A stretch of DNA of 64,000 bases from the human T2T-CHM13v2.0 reference genome, Homo sapiens. The translations under genes were made by a program, and so were the position numbers. The notes beneath the pieces are model-generated. The model worked only from the letters and a program-made list of their open reading frames with translations, was not told where the DNA came from and searched no databases. Of the stretch, positions 1-64,000 are shown one piece after another. Position 1 is the stretch's first letter, and every line of letters starts with the position of its first letter. The stretch lies in NCBI RefSeq assembly GCF_009914755.1, contig NC_060936.1. One strand, 5' to 3'.

Positions 1-64
1 GCTTTATTGTCTTCATACATTTTGCTAAGAAGTTATCAACTGTATTAATCTTTTCAAAGAACAA

Positions 65-324
<260 letters not shown>

Positions 325-517
325 TAACAATTTTTGACTGTTGAGTTTTTCTATTTTATTGATAGTTTTGTCCTTCATTATTTCCTTCCTAATCGTTTTT
401 TGAAGGTTGATTGGCTGTTATTTTTCTAGCTTCTTGAGCTGGAAGCACTAATTTTTTGCCTTTTAAATTTCTATTATTCATTACATGTCTTTGTAAGTAC
501 CCACAAGTCTTGACATG

Positions 518-1038
518 TGTTGGAAAAGGCGGTCTCATGCACACAGCCTTTCCACCCCTTCTCACCAAATAAAAATGGGCCTTGGGCCTGAAACACTTTC
601 TTACCAAGCGATAGAGTCCTCACAGCCTGTGCTGGACCTGTCACTCTGTGTGAAATATTTTTCCCTGTTTTACACTCAGTGTGTCCTCCTTTGCTCTGCT
701 TCAGCATGTGTGTCATATGTCACCTGGCTCACCTTCAGTATCTCCCCATTGGGAAGGGGATGGAGGGACAGGGTTGGTCTGCTGTAGCCCAAGAAGGGTG
801 TGTGTAGACCAGTTGTTGGCATCAGCTGCTGGGAGGAACTTGCTCACCATGGGATACCAACACCTATTACTGAAGCTGATCTTGCTTTGTCTCCTCTCTG
901 TGTAAGTAAAGCGTTGTTCCATGCAGTGCTTGACTGTGCATCGTGTTTTCTTTGGTGACTATGATACCAAGATACAATGAACAGAAGTTCTAAGACTTCT
1001 ACTCCTGATATTAGGTGACAGATACCACTTGCTTGACA
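518..1038 (+). mobile_element. Solo LTR, ERVL-like
   Basis: TG...CA termini, 5-bp near-TSD ACATG/ATATG, AGTAAA poly(A)-like signal ~905; family not certain. Confidence 0.55.
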
Positions 1039-1378
1039 ATATGTGTTTATTATCATTCAGTTCAAAATGTTTTCTAATTGCCATTGTGGTGGTTTTTTCT
1101 TTATCTCACTCATTTTACATATGTATTTGATTCATTTCCAATGAGTTGATGCATATTTAATTTTTTAAAAAAATTGTTATAAAAACATAAAAATTTATTA
1201 TCTTAACCGGTTTTATTTGGTGTGTGTGTTATTGCTATCTAGCTCATATCCACTGTAGTTTGAGATGATACTCTAAGTGATTTTCATCCTTTGATATTTG
1301 TTGAGGCTTGCTTTATAATGAAGCCCATAGTCAATTTTGGTAATGTTTTGTGTAGTCTTGAAAAGAATGTATGTTCTT

Positions 1379-1637
1379 GGCCAGGCACAGCCCAGCACTT
1401 TGGGAGCCTGAGGTGGGCAGACTGTTTGATTCCAGGAATTCAAGATTAGTCTGGCCAACCCTGTCTCTACAAAAAAAATGCAAAAAGTTAGTGGTGATGC
1501 ATGCCTTAGTCCCAGCTACTCGGGTGGCTGAGGTGGGAGGATTGCTTCAGCCTGGGAGGTTGAGGCTGCAGTGAGCTGTGATTGTGTCACTGCACTGCAG
1601 CCTGGGTGAACAGAGTGGGACCCTCTCTCAAAAAAAG
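1379..1637 (+). mobile_element. AluJ-like
   Basis: ggccaggcacag...cccagcactttgggag...A tail. Confidence 0.85.
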
Positions 1638-2071
1638 GTAAGAAAAAGAATATTCTGTTGTTGAGTGTAGTGTTCTGTGTATGTCAGTTAAGTTGAATTT
1701 TTAATTTTGTTGTTTAGAGCTCTTACTACATAATGATTTTTCTCTGCTAAAAAAAAATGAGGTCTTGGAAAAAAATAGTGTCATCTATAAGCATTAAAAA
1801 AATTAAAAATGAGGTCCTGAATGGTGTGCTCAAATTTCCAACATTTATTATGGGATTTGTTTAATTCTGTAAGTTTTTGCTCTATATCTTTTGAAGCTGT
1901 ATTGTTGGATACATGCACATTTAGAATTTTTATATCTTCTTGGTGGATCAATCCCTTAGTCATTATAAAATGTCCCTCCTTATCTTTAGTAATATTTCAT
2001 TAAGGTCTATTTTATTTGATATGAGATAGCTACCTCAGCTTCCTTCTCTATGTCTTTTGTAAGCAGCATAT

Positions 2072-2475
2072 AGAGTTGTCCTTTCATATCCATGACTTCT
2101 GCATCCATGGATTCAAGCAACTGCAGATTGAAAATATTAAGAGAAAAAAAAGATGGTTGTTTCTGTACTGAACACGTGCAGATATTTTTTCTTGTCATTA
2201 TTCCTTAATACAGTATAACAACTATTTACATAACATCTACATTGTATTAGGTATTAGAAGTAATCTAGTGATGATTTAAAGTATATGGCAGAATATAAAT
2301 AGGTTATGTGCAAATACTACATCATTCTATACAACAGGCTTTCAGAACGTGTAAAATAATATGAACAAAAAAATTTAAATCAAAATATAACAGGCTTGAG
2401 CATTTGTAGATTTTGGCATTGTTGCGGGGGTGGGATCCTGCACCGAATCCCCCTCGGATACCAAGGGGATACAGT
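2072..2475 (-). mobile_element. MER2-like TcMar-Tigger DNA transposon
   Basis: Degenerate TIRs and internal similarity to remembered MER2 consensus. Confidence 0.7.
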
Positions 2476-3716
2476 GGGACCATTTGCAGATCCTCTAGAG
2501 TGCTCTCTCCTGTCTGTCTCCCTGTCTTTCCGCTTTAATACTCTGTCCTGCATACTCTAGCTGTTTTGATATCCTCCGATGCTCAGTTTATCTCAATTAA
2601 TGAAGTCCACACAAGCTCCATCTGGATTCTCTTTCCCTTTGCTGGGACCTGAGAATTCTCTCAAGACATTAAGCCGGGGCAGTCATAGAGTTCACGTTGT
2701 TTGTTTCCCATCTCTCAGGGATCACTGTTCTCTCTAAAGTCCATTGTCTTAAAAATTGTCATTTCATATGTTTTGTCTGGTTTTTATTTGTGGGAGAGGG
2801 GTTGTTTCAAGTAAAAGGGTAAAATCCTGTCCCCATTACTTTGCCTTGGCCAAGAGTGAAAGTGGCCCATTAGATGATTTTTATCAGTGATTTTCAACCT
2901 TTTCTACAGGGTTAGAATTCTTTGTTCAAGTAAAATCTTATCCCCAAGTGTCATGTGTATGTGAAATAAATGAGGGCAAGATGGTGGTAGTGTAGTATAT
3001 GTGCACATGTGCCTTTGTATGTGTTGGGGATATAGCAGAGCTTTTTTGCTGACTTGGATTCCTATTCCCATTCCTTGAGGGCTTTATAGCCCAATTTGAA
3101 AGTCACTAATATAGAGAGTACAAATAGGTATATAAAAAAGTAAGCAAATGAGAAAATAAGCCAGTTATTAGTTACAGAGGAAACAAACTATCCAGGAAAG
3201 GAAATTTACAGTATATCTCATTTTGGGGTTTGGAAGGATGTGTACAAAATAGTGTAATTGAAAATTGATAAAATAAAAAATCTTATATACTTATATTGGG
3301 TAAAGGAAGATAGGAGAAGTGACAGAGCGAGAGAGAGAGAGAGTGTTTATGTGTGAAGGAAATAAGAAAGCTCAGTCTTATAAGAAGTCTCAGATAATGT
3401 GTAGACTTTACAGAAAAGCAGTTTAAGAATGGTATTTAAAAATAAGGAATTAAATAACATGAGAGTTGAAAGGTAGTTTAGGGGGAGGTCTGTTGTTGAT
3501 TGATAAAAATAAAAATTACAAAAAAAAAGCATATGGTAGGTTTGGAAGTGGAAATAATTGAATACAAAATTCTCTTGCAAGAAATTTGGCAGAGAAGGGA
3601 AGGAGAAAGAAGTTGGCCTCTAGAAGTGGGTGGGATACATGGCCACATAATCTGTTTTTCCATCTCAAAACACTTGGACCTTTTAACTTTTTTCCCCCTT
3701 TTTAACCTGTCTTTAA

Positions 3717-4064
<348 letters not shown>

Positions 4065-4098
4065 TGAATCTTACATACTTGTGCTATATTATATTATA

Positions 4099-4190
4099 TA
4101 ATTCTCTAATAGAGGCTCTAGGATTTCTCATTGATGCTTTTATGTTTTGTAATTCTCTAATAGAAGCTCTAGAGTTCCTCACTTATGCTT
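4099..4190. repeat. Two-copy ~51-bp tandem duplication
   Basis: taattctctaataga(g/a)gctctag...atgcttt occurs twice. Confidence 0.8.
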
Positions 4191-4692
4191 TGATTAGTTG
4201 TATCATGCAAGTTAAAAATTATAATTTTGTAACATACCCAAATTGAGAGAATAAAATATTCATATATTATCCAGAATCCGTATTTGCTTCATTTTTTAAC
4301 CCCTTTAAAGTATTTTAAAGCAAATCTCAGTCAGACCTTGTCTTTGTCTTTGTGTATTTCAGTATAAATTTGTAAACATAAAAAGTTATTTTTTTTGCGT
4401 GATCACAGCACCATTAGAACACTGAGCAAAATTAGCAGTAATGTCTAAGTACTGTTTAATAGTCAGTTCATAATAAAATTTTACCTCAAAAAGTATTTTT
4501 ATACGTATTTGTTTGAGTTAGGAAACAAACTAGATCCATGCGTTTGTATGTTTCATAAGCCTCTTTAAACTAGACTGTATGCTATTGACTATTTATTGGT
4601 GGGGCGTTTGTGTAGAAAGACCTACATTCTGGATTTGTATATTTTTTGTTGTTCTTCTTTGTGGTGTTTTTTAATTTTTAATTAATTAATTT

Positions 4693-4813
4693 ATTTTTTT
4701 AGAGAAGTGGGGTTTTACCACGTTGGCCAGGGTTGTCTTGAACTCCTGACCCCAAGTGATCCTCCTGGCTCCCAAAGGGTTGGGATTATAGGCATGAGCC
4801 ACCATGGCCAGCC
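4693..4813 (-). mobile_element. Alu monomer / FLAM
   Basis: Reverse Alu left-arm sequence. Confidence 0.75.
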
Positions 4814-4836
4814 ATGTGGTGTTTCTTTAATCCCTA

Positions 4837-5150
<314 letters not shown>

Positions 5151-6059
5151 GAGGAAGATCTAGAACCTTGATTAGATTTCAAATCATAGGTAGTGCAGTG
5201 TATTTCATATTGCATCACATCAGAAGGTATAACATGTCAGGTTGTTTCGTGAAATCAGGAGGTGACAGATGACTCCTACCATTATAAAATTACCTATCAA
5301 TCTTTCATCTAATGGTTTTATTCATTGAAGATTGTTTCCTGAATACTTTTTCTGTTGTATCCTCCACATTTGTCAACGGGAATTCTTTGGTAGATAACTT
5401 TCTCTCATTAATTAGATCGGTTTGGATATTATGAAATACAGTTTGTAGAAAATGTAGGATAAATGCTTAATTCTATTTTAATTGCCAATTTTCAGAGTAA
5501 CAGTGATAACTTCATCAATATTAAGCAATTAAAAAGTAGACCCTTGGGTTGTTGGAATTTGTTAAAGGGTAAGTTTAAATTGTATTTTTAACCAATATAG
5601 ATGTTGTTTTTAAAAATTATGTGATGAGGTAAGGCAGAGAACAAATTGAGAATCCATTATTAATTTCCCTAGTATTTAAAAGCTGTTAATATTTAAACTA
5701 AAGATTAGAAGTGATTAGTAGCTAAATTTACTAGCTTAGTAGTATACATTTTAGGGATTAAAGTTTAACAGGATATAATTCGTCATGCAAAACCAAACGC
5801 ATATAGGGTAGTACTAACTTGAGAGAGTAACGTTGAATGGCATTTCTAACTAAATTGAAAGCCTTTTTTTTTTTTTTTTTAAGATGTGAAAGAGAATTTG
5901 CCCAGAAATGATATTTAACATTTAGCTATTTGGATTTAAGCTACTTTTAGAGACATATTGAAATTGTTGTTTTTAAATATTGTTTTAACATATATTTTAG
6001 TCTTAATTATTATTTTATAATTTCATCATTACTTTGCTGTTTTTTATTGAAATTTAAAT

Positions 6060-6300
6060 GTATCATTGGCTACATTTACGAGCTTACGGTGTGCCAAGCA
6101 CTGTTCTAAGTACTTTTATGTGTATCAACTTACTAATCTTCAGAACAATGCAAGAAGTAGGTTCTAATGTACTGATTTTATATATGAGATAGAGAGACAC
6201 AGAGGGTTGGTGACTTGCCTAAGGTTACTCGGTTTGTATGTAGCAGAGCTGGGATTCAAACTCAAACTCTGGCTCTGTAGCTCATCCTGTCAGCTACTAC
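6060..6300 (-). mobile_element. MIR
   Basis: MIR core-like gacttgcctaaggttac...agagctgggattcaaac. Confidence 0.65.
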
Positions 6301-9229
6301 TATCTGAAATACTTGACAAATAGTGCAGGATAAACCCCATTAAAAGGAGCTCACTAAGATTTATATTTTGTCTCAACTCTACTGAGGTGGAATTTTATAT
6401 TTCTAGTATATATTTAATATAGTATATATAGCTAGAGTGTGTATAGTGTATTTTAATAGTATATTTTAGATGATTCAGCACATTGAGTTACTTGTGGTTT
6501 ATGTATGAGGTGGGAACAATGCAAAGGTAAGAAGTATTACCTGTACATCTTTAAACTGAAGTCATTGTTCTCCAGCCAGAGACCAGTAGAAACTCACCTG
6601 TAGCTGAAGAAGTTGGGTTTATTACTCACTGCAGTAAGGGAGAACTACATTGAGAATGGTGGGGATTTGTCTGGTGATTTGGGGGAGGGTTCGAGGTAAC
6701 GGTATTCTCTGGATTGGATGGTGTCAGGAAGGAGGTGGGACAAATCTATGACTTACGGGCATCTTAATCGTACCTAGAACGCTGAAGAAATGAAGCAGGC
6801 CCAAAGTTTGACTGGAAAAGAGCAGCAGTCACTCATATTAGCCAGGATAAGGAGGTATTTGGTAATTTTTGTCATTTGGACAAAGTTCCTATTTTTTTCT
6901 ACCTTCAGACATGATTACAGAGTGGTTTTGTTGTTTTCTTGACCCATTATGATCACAGAGTAACCCTATCTAATGTTGAATGTTGATGTTCTGTAAAACA
7001 GTTTATGTTCAGCATGACTTCAAGGCCTAGTGAGTGCCAGGCCGTTGTTTTGCTACTAATTTTTCCACTAGTAAACCAGGTTCATTGCTGTAAAACTACA
7101 AGTTAGTAAACATACCTAAGTCAAAAGAAAAAAGGTTAAATTACTTATGGAGAAACAAGAAAATAAAGAAACAAGATTTAAACTACCTAGTATCTTTGTA
7201 GACAAATAAATATTTATACATAAAATATTTTGATAAATGCGAGATTATATTATTCACATATCTTTTTATTCTAGCGGTTTCTTTCCAGTTATGTAGCTGT
7301 TGTGCAATACAGAAAGTTAGGGCTAGTGTCATTGGAGTTGTGACACTGTGTCTTCTTCATAAATGTTTAATTAGTGTTCAGTAATTTGTATTGAGTAATC
7401 ATATCTGTCTCTAGCCCTTAAATGCACACATCTTTTTATGTTTGTACAAATAAATGTATAATATAGCATGGTCAATTTAGGGATAATAAGAGAATGCAAT
7501 TTTTATAAGCTAGATGAAGACATTAATGTTGGTAGCTATACGAGTTCTAGTGTTTAAGTATTAAGTACCTACTGTTTGCTGTGAAGATTCAGAAAATGGA
7601 GATGATGATTTCTGGAGTTTGAGGAGCCTAGAGTTTCTTTCATTATAAGCATTTCAGAATGTTAAAAGGTTTCTCAATCTTTATTACCGTATTTGAAATA
7701 TTTTATCTATGACATATGAAGAAGTTACAGAACAGCATGTGTGAATTGATAGTGGCATTGTGATAAGAAATAACATGTTTTTCAATGCAGATTTTAATAA
7801 AATTATGATTATGATAAAAAATAGTCATTTTAAGTATATATTCTTCCTGACAGTGTCTTTCATACAGTCTTTTTGAAATCTAGGTGGAAGGCAACACTAG
7901 TATGCACATTTTTAAAAAATGGGGATATTCAAAATAAGTCCCTTTATACTAGTTCATGAAGTTTTACTGCATTATGTGAATAAAGGTAACAGCTAAGCCC
8001 TATATATAATAAAAACCATTATATAAACACTGGTTAGTTGTATATTATTAATAGTTTTAGTAAATACTTTCACATCTTTTTTCATATGTCATTTAATATC
8101 ATATCAATCTAATTGAGATAGAAATATTTACCCTCTTTCTTAAGCATTAGTTAAATGTATATACATACTTTTAAAACTTCTGTTCTTTTTTTCTATTCTT
8201 GCCCCATTGACATGAAAAAAATGTTCTGAATTCTTGCTTTCGCTTTTCTCTTTTCTTCCTTTGTTCCACTTGGGAGCCTTCAAAAGTTCTGAATTATAAT
8301 AGAAGTGAAGTGTTAGTTCTAGTGTCAGATTAATACAGAGGAAAATGAAAATTACAATTTTTAATAGACTTTTATAACTAGTATTGCTAATTACCTGTTT
8401 CCTTTTGAAATACACCGTCTGTGCTCAAATCTAAAAAAGGATTTGAAGTACTTGACTTAAAGGTCTTGACAAGCCCCAAAAGTCTTATTTAAAAAATACC
8501 ATAGAAATCTCTACTTACCTCTTTTTTCTTCCTGTAAGGTTGCGTTTTTGTTTGTAGCCATAGTGGTTAAATTATAATAGTCAAAACTGTTATACTCTGA
8601 GTGTATAACACAATGTTTAATGCATGTTTTGTTAGATAATCTTTAAAATTAATATATAAAATTGAGTTTTTAGTAAGTTGGAGATTTGCCATAATGTAAA
8701 TTATGGTAGATTATATTTGTATATTTATTAACAAATCTATGAATGTTGTTAAGGACTTCTATAAGTAATGAACCATACTAGGAATAGGGCAGTGTTCCCA
8801 TTCTCAGAGACTTTCCAATCTGTTGGACATAGGAGAGATTCCCTGTATGTGTACATTCCCTGTATGTGTACACACACACATACACACAAATGTGCAAAGA
8901 TTGTGATACAAGGCAGACTGTGAGAAATGGCAGGTATCAAGAAAGTTATATAGAAATATTGAAGACAGAATGTATAATTAACACTTTGGATCAAGGAAGG
9001 CATGTTATATGAATTAAGGGCAACATGTTAACATTAGTGGTTCTCTTTGTTTAAATATAGAATTAAAATTATAGATGTTAGATAAAATTGTATTCAAAGA
9101 TGGTTCTTTTATGTGAAGAAGTTGGTGTTTTCTTTAATTAGTATTTAACTCATGATTTTCAATTTATCTCCTGTTCTCTAAAGATAGATAATTGCTTTTT
9201 TTCCCATTTTTAAAAAAAATTTTTGGCAG

Positions 9230-9489
9230 CTCTTCACAGATGGAATCACAAATAAACTTATTGGCTGTTACGTGGGAAACACCATGGAGGATGTAGTCCT
9301 GGTGAGAATTTATGGCAATAAGACTGAGTTATTAGTCGATCGAGATGAGGAAGTAAAGAGTTTTCGAGTGTTGCAGGCTCATGGGTGTGCACCACAACTC
9401 TACTGTACCTTCAATAATGGACTATGCTATGAATTTATACAAGGAGAAGCACTGGATCCAAAGCATGTCTGCAACCCAGCCATTTTCAG
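9230..9489 (+). CDS. ETNK1: Ethanolamine kinase 1, coding exon 2 (LFTDGITNKLIGC...CNPAIF)
   Basis: ttttggcag acceptor and CAG|GTACAT donor; 260 nt; translation matches ETNK1 N-lobe; phase continues into 24478. Confidence 0.97.
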
Positions 9490-9678
9490 GTACATTTTCT
9501 TTTCTGAATTTTTCCTTTTGAAAAATATGGGCATTTAAGTGCATTAAGGAAATATTTTTTAAAATTGTCTTTGTTTGAGCAACTATTTGGTTAACTTAGA
9601 AACTTTCTTTAGCTAGGGTTTTTGTTTTTGTTCTTGTTTTCCCTAAAAAGATAGAAGTAAATTTCTTTATATTTGCAG

Positions 9679-9772
9679 TTTATCATCGTTGACTCTTTGC
9701 AAAGGAAAAACTACAAGATGTTTTGGATTAACCGGCTGCAGAGGGTCAAGGCTTCTGCTTAGTTTTTTCTAG
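9679..9772 (+). CDS. ETNK1: Alternative terminal exon of short ETNK1 isoform (SLSSLTLCKGKTTRCFGLTGCRGSRLLLSFF*)
   Basis: tttctttatatttgcag acceptor 190 nt after exon 2; reads in frame to TAG 9770-9772; ATTAAA at 9856; peptide matches my recollection of the short isoform C-terminus. Confidence 0.8.
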
Positions 9773-10058
9773 TTAGTGTTTGAGTTGAAGTGTTATACAT
9801 TTCTTACTGCCGATTGCTTATTACTTAATTGTTCATGTTTTCAGAGTTCTTGCCTATTAAAATTTTATTAATTTGGTTAACAATTCTTTGTTCTTTACGT
9901 TGTTCATTATTTAATTTAATATATTATGTTTTCTATAAAGAATAATGTCATATATGCTTGATCATTTTTCCAAAATTGCCAGCTTTAAAAATTCTCTTTC
10001 TGCTCTTGAAAACTCTAGAAAATGGTCTGGATTTGAAAACAGCATTCATAGGTTAGAC

Positions 10059-10391
10059 CAGCAGTTCGCAACCATTTTGGTCTCAAGACCTCTTTATAGC
10101 TCTTTGGGCTCTTTGTTTTAATATTTGATTAATGTTTATCAATATTTACCATATTAGATATTAAAACAAATTTTTTAGAATACAAGAATATCAAGTACAT
10201 GTCCTGTTAGCTATCATTGTGATGAAATTATCACATATCATATAACCTCTTGAAAGGTACACTGTACACTTGTGAAAGAGTGAGAATGAGAAAGGTAAAT
10301 AACGTCTTGTGAAAATAGTTTCAACTTTACAAAGCTCCTGAAAGGATTTCGGATGGCCCGGGGCTCCCTGGATCATAGGTTAAGAATTGCT
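10059..10391. mobile_element. hAT-Charlie non-autonomous element
   Basis: cagcagttcgcaa...ttaagaattgct degenerate TIRs; ends resemble the element at 46947. Confidence 0.6.
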
Positions 10392-11039
10392 AAGTTAATA
10401 CACTGACAAAAATGGAATGTACCAGTAACACTTATCTATTGTAAACCTGTATCAAATAATATATTAAAATATTTTGTCATAGAAATCTGTTCAAACCCTA
10501 GTTTTTAGCCATCACATATATTTTCTTCTTTTACATGAGTCTAGTCTTTAGATGTATTAAAAGATTCTGATTAATACATTTGTGTTTACTGTGTGTCAAT
10601 TGTTTTGTGGTCTTTAGGCTTGCATGTATTTATAAATCCTCAATCTTGTTCACAATGGTTGACAAATACCTATATAACAGCATTAAAAATTAATAGATGC
10701 ATAAATTGGATCCCCCCAAAGCTGGTTTTGTATATATACAAAAACATATTTCATGAAGTTCCTAGAGAAGGGCCACATGAGTTTCCTTGTAACTAAAGCA
10801 GAGAGTAAAACATGATTGATCTATTTCAGTAACCTCAAATAGAAACAGTAAAATAATTATAGTTTTTGATCAAGAACAGTGAAGGTTTGTCAAGGCTGAC
10901 TTTGGTATTTGATACAATGTTATAAACATGTTTTCAGTAAAAATATCCTTTTCTATACTTTTTGGTTAGATCTACTTACTTATTATTTCTTTCCCAAATG
11001 CCAAAGCCTTTGTTTATTTTTTCTCTACTTAGATCTTTT

Positions 11040-11340
11040 TAAAAATATATTTTTTATTGATATATCATAGTTGTACATATTTTTGTGGTACATGTGATAT
11101 TTTGATACATGTATACACTGTATAATGATCAAGTTAGAGTAATTGGTGTATCTATCATCTCAGACATTTTTTTTTGGGTTGGGACATTACAGTTCTTCTT
11201 TTCTAGCTATTTTGAAATATACAATAAATTATTGTTAACTATAATTTCCTTGCTGTATTATTGAATGCTAGAACTTATTCCTCTGATTTAACTGTACGTT
11301 CATACCCATTAACCAACTTCTTTTCATCACCCCCCTTCCT
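11040..11340 (-). mobile_element. L1M 3' end fragment
   Basis: Typical reverse L1 3'UTR (ttgtacatattt...tacatgtgatattttgatac). Confidence 0.7.
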
Positions 11341-13524
11341 AGATTTACTCAGAATATGTATAAGTGATACTAATGTAGGCATATACACATTTCATAAAAA
11401 GAATATACTGTGTTAGAAACCAAACATCAATACTCTGAATTCTTTGACAGCTGGCTTGTAATAAGTGATACATTGAATTGCCCCACAGTTTTGCAGAGGA
11501 GAAGCAGAGTGGAGGCCGAGAAAGTAAGCAAAAGAAGATGACACTGAAGAACCCTGTATGATAGGATATTGTTAGTTGGCATTATGAATAGTAACATTTG
11601 CTATTTAATTTGTTTCGCTGTTAAATTTATTTCAGACTGTATTCTAATTCCTATGGCATTTCTTATTGTTAAGCAGGTCTTAGTCACTATAAAACAGAAA
11701 ATATGAAAAGAAAAGCTAAGGGAGGGAAAGGCAAGTTTTGATTAACAAAACGTCTGAGTTACACATGATTTTAAATAGGAGTGTGGTTTTATTTTTTTCA
11801 AATATGTACGGTGAAATACTTCTAAAATACCAAGTAAGCAGATCAGTAGACCATGGTCTGGAGCCCCAAGAAGAGGTTAAAGATGTAAATTTGGGATGAT
11901 GTGCTTATTTAGCCCCTTTTAAATGAATTTTATATTCTGTGGTTAAAAAGAATCTTTGATTTGTTAATTTAATAGGGACTTACTGACAATTTGGGGTTAG
12001 TTGTCACATTTTGATTAATCCTTATGAGCTTTAATGTTTGAATATAATAATAAACTTTTAAGACACTATTGATTGTTAGGTCAGCCTAATAATATGCATG
12101 CAGTGATCTGGACTGATTGATCAGTAAATGTTGATGAGCGCTTTAGATCAAAGTCCACAGTACTTTCTTGAATTGGCTCATTCAACCATAGCTGTATGCT
12201 TATATTATGATTATGACGAAGGTATCTCATTTGAATGTAAAAGGCTTATGTTTATGTTTGGACTAGTCTGGGGGAGGAAGAAGAATCTAAACTGTCCTTG
12301 CTGTCTTAGTAATTTACAGTTTGTGACACAGTAACCTTGAGGGAAAAATAACCTAAATATTGTACAAAGAAGAACAGAAAAGGCTTTCAGAGAAAGTACA
12401 GGTAGTTGATTTTGGGCATACATAGGAAATTAGTATGTTTCACTGTGATCACATTTGAACTGAACTTTGAAGGACAAGGTAGCCTGTAGGAGGTGAGGAA
12501 TGGTATAGGTAAAGACAATGAGCTATAGTGCCTGACGGGTAATTCCACTTATGGAAATTTATCATTCTCTGTTTTATTTGAGCTTTTTTGTAGCAATCAG
12601 TTATTACGGACACCTTCAGAAATTTTTTTAAAATTCAAAAGTGTTTAGAAATTTTTTCAAATTTCTTATCAGATATTTCTTAGAAATTTGCCTCTTGTCA
12701 AGAACCTGGCTGAAGTTTAATGACAAACCATCCAGTAACAGACATAATGGAAGAAATGCAGTTTCAAATCAATTGTTGCAAGTTTATCAAAGAGCATACT
12801 GAGGGTACCGTAGTGGAACTGGCACCTTGTGGGTTGTGTGCATGTACAGTTGGTAGTGTTTTCTTTTGGAAATCAAAAGGACAATATATAATAACTCAAA
12901 AGAAAGTTATATGCTGTATTTCTGGCAGCAACAATTAAAAGTCTCTTATATTCAGATATAACTAAGGTACCTCAACACAAAGGAGAATTATGCTACTGTT
13001 GAAATGTAACTTTTTGACTATTGTCTAATACATGCAAAATGGCTGATGCAGGGCAACAGGAAAAAATCAGCTTAAAAAATAGCTTAACTGTGGCTACAAT
13101 TAGGCAGTAATTTGCTCATGCAAAAACTCAAAGGGGATATATAAAAATGAAATACTATGGGATGGTAAGATTAAAGATTATTTTTCGTTTCAAAATATTT
13201 TTGTTATTGTTAGAATACATTTAATTTTTTAAAAGCTTTCAAGAGAAGTAACAATTAGTGTTAGTGAATATTTGAGGAATTCTCTGAAGCCTTGAGGGTT
13301 TGAAACATTTGGCTTTAACGAGTATGGAATTTTAAAGCAGCGTTTGACTTGATGTTACTGTAGTAAAACCTCGCTTACTGAGACAAGGTAGGAGAAGGAC
13401 CAATATATGATAGTGAAAATCAGATATCTTTTAAATGATTTTTAATTACCTTCTTATATATACAAAACATAAATTAATGATTATTAAATAATGCTAAGTT
13501 ATCTGAATGAAGAGATTTTCCTTT

Positions 13525-16160
13525 TAAAGATTTTAGTTTTTTAGTGCATTTTTGATTCACAGCAAAACTGAGGGGAAGGTACAGAGATTTCCCAGATCCC
13601 CTCCTTCCTCCACAGACAACCTCCCCCATTATCAATATCAGAGTGGTACTTTTGTTATAATACATAAACCTATATTGATGCACCATTATCACCCAAAGTC
13701 CACAGTTTACATTAGCGTACACTCTTGGTGATGTACATTCTGTGGGTTTGGGCAAATATATAATGCATGTATCCACTGTTAGTAGTATCATACAGAGGAG
13801 TTTCACTGCTCTAAAAAAATCCTCTGTGCTCTGCCTATTCATCCCTCTTTTCCCCTTAACCAGTGGCAACCACTGATCTTTTTACTGCTTCCACAGTTTT
13901 GCCTTTTTCAGAATGTCATATATTTGGAGTCATTTAATTAAGTAGCCTCATTAGATTGGCTTCTTTGACTTAGTAATATGCATTTGTTTCTTCCATGTCT
14001 TTTTATGGCTTATTGGCAGATTTCTTTTTAGGGTTCTGAATAATGTTTCATTGGATATGCACCAAATCTATTTTGTTCATTCAACTACTGAAGGACATTT
14101 TGGTTGCTTCCAAGTTTTAGCAATTATGAATTAAGCTGCTATAAGAATCCCTGTGCAAATTTTAATGTAGACATACAAATTTTTAACTCCTTTGGGTAAA
14201 TGCTGACGAGCATGATTGCTGGATTGTATGGTAAGAGTATATTTAGTTTTGTAATAAACCGCCGAACTGTTTCCCAGAATGGCTGTGCTATTTTACATTT
14301 CCACTAGCAATGAATGAGAGTTGCTGTTGCTCCACATCCTCACCAGCATTGGGTGTTATAAGTGTTTTGGATTTTGGCCATTCTAATAGATATATAGTGG
14401 TATCTTACTGTTTTTGTTTGCATTTCCCTGATATGTGATATGGAATATCTTTTCATATGCTTATTTACTCATCTGTGTATCTTTGATGAAATGTCTGATA
14501 AGGTATTTGGTCCATTTTTAAATTGGGTTGTTTGTGTTCTTATTGCTGAATTTTAAGAGCTATTTGTGTATTTTGGATAATAATCCATTATTGGATATGG
14601 GTTTTGCAAATATTTTCTTCCAATCTGTGCTTTATCTTTTTATTCTCTTGACAGTGTCTTTTGCAGAGTAGAAAGTTTTAATTTTAATGAAGTCCAGCTT
14701 ATCTGTTCTTCCTTTCATGGATCATGCCTTTGGTGTCATTTTTAAAAAGTCATTGCCAAATCCAGGGTCATCTACATTTTCTCCTATGTTATCTTCTCAT
14801 GGAATTTTAGTTTTGGATTTTACATTTAGGTCTGTAATCCATTTTGACAGAATTTTAATGAAGAGTGTAAGGTCTATGTCTAGATTCATGTTTTTGCACG
14901 TGAAGGTCCAGTTGTTCAGCACAATTTATTGAAAAGTCTATCTTTTCTCCATTATATTTCCTATGCTCCTTTTCAAAAATCAGTTGACTGTATTTATATG
15001 GGTCTGTTTCTGGGTTCTCTATTCTGTTTCTTCATCTGTTTGTCTAATCTTTTGCAGATATCACACTACCTTAATTGCTATAGCTTTATGGTAAGTCTTG
15101 AAATCAGGTAGTGTTAGTCCTCCAACTTGTTCTTGTCTTTCAATATTGTGTTGGCTATTCTGGGCCTTTTGCTTCTCCTTATAAACTTTAGTTTTTACAT
15201 TTTAAAATGGACTTTTTAAGAATTTATTTTTAATTGACAAATAATAATTGTGTATATTTGGGATACAGTATACATGTAAACTTTAGAATCAGTTTTTCAA
15301 TATCACAAAATAACTTGCTGGGATTTTGATAGGAATTGCACTGAATCTGTATATCAAATTGGGAAGAACTGACATCTTGGCAGTATTGAGTCTTTTTATC
15401 CGTGAACATGGAATATCTCTTATTTAGTTATTTGGTTTCTTTTATCAGAGTTTTATAGTCTTCCTCATATAAATCTTGTACATAGTTTGTTAGATTTATA
15501 CCTAAGTATTGTATTTTTGGGGGTGTTACTGTAAAAGGAGTGCATTTTATTTTCAATTTTCACATATTCATTACTGGTATGTAGGAAAGCAATTGACTTT
15601 CATATTTTTTTAATCCTGCAAGCTTGCTATAATTGCTCATTCCGCGAGGTTTTTTTGGTCCATTCTTTTGGATTTTCTCCATAGAAAATCATGTTATCTA
15701 TGAACAAAGACAGTTTTTTTTTTTTCTTACCTCTTATTTTTTTTCTTGTCTTAATGTGTTAGCTAGGACTTTCAGTACAGTGTTAAAAAGGATTGGTGAA
15801 AAGTGATGTTCTTTCTTTATTCCTGATCTTAGTGGGAAATCTTCAAATTACGTGTCATTAAGTAGGATGTTAGCTGTAGTTTTTTTTGTAGATATTCTTT
15901 ATCAGATTGAAGATACTCTCTCTTTATTCCTAGTTTGCTGAGTTTTTATGATAATGAGTGCTAGATTTTGCAAAATGCTTTTTCTGCACATGTCGATAGG
16001 TTCATGTGATTTTTCTTTTTTAGTCTGTTAATGTATTGGATTACATTAATGAATTTTCAAATATTGAACCAGCCTTGTATACCTGAGATAATCCCACTTG
16101 GTCACAGTGTATAATTTCTTTTTATATATTGTTGGATTTGATTTGCTTGTGTTTTGTGTC
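13525..16160 (-). mobile_element. L1M (MB/MC-type) 3' portion
   Basis: Continuous reverse L1 3'UTR and ORF2 similarity. Confidence 0.8.
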
Positions 16161-16406
16161 AGCAAATATATTATATAAAAAATAAACATTTAAAAATAAT
16201 CTTTTAAATAAATAGGAAATATAAAAATGTAGCATTTTCTGTTGTATATAATATTTGCTAGCAGAAAACAATTGAGGTATACTTGATTAAAGTGTTTTTA
16301 AGAATTCTTTTTCAATGAGCATTTTATTTAGTTAATAAAAATTTGATTTGTTTATAGTTGTTCTGAAAAAATTTGATTATGGTAAATGCTACATAAAATT
16401 TACCAT

Positions 16407-17034
16407 TGAAGCAGCATTTTTATCTGGGGTAATACCTGAGGTTGGTTGTTCCACAACTACAGAAAACTAGGATACAGACAACCAGAGTGAGGTTAAGAGT
16501 GGAAGTTTAATAGGCAAAAGAAAGAGAAGAGCTCTCTGTGCAGAGAGGGGTCCCAGAGAAAATGGGTTGCCAGTTCTGTGGTGTAATGTACAGGGTTTTA
16601 TAGATTAACTTGAGGAGGCAGTGTTTGATTTGCAGAGGGCACGGAAGATTGGTCGGACCAGGCGTGCCTTTTGCATAAAGCATGTAGAAGCTGGTGGCCC
16701 CACTTTAATCTTTTATTATGCAGATGTTTCTCTACTTGGCCAGTGCCATGTTGCCTGCCTCTTTTACTAGACACATGGTGACAAAGAAAAGGGAAGATGA
16801 AGGCTCCGTTGTGAACATACCTGACTTCCAGGTAGCCCTTTTCTACTGGCACAGCTGCTGGCATTCACTCATGCAAGCTTCTAGCTTGCTTATCTATGTC
16901 TGCAGCTTGAATTTTCAGGCTGCTCTTTGTTAGAAGTGATTTGGGGGCTGCTTTCTATTAAAAGGGAGTCCTTACCGAGAACTCCTTTACCCTCACTATC
17001 TGCCTAAATCATTTCTTTCTGGCTCCAGTTGTCA
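16407..17034 (-). mobile_element. ERV1 solo LTR (MER50-like)
   Basis: TG...CA termini, perfect 4-bp TSD CCAT; same family as 59563-60456. Confidence 0.8.
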
Positions 17035-17039
17035 CCATC

Positions 17040-19190
17040 TTAACCATTTTTTAAAAAGTACAGCTCAATAGTGTTATTGCATTCACATGGTTGTGCAACT
17101 AATTTCCTAACATATTTTTTTTTTATAATGTAAAACTACAATTCTATCCCCTTTTTTTTTTTTTTTTTGAGACAGAGTCTCGCCATGTCGCCCAGCCTGG
17201 TGTGCAGTGGTGCCTCCCAGGTTCAAGTGCAATCTCTGCCTCCCAGGTTCAAGTGATTCTCCTGCATCAGCCTCTCGAGTAGCTGGGACTATAGGTGCCC
17301 ACCACCTCGCCCTGCCGAGTTTTGTATTTTTTAGTAGAGACGGGTTTCACCATGTTGGCCAGGCTGGTCTCGAACTCCAGACCTCAGGTGATCTGCCCAC
17401 CTCGGCCTCCCAAAATGCTGGGATTACAGGCGTGAACCACCACGCCTGGCCAATTCTATGCTTTTTAAACAACAAATCTTCTTTCCTTCCTCCAGCCCCT
17501 GGCAACCGTCATCTACTTTCTATCCCTAGGAATTTGACTACTTAGGTACATCATGTTAGTGGAATCATGTAATGTTTGTCTTTTTGTGACTGGCTTATTT
17601 CACTTAGCATGAACACTTCAAGGTTCATTTATGTTGTATAGCATGTGTCAGAATTTTCTTTTTCTTTCAAGGCTTAATAATATTCCTTTGTATTTATATA
17701 CTACGTTTTGTTTATTCATCCATGGATGTATACTTGGGCAATAGTCACTTTTGGCTATTGTGAATAATGTTGCTGTGAACATGGATATGTAAATATGTTT
17801 TTGATACCCTGCTTTCAGTTCTTTCGGGTGAATGCCCAGAAGTGGAATTGCTAGATCATAATGGTAATTCTGGTTTTAATTATTTGAGGAACCACCATAC
17901 TGTTTTCTGTAATAGCTGCACCATTTTATATTCCCATCAACAGTGCACAAGGGCACCAGTTTCTTTACATTCTTACCAATAGTTATTTTATTTTTGTAGT
18001 AACCATTCTAATGGATATGAGGTGGTATCACATTGTGCTTTTGATTTGCGTTTGCCTAATGAGTAGTAATGTTGAACATATGCTTATTGACCATTTGTTT
18101 ACTTTTTCTAGAGAAACACCTATTCAAGTCCTTTGCCTATTTTCTCATGGGGTTGTAATTTTTGTTGTTGAGTTGTGGGAGTTTGTTATATGTTCTGAAT
18201 ATTAACTCCTTGTTAAATATATGATTTCCAAATATTTTATCTCATTCTGCAGGTTTCTTTTTCAGTCTGTTGATTGTGTCCTTTGGTGCGTAGTTTTTAA
18301 TTTTGATGCGGTAGAGTTTATTTTTACTTTTGTTGCCTGTGCTTTTGGTGTCATATCCAAGAAATCATTGCCAAGTATCCAGTGTGATGAAGGTTTCCCC
18401 CTATGTTTTCTCATGAGAGTTTTAATAGTTTTAGTTCTTACATTTAGATCTTTGGTCCATCTTGAGTTAGTTTTCATATATGGTGTAAGGAAAGGGTCCA
18501 GCTTCATTCTTTTGGATGTGGATATCTAGTTTTCCCAGTACATTTTGTTGTCCTTTCCTCATTGTTCTTCTTTTCCCGTTGTTGTCCTTTCCTCATTTAA
18601 GGTTCTTGGCACCCTTGTTGAATACTGTTTGTATAATTGTGGGTTTGTTTTTGGGTTCTCTGCTCTATTCCATTTATCTGTATGTTTTTCTTTGTGACAG
18701 CACCATAATGTTTTGATTACAGTGGCTTTGTGTAATAAGTTTTGAAATCAGGAAGTGAAAGACTTCCAACTTTACTCTTCTTTTTCAATGTTATTTTAGC
18801 TACTCGGGTCCCTTGAGAGTCCATGAATTTTAGGATAGCTTTTTCTTTTTCTGCAAAAATTGCCTTTGGGATTTTGGTAGGGATTGCACTGAATCTGTGG
18901 ATCACTTTTGGTGGTATTGACATATTAACAATATTGTTTTCCAATCCATGAACATGGGGTGTCTTTCTGTTTATTTGTGTATTTAATTTTTTTCAGCAGT
19001 GTTTTATTATTTTCAGTTTACAAGTCTTTCACCTCCTCAATTACGGTTATTCCTGAGTATTTATTTCTTTTCGATGCTATCGTAAATGGAATTGTTTTCT
19101 TAATTTCCTTTCTAGATTGTTCATTGTTAGTGTAAAAGTGCAACTGATTTTTGCGTATTGATTTTCTGTTCTGCAACTGCTGAATTTGAT
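17040..19190 (-). mobile_element. L1MB-like fragment with nested Alu
   Basis: Minus ORFs resemble L1 ORF2 ([16 protein letters not shown]). Confidence 0.85.
17152..17450 (-). mobile_element. AluS with small internal rearrangement
   Basis: Reverse Alu; gcctcccaggttcaagtg duplicated; TSD-like caattctat. Confidence 0.9.
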
Positions 19191-19427
19191 TTTTAGTAAA
19201 AACTGTAAATTTTCTTAAAATCATTCTTTACAAATTTCATGCTTTGTTCAGTCCTTATTTATAAAAAATTTTAGATGAGTATGGAACTTGTGATTAGGCC
19301 ATAGTTAATTTTTTAAATCTCTTCACAGAGCCTAGTTTTTAAGTATATAGGTGGCTGCCATGGTTACAATTGAAGTGTACTTATTTCCATGAGAAGATTT
19401 GTGTTGTAAATCAACTTCCTTCCTTTC

Positions 19428-19727
19428 TGCTATGATCTGAATATTTGTGTTCCCTCAAAAACCTTTTGTTGAGACCTGATTCCAATGAAATAGTATTAAG
19501 AGGTGTGTCCCTTTGGCAATATTAGTCATGGGGTAGAGCTCTCATGAATGGCATTAATGCCCTTATAAAAGAGGCCCAAAGAAATTTACTTGCCCCTTCT
19601 ACCATGTGAAAATGCAGCAAGAAGGTGCCATCTGTAAGGAACATAACTATGAGAAAGAAATTTATGTCATTTATAAGCTACCTTGTTTATGGCATTTTTG
19701 TTAAAGCAGCCTGAAAGGACTAAGACA
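19428..19727 (+). mobile_element. MaLR solo LTR (MST/MLT1A-like)
   Basis: tgctatgatctgaat... start and gactaagaca end. Confidence 0.75.
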
Positions 19728-20440
19728 CTTTACATGTTAATTTTGTTATATAAAAGATAAAAAAGACCAGTAATTCTGAGACCTGTAGATACTGGCTTGA
19801 ATTCTGGAGTGTGAGAAGAAGATGATGTGGCTTTATTATCAAAGAATAGGCAGTATTTTAAATGGATGCTCATTTGGTTTTTGTATAAGAAAACATTACT
19901 TTTGTTACAATTATTAGTACATGAGATTATTAAAAATCCAAAATAGATTTTAATCCACCTGACAATAAACCTAATAGTGGAAGACTTCTCTGGTCTTATG
20001 GTGAATTTCTAAATGTATTCCAGGTCTGTTGCTAAGATAACTGACTCTAATTTAGAATATACCTGTTAAGTACCTCCTCTAAGTTCTGACCACAAGAACA
20101 GATCAAAGAATAAGACAGTCTTTGTCCCTTGAAGGATATCTTAGTGGTTGTATTTATCAATTGTATTAATAAAGCAATCTTTATTATTATTATTGCTATT
20201 CTATTTTGAATTGTATAGGAAGATGCTAACATTTTAATTAACAATATATCATCTTATGTGGCAGATGTTTTAAAATTATATAAAAGTAATTCTCATTTTA
20301 GCTGTAATTTTAGAAATTTGTTCAAAGGAATAATTGTATTTGATACATTTTTAATAAAAATCACTATACTTGGAAAAATTTTACCTCTGTCACTCCATGA
20401 CTTGTGTGCATTCAATCTTTCTATTGTAACTTGTAGGAAG

Positions 20441-20752
<312 letters not shown>

Positions 20753-20775
20753 TGAAATGGCAAGTTAGTCTATAG

Positions 20776-21098
<323 letters not shown>

Positions 21099-23958
21099 CT
21101 ATAGGATATTTGTATATGAATCTGTATGTGAAGTTCATATTGTCATTATTGAATTTTAAAGTTTAAATAGATCAAATTTTTTGTAGATGTTAATTTTTTT
21201 TCCTGGTGTTTGGGGACATATGACATTAGATCTGAAAGATAACTTCAAAACTATATAACAGGCCAAATATTTTGATTCCTTGTAAGGAACCCAAAAACCA
21301 GATGAATTATTTGTTTAAGTTCATAATGCAAATACAGTGGCAAAGTCACAATGAAAACCCAACTAATTTTGTGCAGCGTTATAGGGGTGTTCTATAGTGA
21401 TACAACTTGGCCTTTGCATCACATTATCAGTTCAAATCCTAGCTTAGCTCGTTAGCTACCTTCTTGCTAGAAAAGGCAAGACTTTCAAAATTAGTTAATA
21501 CTTTCTCTTCTAGCAGCTATTGATGTTCAACAAATTTCATTAACCTGTAAATGCCCCTTGGAGTTGTGGCCATACTGTTTTATTCATTTTTTAAGTATTT
21601 ACAGTAGAATTGTCATTTCAGTTACTATAAGCTGAGTAACTGGACAGCTTCTAAGATTACATTTTTTTAATACACAGAAAATTCAGGTAATTTAAAAACT
21701 GCTTTAGATTCATCTTGAAATATATATTTGCTCTGGAATGACCATATTGCAGCATGATTCTCATGAACTTCAAAATACTTTATTTAAAAAACAACTTGAG
21801 GCAGCAAAAGTATTATAGTTGTCTGACTTTATCCGTGTGATGTGCAGGGCCTCCTTGTCTTCTGATCTCAGTAAACTTACACTGATTGTTTCAGATCAGA
21901 AGAGCAGAAACGGCTTAGTTCTAAAGAGACTGTTTGGAAAACATTTCCAAATAACTGCAGCACTTGGATGACTACTTCCCTGAGTTTTGCTTATTCACTG
22001 AAAGCAGAACTACTGTGCCGAGCCCTCCAGTGACATGGGCCTTCTGCTCTCCCAGACATTTGCCTCTCTTCACACCTGTTCTGAATCCAGCATGGAGCAG
22101 ACGAGAAGTCATGGAGTTCTGACAGTTCCAGCACGTGTGTCCCCTTTGCAAAGGGGAAAATTACGTTTTGTAAGAGACCCCAAATCAGGGTCTCTTATAA
22201 ACCCTGGGGTAAAACTATTAGAAATGATATTATTTTTCATTTATTTAAAAAAACCACAGCAAATAAAATCTGTTAGAGTTAAATATCTGTGACGCCCTCC
22301 TAAATCATCTGTTTCATTTCAGTAAATATTTCTAAGATATAATATTCTGTTGACATAGATTGCCCCTTGTGTTTCATGTAACACAGATTGTATCTTTCTT
22401 CAAGCTTTTTGTTTCCTCCTCTTCTCTGAAGTTTTAAAACCAGTTTTAACTGGCTTACAGTGTGTGTGTGTCTGTGTGTGCATGCGTGTACATGCATGCA
22501 TTTGCACTTTCCTTTGTTTTGATTTTATCACCACCTGGCCTTTCCATCAAGTTGCCTGGTGCTTAAGTACCACAGTTCATTTGGGCTTAGCTTTCTGCCT
22601 ATATATGAGACTAACATAAAAATAGATTTGTTTTCTGTATTCTTGTGGACATGAGTGTATGGTCTTAGGGAAGGTCATTCAAAATGATTTAGTTTATAAA
22701 AATAAATGTTTATTTACTCATTTGTTTGAGAGGTATGAACCAAAGTACACATATATAAAAAGGTTATGGATTTTAATATTTTAATGTATTAGATTAAAGA
22801 TGAGGCTAATACTGTTGCTTGAGGATGATAATTTGACAATTTACAGTGGCATAAAGGAGAAAGAATTTATTGGTACTTGTAATTGAGAATACTGAGTTCA
22901 AACATGGGGTAAATCCAGGGACTGTAACAATGTCATTAGGAATATCACTTTATTCTGTTTATTCTTTTACCTTTTTTTTTTTCTCACAAACTTTCCTTAG
23001 GACTATCCATAATGATAATCAGTAGGTTTCTCTAACCGGTTTAACCACCCCAGGGGGAAAATTTTCCTAATTTTTCTAATAGCTTCAAACAAAGTTGATA
23101 GCTTCAATAAAATTAGGATTAAGTCTCTGGCTTAGCTTGGGTAATATGTGCTGAACCAGTCACTGTGGCCTGAATGATAGAATGCTCTGAGCAAGTCAGG
23201 GTCATATGTTCACTTACTACTGAAGTGAGTGATGCAGTTAGGATTGAGATCAGCTCTGTAGTAATGACATGAACTAAAAGTAAGAGTGATAGAAGTTTCT
23301 CCAAAAGAAAATAAGGACTCTTTAGTTACTAGGAATGAGATAAAAACAAGAATATTCACAATAGTATAGAAACATAATAATAAAAATGTGTTATTTAATG
23401 ATTGATACAATACTAGATTCTCTGTGGGCCTTACTTAAGTGGCTTTCAAATGTTTTTGCATATTAAAATCACTTGGGAAGGTTTTAAATATCTCAGTGTC
23501 CTGGCTGCACACCAGGCCAGTTAAATCAGAATTTCGTTAGTACCTAAGCCTGTGTAATTTGTTTTGAAGTTCCTTAGGAAAATCATGCTAACAAGAACTA
23601 GGTAGACAGATCTGGTAGAGTCAAGGTTCAAAAAGAGGGATTTCAGGGGACAGAGAAGTTCACATGGGAGAAGCAGGATCCAATGGAGAGAACAGAGGGG
23701 CCTCAAAGAGAGAGAGAAAGAAGGACCTCCAGCCTAGGAGGTACCTATCAAAAGAAGCGTGGGACTCCAATCTAGTTTCAGAGAGTACACTCAAAATCTT
23801 AAGTATCAGAATTCTTGCCAGCTTCAGTGTATGTTCAGTGGTTCAGGAATCTGACTCACCAGTGGATCCCCATTAATCAGTCAGACGTGAATTCAAAGGT
23901 GCAAACATAGGGTCCTGGGTCCAGTGATGAATCTGATTCTGAGTCACAGCACCATAAC

Positions 23959-24418
23959 TGTTAAAGAAAAAATTACTCAGTGATACTTGTTAAAGCATGA
24001 TAAGGCTGACTTTCTTCAGAATCATTGAGATATAGGTATAGGGGCCACAGCTGTGGGATTTTGGAATTGGAGAAGAGAGACTGGGCCCAACTCCAAATAC
24101 AGCATGGGCAAGTGGGAATGTATACCCAAGGAGCAGGGTCGGGGTTGGCGGATGGAAAATTAAGAGTAACATCAAAGTAAGGGGTTTCTGGGTAAAACAA
24201 CCTAATGATTCTTGCTGAAGATGGCCAGAGTAATCAGAGTAATTAATTTGGGGAATGGTGAAGGATAAGGAACCTGATCAGATATCAAGGGTGGGGGTAC
24301 TCTTGCTAAACTGACTCAGTAGGGTTCTTGCTAAAACTGGTTTTTACAAGAGAGAGCACAGGTAGGTCTACAAGAAGATTCGGGAGACTGACTAAAGTTT
24401 CATCAAGAATCTTTGTCA
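23959..24418 (-). mobile_element. ERV1 solo LTR (MER31-like)
   Basis: Reverse complement begins tgacaaaga...aaactttagtcag as in remembered MER31; TG...CA termini. Confidence 0.65.
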
Positions 24419-24477
24419 GGAGACATGACCTTTATGATACTTAAGTTTTTCTTTTTATGCGGTTTTGTTTTAAACAG

Positions 24478-24618
24478 GCTAATAGCTCGTCAGCTTGCTA
24501 AAATCCATGCTATTCATGCACACAATGGCTGGATCCCCAAATCTAATCTTTGGCTAAAGATGGGAAAGTATTTCTCTCTCATTCCCACAGGATTTGCAGA
24601 TGAAGACATTAATAAAAG
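24478..24618 (+). CDS. ETNK1: ETNK1 coding exon 3 (LIARQLAKIHAIHAHNGWIPK...EDINK)
   Basis: ttttaaacag acceptor, AAG|GTAAAA donor; 141 nt, phase 2-2. Confidence 0.97.
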
Positions 24619-24949
24619 GTAAAATTATTTTTACATTTGAAATTATGTTTTACATTGCTTTGCTCTATGATAGGGTTTCAAAGGTAATTGTAAAGTTTCA
24701 TTGTATAAAATCTGGTTTTCTTTCTTTGCATTGAAGTAAAGTAAGCATTGATTCTTTGGCTGTCAGATAGCACTACAGAAATAACTGCCTCTCCATCCCC
24801 CTCAGTGTCCCCTCCCAAAAAATATGCCCTACAACAGCAAGGGGCAGAGGTGGAAGTAGGGGAACACCACTTAAAAATAAAGAGGTAGGTGGTAATGGTG
24901 AAGCAAGATTTTTCTTGACTTTTTAAGATACTGCAGGGTTGAGAGGCAA

Positions 24950-25200
24950 GTCTAGTATTATATAGAATAAGAGCACAAGAGCCTGGAGCCAAACTGAGAT
25001 TAAATCTTAGTCCTGCTAGTTAACATTTCTGTTGTGTAACTCATTCAACTAGGGAACTTAACCTAACTGTTTCCTTATCTATAAAATGGAAATTACAGTA
25101 GTAGTATATTAACCATATAGAGTTTTTGTGAGGATTGAGATAGTATATGTAAAGTTCTTTAAAACAGTGCCTGGTCATCACTTAAGTGTTGAGGTAGCTG
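24950..25200 (+). mobile_element. MIR
   Basis: gtttccttatctataaaatgg...gtgaggatt...acagtgcctgg core. Confidence 0.7.
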
Positions 25201-26526
25201 CTGTTTTAAAAATTACTATTGTTATTCAAAGAAGGTTATTTGAGTTATATTTTTTCCCTAGGCTCTCCAAGGTATACTTTAAATCCTTGAGGTTAATGAT
25301 TCTTTGGAAAAGCTGGAGGTGTGCTGTGGTAAATAATAGGAAGAAAACCCTTGCCCCAATAGAAAATAATACAACTAGAACATAAAACACAATTAAAATA
25401 TTAAATACATTTTGTATTTCTTTTATTCCATTTTGTTTGTTCATGATTTAAGTTTTATAATCCTTCGAATCCCACAATTTTCATTCGACACTACCTTTAA
25501 AAAAAAAAAAAAAAAAAAACACCGCAGTTTTGACCAGTCATACCATTTTGAAAAGAGCATTATGAGGATTACTTGTGGAAGTTGTATGTAGAGAAGAATA
25601 CAGTAGTGGAGAAAATATAGGTAGAAACCACCTGAACAGGCAAATTAAGTAATGTAAAAAGAATCTGTATTATACTGTTAATGGAGAAGCAGGGAGTAAT
25701 TTGAGAGACTTTGGAGAAAGAATCAAGAGGTCATGACTTAAAGTATTAAGGGAAGGAGTGAAGGAGTATAGCCGTTTTGTAAGCCTGATTGGTGCTATTG
25801 AGGAATTAGTGGTAGTAGCCCAATTTTGTTTCCTTGATTTTTTAATCAAATTAATACAAGTATAGATAATAATCAGTATAGATGAGGATAGGACAAAAAG
25901 TCGCGATTTCTAGTCCAGCTTACCATGTTGCCTCCCACCCTTCACAGTCTCACTACTCTGTGGCAATTTCTATAATAGTTCTGTTTTTAACATAACTGGA
26001 TTATATAAGGATAACTTTATTTTTTATCAACTGTAGACAGTAATCTTTTGACTTTTCTGAGAATTTAGATTTATATTGCATTCACCCTTTCAACCTTGAA
26101 ATATGTATTTTTAATTTTTAAAATAATTTTTGTAACTTTAAATAATATACTTAAACCTCTATTTATTAAATGCTTTGTGTCTTAGTTTTGTCATCTATAA
26201 AATTGACATAAATGTAAATTACTTAGAATAGTACTTAGTAATTGTTAACTATTACCTATATATATTACTTAGAAACCCAAGTTTTTAGTGAGTTTTTTAA
26301 CTTTTGTCCTACATTTTAATTGCTGCTCAGTTTCTTCTATTCATGTCTAAACTTACTATATAGGTTTTCTTTATTCTAACTTTTGAAATAGAATAATTGG
26401 TCTGTTGTTTGAATTCAGCAGTATGTGCGATTAAATTGAAGGGATTTATTCAAAATAGATTTTAATCCTTAATCAAACTTGAAAAAAATGTCACACAAGA
26501 TATAACTCTTCTTTTAAAACTAAAAG

Positions 26527-26669
26527 GTTCCTAAGTGATATCCCAAGCTCTCAGATTCTCCAGGAAGAGATGACTTGGATGAAGGAGATTCTTTCCAACC
26601 TGGGCTCACCTGTTGTGCTTTGCCATAATGACCTATTGTGTAAGAATATAATCTACAATGAGAAACAAG
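26527..26669 (+). CDS. ETNK1: ETNK1 coding exon 4, Brenner phosphotransferase motif (CHNDLLCKNII)
   Basis: actaaaag acceptor, AAG|GTAGGT donor; 143 nt; frame continuous with exons 3 and 5. Confidence 0.96.
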
Positions 26670-27529
26670 GTAGGTATTTGACCTTAGCAGTAAGTAAAAT
26701 TGATTTCTTTTATGTTCTTAATGGTCATTTTATCTCTATATCAACAAAATAAATTCAAATGCAAGGAGTAAGAGCGTGCATGAAACCTTTAAAGATTTTC
26801 TTTTAGTTTATCAAGTTATGGTAACTGTGAAATTTAGGATATATATTCTTTTTATATTTGTATAAAATATGTTTTTTAGAATTGGTTAGAAACAGTTTGT
26901 GATTTCCATGGGATTTTTAGGTATAAAATGATGAAATGATTTGTTTATAAATTTAATTGCAAAACTTATTTGGTTATTCATGAGTTGAACATGTACCTGC
27001 TTGTAATGGGGGATGTGGAAAATCAACATATTGACATTAAACTGCTTTATAAATAGAAAAATTTTCTCACAGTGTTGGGAAGGACAACAGTATTAAAAAC
27101 AAATGTGTCTCCAGGTTTCTCATTATCTAGTTATTGTTGATTTGTTAGATATTTTGATACTAAGGAGAGAGCTACAGATGGAGGAGATATTATTTGTAGT
27201 TGCTCAAATTTATATCTACTAAAGTAATCAAGAAACCTTGGTAGATAATTTCAACATTTTTTGAGGTAGACTGATACTTTTTGGTGAAATGTTTTTGTGT
27301 TTATATTTGTACACTGTATTCAATTTCTGTTTTCATATTTAAGAACCACTCGGTTGTATTATATTACTGGGTGAAGTGGTTTGAGGTTTGGTTGCTAAAT
27401 GATAGATGCCCTTCAATGCTAAATTGAAATTTAAAAATAAAATTTTGGTTGAAGGAGTCTTACTAACTTAAAAAATGTTTTTGAAACTGTTTTCATTTTA
27501 TAGGAAACTAGTTCCCCGCACCCCCCCCC

Positions 27530-27849
<320 letters not shown>

Positions 27850-27854
27850 TTTCC

Positions 27855-28160
27855 TTTTTTTTTTTTTTTTTTAAGTGACTGGATCTCAGTATGTCACCCA
27901 GGCCTGGAATGCAGTGGTGTAATCATGGCTCACTGCAGCCTTCAACTCTTGGGCTCAAGCAGTCCTCCTGCCCCAGTCCCCTGAGTAGCTGGGACTACAG
28001 GTACATGCCATCATACCTGACTAATTTCAAAATTTGTTTTTGTGGAGATGGAATCTTGCTCTGTTGCCCAGGCTGGTTTTGAATTTGTGGCCTCAAGTGA
28101 TCCTCCTGCCTTGGCCTCCTAAAGTGCTGGGATTACTGGCGTGAGCCACTGTGCCTGGCC
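27855..28160 (-). mobile_element. AluJ
   Basis: Diverged reverse Alu. Confidence 0.88.
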
Positions 28161-29771
28161 TGGAAACCAGTTTTTGAAGATAGTTATTACAGTTGGAAGA
28201 GCTGATTTTGAATCAAAATTGTGCTGTTGTAAATATAGTAAAGCCTAAGAATTCACATTAGCATGGTCATAATTATATTAAATTACTGTTTATGACCCTT
28301 CTTAGAGTGTAAAGCGGGACTATTCAAATACAAAGGTTGATAGATATAGCTGACTTTCACTTTAAGAAAACCAAAGGTACACTGTCAAGAGTGGTAGGCT
28401 TAAGCACATATTGCCAAAAATATATTTGAGAATTTTTTGTTTGATATTTCAATGTTGATTAGAGATTCTATTTTTCAAAAACATACTGAGCTAACATTTT
28501 TGTTTTGAATCATCTTGAAATGCTTGTGTGGAATCATTTTTAAAATTTCGAGCATACCCTAAAACATTAAGTACTTGACAGTGTCCTTTAATGTCTTATT
28601 GTCTGTTATATATAATTATCATAGTACGTATGCACTACATTATATACTGGTAACCAAATCTCAATGCCATTTGTGAGACTAGAGCATTAGTTACGCATTA
28701 AAGCAGTGTATGAGCTTGTAAATTCAGTGCAGGACCTAATAACACATTTTATATAATGGAATTTCAAGTGAGGGACTTCATCTTACATTTGAAGTGGACA
28801 CTCAGCTTTATTTTTAACTGCAAGTTGATCAAAGAGAATCTGTTATTTCCTTTAGAATATAATTTTAAACTTTCATATTTTTATTTTTGTAAGTTTCTTT
28901 TGCATATTCATTTCACAGAACAAAACTTGTTTATAAAACCAAAAAATAAGGGACCAAAAAAATCAGATTACTTTGTCTTGGGTGTTAAAAAATACATTTT
29001 CACTTTTTTATTTAAGTGGTCACTTATCTCTAAACTATTGATCAGTTATGTGAAAAGTTCCCATGTTTTCACATAAAATCTTTATTCAGTTTGGCTTTAA
29101 GAATGCAAGGTTGTCATTTGTTTTTGTGCCAAGTTACTTGAATTATACTTTTGTGTCTAATTTTCCTTTCACAGAAAAATTTTACAGCTGTACAGATGAA
29201 CTATTTTGATACATTTTTTAGAATTTGCCTTTTTTATTGAAGTCTAGTTTGTATCATTTGTTTTTTCTTTGTCTTTGTGGTTATGTATGTGTCTTAGTTA
29301 CAGAAATGTTCTGTTTTTTTTTTCTCTCTCCTTACGTGGTTTTATAATGTTCATTAGGAAGGCTGGTTTTGATCCCATAGTATCCGTTTAAAAGAGTAAT
29401 TTCTATGTGATTACTTCAAACATAAGCATTAAGAAATATGGTTAGAATGTTCAAATAAAAATCTAAAACTAAAGTATGACAAGAAGCTTACTTAACCTAG
29501 TCTTTAGTGTTACGTTTCAAATTGGGAGCTAATGGTTTTAAGGTAATTTAACTATATGACATGTTTGAGTGTTTACTATAAGTAGAAGATGCCATGCCTT
29601 ATACTTAAAAAGTATGAATTATATTATTTAATAAATTTAATAGTCAAAAATAGTCAATATTGAGTAAATGTAATATGCAAACTAGTTATATGTTTGCATT
29701 TAATATGCAAATAATATAATATGCATATAATATAACTAGTAGGTATGTTTGCATATTAAATGCAAGCATCT

Positions 29772-30031
29772 AACTAGTAGATATAGGACTTAATTAACAG
29801 ATATGACATGACGATTCAGTTCACTAAAAGTGGAACTTTTAGTTTCTATCTTAACTATAACTTGAGAGATTAATTTAGATTAATTTAGAATTAAAATGTG
29901 TATGTATATGGGTATATGTATAAGTAACATATTTATACACAAGGCACACATACTATGAGCACCCTGCAATTTGTAGGCATTTTTACATGTGAATGTTATT
30001 GGAACTGGTAGACATCACAGGAAGAAATTTT
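29772..30031 (+). repeat. ~260-bp local direct duplication, copy 1
   Basis: Aligns by eye to 31297-31555 (e.g. acacaaggcacacatactatgagcaccctgca identical). Confidence 0.92.
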
Positions 30032-30982
30032 ATATATTTGAGATTGTAGCATAGCATTAACACTTAAGGCAGCAATTTTGAAAAGGTTAATTAAAGATAC
30101 AGACTGCAGTTATTTACCTTCTTTAGTTGCCTTATTATAGCATATAAATGCCACGTTGAGTCTTTTGAGATTAAGATAATTTCCATATAGAATAAATGAT
30201 TAAGCTGCATATTCACAAACATGTTTGATTTTTTATTACTTCTTAAGTCATTCATATGACTTGAGCTCCAGGTTTCATTATTGTGTACCCAACTTTGAGA
30301 TACCAATAGATAAAACGTAATAAGATGAAAGCCAGGGGACTGGCCTTGGAATCATCAAGCTCAGTATTTGTCTGCAGTATGTTTCAGACCCTTAATTTCT
30401 CAGAAGTACAAATTTTAGGCAAACTTCTTAAATTTATACTGGATTATCTTGATGTCTCTACATATATGTTTAAACCATAGTAACTTAGATTTTGTACTAG
30501 AAAATCTCTAACTCTTAAAAGCAGATATATTTATAGCTTAGTTACTATCAAGAGAAGTCAGAAAGAGTATAGATTTTGGAACTAAACACATTCGAGTTTA
30601 GATCCCTACCCAGTTACTTACAGAAATAAGTAGTATTAGACATATCGTTTTATCTCTTTATGTCTTTATGTAAACACAGACTGTTCTTGACAGTTTACAT
30701 CAGAATCACCTATGGTACTTGGGAAAAAATTTGGATTTCTTGGCCCCACCCATGACCAATTACAAAATAATTTTTATAGATAGGCTTAGAAATTTTATGT
30801 TTAACAGATTCTGAGGCAGTTTTTGTACTATTGATAGTCTAGAACTTTAGTTTGCTTTATTTGTAACTTAGAGACAATATCTACTTCAGATGGATGCTGA
30901 CAAGATTTTAGATCATGCATATAAAATATATAGCACTGGACCAAGGACTTAGCAGCTCTTAGTTGTAGCTATTATACTAACA

Positions 30983-31196
30983 TAGGGGTTGGCAAACATT
31001 TTCTGTAAGGGGCTATGTAGTACAACTTTTAGGCATTGTGGGCTGGATAGTCTCCATTGCAACATTTCAGCTGTGTGTTGAGGCATGAACACAGCCATAG
31101 ACAATACATGAGTGAGCTGTGTTCAAATAAAACTTTATTTCCAAAAATAGGTGGTGGATTGGATTTGAGCTGAAGGTACATGGTTTGCCAACCCTG
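30983..31196. mobile_element. MER58A-like hAT element
   Basis: TIRs taggggttggcaaac ... gtttgccaaccctg. Confidence 0.8.
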
Positions 31197-31296
31197 TATT
31201 ATGTTTATAGCATTTGTTTTACAAAATATACCTGATTCTGAAAAAATGAAAAATGGTTACTATAGGCTAGATAGTAGGTAGTTAAGTCCTATAACT

Positions 31297-31555
31297 ACTA
31301 GTAGGTAGTTATAGGACTTAATTAACAGATAGATATGATGTGACAATTCAGTTTAAGTGCAACTTTCAGTTTCTATCTTAACTATAACTTGAGAGATTAA
31401 TTTAGAATTACAAATGTGTGTATATATATATATGAGCATATGTATACATAACATATTTACACACAAGGCACACATACTATGAGCACCCTGCAGTTTGTAG
31501 GCATTTTTACATGCGAATGTTATTGGAACAGATAGGCATCACGGGAAGAAATTTT
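31297..31555 (+). repeat. ~260-bp local direct duplication, copy 2
   Basis: See copy 1. Confidence 0.92.
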
Positions 31556-34009
31556 GCCTCTACCTGCTCTCACCATGTCAGTTGACAGGACTCAGGACAT
31601 GGGAGAAGAGTGAGCTTCCTTTCTGAAGTTGATGGTAGCTGTCAAGATTTTTGAAAAGTTAGTGCCAGGAATTAGGTGATTGGTAAGCAGCGGCCCATTC
31701 CTTGCCTTCAGTGAAATGACATCCTGAAAAGGTAAGAAAAGAATACTTAATGATATGGTGATAGAATTTGATATATAATAAGGAAACCAAAAGCAGCAGT
31801 TCTTGCTCCAGAACTATAGGAATTATCAGTCATCTTTTAAATCAATCATTAATTTAATAGACTTTATATTAAGCAGAATAAATTGTAATATTGCCTATGA
31901 CTAACTTCAAATCTAATATTTTAATTTCAACTAATCATTTAACTACTGACATCAAGAAATTACTAAAGCTGTTGAGATTTCTATCTCATGTCTTGATGTT
32001 CTCTCAGAATGTTTATTGGTCTCATGACTTTTGGTGACTTTCATTTCTCCTCCTGTCCCCATTTCTTCATAAAAGCTCATGTAAATACCTAATATTTAAC
32101 TTTAAATTTCAGTAATGGCAATCACTGTTTATTTTCTCTGTCAGCACAATACAAGAAGCTGATTTACAGCTGTTTAAGGAAATACAAATGAGTGGAAGAA
32201 AAGGAAAGCTTTTTCTGGGAATTAAAGAGTAAATCAGGTTTTGTTTTATTTTGCTTTGTTTTAAGAGTTCTATACAATATAAATAGAAAATGGGTGAGTC
32301 CCCATAGTCACTTGTTTGGCTCTAAATCTTATCCATTCTATTATTACTCCTGAGAAAGCTTTGTAGTTGTCATGTTACTCATGTTTTAATGACTGAGAAG
32401 AGTTTTTTCATTGGTACTTTTTAAAAATTTAAATAAATACAAATTGATTTTTGTGTTTGGTAAACTATGTTTTCTAGGGTGGTGTTTTTAAATGTAGTTT
32501 AATTTTTAACTCTGTTTTAATTTGTATTCTCAACCACTAGTTAGCAGAAAATAAAATATCTGTAAGTCAGATAATAAAAAACTTAAATGAACTGTAAAAA
32601 CCTGAAGTTATGAAGAAAGAGTGACCTAATATAGGTACTAGTTTGTTTGTTTTTTCATTCATTCATTCTGGCCCACTGTGTTCAGTCTTGTACTTGAATA
32701 AAAATGTCAGAAACACCACACTTTTTTCTTTAGTTTTTCATGCTTTTTTGTCTTTTCCCCTCCCCCAGCAAATGTGTTATTGTGTGTCAGCATTTTCTGC
32801 AAACTTCATTTTTTCTACTAGCATTTAAATATTTCCTGTGTCCTAGGGATTGCTCTGTGGATTGCAGGATAAAAGAGGGAAGGGACCCTAGTGCCCCTCC
32901 AGGAGGCTGTGTATCTTGTAGTGGAGGAGTCCAATCACTGAACAGATACTTACATTTAGAATGATGAGTGCTCTGGTGAAGGGGTACAGAGTACTACAGG
33001 ACACCAGCGTGAAGATTAAAGGGAAAGTGTTTCAGACTAGAATACTCCCTGTCTTTTTCTGTATAAAATAGAAAACATTTTGCTAACATTAGTAGGATTA
33101 TAGTTACTTTTCGTATCGTTCTCTTCGAACCTGCCTAACATTGCAGAGCAAGTAGGGTGAGTTGGAAAGATTTTTCAGGTTCTCATATTGACTATTTTGC
33201 TTTTCATTTTTATTCCTTTCTCCTAACAACAAAATAAAGGAATTCAGACAAACATGTCATGTGATAATTATATAGCCTTGGGTAATACATTATTATTTTT
33301 TAGTTTTAAAGTACTTTAAAAATTGGCAGAGTATTTTTAGTATACTAAGATTTGAACAGTTTAACCAGTAGTGTCGGGATTTGATTACGCTGATAAAGAT
33401 ATGCAAGAAATAAAGTAATAAAAGACAAAATGTAGGTTTGGAAAATTCAAATTGTAGTTTTATCCATTAATCATATACTTTACTTTGTGCTTGTCATTGT
33501 GATAATTACATAAAGATAAATAAAATAACACACCTAGCCCTTAAAGTAGTAGTTCTTTACTTTTTAAAGGTCAGGGGTCCCTTGAGAATCTGAAAAATTG
33601 AGAATCTCTTCCTAAGAAAGTGCACATACACATAAAATTTTAGGGAATATTCTAGTTGTCTTTTCATCCTTGAAACCCCAATTAAAAATTCATGTCTTAA
33701 AGAACTGAGATGATGATCATGCTATATGAGCTAGTTAATTATTAATGCTGATGTGGATATTCGTTTAAATAAAGCGAAATTTTAGAAATCAGAAGTTAAA
33801 TTTATAGAAGGAAAAAGTATATTTTCTGTTGTTAGGAAAGCATTTTCCAGTAATTTGATTTTTCTGGCACCCTAACTAAGGGAAGTTGGCTTTTTAAATT
33901 TTACTTTGTTGCAGAAGATTAAATTTAAGGTTGAGTTCCACTTTGTTTGCAATAGTTTGAAAAAGAATAGTTAATGCAGATTTTTTTTTTAAATTTTTTT
34001 CCTTTTAAG

Positions 34010-34065
34010 CTTTGTGTCTTGTACAATGTGAGTTTGCCAAATTTTCTTCATCTGCTACAGATTAG
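34010..34065 (+). other. Candidate alternative cassette / poison (micro)exon complex in ETNK1 intron 4
   Basis: Acceptors at AG 34008-9 and AG 34059-60; donors AAT|GTGAGT (34028) and TAG|GTATGC (34066); in-frame TAG 34063-65. Confidence 0.55.
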
Positions 34066-35200
34066 GTATGCCATTGTTGCTGCCATGTGGCGGCGCACCC
34101 CGTGCTTCTTAAACGCACTGACTGGAGGTTTATCGCATCACTTGTTCACATGCACGGAGCCTGGTAACAGCCTCATCTGTATCTTGTTAGCTTCATTTTC
34201 TTATTTTTAAAATTTCATTATTTATAAACTCAACATAGCATTTAAAAATAAAGGCTAGTTTTAATTAATTAATGTTACTACAAAAAGTCATTGCTAAAAT
34301 TTTCATAGTGAAACAGATTTTAACTTTTGTTAAAATGTGCTATGCTTTAATTAAATTGTATTTACTCTACAAGCAGGGATGTTTTACCTGCCATTTTAAC
34401 TGTATTTGCCAAATTCTAAATATAATTTTGAAAATTGAAATTGAAGCTTATGTTTATGTGGCAAAAGTAAGCTTCAGGACTGGGCTGTGTATTTTTATTG
34501 GCATGTAACAGTTAATATGAGCTCTACAAGAATTTGTTTTTAAGGAGCTAAAGCTATCAACAGCTGCAGATTTAAAAAATTATATATTAAAACTGTTAGG
34601 TTAGCTCAGTTGTACAACTTAGTGAATCTTGTATCCTGAGTTTCTGAAGGCTGGTGGATAGGTATCTCTGAAATCATTGTGTTTTAGTCTTTTTACTGAT
34701 AGTTTTGTATAGGGAATTCATCTTCTCTTTTAAAATAACTTTTTTCCTTTAATTTATTTCTATTACTTATTGTACATAAATTTTAAAATAAAAAAATAAA
34801 AGAAAAAAAGTCACTTGTCTATCACCTGTTAATAGTTTAAACATTTTGGTTTATTTCCATTCATCCTTCCCCCCCATGCATTATTTACATATTTTTTTTT
34901 CTCTGTAGGCATATTTTAATTTGGATCACAGTTTACTACTTAGTATCTCCTTTTCATGACATTTGTAATTTCCCTGGTCATTATTTTTGAAAATGAGATT
35001 TCTTCATGGTTTTATTTCATTTTATTTTCATGCCTGTGAGTATTTTATCATGATGGTTGTCTTCACTCTCCTACTCCCAATGATTCCTAGAAAAGAAACT
35101 TTAAAACATGTTTCTACTTCCCATTCTGCAGTTTAGTAAAATGATTTGGTTAACTCTTAAAACTTTTTGTGGAATAATGTTCTGTGAATTCAAGTATACA

Positions 35201-35290
35201 AGGCAGGAGGATCACTTCAGGCCAGGAGTTCCATACCAGCTTGGGCAACATAGCAAGACCCCGTCTCTACAAAAAACAAAAAGAGAAAAA
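35201..35290 (+). mobile_element. Alu/FLAM fragment
   Basis: aggcaggaggatcactt...gaccccgtctctac + A tail. Confidence 0.75.
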
Positions 35291-36732
35291 AATATATAAT
35301 ACTTGAGGTAGTTGAATTGCCGTGATTTATTGTCACCAATATTTTTAAATCTTATATTTATTATAATAATACACATTACATTTTTATAACTGGGTTATAA
35401 CATTGATTATTCTCACTTATTCTAGATGTGACTTATTTAAATAAGTTTAGAATTATATATTAAATACAATTATATTAAAAACATTTTTGCTTTTATGTAA
35501 AACACTATTTGCCATGACATTTTTTGTCACGTAATTTTGTTTTTCTTTGTGTTTGAATATGATCAAATACTTCCCAAAATTAAACTTACAAATGTATATC
35601 AACATATTATAATTCAAAAGCTGTTTTTATTTGGGAAATAAATAACAATGTGTAAAGACCGGGAATTTGTTCTCCTACCTAAGCCTGATGATTAAAAGAC
35701 AGTGTAACTATGCAGGTGTTAAACATTTTCTATATTCTTACAGCCATCTCTGTTCATATATCCATTTTTAACTCCACGCCCCTGTAAGCCTTTGAGTTTG
35801 TGATCCCTGGTGAAGACAGTGACCCACATTGATTTTTTTTTTTTAAGGTTTCTCTCTCTCTTTTTTGCTTTTTCTCTCGAATATAGGACCTATATCTTTG
35901 TTAAGGCAAATCCTTTATAATATTCATTACTCAAAAGTTAAAAGTTCCTGAGTAGTAGTATGAAAGAACTAGATTATCTTTGGAGAGTTATAATGACATG
36001 CCTATATATGTAGCAGTAATTTAGAATAGGCATCTATTTAGCTTATGTGAAAATTTCTCACGTTTATAAACGTTAAAAGAAACCATACTTTTGCTTTTTG
36101 TAAGATAAAACCACCACCTTATTGCACCGTAATGCTGCTCAGATATGGAAACCTTGGTTAGGTAGTATTACAGGAAAATGTAAGCATATGATAACAACTA
36201 ACTTCTTGTTAGTGATCTTACATTGCTCAGCAAGTATAGCATTATTGCAAGATTTACAGAATTCAGGTCTTTAAAAGTTTATATTTTATTTCCATATGTA
36301 GATAAGCTTGTCAGTTTACTGTTGGAGTATCATAAAGTTTTTGTTAAAATTACACAGATTATTAGTAATTTCCAAAGATAAAAATTATGTTTCTAATTAA
36401 ACTTGAATTTTTAAGTAACTGATGCCCCCATGTGGCAAAGGATTTATTTTGCTTTTGCTTAAACTTGGAGAATGACTGTCTTTTCATTTTTCTTTAAAAA
36501 AGTGGACATTAGTGTTTATAAAGAAGCTGTTGACCAAGAGACATAATTTGAATTTTGTAAAGCTCATTGCCATAAAATTCACAGCCCCTTACCCTGTATT
36601 GTCTCACAAGTGCATGTAATCAAGCACGTACAATGAGACAAAATATTGGAAGCTATTTAATTACAAATAGCATAGGGATTTTCTGATCTTATATGTGATT
36701 TCTTAATGTCTTTGTTTTTGTGTCTCACATAG

Positions 36733-36816
36733 GTGATGTACAGTTCATTGATTATGAATATTCTGGATACAACTACCTGGCATATGATATTGGAAATCAT
36801 TTCAATGAATTTGCAG
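36733..36816 (+). CDS. ETNK1: ETNK1 coding exon 5, choline/ethanolamine kinase motif (IDYEYSGYNYLAYDIGNHFNEF)
   Basis: tgtctcacatag acceptor, CAG|GTATAA donor; 84 nt, phase 1-1; not in the ORF track, translated by hand. Confidence 0.97.
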
Positions 36817-37017
36817 GTATAACTAATGGAGTAACTTATTTAGCTTTGAAACGATATTTTCAGAATATTTCATTCTTTTTTTAAAGTAGATAAACCGTGA
36901 GCAGGGGGAACATTTTCCCACGTGTTGTTGACCGTTTTTCTTTGCTTTTGTTTATCACTGGAAGAAAGCAGAGATGACCAAAATTTCTTCCTTAATTGCT
37001 ATCAGAAAGTAATAGGT

Positions 37018-37367
<350 letters not shown>

Positions 37368-38490
37368 TCAGACATAGCATAAGGTGCTTCATAAATCTTA
37401 CCTCATTTTTTTCTCCACAGCAGCCCTACAAGGTAATACTCGCAGTTTACATATCAAGAAAGAAACTCACCAAGGTCACAGTAAAATACAGAGAACTAAG
37501 ATTTGAAGCTAATTTTTAAGCATTTAAAAAGCCTTTGCTGTTTCCATTGTAAACTGGGGCTTTTGGAATATTAGTTCACTAAAAAGTTCAATAACCTTTT
37601 TTGACTTTGTCTATGAATATTGAAAAGTTGGTCATTTTTACCCCTATTAATTTATAATTACTTAAGTTAAAATTACTAGTTTTTTAAATGTAAGTGGGAA
37701 GAATTTAAAATCCATTTTATCACTCTTTATTTAGAAACACGAAATGCTCTAAAAACTAAAGATTAGAACATACCCCAGAATGGTTTATACCTAGTAGGAA
37801 TTTTTTATTGTTGAATTTATATTTGTGTAAGTTTATATATTTATATATTTTTATATACTTCAGATTACCAGACTGGGAAATACTCTGGGAAAAAATTTTA
37901 ATTTGATGTTTCCAGTTATTTTGGACTACCAAGCTTATCATATACATATAAGCTGTACATATTTTTACGTATCTCATCTATGGAAGGGGAACTAGCTGTG
38001 CATATAATAAAATATTAACATGTTAGTAATATAGACGGCCACTGCCGTGGATATGAAATAGAAAACTCCAGTGATCTTCTAATGATTTTGTGGACAAAAA
38101 AAGTGAGCTAAACCTTGTGAGTTAGGTAGAATTTGGATGTGCAAACTAAAGAGAAGGAAAGGGGAAAAAACTTTAAGATGAACTACTTACTTTTATAGGA
38201 TATAGAATTCATGAAGGAGACTACAGAGTTATAGGACTAGTGAGGTAGATTTAGACCAACTTCTAAAGAACCTTGGATGGCAAGATAGTATGAACTTTGT
38301 CTTCTAGGTTAGTATTTTCCAAACTATAGATCATGAAGTTAAATTTGTGGGGTAATGACTTTTTTGTTTGCAAGGAATGGAAAAGAGAAACAAAATCTCA
38401 GAGTTGGAAAATGTTGTTGGGATAAATACTGTTTTGTGAAATGTAGTATCAGCTGGTTCTATGTATAAGGTCTCAAAAAAAATGTATTCT

Positions 38491-38567
38491 TGGTTGCAGT
38501 GAGCCGAAATCATGCCACTGCACTCCAGCCTGGGTGACTGAACGAGATTCCGTCTCCAAAAAAAAAA
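38491..38567 (+). mobile_element. 5'-truncated Alu
   Basis: Alu 3' end flanked by gtattctt duplication. Confidence 0.8.
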
Positions 38568-38960
38568 GTATTCTTACCATGAGTCATGGTTTGAAAAGTT
38601 TTATAGCCACACTTTGAGGTAGTGCTCCAAATGTCAGCATGCTTAAGAATTTCCTGGGTTGCTTCCTAAAATGCATAGTTTGGGTTTGTGATGCAGCTGG
38701 TTCAAGCTATAAACTTTGAGGAAAAATTGAAGCTATGAGAATTGATTTGGTGATCAACAGTAATGTGCCTTAGTGTTTAAGCTGAAATACAGAATGATTG
38801 GTTTATTATTTTAATAAATGCTTTTTACTTAACATGCAGTATTCCAGCCAAAATGGAACTTTTCATTTTTTATGAAAAAATGGTGGTTTTAGGGATTATT
38901 AAGGTATGCAGAAGAGTTTATGTTTTAAAATTTTTGAGTGTAGTTTTTTTTCTTCTAAAG

Positions 38961-39121
38961 GTGTGAGTGATGTAGACTATAGTCTGTATCCAGATAGAGA
39001 ACTACAGAGTCAGTGGCTGCGTGCTTACCTTGAAGCCTACAAAGAATTTAAGGGCTTTGGGACTGAAGTTACTGAAAAGGAGGTAGAAATACTCTTCATT
39101 CAAGTCAATCAGTTTGCATTG
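38961..39121 (+). CDS. ETNK1: ETNK1 coding exon 6 (VSDVDYSLYP...VNQFAL)
   Basis: tttcttctaaag acceptor, TTG|GTAAGT donor; 161 nt. Confidence 0.97.
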
Positions 39122-40519
39122 GTAAGTTTAAATGTACACAATTAATGAAAGGTTCTTACTGTAATTGAAAATGCTTCTAAATTTTCGTCATCTTAGACAA
39201 TTTCCTATTTTAAGTTTTGTGAATTTTTGTTCAAAATAATGTAAATACATGACCATTTACAGTATGCATTACCCCATAGCATTAGTTTTAAGGACAAAAA
39301 TTTTGTTTCATTTCCTGCTATATCCCCATCCCCTAGAACAATGCCTGGCCATATGATAGGTACTCAGTAATTATTTGTTTAATGAGTAGATTCTTATCAG
39401 GGTTAAGATTGATGCATAAAACAATTTCTTAGTCTATTCCTTTCTTTACATCAAAGTCAAATTTTACAGGAGAGGAGCTTTTCCACAACACATTTTATGG
39501 TTAGATCTTATGTGATAAAAGTAGGTTGGAAGAACCTGTAGGATTATGTTTTTTATGACTTATCCAGTGTTTTGTCTTCTTGACCTTCATTTGATAAGCA
39601 GTTATTTCCAGCTTTATTGGTGTCTTAAAGCTTTATTATTAAGACCTACTTCTCTTTACATGCATTTATATTTTAAAAATGAGCTCATTATCTTTTGAGA
39701 ATAATATGATACATTAGAATGATCTTTCAACTAAGGTGTTAGATAATTAAATGGAATAATAAGCCAAAGCTATTTTAGCTGCTGCTTTTTGGTTTTAATA
39801 TAATTTTGTATAGTTGACATGGGAAATATTTGTTGTGTTGTCTCTACAGATAGACCCTAGTGGTATATGGGTATGCCATTTTTATAGTCTTAAAAGTACC
39901 ATATGCCCAGAGTTACTCAGAATACATCCCAAGTAAGAAGGTGTCCTGAAATGTTCCTTTACCTGCTGTTCTTCTATCTATTTTCAGTACAGTTACTGGT
40001 TCAATTAATGACATGCTCTACAGCTGGTCCTAGGATGCCTGCTTTTCTATTTATTGTATTTAAGCATGATCTTAGAGAATGTAGGGTTTTCTTTCTCATT
40101 AGGTGATTTAATGAATTTCAGATTCAGCCTAATATTCCATTTATGCATTGAATTAGTTAATTTCCAGGTAAAGTACACATAGCTCATCAATTCTTAACCA
40201 TCAATCCCACTGTTTGCTATTAGAAAGCTGATTTGGATTTCCTTGCAAACTTTTGATGACATTTAAGATTTTTGGGGGATACTGTGACTGTATCTGTACA
40301 TGGCATTGAAAAATACCTTTGCTTCTGATTTGATCAATTGTTTATAAATATTCATCAATCAGATACTAAGTACTTACTGTTATTCTAGGTCAGTAGATTG
40401 GAAGAATAAAAAAAATGCATTCTTTCAAAATGCTTATAATTTAGAAGGCCAAATAAGATGTACAGAATAACTCTTTTGGTGGTAAAAGTTAACACTCATT
40501 TCTTTTGAAATTGATTTTA

Positions 40520-41118
<599 letters not shown>

Positions 41119-41472
41119 AACACCCGTTTTGCTGTAAAATTATTGGTAAATTGGAATTAGAAGGAAACTTACTTACTCTGATTCAAAATGAAAAAGAATA
41201 TCTTCATGAAATGAACAACAGATATATTAATAAATGTCATACATTCAGTAGAAGGTCTGATTAAAAAAAGATAAAGGACAATTGATAGACATAAAACTTC
41301 AGTACCTTTTTAATAACATTTCTGAATAATTTAATATGTCCTCTGAACTTACATATACTAAGTTTTTCCATAGGGCATATAGTAAGTGTTATACTCTGAG
41401 ATTCTGATACCAATTTCTAGTTCTTCCTCATTAAGAAACATTAAAAGCCCGTTATTTATTTCAATTAAAAAA

Positions 41473-43367
41473 ATTTTTTATTATTATACTTTAAGTTCTG
41501 GGGTACATGTGCAGAACCTGCAGGTTTGTTACATAGGTATACATGTGCCATGGTGGTTTGCTGCACCCATCAACCTGTCATGCACATTAGGTATTTCTTC
41601 TAATGCTGTCCCTTCCCTAGCCCCCTACCCACTGACAGGCCCCGGTGTGTGATGTTCCCCTCCCTGTGTCCATGTGCTCTCATTATTCAACTCCCACTTA
41701 TGAGTGAGAAAATGTGGTGTTTGGTTTTCTGTCCTGTGTTAGTTTGCTGAGAATGATGGTTTCCAGCTTCATCCATGTTCCTGCAAAGGACATGAACTCA
41801 TCGTTTTTGATGGCTGTTTAGTATTCCATGGTGTATATGTGCCACATTTTCTTTATCCAATCTATCATTGATGGGCATTTGGGTTGGTTCCAGGTCTTTG
41901 CTATTGTGAATAGTGCCTCAGTAAACATACGTGTGCATGTGTCTTTATAGTAGAATGATTTATAATCCTTTGGGTATATACCCAGTAATGGGATTCCTGG
42001 GTCAAATGGTATTTCTGGTTGTGGATTCTTGAGGAATTGCCACACTGTCTTCCACAATGGTTGAACTAATTTACACTCCCACCAAGAGTATAAAAGCGTT
42101 TCTGTTTCTCCACATCCTCTCCGGCATCTATTGTTTCCTGACTTTTTAATGATCACCATTCTAACTGGCGTGAAATGGTATCTATCTCATTGTGGTTTTG
42201 ATTTGCATTTCTCTAATGACTAGTGATGATGAGCTTTTTTTCATATGTTTGTTGACCGTATAAATGTCTTCTTTTGAGAAGTGTCTGTTCATATCCTTTG
42301 CCTACGTTTTGATGGGTTTTTTTTTCTTGTAAATTTGTTTAAGTTTTTTGTAGATTCTGGATATTAGCCCTTTGTCACATGGATGGATTGCAAAAATTTT
42401 CTCCCATTCTGTGGGTTGCCTGTTCACTCTGACGATAGTTTCTTTTGCTGTGCAGAAGCTCTTTAGTTTAATTAGATCCCATTTGTATACTTTGGCTTTG
42501 GTTGCCATTGCTTTTGGTGTTTGTAGTCATGAAGTCTTTGCCCATGCCTGTGTCCTGAATGGTATTGCCTAGGTTTTCTTCTAGGGTTTTTATGGTTTTA
42601 GGTCTTATGTTTAAGTCTTTAATCCATCTTGAGTTAATTTTTGTATGAGGTGTAAGGAAGGGGTCCAGTTTCAGTTTTCTGCATATGGCTAGCCAGTTTT
42701 CCCAACACCATTTATTAAAGAGGGAATTTTTTCCCCATTGCTTGTTTTTCTCAGATTTGTCAAAGATCAGATGGTTGTAGATGTGTGGTGTTATTTCTGA
42801 GACCTCTGTTCTGTTCCATTGATCTATATATCTGTTTTGGTACCAGTACCATGCTGTTTTGATTACTGTAGCCTTGTAGTATAGTTTGAAGTCAGGTAGC
42901 ATGATGCCTCCAGCTTTGTTCTTTTTGCTTAGGATTGTCTTGGCTATGCAGGGTCTTTTTTGGTTCCATATGAAATTTAAAGTAGTTTTCTGTAATTCTG
43001 TGAAGAAAGTCAATGGAAGCTTGATGGGAATAGCATTGAATCTGTAAGTTACTTTGGGCAGTATTGCCATTTTCACAATATTTATTCTTCGTATCTATGA
43101 GCATGGAATGTTTTTCCATTTGTGCATGTCCTCTTATTTCCTTGATCAGTGGTTTTGTAGTTCTCCTTGAAGAGGTCTTTCACATCCCTTGTACGTTGTA
43201 TTCCTGGGCATTTAATTCTCTTTGCAGCAATTGTGAATGGGAGTTCACTCATGATTTGGCTCTCTGTTTGTCTGTTATTGGTGTATAGGAATGCTTGTGA
43301 TTTTTGTAAATTGATTTTTTTTTCCTGAGACTTTGCTGAAGTTGCTTTTCAGCTTAAGGAGATTTTG
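41473..43367 (-). mobile_element. 5'-truncated L1PA
   Basis: Minus ORFs match L1 ORF2 C-terminus; TSD aaaagccc(g/t)ttatttat at ~41443 and ~43368. Confidence 0.95.
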
Positions 43368-44480
43368 AAAAGCCCTTTATTTATCAAGTCAGTTTTTGTT
43401 TCGATTCCTGTTCTTATTTTATCAGAATTTGCTGATCGTCTGTTGTGTGCTTTTCCTGCCCTTCTGGGATGTCACAACTTTCTTGCATCAGGGCCTCTGT
43501 TGCTATCTTCTTTTGACATATCTTCTTTTCTTTTCCAAGACTTTCTATATCTTCTTTTTAGCTAGCCGTTTACCTTCCTCTCTTACCAACTCTTAATTTC
43601 CTCCGACTGTTTATTAAGTATGTGCCTCTCGCATCTCAAGCATTTGAATGAATCAATAATTGTGATTGCAATGTGAAATAAAAGGAAACCCTGAATCTTA
43701 CTCCTTTATCCTTCATGCGTTTCTCAGACACTGCAATCTGCCTTTTCCCTCACTGCTGTAAAAAGAAAATCAGGTAAGGCTTACCAATCATGACATAATT
43801 GCCAAGTCCAATGTAAATTTTTCAGTCCTTATCTTACTTGATCTGTCAGTAGCATTTGACAGTATTTACCATTGATTTAAAAAATGTTCTCTTGTTGACT
43901 TTTGTGATAGTTTTATGTATGGTGAAAATAAGGAAATGATCAAAGTCTGGTTTCATGAATTACACACTTTATTGCCATACAAAGATAATTTTTTCCCCTT
44001 AGGTTCACAATGCTTAAAGAGAGGAAGAACAACCTGAACAAATCTCACAGGGAATATACTCAATAGATGAGGTACATTAACTATATAATGAGTGAGTTCC
44101 AAATTGTTAAAAGTCTAGTCCAATTCGGATGAAAGCAGGAGAGGATTGAGCTTTTTACGATTAGTTTCTTGGGCTTGACCAACATAGGAGAGATCCATGA
44201 AGACACTTGAAGTTCCTGGACACAAGAAGTTGGACGTTAATGTTGTCATGACAAGACTTCAAAGCTCCAAGGCCTGTAGAGGCCTGAACTCTGCTTTTGG
44301 AGAAGTAACTGACAGAGTGTAGCCTGTCACAGACTAAGTGTTCAGAATGTCAAACTGTTATGTTTATATGTATTTTGAAGTCCACTAGTTAAGGTCAGTT
44401 ACTCACATGGGGTCTGAGAAAGTGTAATGTAACATTCCCAAGAGGGGAAGGAGTTCACCCCAAGTACTCACATATGGAGT

Positions 44481-45055
44481 TTGTATTGGCATTCTCCAGA
44501 GGGACAGAACTAATGGGATATATGTATAAGTGGAAGGAAGTTTATTAGGGAGAATTGGCTCACCTGATCACAAGTTGAAGTCTCACAGTAGGCCGTCTGC
44601 ACGCTGAGGAAGAAAGAAGCCAGTAGTGGCGCAGTACAAGTTTGAAAGTCTCAAAACCAGAAGAGCCGACAGTGCTGCCTTCAGTCTGTGGCCAAAGGCC
44701 CAAGAGCCCCCTGGCAAACCACTGGCGTTTAAGTCCAAGTGTCCAAATGCTGAAGAACTTGGATTCTGAAGTCCAAGGGCAGGAGGAAGCATCCAACATG
44801 GGGAAAAAGAAGGAAGCCAGAAAACCCAGCAAGCAAAGTTATCCTACCTTCTTCTGCCTGCTTTGTTTTTGCCGTGCTGGCAGCCAATTGGATGATACCA
44901 GCCGACATTGAGGGTGGGTCTTCCTCTCCCAGTCCACAGACTCAAATGTCAGTCTCCTCTGGCAACACCCTCACAGACACACCCAGAAACAATACTTTCC
45001 TAGCCAACTAGGCAACCCTCGATCCAATCAAGTTGACACCTAACATTAACCATCA
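44481..45055 (-). mobile_element. MLT2-type (ERVL) LTR
   Basis: ttctccagagggacagaactaat ... aagttgacacctaacattaaccatca. Confidence 0.8.
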
Positions 45056-45149
45056 TAGGGTCCGATAAGACTTCGCATTCTCCTAGGGAGTGGGAGTAGT
45101 TGCATTTTACATATGCGATCTGATAGTTCTCATATTCGTGTTTTTTGTT

Positions 45150-45448
45150 CTTGGTTTTTTGTTTTTTTTTTTTTTGATATGGAGTCTCACTCTATCGCCC
45201 AGCCTTGAGTGCAGTGGCACAATCTTGGCTCACTGCAACCTCTGCCTCCTGGATTCAAGCAGTTCTCTGGCCTCAGTAGCTAGGAGTACAGGCGTTTGCC
45301 GCCACACCCAGCTAATTTTTGTATTTTTGGTAAAGACGGGGTTTCACCATATCGGCTAGGCTGGTTTCGAACTCCTGACCTCAAATGATCCACCCACCTC
45401 GGCCTCCCCGAGTGTTGGGATTACAGGTGTGAGCCACCTCACCTGGCC
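45150..45448 (-). mobile_element. AluS
   Basis: Reverse Alu with small deletion. Confidence 0.9.
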
Positions 45449-46946
45449 ATATTCTTGAAGGGTGGAGGAATACATCATTTTAAAGCTGTGTGACAAATTC
45501 TCTTTTTGTACTGTCTTGCTCAGTCTCTTAATCTGGCTCCTCTTTCCTCCTCTTCTCCCAGCCCTCTTACATGTTAACAGTATTCCCTAGTGTTCTGATT
45601 TGGGTCTACCCCTTCCAAGTTCTGTTCTTGGTTCCTAAAATGTTCTTGATTTCAGCACCTTCTCCTTTTATTTTTTACCTTTGATTGAGGACTGAATCTC
45701 TTGCCAACATTAGCCTTTACTGGTCTCTTTGCCTTCAGTTTTTTTTGTTGTTGTTTTGTTTTTCCTGTCTTTCATTTATTCTGTATATTAAAAAAGTGAT
45801 CCTTTCTAGTAATTAGAATTTAATTAATTAGATTGTGTCACTTTTCTATTTTATGGCTCCCTGTGACCTACAGAATGAAATCCAAATGACAGCATCTGCA
45901 AACTCTTATTTCCCACTACTTCACACGTCCTACTTCTGCTCTAGCAGAGTCATTTTGTGCGGGCATACTCCATGATGTTGCATGTCTGTGTACTTAGAAG
46001 CTTATTCCTTCTACCTGGAATGCCTTTTACCCTGCATCTCTTGGCAGATTTCTCTTATTCCTTATGGATGTGTCTTAAGTGCTGTTTCCTCCTTAGATAG
46101 TTTATGAAGCTGCTTTGATAAAAAGAAAAGCAGGTCTGAATGATAAGATCAGGGTATACATGTTTTGAAATAGTATAAATGGTTAGTAAATGTTGATTGC
46201 TCAGGCCATGATACAGACTTCTAAAGATTATAACATTTCACTTGTCATTGATTGTTTAATGTTGAGATGGTGGCAAACAAAAGTAGGTATATGGGTTATA
46301 AAACCAAACAGAGTATACGTAATGGCTTTGTGGAGCTTTTCTTCCCCCCCCCCCCCCCATTATATGCACACTGGGGATTTATTTTAGTTATTTATTTACC
46401 ATATAAAGCTTTGAATATTTCTTTGCAACAGGGGTAAGTAGTCTAGAAATTAAAATACCCTTTAACAGAGAGACTTACATATCCATAACTTCCAAATGTG
46501 AAAGAGATAGTATAGTTACAGAATTTATTATTTTTTTGGATGTACTTGTATTTTGGGGGGATGCAAATGATGAATGGGCTGTTTTCTGCCTTTGTTTCTC
46601 ATCCATTTAGAATCTACTGTTATATATTAATTTATCACTTTTCCCCCTATAAAAATGTTGCCTACACAAATGAGATTTCAGTGAGGTTTTATGGATAATG
46701 CTTCTCTAGTGTAGAATCGTTTAGTTAATTTATATAAGTATATGAATAAAAACTGATTGAGAAATATAGTTACCATCTCTGCTTGACAATGGTGAGAAGA
46801 GCTAAGTTGGTATGTTTTTAAAATGCAGAATGACTCTTGATTTCTCAGTCTTTTCCACTACAGAGCAAATTTAGTAGGAAGAAGAGATTAGGATACCATC
46901 TATAGGTGATTTTATATCAGCGTAAAATATGCAAGGCAATTTAGAC

Positions 46947-48341
46947 TAGTGGTTCTCAAATTTTTCAATCTTAGGACCCCTTCATACTTAAAATGTTTTT
47001 GAAGACCTCTACAAGCTTTTGTTTTTGTGAAATAATTAACAGTATTTAACATATTAGAAGTCAAAATTCAAACATTTAAGTATATATATATATTTAAAAT
47101 AAACTCATTACATTAACGCAAATGCCATAAATAGAATACTATTTTTCAAAACAAAAAACAATTTAGTGAGAAGACTGGCATTATTTTACACTTCTGCAAA
47201 TTTCTTTAATGTCTGGTTTAATGGAATACAGCAGGATTCCCGTATCTGCTTCTGCATTACATCTTTTGTGATGGATTGTTTCATTTCAAGTATATGAAAA
47301 AAAGTTTCACACATGCATGTTGGAAAAGAGGAGTATTTTGCCTTTTCAGATAATTGTGGATATTCTTTTTTGATACTAGACCAAAGCTCAACAAGTGATA
47401 GTTTCTTAAAGGTTAGTTGCCATGAATAATCTGAATGTATCAATTAATTTTTTACTCTATTACATTAAAATCTACTGGTTTATCTTGCAGATTGAATGAT
47501 TCTTTTACCTGTATGTGATTTTGTAATTTTAACTTATTAGTTATTTGGAAAATAATTGATTCATTGAGTTGTATAGATCTTCCAAATGTTGACACATCTC
47601 ATTATAAGATAGCTAAAGATCACATATGTTGATATCACCACCAGTGTCATCAGAAAAACTTATAGTACTATATTGAGAAGCTGTTAAGCTCACAGAATCA
47701 CATAAAACTTTTCTCATGTTCTAATTTTAGGGTGAAAACTTGAATTTTATCATTGGCAACAAATATTGTCAGTTATTTTCACTGAAATGGCAAGTTATCT
47801 TTTTTATAGTTGAGAAAATGTCTGCCAAATACTCAAGTCTGATAACTCTAGTTTGATAACTCTAGTTTGTATATTAGTCATTTTTTTCAAGTAAAAATTG
47901 TGTCCCATTAAAAATGTGCAAATTCAACTCAAAAGTCAGTTACCTAGGTGTTTTTCCTGAGACATCCATTGTACTTTGGATATGCAGTAGACGTGCTTTA
48001 TATGTACTGCCTATTTCCTCCCACAGAATACTAGAGCACGTACTCCAGGGTAGAGATTTAATAAAATTAATAGTTTTAATGGCTTCACAAAGGACATTCT
48101 TTAGTGACATTGGCTTTTTACTGTTATTGTGTGATGGTGAAGAATAAGACTATTACACTAGTGTGATTTGCTACCACTGCCTTGACTTAAGGTAACAGTA
48201 GTTTCACCCTCACTGCTTTTGAACCATTGGTGCAAATGTTAACATAGTCAAAAAGGCAAGTAACATATCAGTATAATTATGAAAGTAATTTTGGGCCTCC
48301 GAAAACTCCCATGGGTTCATCGACCACTTTAAGAACCTCTG
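46947..48341. mobile_element. Charlie1a-like hAT DNA transposon
   Basis: TIRs tagtggttctcaaa ... tttaagaacctctg; minus ORF 47186-47443 has hAT dimerisation-like remnant (W..IKKEYPQLSEKA). Confidence 0.8.
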
Positions 48342-48711
48342 ATGTAGACTTTGAAAAGAAGGAAGTCCTCTAATTTCATAATTTCATTTCTCAATACCTG
48401 ATATACTTTTTTAGATAGAAGACCATTTTTGAAAATCTTTATCATTTTTAATCATTCTGGTTTCATATAGTAAGAATAGCTAGCATTCTATTGAATATTT
48501 GTTATATGCCAGCTATAGGTACTATTATGACCTACATTTTACAGATGAGGAAATAAACGCACCACGTTAAGTGCTTAAAGCCACACGCCAGAGCCCAGCT
48601 TGTTTTTTTAACTTTTATGCTTCATGTGCAAGTGACTTTAGTTGTTTAGTCTTTGCTACATTGTTTATTCTTTTCTATCTCTATATCAGGAAAGAAATTA
48701 TATTCCTGTTC

Positions 48712-48830
48712 TTTTTTTTTTTTTAAGAGACAGTGTCTCACTGTGTTGCCCAAGCTGGAGTGCAGTGGCATGCTCCTCACTGCAGCCTTGAACTCCTGAG
48801 CTCTAGTGATCACCAGCCTCCTGAATAGCT
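48712..48830 (-). mobile_element. Alu monomer fragment
   Basis: Reverse Alu right-arm sequence. Confidence 0.7.
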
Positions 48831-49757
48831 GAATAGTTAGTGGTATTTTTTTGAGGAAGCCAAAAACAAAGTGCAGAGTGCTTTTTAAATAGAGATCTTT
48901 AGGTTGAAAAATTTTTTTTACATGTATTATATCCTTTAGTCTTTAAAACAATCCTGTGTAGAATACAGAATGGCTAATATTCCCATCTCGTAAATGATAG
49001 ATCTGACACTAAAGTTTGTGACTTATTAAAGGTTGCAAAGGTACTCAGAGATAGAGCCTGGACTGGAACCTCTACATCTTGTAATTCAAATTAAGAATTC
49101 TTTTTGGTATACTGTGCTGCTTGGTATTTTTAAATACCAAGGTCATGGCTGTTGAATACTTTTTTGTTAGAGCCCCTTTGTTACTGTTGCTGTAATGAAT
49201 TTAGCTGAAACAAAAACCTTGTCTTTAATACTGTTTCTACTTAGAATATTTCTAGTTAGAATATAGTATTTCTTGGGAAGTGAAATCTTGTTCAGATTTT
49301 AAAATATTACCCTGTTTAACTGAAAATAGATTGTAAAGCACACATAATTATTTTACAGTTACTAATTACATGCTAATTTCCCTGTAAGTCCAAAACCCAT
49401 ATTTTTCCTGACATGAGTTGTGTTACTTTATGTTGTGGTCTGTTATGCAGAATTAAGCCAGTAAGATCATTTTCAGATGTTTGTCACCCCTAGAACATTT
49501 TTCACATTTAAATATATTTATTGCTTGTGAGATTTGGATTTTCTTTTGTGTTTATATTTGTATGTCAAGAAACAAAGGCCTTTGATATAATAATGTGTAA
49601 GCCTGTTAGCAATTATAACCATTAAAAACACTAACATCTATCAGTGCTGATGGTAAACTTTGCTTTATAAAAAAGCACATCACAGGAACTGGCCTCTATT
49701 TTTCAAGTGATTATAATTTACCATAATCTCCTTTGGTGTTGACGAAAGTGATCTGTA

Positions 49758-49769
49758 GCCATCTAGTGG
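49758..49769 (-). promoter_or_regulatory. Candidate CTCF binding core
   Basis: Reverse complement reads CCACTAGATGGC, matching CCACYAGRKGGC. Confidence 0.6.
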
Positions 49770-49932
49770 GTGCAGACGTCAGTAGGATCTAGGTTTTAGA
49801 CGCTTTATATAAAAAGAACAGCAAGAAAGTGTGGTGCATGGAGTTGATTTAGAGGATAGAATTAGCAATTCATATGTGTTTTACAGAGAAATTCATTATC
49901 ATAATTTTTGATTTTTCTTTCCTTCTTTTAAG

Positions 49933-50006
49933 GCTTCTCATTTCTTTTGGGGATTGTGGGCTTTGATTCAAGCCAAATACTCCACTATTGAGTTTGATTT
50001 CCTTGG
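49933..50006 (+). CDS. ETNK1: ETNK1 coding exon 7 (ASHFFWGLWALIQAKYSTIEFDFL)
   Basis: Long polypyrimidine tract + AAG acceptor, TGG|GTAAGT donor; SHFFWGLW motif typical of choline/ethanolamine kinases. Confidence 0.97.
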
Positions 50007-50331
50007 GTAAGTTAAATTTTATTATATGATTACATTGGTCTCTGCTTTTGTTTGGATTAACATTAAGAATTCACAGGGAATATTGTAGTTATTTGCAATC
50101 AATTATAAAAGTTGTATACACTTAGTAATTGGTCTGTGAAGAAATTGCTATAAGCTGTTAAGTGCTCGCAGGATTAGAAAAGTGTCCAGTAGGTGGTGCA
50201 ATAAACTAAAAATATGTCCTTTGAAAATCTTAAACTTTAAGAAAACCAGCTTAGAGGACTGAGTGAAAATAAGGGAAGGACCAAGTTTTTCAGCTTTGAC
50301 TAATTTTTTTGTTGTTCTCTTTTCTCACTAG

Positions 50332-50404
50332 GTATGCAATTGTTCGTTTTAACCAGTACTTTAAAATGAAGCCTGAGGTTACTGCATTAAAAGTGCCTGA
50401 GTAA
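50332..50404 (+). CDS. ETNK1: ETNK1 last coding exon 8 (YAIVRFNQYFKMKPEVTALKVPE*)
   Basis: Branch point TGACTAAT ~50297-50304, ctcactag acceptor, stop TAA 50402-50404. Confidence 0.97.
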
Positions 50405-52295
50405 AGAAGAGATTTAATTATTCTCCAGTAGCTGAGCAATGCTTGTGAATCTTTTCTTAAGAAATCCCAAAAAGCCAATATTAGTTAAAATTCTGTTGTT
50501 TAATTTGGTTATCTTGCTTTATAAATTATGCCTCTAAACAATCAAATCTATTTTTGAAATAGACTGAATGATGTCAAGAAATATACCTACTGCTATCCGT
50601 ATGTGGTGGATTAGAAATGTGTTAAATCTGCAAAAGGTATAAAGATGTCAGTTTAATTTCTTTGATAATTTAACCTATGTTGTATGTGAATTATTTATTA
50701 TAAACTTAGCACGATTCTGTGACTGTTTTTCTCTGTTTCACGTTCGTTGAGTGTAAGCAATGAAAATGTCCCAAATAAGTTTTTTAAGTTTTACTTTAAT
50801 AAGATTAATTTCAGTAAACATTCTAGTTGTTCAGTGTAACCTTTTTATCTTGATGCATTGTAAGTAAAATGAATCATTTACTCTTGAAATGCCAGTCATT
50901 GACTGATGTAGATAATTTAGGATTTTCATATAAAAATAGCTGTTTAGGAAGGTGAAATACATTCACTGTCTCTGTTGGTGGTACATCTTGTTGAATTCAA
51001 TATTAGAAAGTATTTCTTTTTGGGGTAATATAACTTAGAATTAAATCCCTGTTTCTCTATGTAGTCTGGCAGTATAAATATAAATATTTACCATATAATC
51101 TTGGAATAAGTATTAGTTAATGTTACCAAAATCTGTATTAAATAATGTTTTCAAATGCTAAATATGGTCGTTACTATTTTCAGTTTTAAAAATTTTATAG
51201 TAATTGTTTCTAACCAAAAATTTCCTTTTACTTCTAGAGATGCTTTATGTTTTTGATTATTAAATAGTCACTAGTATTGCTAATTTTTGAAACAAATACA
51301 CAAAATTTATCATATGTAGAAATAAGAAAATATTGTTTAGGTTAATTATTTTTTACCTATCCAGAGTCATTCCTTACATTTCAGTTTCATGTTTCATTCC
51401 TCACATTTTAGTTTCATGTTTTAGTTTGATTCTATGTTTTTAGACTGATAGCAAATGATTACTTGATACATGTAAGTTCAGCGTTATATGTTGAGGCAGT
51501 TATATAATTAAATAAGGAACACTTAGGGCATTGATCTTGTACACTTAAAATCTGACAAATGACAAAATGTGAATTAAGCATAAATAGTCATGGCAGGAGG
51601 GCTTTTGTTTATTTCTCTTGTTTTTGTTTAACTGTATTTTTAATTTTGTCTGGTGGTAAGAGGGAGGTAATTATTGTATGGAAAGAAGTTAGATCTTTCA
51701 GATAGATAAATAGGCTTCAGGTTTTGAAGTCTGCTCTGTGTAGTTGAGCAGTCATGGTTAACTTTACTTAGAAAATTAGTCTGACAAGCTTTGCACTTCG
51801 GTCACATAAGTGCCCATGTACAAAGTTGGCTTACTGGATCTGCATATTCAAAATATGCAACTACAAATTTATCCTCTGAGAAATCTTCTGAGGAGTCTAA
51901 TGTATTCCAAATGACTTAATATTCTCAGACAAATGCTTTAAAATACTTGGATTATCTCAAGATTTTTGAAGCTAATAAAGTAAATAGAAACACAGGCCAT
52001 TTTAAATGGTAAATTCTAGTTACATAAATATAATCTTAAAGTATGTTTGTATCTGTAACAGTGTTAGACCAGATTTGGTTTCTACCTCCCCAATGTTATA
52101 AATGTTCACTTTTGTTTTTATAAACCATATTACTGTAAGATCAATAGAACTTTGCCTAGTTAAGTGAATGGAACCAATTAAACAACTAGTAGCTTTTTAT
52201 AATGTTAGTGTGAACTTGAAAAATTGTTTTTGGTGGAATTTTTGTCTATGGTTAGAACATTTTCATAAAACAGATAAAGAATGTGTAATACTCTT

Positions 52296-52330
<35 letters not shown>

Positions 52331-55300
52331 TTCTGCCTTCTAAAGTGCAACAGTATATATCTTGTAGAACTGTGGGAGGAGAGAAGATAATTTTTCTACC
52401 TTACTCCATATTCTTACTTCAAACTATTTTGAATAGAGGTTCACTGAGCCATTGCTGATAGACTGTGCATAGCTACTAGCTGTCACACTATTGTAGGTTT
52501 TTTGGAGAGATTCATAGGGAAGTGAATGTAACCAGGAATAAAGGCTCTCACTTTAGCTCTGGGACTATGCAGTGGATCTTGGGAACAAAATAAGATATCT
52601 AATCTATTTTCCCCATTCTGGCTAGATTTTGGTTGTTGTGATGCTCCTACTTCCTGTATAGGTTTTTGGGATCATGGTGCAGGCTAGTAATAGGATTCAG
52701 AATTGCTTCCCTTTTATATCGACCATGTAAGGGATTCTAAAGGAGGGTAAATCTCAAAGTGCTCTGAAATCATCCCTCTAAAATCTGTCCTGTGGTGTGC
52801 TAAGATGTCTGTTGCCTTTTTATGTTAAGCTAAGGAACTTGAATGCCTTACCTAATAACTCAACTAGTAGTAAGCTCATTTTGTAAATATGAAAATGGCT
52901 GTAAGAAGTGGCATTCATGTATATTCAATGTTAGTCAATAGACCATAGTGGCCTGGATGCTTTAACAAGCCAAATTCCGCAATTTTTTTTCCTTTTTTCC
53001 CCTTCATACTTGTATGATCTCACCTGACCAGTGATTTCTTTTCCTCCTAACCCCATGCTACCACCATTTTCTGGAAATCAAAGAGATGTGGTAGTAAATC
53101 ATACAGTACACACGATCATCTGAGATCAATATGAGCACAAAACTCATCAAGTAGGTCTGCCTGGAATGTATATAAAAAATGTAAATAAAAATTTGTAAAT
53201 TAGTGTGAACTGTATCTTGCATATGAGACTGTGTATTGTTTTGCATTCTCTTCCCTTTTGTAGAAATTTTTCTGTAAGGAAATGATTCAGCTTGTTGGTT
53301 TTAGAGTAAAAATAGCCAACAGTTGTGGCTACACAGTGAGATCACAGGAACTGGAAATAGGGTTTGTCGGCTTTGGTTAATGTCAGTACTCATTTATTTA
53401 GCCTCTCAGTGCTTAATAAGACTTTTCTTTATTTTTTAGTTAGCCGTTAGGTTTTGTGAGGTTAGATTCCTGGAAGCAGTGAATTTATACACTGTTATAT
53501 TAATAGAGCTCCGTTCTTTGAGTCATGATTCCAAGCTAAAGGAAATTAAAAATGTAATTTAATAATTTCCTATTTTTAGGGTTGTTAATTTTTTTCTACA
53601 AAAAAACCTTGAAATTTTAGATATCCCAATGTGAATCTAATTTCCATATATACAGAAATTAGACAAATAATAAGTCTTTAGTTCAACTTAAGCATATCTC
53701 AAATGACTTCTCTAAATTTAAAGTTGATCATGATAGGATCATAAAAGACAGAAAAGACTTAAGTAATCTTGTAATGACAATTATTTCCATTTTTGCTGAA
53801 CTAAAAATATTTAACTTCATAAATATGTTACTACAGCTTCCAGATTTAAAGAAAAAAAGTTTCCCCCACTCTCAATTAAAAGTTAGAACCCTCCACTTTT
53901 AAAATTATACAAATATTTCTTTTTTACATTACACAGAAGCCTTCTGTACCATTTTACGAATTTCTGTCTTCATAATATAAGTGAAAATACTGTCATTTCA
54001 ATTTTCTGCTTTAAATTGTTTTTAATAAGCATTCCAAAGTGATACAGACTTAAGCTTTTAATCAATCAGTCATTCAGTTGATAGACAAAGTTAGCGATGC
54101 TTTATGCTAGGAAACTTGTTGACAGTAACCTGTGCGACTTTATGCAGAAGACAAATGCTAGTAATTATTATGCACAGAGGAAAAATCATTTTAAGTATGT
54201 GGTAAAGCAGCTTCATCTTTCAAAATTGATTTGCTCTGGTTTTTCTTTAGTCCATTAGATTCCAGAATGTCCTTTTACTGGGAATTTAGTTATGTATTAA
54301 GATAACCTGTTTTCAGTTCTTTTTGAAAAGAAGACATTATTTATATTGAACCACCTTATTTTAAAATTTTTAACTTTTATATACCACTTGTGTGATTCCA
54401 GTGTCATGTCTTGGGTTTGATGTCGTTGGACAGAAAAGTGTATCAATTATTTTAAATGAATTTTTCCCCATGTTTGAGGCTTAGTCTGTAAATGTGTTGC
54501 TGTAACAGAAAATACTTGGGTATGCATTACTTGAATACTTGAAAACTGAAATTAATAAGATGTATTACATAATGAATTAGATTTCTCTGAACAGTTTTTA
54601 CACTGAAAATCTTCATTTCTGGATTGCAGTTTGAAATGGAATGAAGACCTGAATTATTTGGGTAGAAAAAATTATGATAGTGCTTATAAGAACTGTAAAC
54701 TGTTTTAAACTATTTTGTGTTTGACGCATCAAACTTCAAGTTTTTTGTAAGTTTCTCTCCTGAAATTTTCTTTCTCTTCTATACTTTATGCACTTACTAT
54801 ACTACTGATGTAATAAAAGAGCAGGGTTAAAAATATTGTATCTGTATTCATTGTGAATCCTGTAGCTTTTCTAGTTAACAAAAAATCGCTTTCTAAAATA
54901 CTCTTAATCCCATTGTTTTGGTTAACATCTTACCCATTTGTTGTATTTCAAATGCCATTAATCATTTTAGTACAACACCTATGTTTATAAAAATTTGAAA
55001 ACATTACATATTGTATTTAAAACTAATTAGTGAAGAGTAAGAAAAAAACTAGCCAACAGAATTGTAGGTGATGCATTAGTTAAATTTCAAAACTCATAAT
55101 AAAGGAACTTTCAGAGATTGGTTGAAACCCAGTGGTATCCCTGTAAATTAGCTCCTGTGACTGGAAAAGACCCCAAAAAGGCAGTAGAGGAGATTAGTGT
55201 TTACTTGCTGTGGTTGTGGTGTGCTGCTACTTAATTATAGGTAGTGACACACTGAAATTCTTATTTGTCCAATAATCTGAAGTAGTTTCCTATATTTATC

Positions 55301-56113
55301 TGTACTAAATTGACTATAAATTGAGTCTGCAAAGAGGAAACTTTTTGACTGTACTGTATTTAGGAGCCTTTGTACAGCTTGGTCAAATTTCCATGATATG
55401 AAGTATTTGAGTTTTAAAATATACTGTTATTAAAAGGAAAAAGACATGGCCATTATTCCATGTGCTTAAATGATAATTTCCTTATTCAGTTTCAGAAGAA
55501 AAAGAATGAAATTGGGTAACTGTCATTGCGTTAGCTTTATGTTGAATTGGGAAATTGTGGCATAAAGCTTAAATTCGTGTTTATCAAATGTGAACCATAG
55601 TAGTATAATGCTGCTTTGTATATAATGTAAGTGCTACAAATAGTCTCAGCACTGAAAATGTATTGATACCTCTTAAATGAATGCAACTTTTGATGTAGGT
55701 GTTTTGCTATGCCTCAGAAAATATCTGTCTGAGAATTTGTTAATCTGTTTGATAATGAAGATACTTCCTGTTTTCTTGTTTCATATTTTCATGTTCAAAA
55801 TTTAAGTTTTACATTTTTACTACTGTTAATTTAAATAAAATTTGTTCTGTGGATAAAATGAGGTTGGCAGTGAAGAAAATTAAAAACAGCCTCATTCATG
55901 TAACTGGTTAAGTAAAAATACATTTTCACTATGTGTTCATAAACTTTTAATGAAGCTGTTTGTCTTTCAGTTCAAATATAAGTGATGTTTAGGCTTTATT
56001 TCTGTTAATAAGGCTTTTTACCATTGATTAAATGAAGGAATGTATCTTTTTGAAGAGATTTATATTCTGTAAATAAAAATTCGTTGTAACAATAAAGTTG
56101 AGTTCTAACTACA
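50405..56113 (+). other. ETNK1: Long AU-rich ETNK1 3'UTR (~5.7 kb)
   Basis: Transposon-free AT-rich stretch from the stop codon to tandem AATAAA signals; repeats resume after ~56.6 kb. End position estimated. Confidence 0.85.
56072..56096 (+). terminator. Distal polyadenylation signals (AATAAA 56072 and 56091)
   Basis: Two canonical hexamers with upstream TGTA elements and downstream GT/T-rich sequence. Confidence 0.8.
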
Positions 56114-56715
56114 GTGTATTCATAAATTTTATTGTTACTTCAACTTATTTTTGAGGTTTTCCTTGTGAATATCTGCAAACACAAGACTTTCCAAAGTTAG
56201 TGTATAAATGTATATGTGGAGTGATTCTTTGAATTCTAGTTTTTTGTTTTCTGTTTTTTTAGTTTTATATACATTAAAAAGTTTTGAAAAAATGTTTACT
56301 TTTGGAAAAATTTGGTTGAGATGAGACTATGGAATATTACATAACTTATAAACATTTCTGTTTACCTAGTTTAAAAATTCATTATTCTTCTAACTATTAT
56401 GCTTTGTGTCTTCACTATTCTTTGGAACCAGAGTTGGGAAACATAGAGGAATAAAGACACTGTCTGAGACTTAGCATCTTATGGTCTAGGCAGGGATTAT
56501 CCATTTAAACAACAAACTCTTAAAATTATCAGATAGTGTGATAGATGATCTCTGCCTTCAGGAAATGTTTATTTGCCATGAAGATCAGTTGTCCATAACA
56601 AAAATAGTCATTAATTTGTGTTTGTGTGTGTGGTTTTTGGTAGAATGTTTTCCAGTTTGGGTTTGTCTGAGACTTTCTGATGATTAGCTTGCAGTTATGT
56701 ATCCCCAACTGGGGA

Positions 56716-56812
56716 TAACATCAACAAGTTCCTCATCTCACAGATGATACCTTAACAAGTGATGTGTTCTTGTTAAGGTATCACATGTGAGATGAGGAAC
56801 TTGTTGATGTTA
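56716..56812. repeat. Inverted repeat, 44-bp arms, 9-nt loop
   Basis: 56716-56759 is the reverse complement of 56769-56812 at 42/44 positions. Confidence 0.95.
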
Positions 56813-57739
56813 ATTTTGATCACTTGGTTGAAGTATTGTTCTGTGTCTTCACTGTATATTTCCCCCTTGCAACAAATAGGCAGTCTGTGGGAAGGTGCTT
56901 TAGATTGAGTATTTTGTTCCCCTACAAACATCCACTGTTTTCCTCCCCGATTTAGCAATACTTGATGATTCTTACCCAATCCAGTCTTTATTACGATGAT
57001 TGTAAAATGGTGTTTTAAAAATATTGCTATGTTCTCCTTTTCTCAGCATTTTACTGAAAGGAATTGTCCTCTTATTGGCATCTAACTACCTACCTACCTA
57101 CCTACCTATCAATCATCTATCATCTGTTTGTATTTTAAGTATAGACTCGTAGATTTCTGTTTTATTCAGTGGATTATAATCTGCTATTAATACTATATTT
57201 ATTCATGTCATTGTTAAAATTGTCTGAGATTGGTCTTGAGGGAGCCCCTCAAATCTGGTTCCTTTTGCTATGTTCCCAACATGTTTTGAGCGCTTACTTC
57301 CTGGCAAAAGAAGACATTCTAGACTCATCTTGTACCTTTTCTGCCTCAGCCCTGGAATCAGCCATTTCTCCAAAGAACCTAGAGGTTCCATTTAGGAGGA
57401 ATGGTGTTTAGAAACTAAGATCTGAGAACTTGGTGTGCTTATTGGCTCCTGAGATATTACTGATCCATCCTAGGTTCTTTTGGCTGGCAGAGCAAGAAAG
57501 CACGCACACACACATTTATATACAAATCTCTTTTTTGGAGATTGTGAGTTCATACTGTTACCTCCAATTTCTACACTTGATCTTAGCCAAAAGGCCAAGT
57601 TATACCTCCAGCTTCTAACTAGAATTTTTCCTTGCCTCTCTCATTCATATTTGTTTCTCCCTTTACCCACTATGATTACATTTGTGTGTGTTTTTAAGAA
57701 TTCCACATAATTGATGTGCTTGTTTAGAATGTGTCACAT

Positions 57740-59050
57740 TGTGTCCGAAATTGGTGGGTTCTTGGTCTCACTGACTTCAAGAATGAAGCCACGCACCTTT
57801 GCAGTGAGTGTTACAGTTCTTAAAGATGGTGTGTCCGGAGTTTGTTCCTTCTGATGTTCAGACGTGTTTGGAGTTCCTTCCTTCTGGTGAGTTCCTGGTC
57901 TCACCGGCTTCAGGAGTGAAGCAGCAGACCTTCCTGATGAGTGTCACAGCTCATAAATGCAGTGCATACCCAAAGAGTGAGCAGCAGCAAGATTTATTGC
58001 AAAGAGTGAAAGAACAAACCTTCCACAGTGTGGAAGGAGACCCAAGTGGGTTGTGGTTGCTGGCTCAGGCAGCCTGCTTTTATTCCCTTATCTGACTCCA
58101 CCCACATCCTGCTGACTGGTCCATTTTACAGAGAGCTGATTGGCCCATTTTACAGAGGTGATTGGTCCGTTTTGACAGGGTGCTGATTGGTGTGTTTACA
58201 AACCTTGAGCTAGACACAGTGCTGATTGATGCATTTACAATCCTTTAGCTAGACACAAAAGTTCTCCAAGTCCCTACTAGATTGGCTAGACACATAGCAC
58301 TGATTGGTGTGTTTACAAACTTTGAGCTAGACACAGAGTGCCGATTGGTGCATTTACAAACCTTGAGCTAGGCATAAAAGTTCTCCAAGTCCCCACACAA
58401 CTCAGGAGCCCAGCTGGCTTTGCCTAGTGGATGCCGCGCTGGGGCTGCCTGCAGAGTTGCCCGCCAGTCCTATGGCACGCACCCACACTCCTCAGCCCTT
58501 GGGCGGTGGATGGGACTGGACACTGCTGAGCAGGGGGCGGTGCCTGTCGGGGAGGCTCGGTCTGCGCGGGAGCCCACGGGGTTTGGGGTGGGGGAGGCTT
58601 GGGCGTGGTGGACTGGAGGTCCCGAGCCCTGCCCTGCGGAGAGGTGGCTGGAGGCCCGGCGAGAATTTGAGCATGGCGTGGGCAGGCTGGCAGTGCTGGG
58701 GGACCCAGCACACCCTCTGCAGCTGCTGGCCCGGGTGCTAAGCTCCTCACTGCCCAGGGCTGGCGGCGCTGGCCGGCGGCTCGGAGTGCGGGGCCCGCCG
58801 AGCCCATGCCCATCCGGAACTCGCGCTGGCCCGTGAGGGCCACGTGGGCCACACGCAGCCTGGGTTCCCACCAGTGCCTCTGCTTCCACACGTCCCGGCA
58901 AGCAGAGGGAGCCGGCTCCGGCCAGCCCAGAGAGGGGCTCCCACAGTGCAGCGGTGGCCTGAAGGGCTCCTCAAGCGCGGCCAGAGTGGGCACTGAGGCC
59001 AAGGAGGTGCCGAGAGCGAGCTAGGGCTGCCAGCATGCTGTCACCTCTCA
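57740..59050 (-). mobile_element. LTR12-family (ERV9) solo LTR
   Basis: tgtgtccgaaattggtggg ... gctgtcacctctca termini, tandem gctgattgg repeats, GC-rich U3; near-TSD ACAT/ATAT. Confidence 0.93.
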
Positions 59051-59562
59051 ATATGAGAGTGTATAAGGTGTTACTATACAAATTACTAGTTTTTGTAAAC
59101 TTTAATCATTTGATTAAAGTGGTAACTGCTGGATTCCTCCCAATTCTGCCTCTCCCCCATCCCTCTTTTTCCCCCGTTTTTCCCTTTTAATTAATATCCT
59201 GTGTGTGTGTGTGTTGGGGGGGATACTTTGAAACTATGCAAATCTTTTGCCATTAATTTTAGCATCCATTGGTGGGTTTTGTTTGCAACAGTTACGTGTT
59301 TGTCTAACATTGATTTTCCATTTCCCTCTTCTACATTTGGAAATGGGAATTTTGCTGGAATGAGGAGTGATACCTTTTTTTTACACTTATTTATTTAACT
59401 ATATCAGTAAGGACTCAGATACTTAATTCACTGGCCTATAATCCACTACAATGATTTTTCTGGCCAAGTTGTTGACCAAAAAATAATTTTGTTGCTCAAG
59501 TTTTTCGTTTTGGCAATTGGGAACTTTTTCAACTTGGCTTGTGTATCCTTTCAACATGCCTA

Positions 59563-60456
59563 TGGTACAGGAATTGAGAAGAAATTACTGATGCAGATAG
59601 TGAAGGTATGGAAGTCCTCAGTAAGGTTTTCCTTTTAACTAGGTGGCTCACGCCTGTAATCCTAGCACTTTGGGAGGCCAAGGTGGGTGGATTGCCTGAG
59701 CTCAGGAGTTCGAGACCAGCCTGGGTAACACGGTGAAACCCTGTGTCTACTAAAATACAAAAAAAATTAGCCACGCGTGGCAGTGTGTGTTTGTAGTTCT
59801 AGCTATTCGGGAGGCTGAGGCAGGAGAATGGCTTGAATCCAGGAGGCGGAAGTTGCAGTGAGCTGAGATTGGGCCACTGCTCTCCAGCTTGGGCAACAGA
59901 GCAAGACTCCATCTCCAAAAAAAAAAAAAAAAAAAAAAAAAAGAAGAGGAAAGCAGCCCCAAATCATTTTCCCTTCTAACAAAGAGCAGCCTGTAAAATT
60001 GAGCTGTGGACATAGATGCCGGCAGTTGTGCCAATCACGTTCAAATCATGTTCAGAATGGCAGCAGGTCTTCCCTTCTTTGCCAGCCATGTGTACAGTAA
60101 GGAGCAGATAAGATGGTGCCGGCCAAGGGGAAAATTCATTTGCGTAATAAGCTTAGGGTGGGGCGTCCAGCATTCCCAGGCAATATGATGGAACCAATCT
60201 ATTAGCCCAATCTGTTAGCCCTACATAAATCAGACACTGCTTCCTCAAGCCAGTCTATAAAATCCGGACATGGGTGGCTGGCTGGCCTTTTCCTCTCCAA
60301 AGTCCCTTCTCTCTCACTAGACAGCTGTTTTCCTTTCTCTTTCTTCTGCCTATTAAACCTCTGCTCCTAACGTCCTTGTGTGTGTCTGTGTCCGAAATTT
60401 TCATGGCAGGAGATGACAAACCCCAGGTATTTACCCCAGACAATGTAGCCACTTCA
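59563..60456 (+). mobile_element. ERV1 solo LTR (MER50-like) interrupted by an Alu
   Basis: TG...CA termini, perfect TSD CCTA; homologous to 16407-17034. Confidence 0.8.
59641..59945 (+). mobile_element. AluS nested in LTR
   Basis: Alu consensus with long A tail. Confidence 0.9.
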
Positions 60457-60556
60457 CCTACATAATTATTTTTATGTATTTATTATTTCTTAACCTCTAG
60501 CACTTGCAGTGTAAGCCTACATAATTTTTTGAGCACTTCTTTTTCTAACAACATGA

Positions 60557-61019
<463 letters not shown>

Positions 61020-64000
61020 TCTGAGTTCTTGCTACTTCTACATTCCATCAGTGGACATTTAGAAAATATGTGTAGACTAATATACACACACATGCCTCTA
61101 TACTTTTTCATCCATGTTTGTAACTTTATTTTGAACTCATTTCAAATATACAGAAAAGTCACAAGAATCATTTAGTGAACTCCTATTTTTTCCCATGTCC
61201 TCCAATAAGTATTTGCTTTGTTTTATCATTTTCTCTCTACATCTATAATTTTGGGAATTATTTGAGAGCAAATTGTACACATAAATTTCCTTTATTCCTC
61301 AATTCTTGTATTTTCTAAAAACACTATTCTGACCCCCATTGTTTCTGATGAGCAGTTGATCATTCAAATGAATGTCACTGTATATAGTGTGTTATTTTTT
61401 AGTGACTACTTTCAAGATTTTCTTTTTTCATTTGGTTTTCAGCAATTTGATTATGGTATGCTTTGGTGCAATTTACTTTATATTTATTATCTTGCTTGGG
61501 TTTTGAACCATGTGAATCTATAAGTTTATGTCTTACGAAATTTGGGAAATGTCATTCTCATTTTTTTGTCCCTATAATATGTTAAAGTTTGATATGTTGA
61601 AGTTCCTGATCGTTATGTGATTCTGTCAATTTCACCTTGTATCTCTTGTAGTTTTTACTTCATATAGGTTGTTGCTGTGTTATTTGGTGCATAAATATAC
61701 ATAATAGTTAGATGTTCATTGTAAATTGTGGATTTTACCATTGTAAGGTTTCACTCTTCATCTCATTTAATACTTTTTGGTCTGAATTCTACTTTGACAT
61801 TAGGATCATAACCCTCCATTCTTATTTCTAATTGCCTGGTTTATATTTGTTCATCCCTTTAACTTTTTTGAGTTACTGTTTTAATGTGTCTCTTATATAC
61901 AACATATAATTGAATTTTACCCTGTGAGTCAATTTGAAAATCTTTTCATGTTAATGTACCCATTCATATTTTTTGTATGACTGATATGTTTGGACTCAAC
62001 TCTGGCGATATTAGTCTGTGTTAAAATTACTATGTATTGTTGATATTTGTTATTTTTTCTGTATCTAGTTTGTCTTTTTTGTTATTTTGCTATTTGTATT
62101 CAGGAAGGTTTGTATTTTTGTTGTAGTGGTTTTCTTTATATAATTTTTATAGGGGCCTTTTCTCTTATTTCGCTTTTCCTGTCTTGCCTGTCAGTTTTAA
62201 ATTCTATCCTCTGACTCCAACTTATTTATTGAACAGTCGGTGATGTTACTCTGCTTCTCTCTCTCTCTTTTTTTCTCCCATTTTATTTAATTAACATTCT
62301 TTGAATGTTAGAACATATGACATTTCCATACAGTCAAACAATGTCCCTATCCTTGTTTCATTCTTACCTCTACAATTATATATATTAAATTCAATTTTTT
62401 TTGTTGTTGTTCATACTTTTCTTCTAATCCTCTTGACCAGGTTAACTCTTACTCTGTTAAAACTTTTAAAAACTGTTTTGGAGGTAAGACTTTCAGAAAG
62501 CCATCTTTCTGCTTCGTCAGCTGTCTCTTTTGCCCCCATCCCCTGTCTCAGTGCAGCGCTCTAGGAACACATTCCACAAAGCCATGAAGGCAGGATTTGA
62601 TTTTGGAAAGAGATAAAAACTGGAAATAATTGTCCAGAGTAATTTTTTTCTGAGTTGATATGATGCTCTCAAATCTGCATTGAAGAACCTATACTTCATT
62701 ACTTTGGAAGTTGTGAATTCATTTTTTTTAACCACATGTTTCTACATGGTTTGGTTTTAATTTATTTAGTTGAGCCTGAATTGAGGGGGGAAGTATTTAA
62801 ATACTTTGTAAACTGCCATTGATTTCCTAGAGGTGACTAGAATTCAGTCTTCTTAGAATCTAGCATCCCAGCAGCTTTTGAAGTCCCACCAGTGTATAGT
62901 CTTAAAAATGTGTGTCCATAACATTGAAACAAGCATTAAACGATTTTATCTCTCTAGATGAGTTTCAGCCAAAGCCTATAATTGTTTTTCTCAGACTATT
63001 GCATGGAAGTCAATAAAACCCAAGCCAAGCATTATTGACTTTTGATACCAAAACTTTATTTTTAAAAATGGCTGTCATTAAGATTTGGCAGTTGCATTGC
63101 TTTATCTCCGCTGACCCCTTCTGTCAATGAGATTATCACAAAAGAAGAATCAGCCTAAAACTCTTCTTTGACATATCAGGTATTTTTACTGTGTTATTTT
63201 AATTCAACACAACATCATGAATCAAACATTCTGGTTTCTACTGCAATTTCTCTAGTTGGTTTTCTCGACTATATTATGAATCTTAATAGTTGAAAAATTA
63301 TTTAGACATAAAAATATATATTTGGTAATTAGTTGATAAGGATTGCCATTTTAATCTTCTCACCACATTTCAAGAAGCTAACTAAAACTGTTCTCTTTTT
63401 TTTCTAGTTTTGTAACACTTGGAAAGAACTTAAAATGTTATTGTGCTTCTTGCAGGTTTTCTTTTTTCTTTTCCACATGGAAACAGAAGGCTGTGTAGGT
63501 GCCTTGTAAAAGTCTGTCTTGGTGACATCCCTAACAAGAACCTAAAGCAATCTTGCTAAAAAATATTTCTGAGTTACAGCTTTGAAATATTCTAAAACAG
63601 AAAATTCATTAACTGGAAAGAAAATGTAACCATTTGACCACATTTGCCAGTGAATTTCCTTCCTTGGTTAGAGGAGGAGAATTCTTTGTCTTAAATTACC
63701 TGGCAATTGTATTGACAATATCAGCTCATTTACCTTTGCAATACAAATGAAGGATGAGAGGGGGGTTGCTAATTGCACCAGTCTTTGTAAAGGTTGAATG
63801 GAATTTAGTTTTTCTCTTGTTTCCAAGTTTTTATCCTTGTCAACCCTGAGTATCTCACTGGAGACAGAAAGTAGAGGTAAAGTGTTACATAGTAGAAAGG
63901 CCCTGTTCAGGTGGCAAGAAGTCCCATTAATGACCATGGGTTTTCTGGGCTTCATATTCTCATTTATAAAATGATCAGATTAAATAAGATTAGCCCTAGA

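What the first reader, a model, noticed from the sequence alone, without database searches (positions are those of the whole stretch)
34041..34071. Candidate 5-nt poison microexon (ATTAG) between the two catalytic-motif exons of ETNK1
Seen: attttcttcatctgctacAG|ATTAG|GTatgc, i.e. a polypyrimidine tract, a CAG acceptor, 5 nt (34061-34065) and a good donor. Exon 4 ends in phase 1 (CAA G), so inclusion reads GAT TAG: an immediate stop with several downstream junctions. Established: such stops trigger NMD, and a UGC between the pyrimidine tract and the AG (here TGC at 34053-55) is the SRRM3/SRRM4 neural microexon signature. Exons this short are routinely missed by aligners. Inference: a splicing-NMD off-switch for the first step of the CDP-ethanolamine (Kennedy) pathway.
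Basis: partly seen in the sequence, partly recalled or inferred. Interest (0 to 1): 0.85.

Follow-up and report, generated by a model that had tools for sequence, protein, structure and literature searches.

The report
Start of annotated ETNK1 poison exon
The five bases flagged as a tiny hidden exon are the first five bases of a 103-base alternative ETNK1 exon that RefSeq already annotates and that carries the same early stop codon, so the finding is largely ordinary and the 5-base form remains unproven.

Summary
The sequence is as described: a pyrimidine-rich tract, CAG, ATTAG (34061-34065), then GT. Exon 4 ends in phase 1, so anything spliced in at 34061 reads an Asp codon and then TAG.

The hub annotation shows that 34061 is already the acceptor of a RefSeq alternative exon, 34061-34163. 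It has its own donor at 34164. That 103-nt exon carries the same stop, so the poison logic belongs to an annotated exon.

The GT at 34066 is an internal donor-like site. It is no stronger than chance sites:
- Its U1 pairing energy is -5.6 kcal/mol, weaker than all 6 constitutive ETNK1 donors in the window.
- Comparable microexon-like patterns occur 21 times on the + strand and 15 times on the - strand.
- The TGC motif precedes 49 of 188 pyrimidine-rich YAG sites.

The closest known class is the EJC-repressed cryptic microexon hosted by an annotated exon. Only 5.3% of 545 such candidates were included, even after eIF4A3 knockdown.

ETNK1 is not an NMD target at gene level in HeLa. No paper in ten searches describes this exon. 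Conservation and RNA-seq could not be tested.

Verdict: already annotated, low interest.

The parts
26527..26669 (+). ETNK1 exon 4 of the selected transcript; it ends in phase 1 (one base into a codon)
   Evidence: Frame from translation of the annotated coding exons. Pfam PF01633 match, E 5.3e-10.
34041..34058 (+). Pyrimidine-rich tract before the acceptor, including TGC at 34053-34055
   Evidence: 13 of 16 pyrimidines at -20..-5. Only 85 of 1983 YAG sites in the window reach 13. TGC base rate is 49 of 188 among pyrimidine-rich YAG sites.
34059..34060 (+). AG acceptor shared by the annotated 103-nt exon and the proposed 5-nt exon
   Evidence: Sequence. The hub annotation lists exon 34061-34163 in another ETNK1 transcript.
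34061..34065 (+). ATTAG: the proposed 5-nt microexon, which is the first five bases of the annotated exon; TAG at 34063-34065 is in frame
34066..34071 (+). Internal 5' splice-site-like GTATGC, 5 nt into the annotated exon
   Evidence: U1 duplex energy -5.6 kcal/mol, top 7.6% of 3910 GTs. It is one of the two best donors within about 430 nt after the acceptor.
34061..34163 (+). RefSeq-annotated 103-nt alternative exon of ETNK1, with a premature stop at its codon 2 and a length that is not a multiple of 3
   Evidence: Hub annotation. AG before and GT after. Translation. Single copy in the genome.
34164..34169 (+). Donor of the annotated exon (GTAACA after CTG)
   Evidence: U1 duplex energy -5.0 kcal/mol, top 11.8% of GTs.
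34080..34165 (.). CpG-dense, GC-rich core of the annotated exon
   Evidence: 6 CpG, observed/expected 0.86, GC 0.57. The 500-nt flanks have observed/expected 0.19 and 0, and GC 0.29-0.30. Only 0.8% of 100-nt windows hold 6 or more CpG.
36733..36816 (+). ETNK1 exon 5, the downstream partner
   Evidence: Pfam PF01633 match, E 4.5e-11. Sequence.

Best explanation
ATTAG is not an exon of its own. It is the 5' end of a 103-nt alternative ETNK1 exon (34061-34163) that RefSeq already annotates.

When this exon is spliced in after exon 4, the last G of exon 4 plus AT makes an Asp codon and TAG follows. The message therefore ends before the second half of the kinase domain. The stop lies 98 nt before the next junction, and three more junctions follow. 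By the standard 50-55-nt rule this predicts an NMD substrate or, if translated, a truncated inactive protein.

The GT at 34066 is an internal donor-like site of ordinary strength. Such sites near exon starts are common and are normally kept silent. If it is used at all, the route would be two-step. The 103-nt exon is first defined by its own donor at 34164 and joined to exon 4. The internal GT then competes on the part-spliced RNA, where the exon junction complex represses it.

I judge the 103-nt exon more likely (about 60:40) to be a low-flux unproductive by-product than a dedicated switch.

Shown here: the sequence, the frame, the stop and the annotation. Inferred: NMD sensitivity, the two-step route and the low flux.
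For: - The annotation lists exon 34061-34163, and the sequence has AG before it and GT after it.
- The stop and frame were computed for both the 5-nt and the 103-nt forms.
- The internal GT (-5.6 kcal/mol) and the annotated donor (-5.0) are the two best donors in the 430 nt after the acceptor. Both are weaker than all six constitutive donors, which range from -6.8 to -12.2.
- Donor-like GTs of this strength are common: 26 of 416 GTs inside the selected transcript's exons reach -5.6.
- Exons 5 and 6 rebuild stronger donor-like sites exactly at their starts after splicing (-8.0, and -7.1/-7.3). Both are nevertheless exons of the selected transcript.
- Blazquez et al. 2018 (PMC6224609, passages read) define this class as an internal 5' splice site within the first 15 nt of an annotated exon. 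They show it needs the host exon's canonical donor. They show EJC repression, and report inclusion for only 5.3% of 545 candidates after eIF4A3 knockdown.
- Li et al. 2015 (PMC4317164, passages) cite steric hindrance as a barrier to very short exons.
- ETNK1 gene-level NMD scores in HeLa are non-significant: UPF1_FDR 0.75, meta_meta 0.746 (Colombo 2017 Table S2).
Against: - The internal donor is slightly better than the annotated one by U1 pairing (-5.6 against -5.0), so some use of it cannot be excluded.
- Aligners miss exons under 6 nt. Li 2015 discarded them, so absence from published tables is weak evidence.
- I could not see which RefSeq transcript holds the exon, whether it is a curated or a predicted model, or which exons it joins.
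- The exon's CpG density (6 CpG, observed/expected 0.82, against 0.22 for the window), in a single-copy stretch, is unexplained. It could mean constraint, which would favour a regulated function over noise.
- HeLa gene-level data say nothing about neurons or about individual isoforms.
Confidence: 0.78

Rival explanations
1. The 5-nt form exists as a minor two-step product. After exon 4 is joined to the 103-nt exon, the GT at 34066 is sometimes chosen over 34164, leaving only ATTAG in the mRNA. This would rise when EJC occupancy is low. Its consequence (Asp, then stop) is the same as for the 103-nt form.
For: The site fits the structural definition of a putative cryptic microexon, with an internal 5' splice site at +5 of an annotated exon. 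The internal donor is not weaker than the host exon's donor. A reporter with an internal site at +6 gave a 6-nt microexon on part-spliced RNA.
Against: Only 5.3% of 545 candidates responded, even to eIF4A3 knockdown. ETNK1 is absent from the 3 supplementary files held for that paper. No junction from 34066 appears in the one ETNK1 row of Kovalak 2021 Table S3, which covers HEK293 EJC-bound RNA. That table lists only conserved unannotated junctions found by STAR.
Confidence: 0.15
2. One reading: ATTAG is a neural, SRRM3/4-dependent poison microexon, defined on the pre-mRNA through the UGC upstream of the AG. It would act as a splicing-NMD off-switch for ethanolamine kinase.
For: The length of 5 nt is within 3-27. 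A UGC lies between the pyrimidine tract and the AG. UGC is found in 74-79% of SRRM3/4-dependent microexons (bioRxiv 10.1101/2024.09.17.613571, passages). The frame gives an immediate stop.
Against: UGC is as common as 49 of 188 at comparable sites in this window. The donor is weaker than all six constitutive donors, where the class has stronger ones. Only 26 AG-free bases precede the AG, so a long branch point-AG distance is unlikely. No UCUCUC-type element lies in the 70 nt upstream. The length is not a multiple of 3. The three papers holding both ETNK1 and SRRM4 were seen only as search listings, and by title and abstract none concerns ETNK1 splicing. ETNK1 plus 'microexon' gave 0 papers.
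Confidence: 0.03
3. The 103-nt exon is a conserved, regulated poison exon that tunes ETNK1 output (AS-NMD). The ATTAG and GT are simply part of it.
For: The exon is a CpG-dense, GC-rich, single-copy island in an AT-rich, CpG-poor intron. CpG retention of this kind is what purifying selection would leave. The same intron holds a second unproductive splice: a junction from 32238 to exon 5, seen only in EJC-bound RNA, with a conserved donor of phyloP mean 1.14.
Against: No conservation data could be obtained here. Both of its donors are weak. There is no gene-level NMD response in HeLa. ETNK1 is absent from the held supplements of three AS-NMD or NMD surveys and appears in Kovalak's only for the other junction. 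There is no similarity in the equivalent ETNK2 intron. No paper describes it.
Confidence: 0.3
4. The GT at 34066 is a U1-binding decoy. By sitting 5 nt from the acceptor, bound U1 would hinder U2AF at the AG and keep inclusion of the poison exon low.
For: Only two bases separate the AG from the stretch that would pair with U1. Steric interference between closely spaced splice sites is the explanation cited for skipping of very short exons (Li 2015 passages).
Against: Nothing here tests it. The site's U1 pairing is ordinary, in the top 7.6% of GTs.
Confidence: 0.08

Closest known systems
RefSeq-annotated alternative exon 34061-34163 of ETNK1 (hub annotation, RS_2025_08)
   Same: It has the identical acceptor and the identical first five bases. 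It gives the identical in-frame TAG after exon 4.
   Different: It uses the donor at 34164, not 34066, so it is 103 nt long rather than 5 nt.
[quoted passage not shown] 2018, PMC6224609)
   Same: An internal 5' splice-site-like GT lies within the first 15 nt of a longer annotated exon. The microexon would arise in a second splicing step on part-spliced RNA.
   Different: The host exon here is itself a rare alternative exon with a weak donor. No inclusion data exist for ETNK1.
SRRM3/4 (nSR100)-dependent neural microexons
   Same: The length falls in the 3-27 nt range, and a UGC lies between the pyrimidine tract and the AG.
   Different: The donor is weak. The AG-free zone is short. There is no UCUCUC element. 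The length is not a multiple of 3. The effect is a stop codon, not a few inserted residues.
Poison cassette exons in AS-NMD, for example those of TRA2B and U2AF2 shown in Kovalak et al. 2021 (PMC8091538)
   Same: An alternative internal exon introduces a premature stop more than 55 nt upstream of a junction.
   Different: No evidence here of conservation, regulation or NMD sensitivity. The ETNK1 gene-level NMD response in HeLa is null.
MPC1 4-nt microexon (PMC9929638; search listing and abstract only)
   Same: It is a microexon whose length is not a multiple of 3.
   Different: It is constitutively included and part of the coding frame. It is not a stop-bearing alternative exon.

Membership tests
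SRRM3/4-dependent neural microexon | Exon length 3-27 nt | tested here: met
   5 nt, 34061-34065.
SRRM3/4-dependent neural microexon | UGC between branch point or pyrimidine tract and the AG | tested here: met
   TGC at 34053-34055. The base rate is high: 49 of 188 pyrimidine-rich YAG sites and 362 of 1983 of all YAG sites in the window.
SRRM3/4-dependent neural microexon | 5' splice site stronger than ordinary | tested here: not met
   U1 duplex energy -5.6 kcal/mol, weaker than all 6 constitutive ETNK1 donors in the window, which range from -6.8 to -12.2. MaxEnt scores were not available.
SRRM3/4-dependent neural microexon | Long branch point-AG distance, with a UCU_CUC...UGC bipartite enhancer | tested here: inconclusive
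   An AG at 34032-34033 leaves 26 AG-free bases. No TCTC or CTCT lies in the 70 nt upstream; TCT is present. The branch point was not mapped.
SRRM3/4-dependent neural microexon | Neural inclusion, SRRM3/4 response and vertebrate conservation | not testable with these tools
   No RNA-seq and no vertebrate genomes are on hand. ETNK1 plus 'microexon' gave 0 papers, and ETNK1 plus SRRM4 gave 3 papers seen as listings only.
Cryptic microexon hosted by an annotated exon (EJC-repressed) | Internal 5' splice site within the first 15 nt of a longer annotated exon | tested here: met
   GT at +5 of exon 34061-34163. Definition.
Cryptic microexon hosted by an annotated exon (EJC-repressed) | Inclusion appears or rises on EJC depletion and depends on the host exon's canonical donor | not testable with these tools
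   ETNK1 is absent from the 3 supplementary files held for the paper.
Poison cassette exon (AS-NMD) | Alternative internal exon with AG and GT flanks and an in-frame premature stop | tested here: met
   Annotation.
Poison cassette exon (AS-NMD) | Stop more than 50-55 nt upstream of a later exon junction | tested here: met
   98 nt to the next junction for the 103-nt form. For the 5-nt form, junctions lie at +84, +245 and +319. The 50-55-nt rule itself is recalled.
Poison cassette exon (AS-NMD) | Isoform stabilised when NMD is inhibited | tested here: inconclusive
   Only gene-level data were seen: ETNK1 UPF1_FDR 0.75, SMG6_FDR 0.82, SMG7_FDR 0.68, meta_meta 0.746 in HeLa. No isoform-level data.
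Poison cassette exon (AS-NMD) | Conservation of the exon and its splice sites | not testable with these tools
   CpG retention (observed/expected 0.82) is only a lead. There is no similarity in the ETNK2 intron.

The most novel reading that the evidence does not exclude
ATTAG is really spliced in as a 5-nt stop-bearing microexon that aligners miss. This would happen either in neurons through SRRM3/4 or in any cell through two-step re-splicing of the 103-nt exon when EJC occupancy is low. ETNK1 would then have a hidden unproductive isoform that lowers the first step of the CDP-ethanolamine pathway.
Probability: 0.07. Interest if true: 0.45.

Novelty: already known. Interest (0 to 1): 0.12.

Why it matters
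ETNK1 catalyses the first step of the CDP-ethanolamine pathway and is recurrently mutated in myeloid neoplasms. A real splicing-NMD control point would therefore be useful to know, and could be targeted with splice-switching oligonucleotides.

The stop-bearing acceptor is already in RefSeq as a 103-nt exon, and the 5-nt form would have the same consequence. The finding therefore adds little unless the 5-nt form proves abundant or regulated.

The more useful open question is whether the annotated, CpG-dense 103-nt exon is conserved and regulated. No paper in the held library addresses it.

Tried and rejected
- **RNA gene:** none found. Rfam gave 0 matches over 33000-35200 at E up to 1. ARAGORN found no tRNA. 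Fold z-scores were -1.04 (+ strand) and -1.47 (- strand).
- **Repeat origin of the exon:** rejected as far as the tool sees. There was 1 match (itself) for 201 nt at E up to 0.001, and for 110 nt at E up to 10. The tool skips very common words.
- **Hidden coding potential:** only short stop-to-stop frames around the exon.
- **Paralogue test:** the roughly 1.2-kb ETNK2 intron between the homologous exons shows only chance matches of 16 nt or less, E 0.098 or higher.
- **Old processed ETNK1 pseudogene on contig C4:** exon 4 is joined directly to exon 5. This shows only that the major mRNA lacks an insert.
- **Main-text paper searches, all negative for this exon:**
  - ETNK1 with 'poison exon': 0 papers.
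  - ETNK1 with 'microexon': 0.
  - ETNK1 with 'nonsense-mediated': 9.
  - ETNK1 with 'cryptic exon': 4.
  - ETNK1 with UPF1: 3.
  - ETNK1 with SRRM4: 3.
  - ETNK1 with 'alternative splicing' and 'exon': 33, of which 30 were listed.
  - ETNK1 with NMD: 13.
  - Passages were read. All other papers were seen as listings only.
- **Supplement searches for ETNK1:**
  - Li 2015: 0 in 5 files, 1 file not searched.
  - Blazquez 2018: 0 in 3 files.
  - Lim 2020: 0 in 5 files.
  - Karousis 2021: 0 in 2 files.
  - Held files may be cut or incomplete, so these blanks are weak evidence.
- **Not available:** MaxEntScan scores (no tables), earlier scan findings, vertebrate alignments and RNA-seq.

Full report
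**1. Observation.**
- The tract at 34041-34056 holds 13 pyrimidines in 16 bases.
- TGC lies at 34053-34055 and CAG at 34058-34060.
- ATTAG lies at 34061-34065, and GT at 34066-34067 is followed by ATGC.
- The coding exons of the selected transcript translate in a single open frame. The exon at 26527-26669 ends one base into a codon.
- Splicing anything in at 34061 therefore gives an Asp codon followed directly by TAG. I computed this for both the 5-nt and the 103-nt insert.
- The two flanking exons both match the Pfam choline/ethanolamine kinase domain PF01633, at profile positions 137-179 and 183-208 of 300. The description 'between two catalytic exons' is therefore fair. The names of the individual motifs are recalled, not tested.

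**2. Is it more than chance?** As a bare pattern it is not.
- I scored donors by the duplex energy with the 5' end of U1 snRNA (an 11-nt motif, recalled) over all 3910 GTs on the + strand. The GT at 34066 scores -5.6 kcal/mol, in the top 7.6%.
- The six constitutive ETNK1 donors in the window score -6.8 to -12.2.
- I then counted a comparable pattern: at least 12 of 16 pyrimidines, YAG, 3-27 nt, and a GT at -5.6 or better. It occurs 21 times on the + strand and 15 times on the untranscribed-sense - strand, once each at length 5.
- The TGC, offered as an SRRM3/4 signature, lies at -20..-4 of 362 of 1983 YAG sites, and of 49 of 188 pyrimidine-rich ones.
- The stop being in frame is a one-in-three event once a TAG|GT donor is present.

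**3. What is really there.**
- The sequence has AG before 34061 and GT after 34163, in the context CTG|GTAACA.
- The acceptor is therefore real by annotation. The five bases are the start of a 103-nt alternative exon. That exon already carries the same TAG at its third to fifth bases.
- Its length is not a multiple of 3. The stop lies 98 nt before the exon's own downstream junction, and three more junctions follow.
- By the usual 50-55-nt rule (recalled) the isoform is a predicted NMD substrate.
- Among the 23 GTs in the 430 nt after the acceptor, 34066 (-5.6) and 34164 (-5.0) are the two best.
- I could not see which transcript holds the exon, whether it is curated or predicted, or which exons it joins. 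That it sits between exons 4 and 5 is an inference from its splice signals.

**4. How the 5-nt form could arise, and how likely that is.** Very short exons are hard to define because the complexes at the two splice sites crowd each other (Li et al. 2015, PMC4317164, passages). Here only two bases separate the AG from the stretch that would pair with U1.

The closest described mechanism is in Blazquez et al. 2018 (PMC6224609, passages).
- An internal 5' splice site within the first 15 nt of an annotated exon can yield a 'cryptic microexon' in a second splicing step.
- This happens after the full exon has been defined by its canonical donor and joined to the upstream exon.
- The exon junction complex deposited by the first step represses the internal site.
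- Mutating the canonical donor in their reporter caused whole-exon skipping, not more microexon.
- Of 545 candidates expressed in HeLa, 5.3% were included after eIF4A3 knockdown.

The ETNK1 site meets the structural definition, with a GT at +5 of an annotated exon. ETNK1 is not in the three supplementary files held for that paper.

As an internal control, exons 5 and 6 of the selected transcript rebuild stronger donor-like sites exactly at their starts once spliced (-8.0, and -7.1/-7.3). Both are still exons of the selected transcript. In addition, 26 of 416 GTs inside that transcript's exons reach -5.6. A donor-like GT near an exon start is thus no evidence of use.

**5. The SRRM3/4 reading.** A 2025 preprint (10.1101/2024.09.17.613571, passages) summarises the class.
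- The 5' splice sites are stronger than ordinary.
- The pyrimidine tract and branch point are strong but lie far from the AG.
- There is a bipartite UCU_CUC...UGC enhancer.
- A UGC is present in 57 of 73 highly sensitive and 51 of 71 less sensitive microexons. The motif is also present in some cryptic microexons.

Here the length and the UGC fit. The donor is weak. An AG at 34032-34033 leaves only 26 AG-free bases. No UCUCUC-like run lies in the 70 nt upstream. Membership is not supported. Neural inclusion and conservation could not be tested.

**6. Function.** Nothing found shows that this exon is a switch.
- Colombo et al. 2017 (PMC5238794, Table S2) give ETNK1 gene-level scores of UPF1_FDR 0.75, SMG6_FDR 0.82, SMG7_FDR 0.68 and meta_meta 0.746 in HeLa. 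Total ETNK1 mRNA therefore does not behave as an NMD target there. This argues against a large unproductive flux in that cell type. It says nothing about neurons or about single isoforms.
- Kovalak et al. 2021 (PMC8091538, Table S3) list one ETNK1 junction among conserved unannotated junctions in HEK293 EJC-bound RNA.
  - It runs from a donor at window 32238, inside the other annotated alternative exon 32145-32637, to the exon 5 acceptor.
  - It has raw reads of 1, 2 and 7 in the three EJC libraries, and 0 in six RNA-seq libraries.
  - The resulting 93-nt cassette has an in-frame TGA.
  - Intron 4 does therefore feed some unproductive splicing, but the recorded event is not the one proposed.
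- No junction from 34066 is listed. The table requires conservation and STAR alignment, so the blank is weak evidence.
- ETNK1 is absent from the held supplements of Lim 2020 (5 files), Karousis 2021 (2 files) and Li 2015 (5 of 6 files). Li 2015 discarded exons under 6 nt.

**7. One thing remains unexplained.** The 103-nt exon is a small CpG-dense island.
- It has 6 CpG, observed/expected 0.82 and GC 0.53.
- The flanks have observed/expected 0.19 and 0, with GC about 0.29. The window as a whole has observed/expected 0.22.
- Only 0.8% of 100-nt windows hold 6 or more CpG. Four of the six other stretches with 5 or more CpG overlap stretches that the hub lists as masked repeats.
- This exon is single copy at E up to 10, and it has no Rfam, tRNA or structural signal.
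- CpG retention in a methylated gene body is what purifying selection would leave. I therefore keep about 30% for a conserved, regulated 103-nt poison exon.

**8. Literature.** Ten searches of the held library found no main text describing an ETNK1 poison exon, microexon or NMD isoform (two searches were on mechanism). The only detailed work on ETNK1 RNA processing found concerns intronic polyadenylation at the alternative exon 3 (Neve et al. 2016, PMC4691748, passages). bioRxiv supplements and many journal supplements could not be seen and may list this exon.

**9. Verdict.** The stop-bearing acceptor is already annotated as a 103-nt exon. The 5-nt microexon is at most a minor, EJC-repressed by-product with the same consequence. 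My estimates are about 15% that it is detectable somewhere and about 3% that it is an SRRM3/4-driven switch. Novelty: already known. Interest: low.

Noticed in passing
window 32145-32238 (with 36733): Kovalak 2021 Table S3 lists an unannotated, conserved junction from a weak donor at 32238 (MaxEnt 1.77, phyloP mean 1.14) to the exon 5 acceptor. It has raw reads of 1, 2 and 7 in EJC-bound RNA and 0 in RNA-seq. Together with the annotated acceptor at 32145 this makes a 93-nt cassette with an in-frame TGA, a second unproductive exon in the same intron.
   Followed up: partly
window 34080-34165: The core of the annotated 103-nt exon is CpG dense (6 CpG, observed/expected 0.86, GC 0.57) in an AT-rich, CpG-poor intron. 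It is single copy in the genome. The cause is unexplained and may be constraint.
   Followed up: partly
window 36733 and 38961: Exons 5 and 6 start with GT. After splicing they rebuild strong donor-like sites at the junction (U1 duplex -8.0, and -7.1/-7.3 kcal/mol). This makes them putative recursive-splicing exons in the sense of Blazquez 2018. Skipping exon 5 (84 nt) would stay in frame.
   Followed up: no
L003 (G000:C4:147076548-147079688): An old processed pseudogene of ETNK1. Exons 2-8 lie contiguous at 75-85% identity. There is a TAG inside the exon 4 match and an insertion of about 520 nt within exon 3. Exon 4 is joined directly to exon 5.
   Followed up: partly
window 9679-10578: The alternative terminal exon after exon 2 matches the proximal intronic polyadenylation isoform of ETNK1. 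Neve et al. 2016 (PMC4691748) report that this isoform is favoured in the cytoplasm and depends on nuclear DICER1 and EHMT2. This is a known truncating route, separate from the finding.
   Followed up: partly
window 32238-36732: This interval is 4495 nt in the window (CHM13) but 4497 nt in GRCh38 by the coordinates in Kovalak's table. There is a 2-nt length difference somewhere in the intron, so liftover of 34061 to GRCh38 is uncertain by about 2 nt.
   Followed up: no

What the first reader, a model, noticed from the sequence alone, without database searches (positions are those of the whole stretch)
34071..34196. CpG-retaining, YCAY-rich, potentially structured element immediately downstream of the poison donor
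Seen: an abrupt GC-rich island in a very AT-rich, non-repeat intron, with six CpGs within ~70 bp. It has YCAY motifs at 34071, 34083, 34138, 34146, 34173 and 34193, and TGCACG at 34151. Possible helices: GCTGCC/GGCGGC hairpin (34079-34094); CCGTGC(34100-05)/GCACGG(34152-57), competing with local GCAC-CCC-GTGC (34095-34105); and GAGGTT(34125-30)/AGCCTC(34169-74), which crosses the former (pseudoknot-like). Established: downstream NOVA (YCAY) and RBFOX (GCAYG) sites promote inclusion, and metabolite-feedback splicing exists for SAT1, OGT and MAT2A. Inference (speculative): a regulatory RNA element tuning poison-exon inclusion, possibly in response to ethanolamine/phosphoethanolamine/PE status.
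Basis: partly seen in the sequence, partly recalled or inferred. Interest (0 to 1): 0.75.

Follow-up and report, generated by a model that had tools for sequence, protein, structure and literature searches.

The report
ETNK1 conserved poison exon body
The GC-rich, CpG-keeping island is not an element behind a splice donor but the body of an already annotated 103-base "poison" exon of the ethanolamine kinase gene ETNK1, which puts a stop codon into the message and is kept in other species although it does not code for protein.

Summary
34071-34196 lies almost wholly inside the RefSeq alternative exon 34061-34163: acceptor CAG|ATTAGG, donor CTG|GTAACA. Inserted between exons 26527-26669 and 36733-36816, it gives an in-frame TAG at 34063-34065, its second codon, 98 nt before the next junction. 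It is a textbook NMD cassette.

The same exon is catalogued as "NMD_in" in developing human forebrain. A 101-nt Etnk1 cassette is catalogued as cycloheximide-responsive in mouse, with flank PhastCons 0.973.

The GC/CpG island is real and matches the exon borders: GC 0.53 and CpG o/e 0.82, against 0.27/0.24 and 0 CpG in the 100-nt flanks. ORF translations from unnamed sources show near-identity plus frame-breaking indels, so the exon is conserved but non-coding.

- **Structure:** not supported beyond one 6-bp hairpin.
- **YCAY:** not enriched over composition.
- **RBFOX:** the only GCAYG is exonic GCACG.
- **Ethanolamine link:** none found.

Verdict: an ordinary, already annotated poison exon, uncharacterised in main-text literature. 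Interest 0.3.

The parts
33992..34060 (+). Conserved upstream intron flank holding the polypyrimidine tract and the CAG acceptor of the cassette exon
   Evidence: The tract has 15 of 22 pyrimidines at -25..-4. P0004 is 34 of 36 identical to the human frame-0 translation across 33992-34099. The far more divergent P0007 is still alike over the last ~27 nt.
34061..34163 (+). 103-nt NMD-triggering cassette ('poison') exon of ETNK1, between constitutive exons 26527-26669 and 36733-36816
   Evidence: Annotated in the hub's RefSeq table. Length is 103 nt, which is 1 mod 3, with an in-frame stop. Listed as hg38 chr12:22668597-22668700, NMD_in, with 143- and 84-nt flanking exons. P0002 equals the window 33974-34163 spliced to exons 5-8. 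GC 0.534, 6 CpG, o/e 0.82.
34063..34065 (+). In-frame TAG, the second codon of the cassette. It lies within a UAGG word and 98 nt upstream of the next exon junction.
   Evidence: The spliced translation stops one codon after the exon 4 junction. The distance is counted from the coordinates.
34066..34071 (+). Donor-like GTATGC, 5 nt inside the exon.
   Evidence: TAG|GTATGC matches 6 of 9 consensus positions, with a U1 duplex of -5.6 kcal/mol. No annotation or spliced ORF uses it as a donor. The NCBI tamarin model P0003 starts its exon at 34066.
34079..34094 (+). Local 6-bp hairpin GCUGCC-AUGU-GGCGGC, the only robustly predicted helix
   Evidence: Pair probability is 0.99 in a 280-nt context. 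For 34075-34110, z = -2.29 and 5 of 200 shuffles fold as well. In P0007 two Arg codons become Trp and Tyr, which would turn two G-C pairs into G-U. That fits either plain CpG decay or a kept stem.
34164..34184 (+). Weak donor GTAACA and the conserved first ~20 nt of the downstream intron
   Evidence: The U1 duplex is -5.0 kcal/mol, the weakest of the 7 annotated donors in the window (the others are -6.8 to -12.2). P0007 is 7 of 8 identical in frame 1 over 34161-34184, and P0005 runs on to 34204.

Best explanation
34061-34163 is a conserved, non-coding, NMD-triggering cassette exon ('poison exon') of ETNK1. The finding's island is that exon's body plus its donor flank.

**Shown**
- When the exon is spliced in between exon 4 (which carries the HNDxxxxN catalytic loop) and exon 5, the reading frame meets TAG at the exon's second codon.
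- That stop is 98 nt before the next junction, and three more junctions follow it.

**Inferred from the established 50-55 nt rule of EJC-dependent decay**
- The resulting mRNA is a substrate for nonsense-mediated decay.
- Each inclusion event therefore subtracts from productive ETNK1 mRNA.

**Inferred about how inclusion is set**
- Inclusion is limited by a weak donor (shown).
- It probably depends on the exon body as a dense platform of splicing enhancers and silencers.
- The sharp GC step at both exon borders, in a 27-32% GC intron, would aid exon definition.
- The retained CpGs reflect base-by-base purifying selection on this regulatory RNA sequence, not protein coding and not a folded sensor.

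The trans-acting factors are unknown. Published tables point to developmental control: inclusion falls as Etnk1 rises in mouse neuronal differentiation, and inclusion is dynamic in human forebrain.
For: **Anatomy**
- Splice-site contexts and the in-frame stop, together with the RefSeq exon in the hub table.
- P0002 (193 aa, 3 contigs of an unnamed source) is letter for letter the translation of 33974-34163 joined to exons 5-8, so the 34163 donor is used in real RNA.

**Published catalogues (supplement rows and passages read)**
- JCI 2026, PMC13078869, Table S4a lists the exon as NMD_in with a model NMD score of 0.157, above the 0.131 cutoff. It is among 6,861 dynamic cassette exons of human forebrain, of which 785 are NMD_in.
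- Genome Biol 2024, PMC11188260, Table S4 lists mouse Etnk1 chr6:143138587-143138687 as an NMD-stimulating cassette. It passes the cycloheximide cutoffs, has r = 0.581 between gene level and 1-PSI, and a flank PhastCons of 0.973.

**Conservation without coding**
- P0004 is 37/41 and then 19/21 identical to two different human frames. That implies a 2-nt deletion and a 101-nt exon.
- P0005 carries a second indel.
- P0007 is recognisably alike at the acceptor, the exon body and the donor.

**Composition and splice sites**
- The GC/CpG step coincides with the exon borders.
- The donor is the weakest of the 7 annotated donors.
Against: - In human iPSC-derived neurons, cycloheximide did not raise inclusion: dPSI +0.020, P 0.318, FDR 1, with the gene log2FC near zero. 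NMD sensitivity of the human isoform is therefore predicted but not validated in that data set.
- The same table flags 'Cons.mouse.NMD' as 0.
- Orthology of the mouse 101-nt exon to the human one is inferred, from the length match with P0004 and from position. I could not read any mouse DNA.
- The sources of P0004, P0005 and P0007 are unknown, so the evolutionary depth is not quantified.
- No splicing factor is tied to the exon.
- The main-text literature is silent on it: 0 papers hold both 'ETNK1' and 'poison exon'.
Confidence: 0.85

Rival explanations
1. One reading: a folded, possibly pseudoknotted RNA element that senses ethanolamine, phosphoethanolamine or PE status (directly or through a factor), with NOVA/RBFOX sites, and tunes poison-exon inclusion.
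For: - The sequence is conserved although non-coding.
- One GC hairpin is robustly predicted.
- YCAY at 34173 lies in the deeply conserved donor flank.
- Metabolite-feedback splicing exists for other enzymes (SAT1, OGT, MAT2A; recalled, not checked here).
Against: - Fold energies equal those of shuffles: z = +0.69, +0.39 and -0.13.
- Helices H2, H2alt and H3 have pair probabilities of 0.08, 0.01 and 0.00.
- H3 is broken on both arms in P0005.
- No Rfam match reaches its threshold. There are 6 chance-level hits at E 2-9.6, and none lies on the exon.
- YCAY is not enriched over composition.
- There is no GCAUG, and the GCACG is exonic.
- No paper title or abstract links ETNK1 splicing to ethanolamine.
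Confidence: 0.04
2. The island is primarily a DNA-level element, such as a small unmethylated intragenic enhancer or promoter bound by transcription factors. Its CpGs would be kept by hypomethylation, and the exon annotation would be incidental or secondary.
For: - CpG o/e is 0.82, higher than in any coding exon in the window (at most 0.44).
- P0002 and P0004 derive from RNAs that carry the upstream intron contiguous with the exon. That could mean an intronic start site.
- The palindromic GCCAT...GGCGGC resembles YY1-type words (recalled motif, not tested).
Against: - The GC/CpG block stops exactly at the two splice sites.
- Conservation covers the polypyrimidine tract, the AG acceptor and the GTAACA donor.
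- The hub table lists no RefSeq functional element here.
- Contiguous upstream intron is equally explained by partly spliced pre-mRNA.
Confidence: 0.07
3. An alternative coding exon: ATG 34085 is in frame with exons 5-8 and would start an N-terminally truncated ETNK1 of about 156 aa.
For: - Frame 0 of the exon is open for all 34 codons and runs into the normal downstream frame.
- The ATG has G at -3.
- The NCBI tamarin model P0003 reads the exon as coding.
Against: - The indels in P0004 and P0005 shift the frame inside the exon.
- The Met is Leu in P0007.
- The product would lack the ATP-binding lobe and the HNDxxxxN catalytic loop, which is encoded in exon 4.
- An out-of-frame upstream ATG at 34068 opens a short ORF (read from the sequence).
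- An open 34-codon frame in 53% GC sequence is expected by chance in about 1 case in 5 (my estimate).
Confidence: 0.03

Closest known systems
Conserved poison (NMD-stimulating cassette) exons, as catalogued in neuronal AS-NMD studies (PMC11188260, PMC13078869)
   Same: - A cassette exon with a frameshift and an early in-frame stop more than 50 nt from a junction.
- Highly conserved exon and intron flanks.
- Inclusion that runs opposite to the host gene's level during differentiation (mouse table).
   Different: - The host is a metabolic kinase of the Kennedy pathway, not an RNA-binding protein.
- There is no known autoregulatory logic and no validated regulator.
- The human cycloheximide test in iNeurons was negative.
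Ultraconserved poison exons of SR and hnRNP genes (Lareau 2007 and Ni 2007, seen only as references; Thomas 2020 not held)
   Same: - A non-coding exon conserved better than neighbouring coding exons would predict.
- CpGs are retained.
- Conservation extends into both splice-site flanks.
   Different: - Not ultraconserved in the strict sense. P0004 and P0005 show substitutions and 1-2 nt indels within about 170 nt.
- The host gene does not encode a splicing factor, so feedback through its own protein binding the exon is not expected.
Metabolite-feedback unproductive splicing (SAT1 exon X, OGT detained intron, MAT2A detained intron; recalled)
   Same: An enzyme gene carries a conserved non-productive splicing option that could set its own output.
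   Different: - There is no evidence here of any response to pathway metabolites.
- There is no sensor factor, such as METTL16 for MAT2A.
- There is no conserved structure comparable to the MAT2A hairpins.

Membership tests
Poison exon (NMD-triggering cassette exon) | Cassette exon with a functional acceptor and donor, seen spliced in RNA | tested here: met
   CAG|A acceptor and G|GTAACA donor. RefSeq exon in the hub table. P0002 joins 34163 to 36733 exactly. Listed as a cassette in human forebrain RNA-seq.
Poison exon (NMD-triggering cassette exon) | Inclusion introduces a premature stop more than 50-55 nt upstream of an exon junction | tested here: met
   TAG at 34063-34065 is in frame, 98 nt before the 34163 junction, with three further junctions downstream. 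The 103-nt length also shifts the frame.
Poison exon (NMD-triggering cassette exon) | Inclusion isoform rises when NMD or translation is blocked | tested here: inconclusive
   The mouse Etnk1 cassette is in a table restricted to cycloheximide-responsive events (|dPSI| > 0.1, probability > 0.9). In human iNeurons dPSI was +0.020 with FDR 1. Both are literature tables, not tests run here.
Poison exon (NMD-triggering cassette exon) | Cross-species conservation of the exon and its flanks | tested here: met
   Mouse flank PhastCons is 0.973. P0004, P0005 and P0007 from unnamed sources and tamarin P0003 match translations of 33974-34204. No DNA alignment was possible, and the species of three of these sources are unknown.
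Ultraconserved element (at least 200 bp, 100% human-rodent identity) | Perfect identity over 200 bp | tested here: not met
   P0004 and P0005 differ from human by several residues and by frame-shifting indels within about 170-230 nt. This holds whatever their species.
Structured cis-regulatory RNA / riboswitch-like sensor | Fold more stable than composition predicts, or a match to a curated RNA family | tested here: not met
   z = +0.69, +0.39 and -0.13. No Rfam match is near its gathering score. Only a 6-bp hairpin is robust.
Structured cis-regulatory RNA / riboswitch-like sensor | Compensatory base changes supporting the helices | not testable with these tools
   No vertebrate DNA was available. 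Peptide-level inference shows H3 broken on both arms in P0005, and two one-sided C-to-U changes that keep H1 pairable in P0007.
NOVA-regulated exon (YCAY cluster) | YCAY cluster enriched over background, at an enhancer position downstream of the donor | tested here: not met
   6 YCAY against a shuffle mean of 3.58, and 6.9% of 2,000 shuffles reach 6. Four of the six are exonic. CLIP data were not available.
RBFOX-enhanced exon | (U)GCAUG in the downstream intron | tested here: not met
   The only GCAYG in 33901-34300 is GCACG at 34152, inside the exon, 8 nt before the donor.

The most novel reading that the evidence does not exclude
The exon body is kept base by base, CpGs included, in distant species even though only its second codon matters for decay. 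It could be the receiver of a homeostatic signal that matches ETNK1 output to membrane phosphatidylethanolamine or ethanolamine supply. That would be a Kennedy-pathway counterpart of the SAT1, OGT and MAT2A feedback splicing circuits, acting through an as yet unknown RNA-binding factor at the weak donor and its conserved flank.
Probability: 0.06. Interest if true: 0.75.

Novelty: already known. Interest (0 to 1): 0.3.

Why it matters
ETNK1 is the first enzyme of the CDP-ethanolamine pathway and is recurrently mutated in atypical CML and related neoplasms (references seen). A conserved poison exon gives it a post-transcriptional throttle that no main-text paper held here discusses: 0 papers hold 'ETNK1' with 'poison exon', and nothing relevant turned up.

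If the throttle works, the exon is a handle for raising ETNK1 with splice-switching oligonucleotides. Variants in 33992-34184 could also change ETNK1 dosage.

For the scan itself, the result is a correction. A sharp GC/CpG island in an AT-rich intron marked an exon, not an intronic sensor.

Tried and rejected
**Searches that found nothing**
- Rfam over 33000-35200 gave only chance-level hits.
- A repeat or paralogue origin was not supported. The exon with its flanks is single copy in the assembly.
- The homologous ETNK2 intron (chr1, about 1.2 kb, mostly two Alu-like elements) has no similarity; the best E was 0.72.
- The chr4 processed ETNK1 pseudogene joins exons 4 and 5 without the cassette.

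**Protein searches for coding use of the exon**
- Only P0002, tamarin P0003 and the short ORFs P0004, P0005 and P0007 appeared.
- P0006 (716 aa, tandem repeats, 34% identity, 7 stretches) I take as spurious.

**Literature**
- 'ETNK1' with 'poison exon' returned 0 papers.
- 'ETNK1' with nonsense-mediated/exon returned 7, and the two I opened were irrelevant.
- 'ETNK1' with alternative splicing/inclusion returned 14. One, on intronic polyadenylation, names ETNK1 only in a gene list.
- 'ETNK1' with UPF1 returned 3, listing only.
- 'ETNK1' with ethanolamine/feedback/mRNA returned 20, with 15 listed and none on splicing by title or abstract.
- The six-term search did not require ETNK1 and listed no paper that holds it.

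**Supplements not seen or empty**
- Fair 2024 had no ETNK1 in the 2 readable files, and 1 file was unreadable.
- Weyn-Vanhentenryck 2018 had none in 12 of 15 files.
- The PLoS One 2010 .doc files were unreadable.
- Thomas 2020 is not held.
- File 13 of the Genome Biol paper was not searched.
- These unseen files could hold further rows on this exon.

**Other**

Full report
**1. What is in the sequence**

- YCAY lies at 34071, 34083, 34138, 34146, 34173 and 34193.
- GCACG lies at 34152.
- CpGs lie at 34091, 34094, 34101, 34114, 34134 and 34155.
- Every helix arm reads as written.

The island is real. In 100-nt windows GC rises from 0.23-0.25 to 0.51 and falls back to 0.18.

The hub's annotation changes the anatomy, however. 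RefSeq places an alternative exon at 34061-34163. The sequence agrees with this. A pyrimidine-rich tract ends in CAG just before 34061, and the exon ends in CTG followed by GTAACA. So 93 of the finding's 126 bases are exon and the rest is the donor flank.

**2. What the exon does to the message**

I joined the annotated coding exons, with and without the cassette, and translated them. After exon 4 the reading frame takes one more codon and then meets TAG at 34063-34065.
- The exon is 103 nt, which is 1 mod 3, so the frame would be lost in any case.
- The stop lies 98 nt before the 34163 junction, and three further junctions follow.
- By the established 50-55 nt rule, the inclusion isoform is a predicted NMD substrate.

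The exon interrupts the kinase between the HNDxxxxN loop, encoded in exon 4, and the DYEY-containing motif, encoded in exon 5 (read from the translation). The motif names are from my own knowledge.

**3. Evidence that the exon is used**

A protein search with the exon's translation returned P0002 (193 aa, 3 contigs of an unnamed source). P0002 is letter for letter the translation of window 33974-34163 joined to exons 5-8. The 34163 donor is therefore spliced to exon 5 in real RNA.

Two published supplementary tables list the event.
- **JCI 2026, PMC13078869, Table S4a.** It carries ETNK1 chr12:22668597-22668700 (hg38, 103 nt), flanked by a 143-nt and an 84-nt exon. These are the lengths of 26527-26669 and 36733-36816, and the intron distances match the window to within 1-2 nt. 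The exon is flagged NMD_in with a model NMD score of 0.157, above the 0.131 cutoff. It sits among 6,861 dynamic cassette exons of developing human forebrain, of which 785 are NMD_in.
- **Genome Biol 2024, PMC11188260, Table S4.** It lists mouse Etnk1 chr6:143138587-143138687 (GRCm39, 101 nt) as an NMD-stimulating cassette. The table is restricted to cycloheximide-responsive events whose NMD-protective splicing correlates with gene level. Here r = 0.581 between expression and 1-PSI, and the gene trend tau is +0.566. The PhastCons value of 0.973 is for the 100-nt intronic flanks on each side.

Two results run against this.
- In human iPSC-derived neurons cycloheximide changed inclusion by only +0.020 (P 0.318, FDR 1).
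- The same table's 'Cons.mouse.NMD' flag is 0, meaning the exon was not among the events lifted over from that study's own mouse list.

**4. Is the island more than chance, and why is it there?**

The GC/CpG block coincides with the exon borders.

| Region | GC | CpG | CpG o/e |
|---|---|---|---|
| Cassette exon 34061-34163 | 0.534 | 6 | 0.82 |
| 100 nt upstream | 0.27 | 0 | 0 |
| 100 nt downstream | 0.24 | 0 | 0 |
| Seven coding exons or exon parts in the window | 0.32-0.42 | 0-4 | at most 0.44 |

- Within the 10,063-nt intron (GC 0.317, 49 CpGs, o/e 0.20), only 0.7% of 994 windows reach 6 CpGs. The only windows with 4 or more lie here and in a masked repeat.
- The stretch is single copy. The same tool found 2,670 candidates for a CpG-rich stretch at 58450-58950, which shows that it does detect repeats.

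**5. Conservation**

No vertebrate DNA collection was available, so I looked for ORF translations that cover the exon in the protein libraries.
- **P0004** (62 aa, 38 contigs, unnamed source) matches human frame 0 over 33974-34099 at 37/41. It then matches frame 2 over 34102-34164 at 19/21, and ends where the human sequence reads TGG then TAA across the unspliced donor. This implies a 2-nt deletion in the C-run near 34098-34101. That would make a 101-nt exon, the length of the published mouse exon. I did not and cannot establish its source.
- **P0005** (76 aa) carries the same shift plus a second indel near 34123, and runs on to 34204.
- **P0007** (73 aa) is far more divergent: 27/63 in frame 0. 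It is still alike at the acceptor and in the exon body, and is 7/8 identical in frame 1 over 34161-34184, which covers the donor and its first 20 intronic bases.
- **Tamarin P0003** is identical over 32 exon-derived residues. At primate distance this says little.

This pattern of near-identity with frame-breaking indels is the signature of a constrained non-coding sequence. It also removes the alternative-start reading. ATG 34085 is in frame with exons 5-8 in human, but the indels break that frame, and the Met is Leu in P0007.

Three Arg codons that hold CpGs (34091, 34094, 34114) are still Arg in P0004 and P0005. This suggests the CpGs are kept there (inference).

**6. Structure and motifs**

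- **Fold energies.** They do not differ from dinucleotide shuffles. For 34071-34196, z = +0.69 and 152 of 200 shuffles fold as well. For the exon, z = +0.39 (126 of 200). For 34031-34180, z = -0.13 (92 of 200). On the minus strand z = +0.24 and -0.41.
- **Hairpin.** Only the small hairpin stands out: z = -2.29 for 34075-34110, with 5 of 200 shuffles folding as well.
- **Pair probabilities in a 280-nt context.** They are 0.99 for that hairpin, 0.08 for CCGUGC/GCACGG, 0.01 for the competing local stem and 0.00 for GAGGUU/AGCCUC.
- **Helix H3.** P0005 implies changes at 34128 and 34173 that break GAGGUU/AGCCUC on both arms without compensation. Third codon positions are unseen, so this is inference.
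- **YCAY.** There are 6 in 126 nt, against a shuffle mean of 3.58, and 6.9% of 2,000 shuffles reach 6. Across the window, 1.6% of 6,388 stretches reach 6. Four of the six are exonic.
- **RBFOX.** The only GCAYG within 33901-34300 is the exonic GCACG.
- **Rfam.** It gave six hits at E 2-9.6, all far below the gathering scores and none on the exon.

**7. How it most likely works**

- **Shown.** The exon has a good acceptor tract, with 15 of 22 pyrimidines. Its donor is the weakest of the window's seven annotated donors: the U1 duplex is -5.0 kcal/mol against -6.8 to -12.2.
- **Inferred.** Inclusion is therefore conditional. It would be set by enhancer and silencer words packed into the conserved exon body and donor flank. 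The exon-intron GC step would help exon definition within a long AT-rich intron. The stop codon sits in a UAGG word, a classic hnRNP A1-type silencer (recalled).
- **Consequence.** Each inclusion yields a decay-prone mRNA, so the exon acts as a throttle on ETNK1. The mouse table suggests the throttle is released as neurons differentiate.
- **Unknown.** Which factors read the exon.

**8. Comparison and novelty**

This is a member of the well-known class of conserved poison exons. It is not ultraconserved in the strict sense, and its host gene is not a splicing factor.

The exon is in RefSeq and in two published catalogues, so it is already known as an object. No main-text paper held here discusses it. 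The metabolite-feedback idea remains an untested speculation, to which I give about 6%.

Noticed in passing
window 32145-32637 (and 32145-32229): This second alternative exon in the same intron has a good acceptor and no GT after its end, so it looks like an alternative last exon (intronic polyadenylation). The NCBI tamarin model P0003 uses its first ~85 nt as an internal coding exon, with 1 mismatch to the human translation. One paper lists ETNK1 among genes with upregulated intronic polyadenylation in macrophages, but does not say which site.
   Followed up: partly
window 58450-58950: This is the most CpG-dense stretch of the window, with up to 14 CpG per 100 nt, and lies 2.3 kb beyond the ETNK1 3' end. 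It is an interspersed repeat: 2,670 candidates, with the 39 other scored copies about 78-80% identical over ~490 bp. It is not a CpG-island promoter. The repeat family was not identified.
   Followed up: partly
G000:C4:147077967-147078188 (-): This is a processed ETNK1 pseudogene on chromosome 4. Exon 4 and exon 5 sequences abut (65-70% amino-acid identity), with one TAG inside and no cassette exon between them.
   Followed up: no
L002 (G000:C1:203404100-203405700, ETNK2 intron homologous to ETNK1 intron 4): The intron is only about 1.2 kb, with GC 0.51. It is largely two Alu-like elements plus a (GGAT)n run, and holds no counterpart of the ETNK1 cassette.
   Followed up: yes
window 33974-34207: A 78-codon ORF (P0001) runs from an ATG in the upstream T-rich tract, through the exon, into the downstream intron. 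It is why gene callers on unspliced RNA contigs emit peptides covering this exon, and it has no Pfam domain in the precomputed column. I judge it a chance ORF, because the indels in P0004 and P0005 break it.
   Followed up: yes
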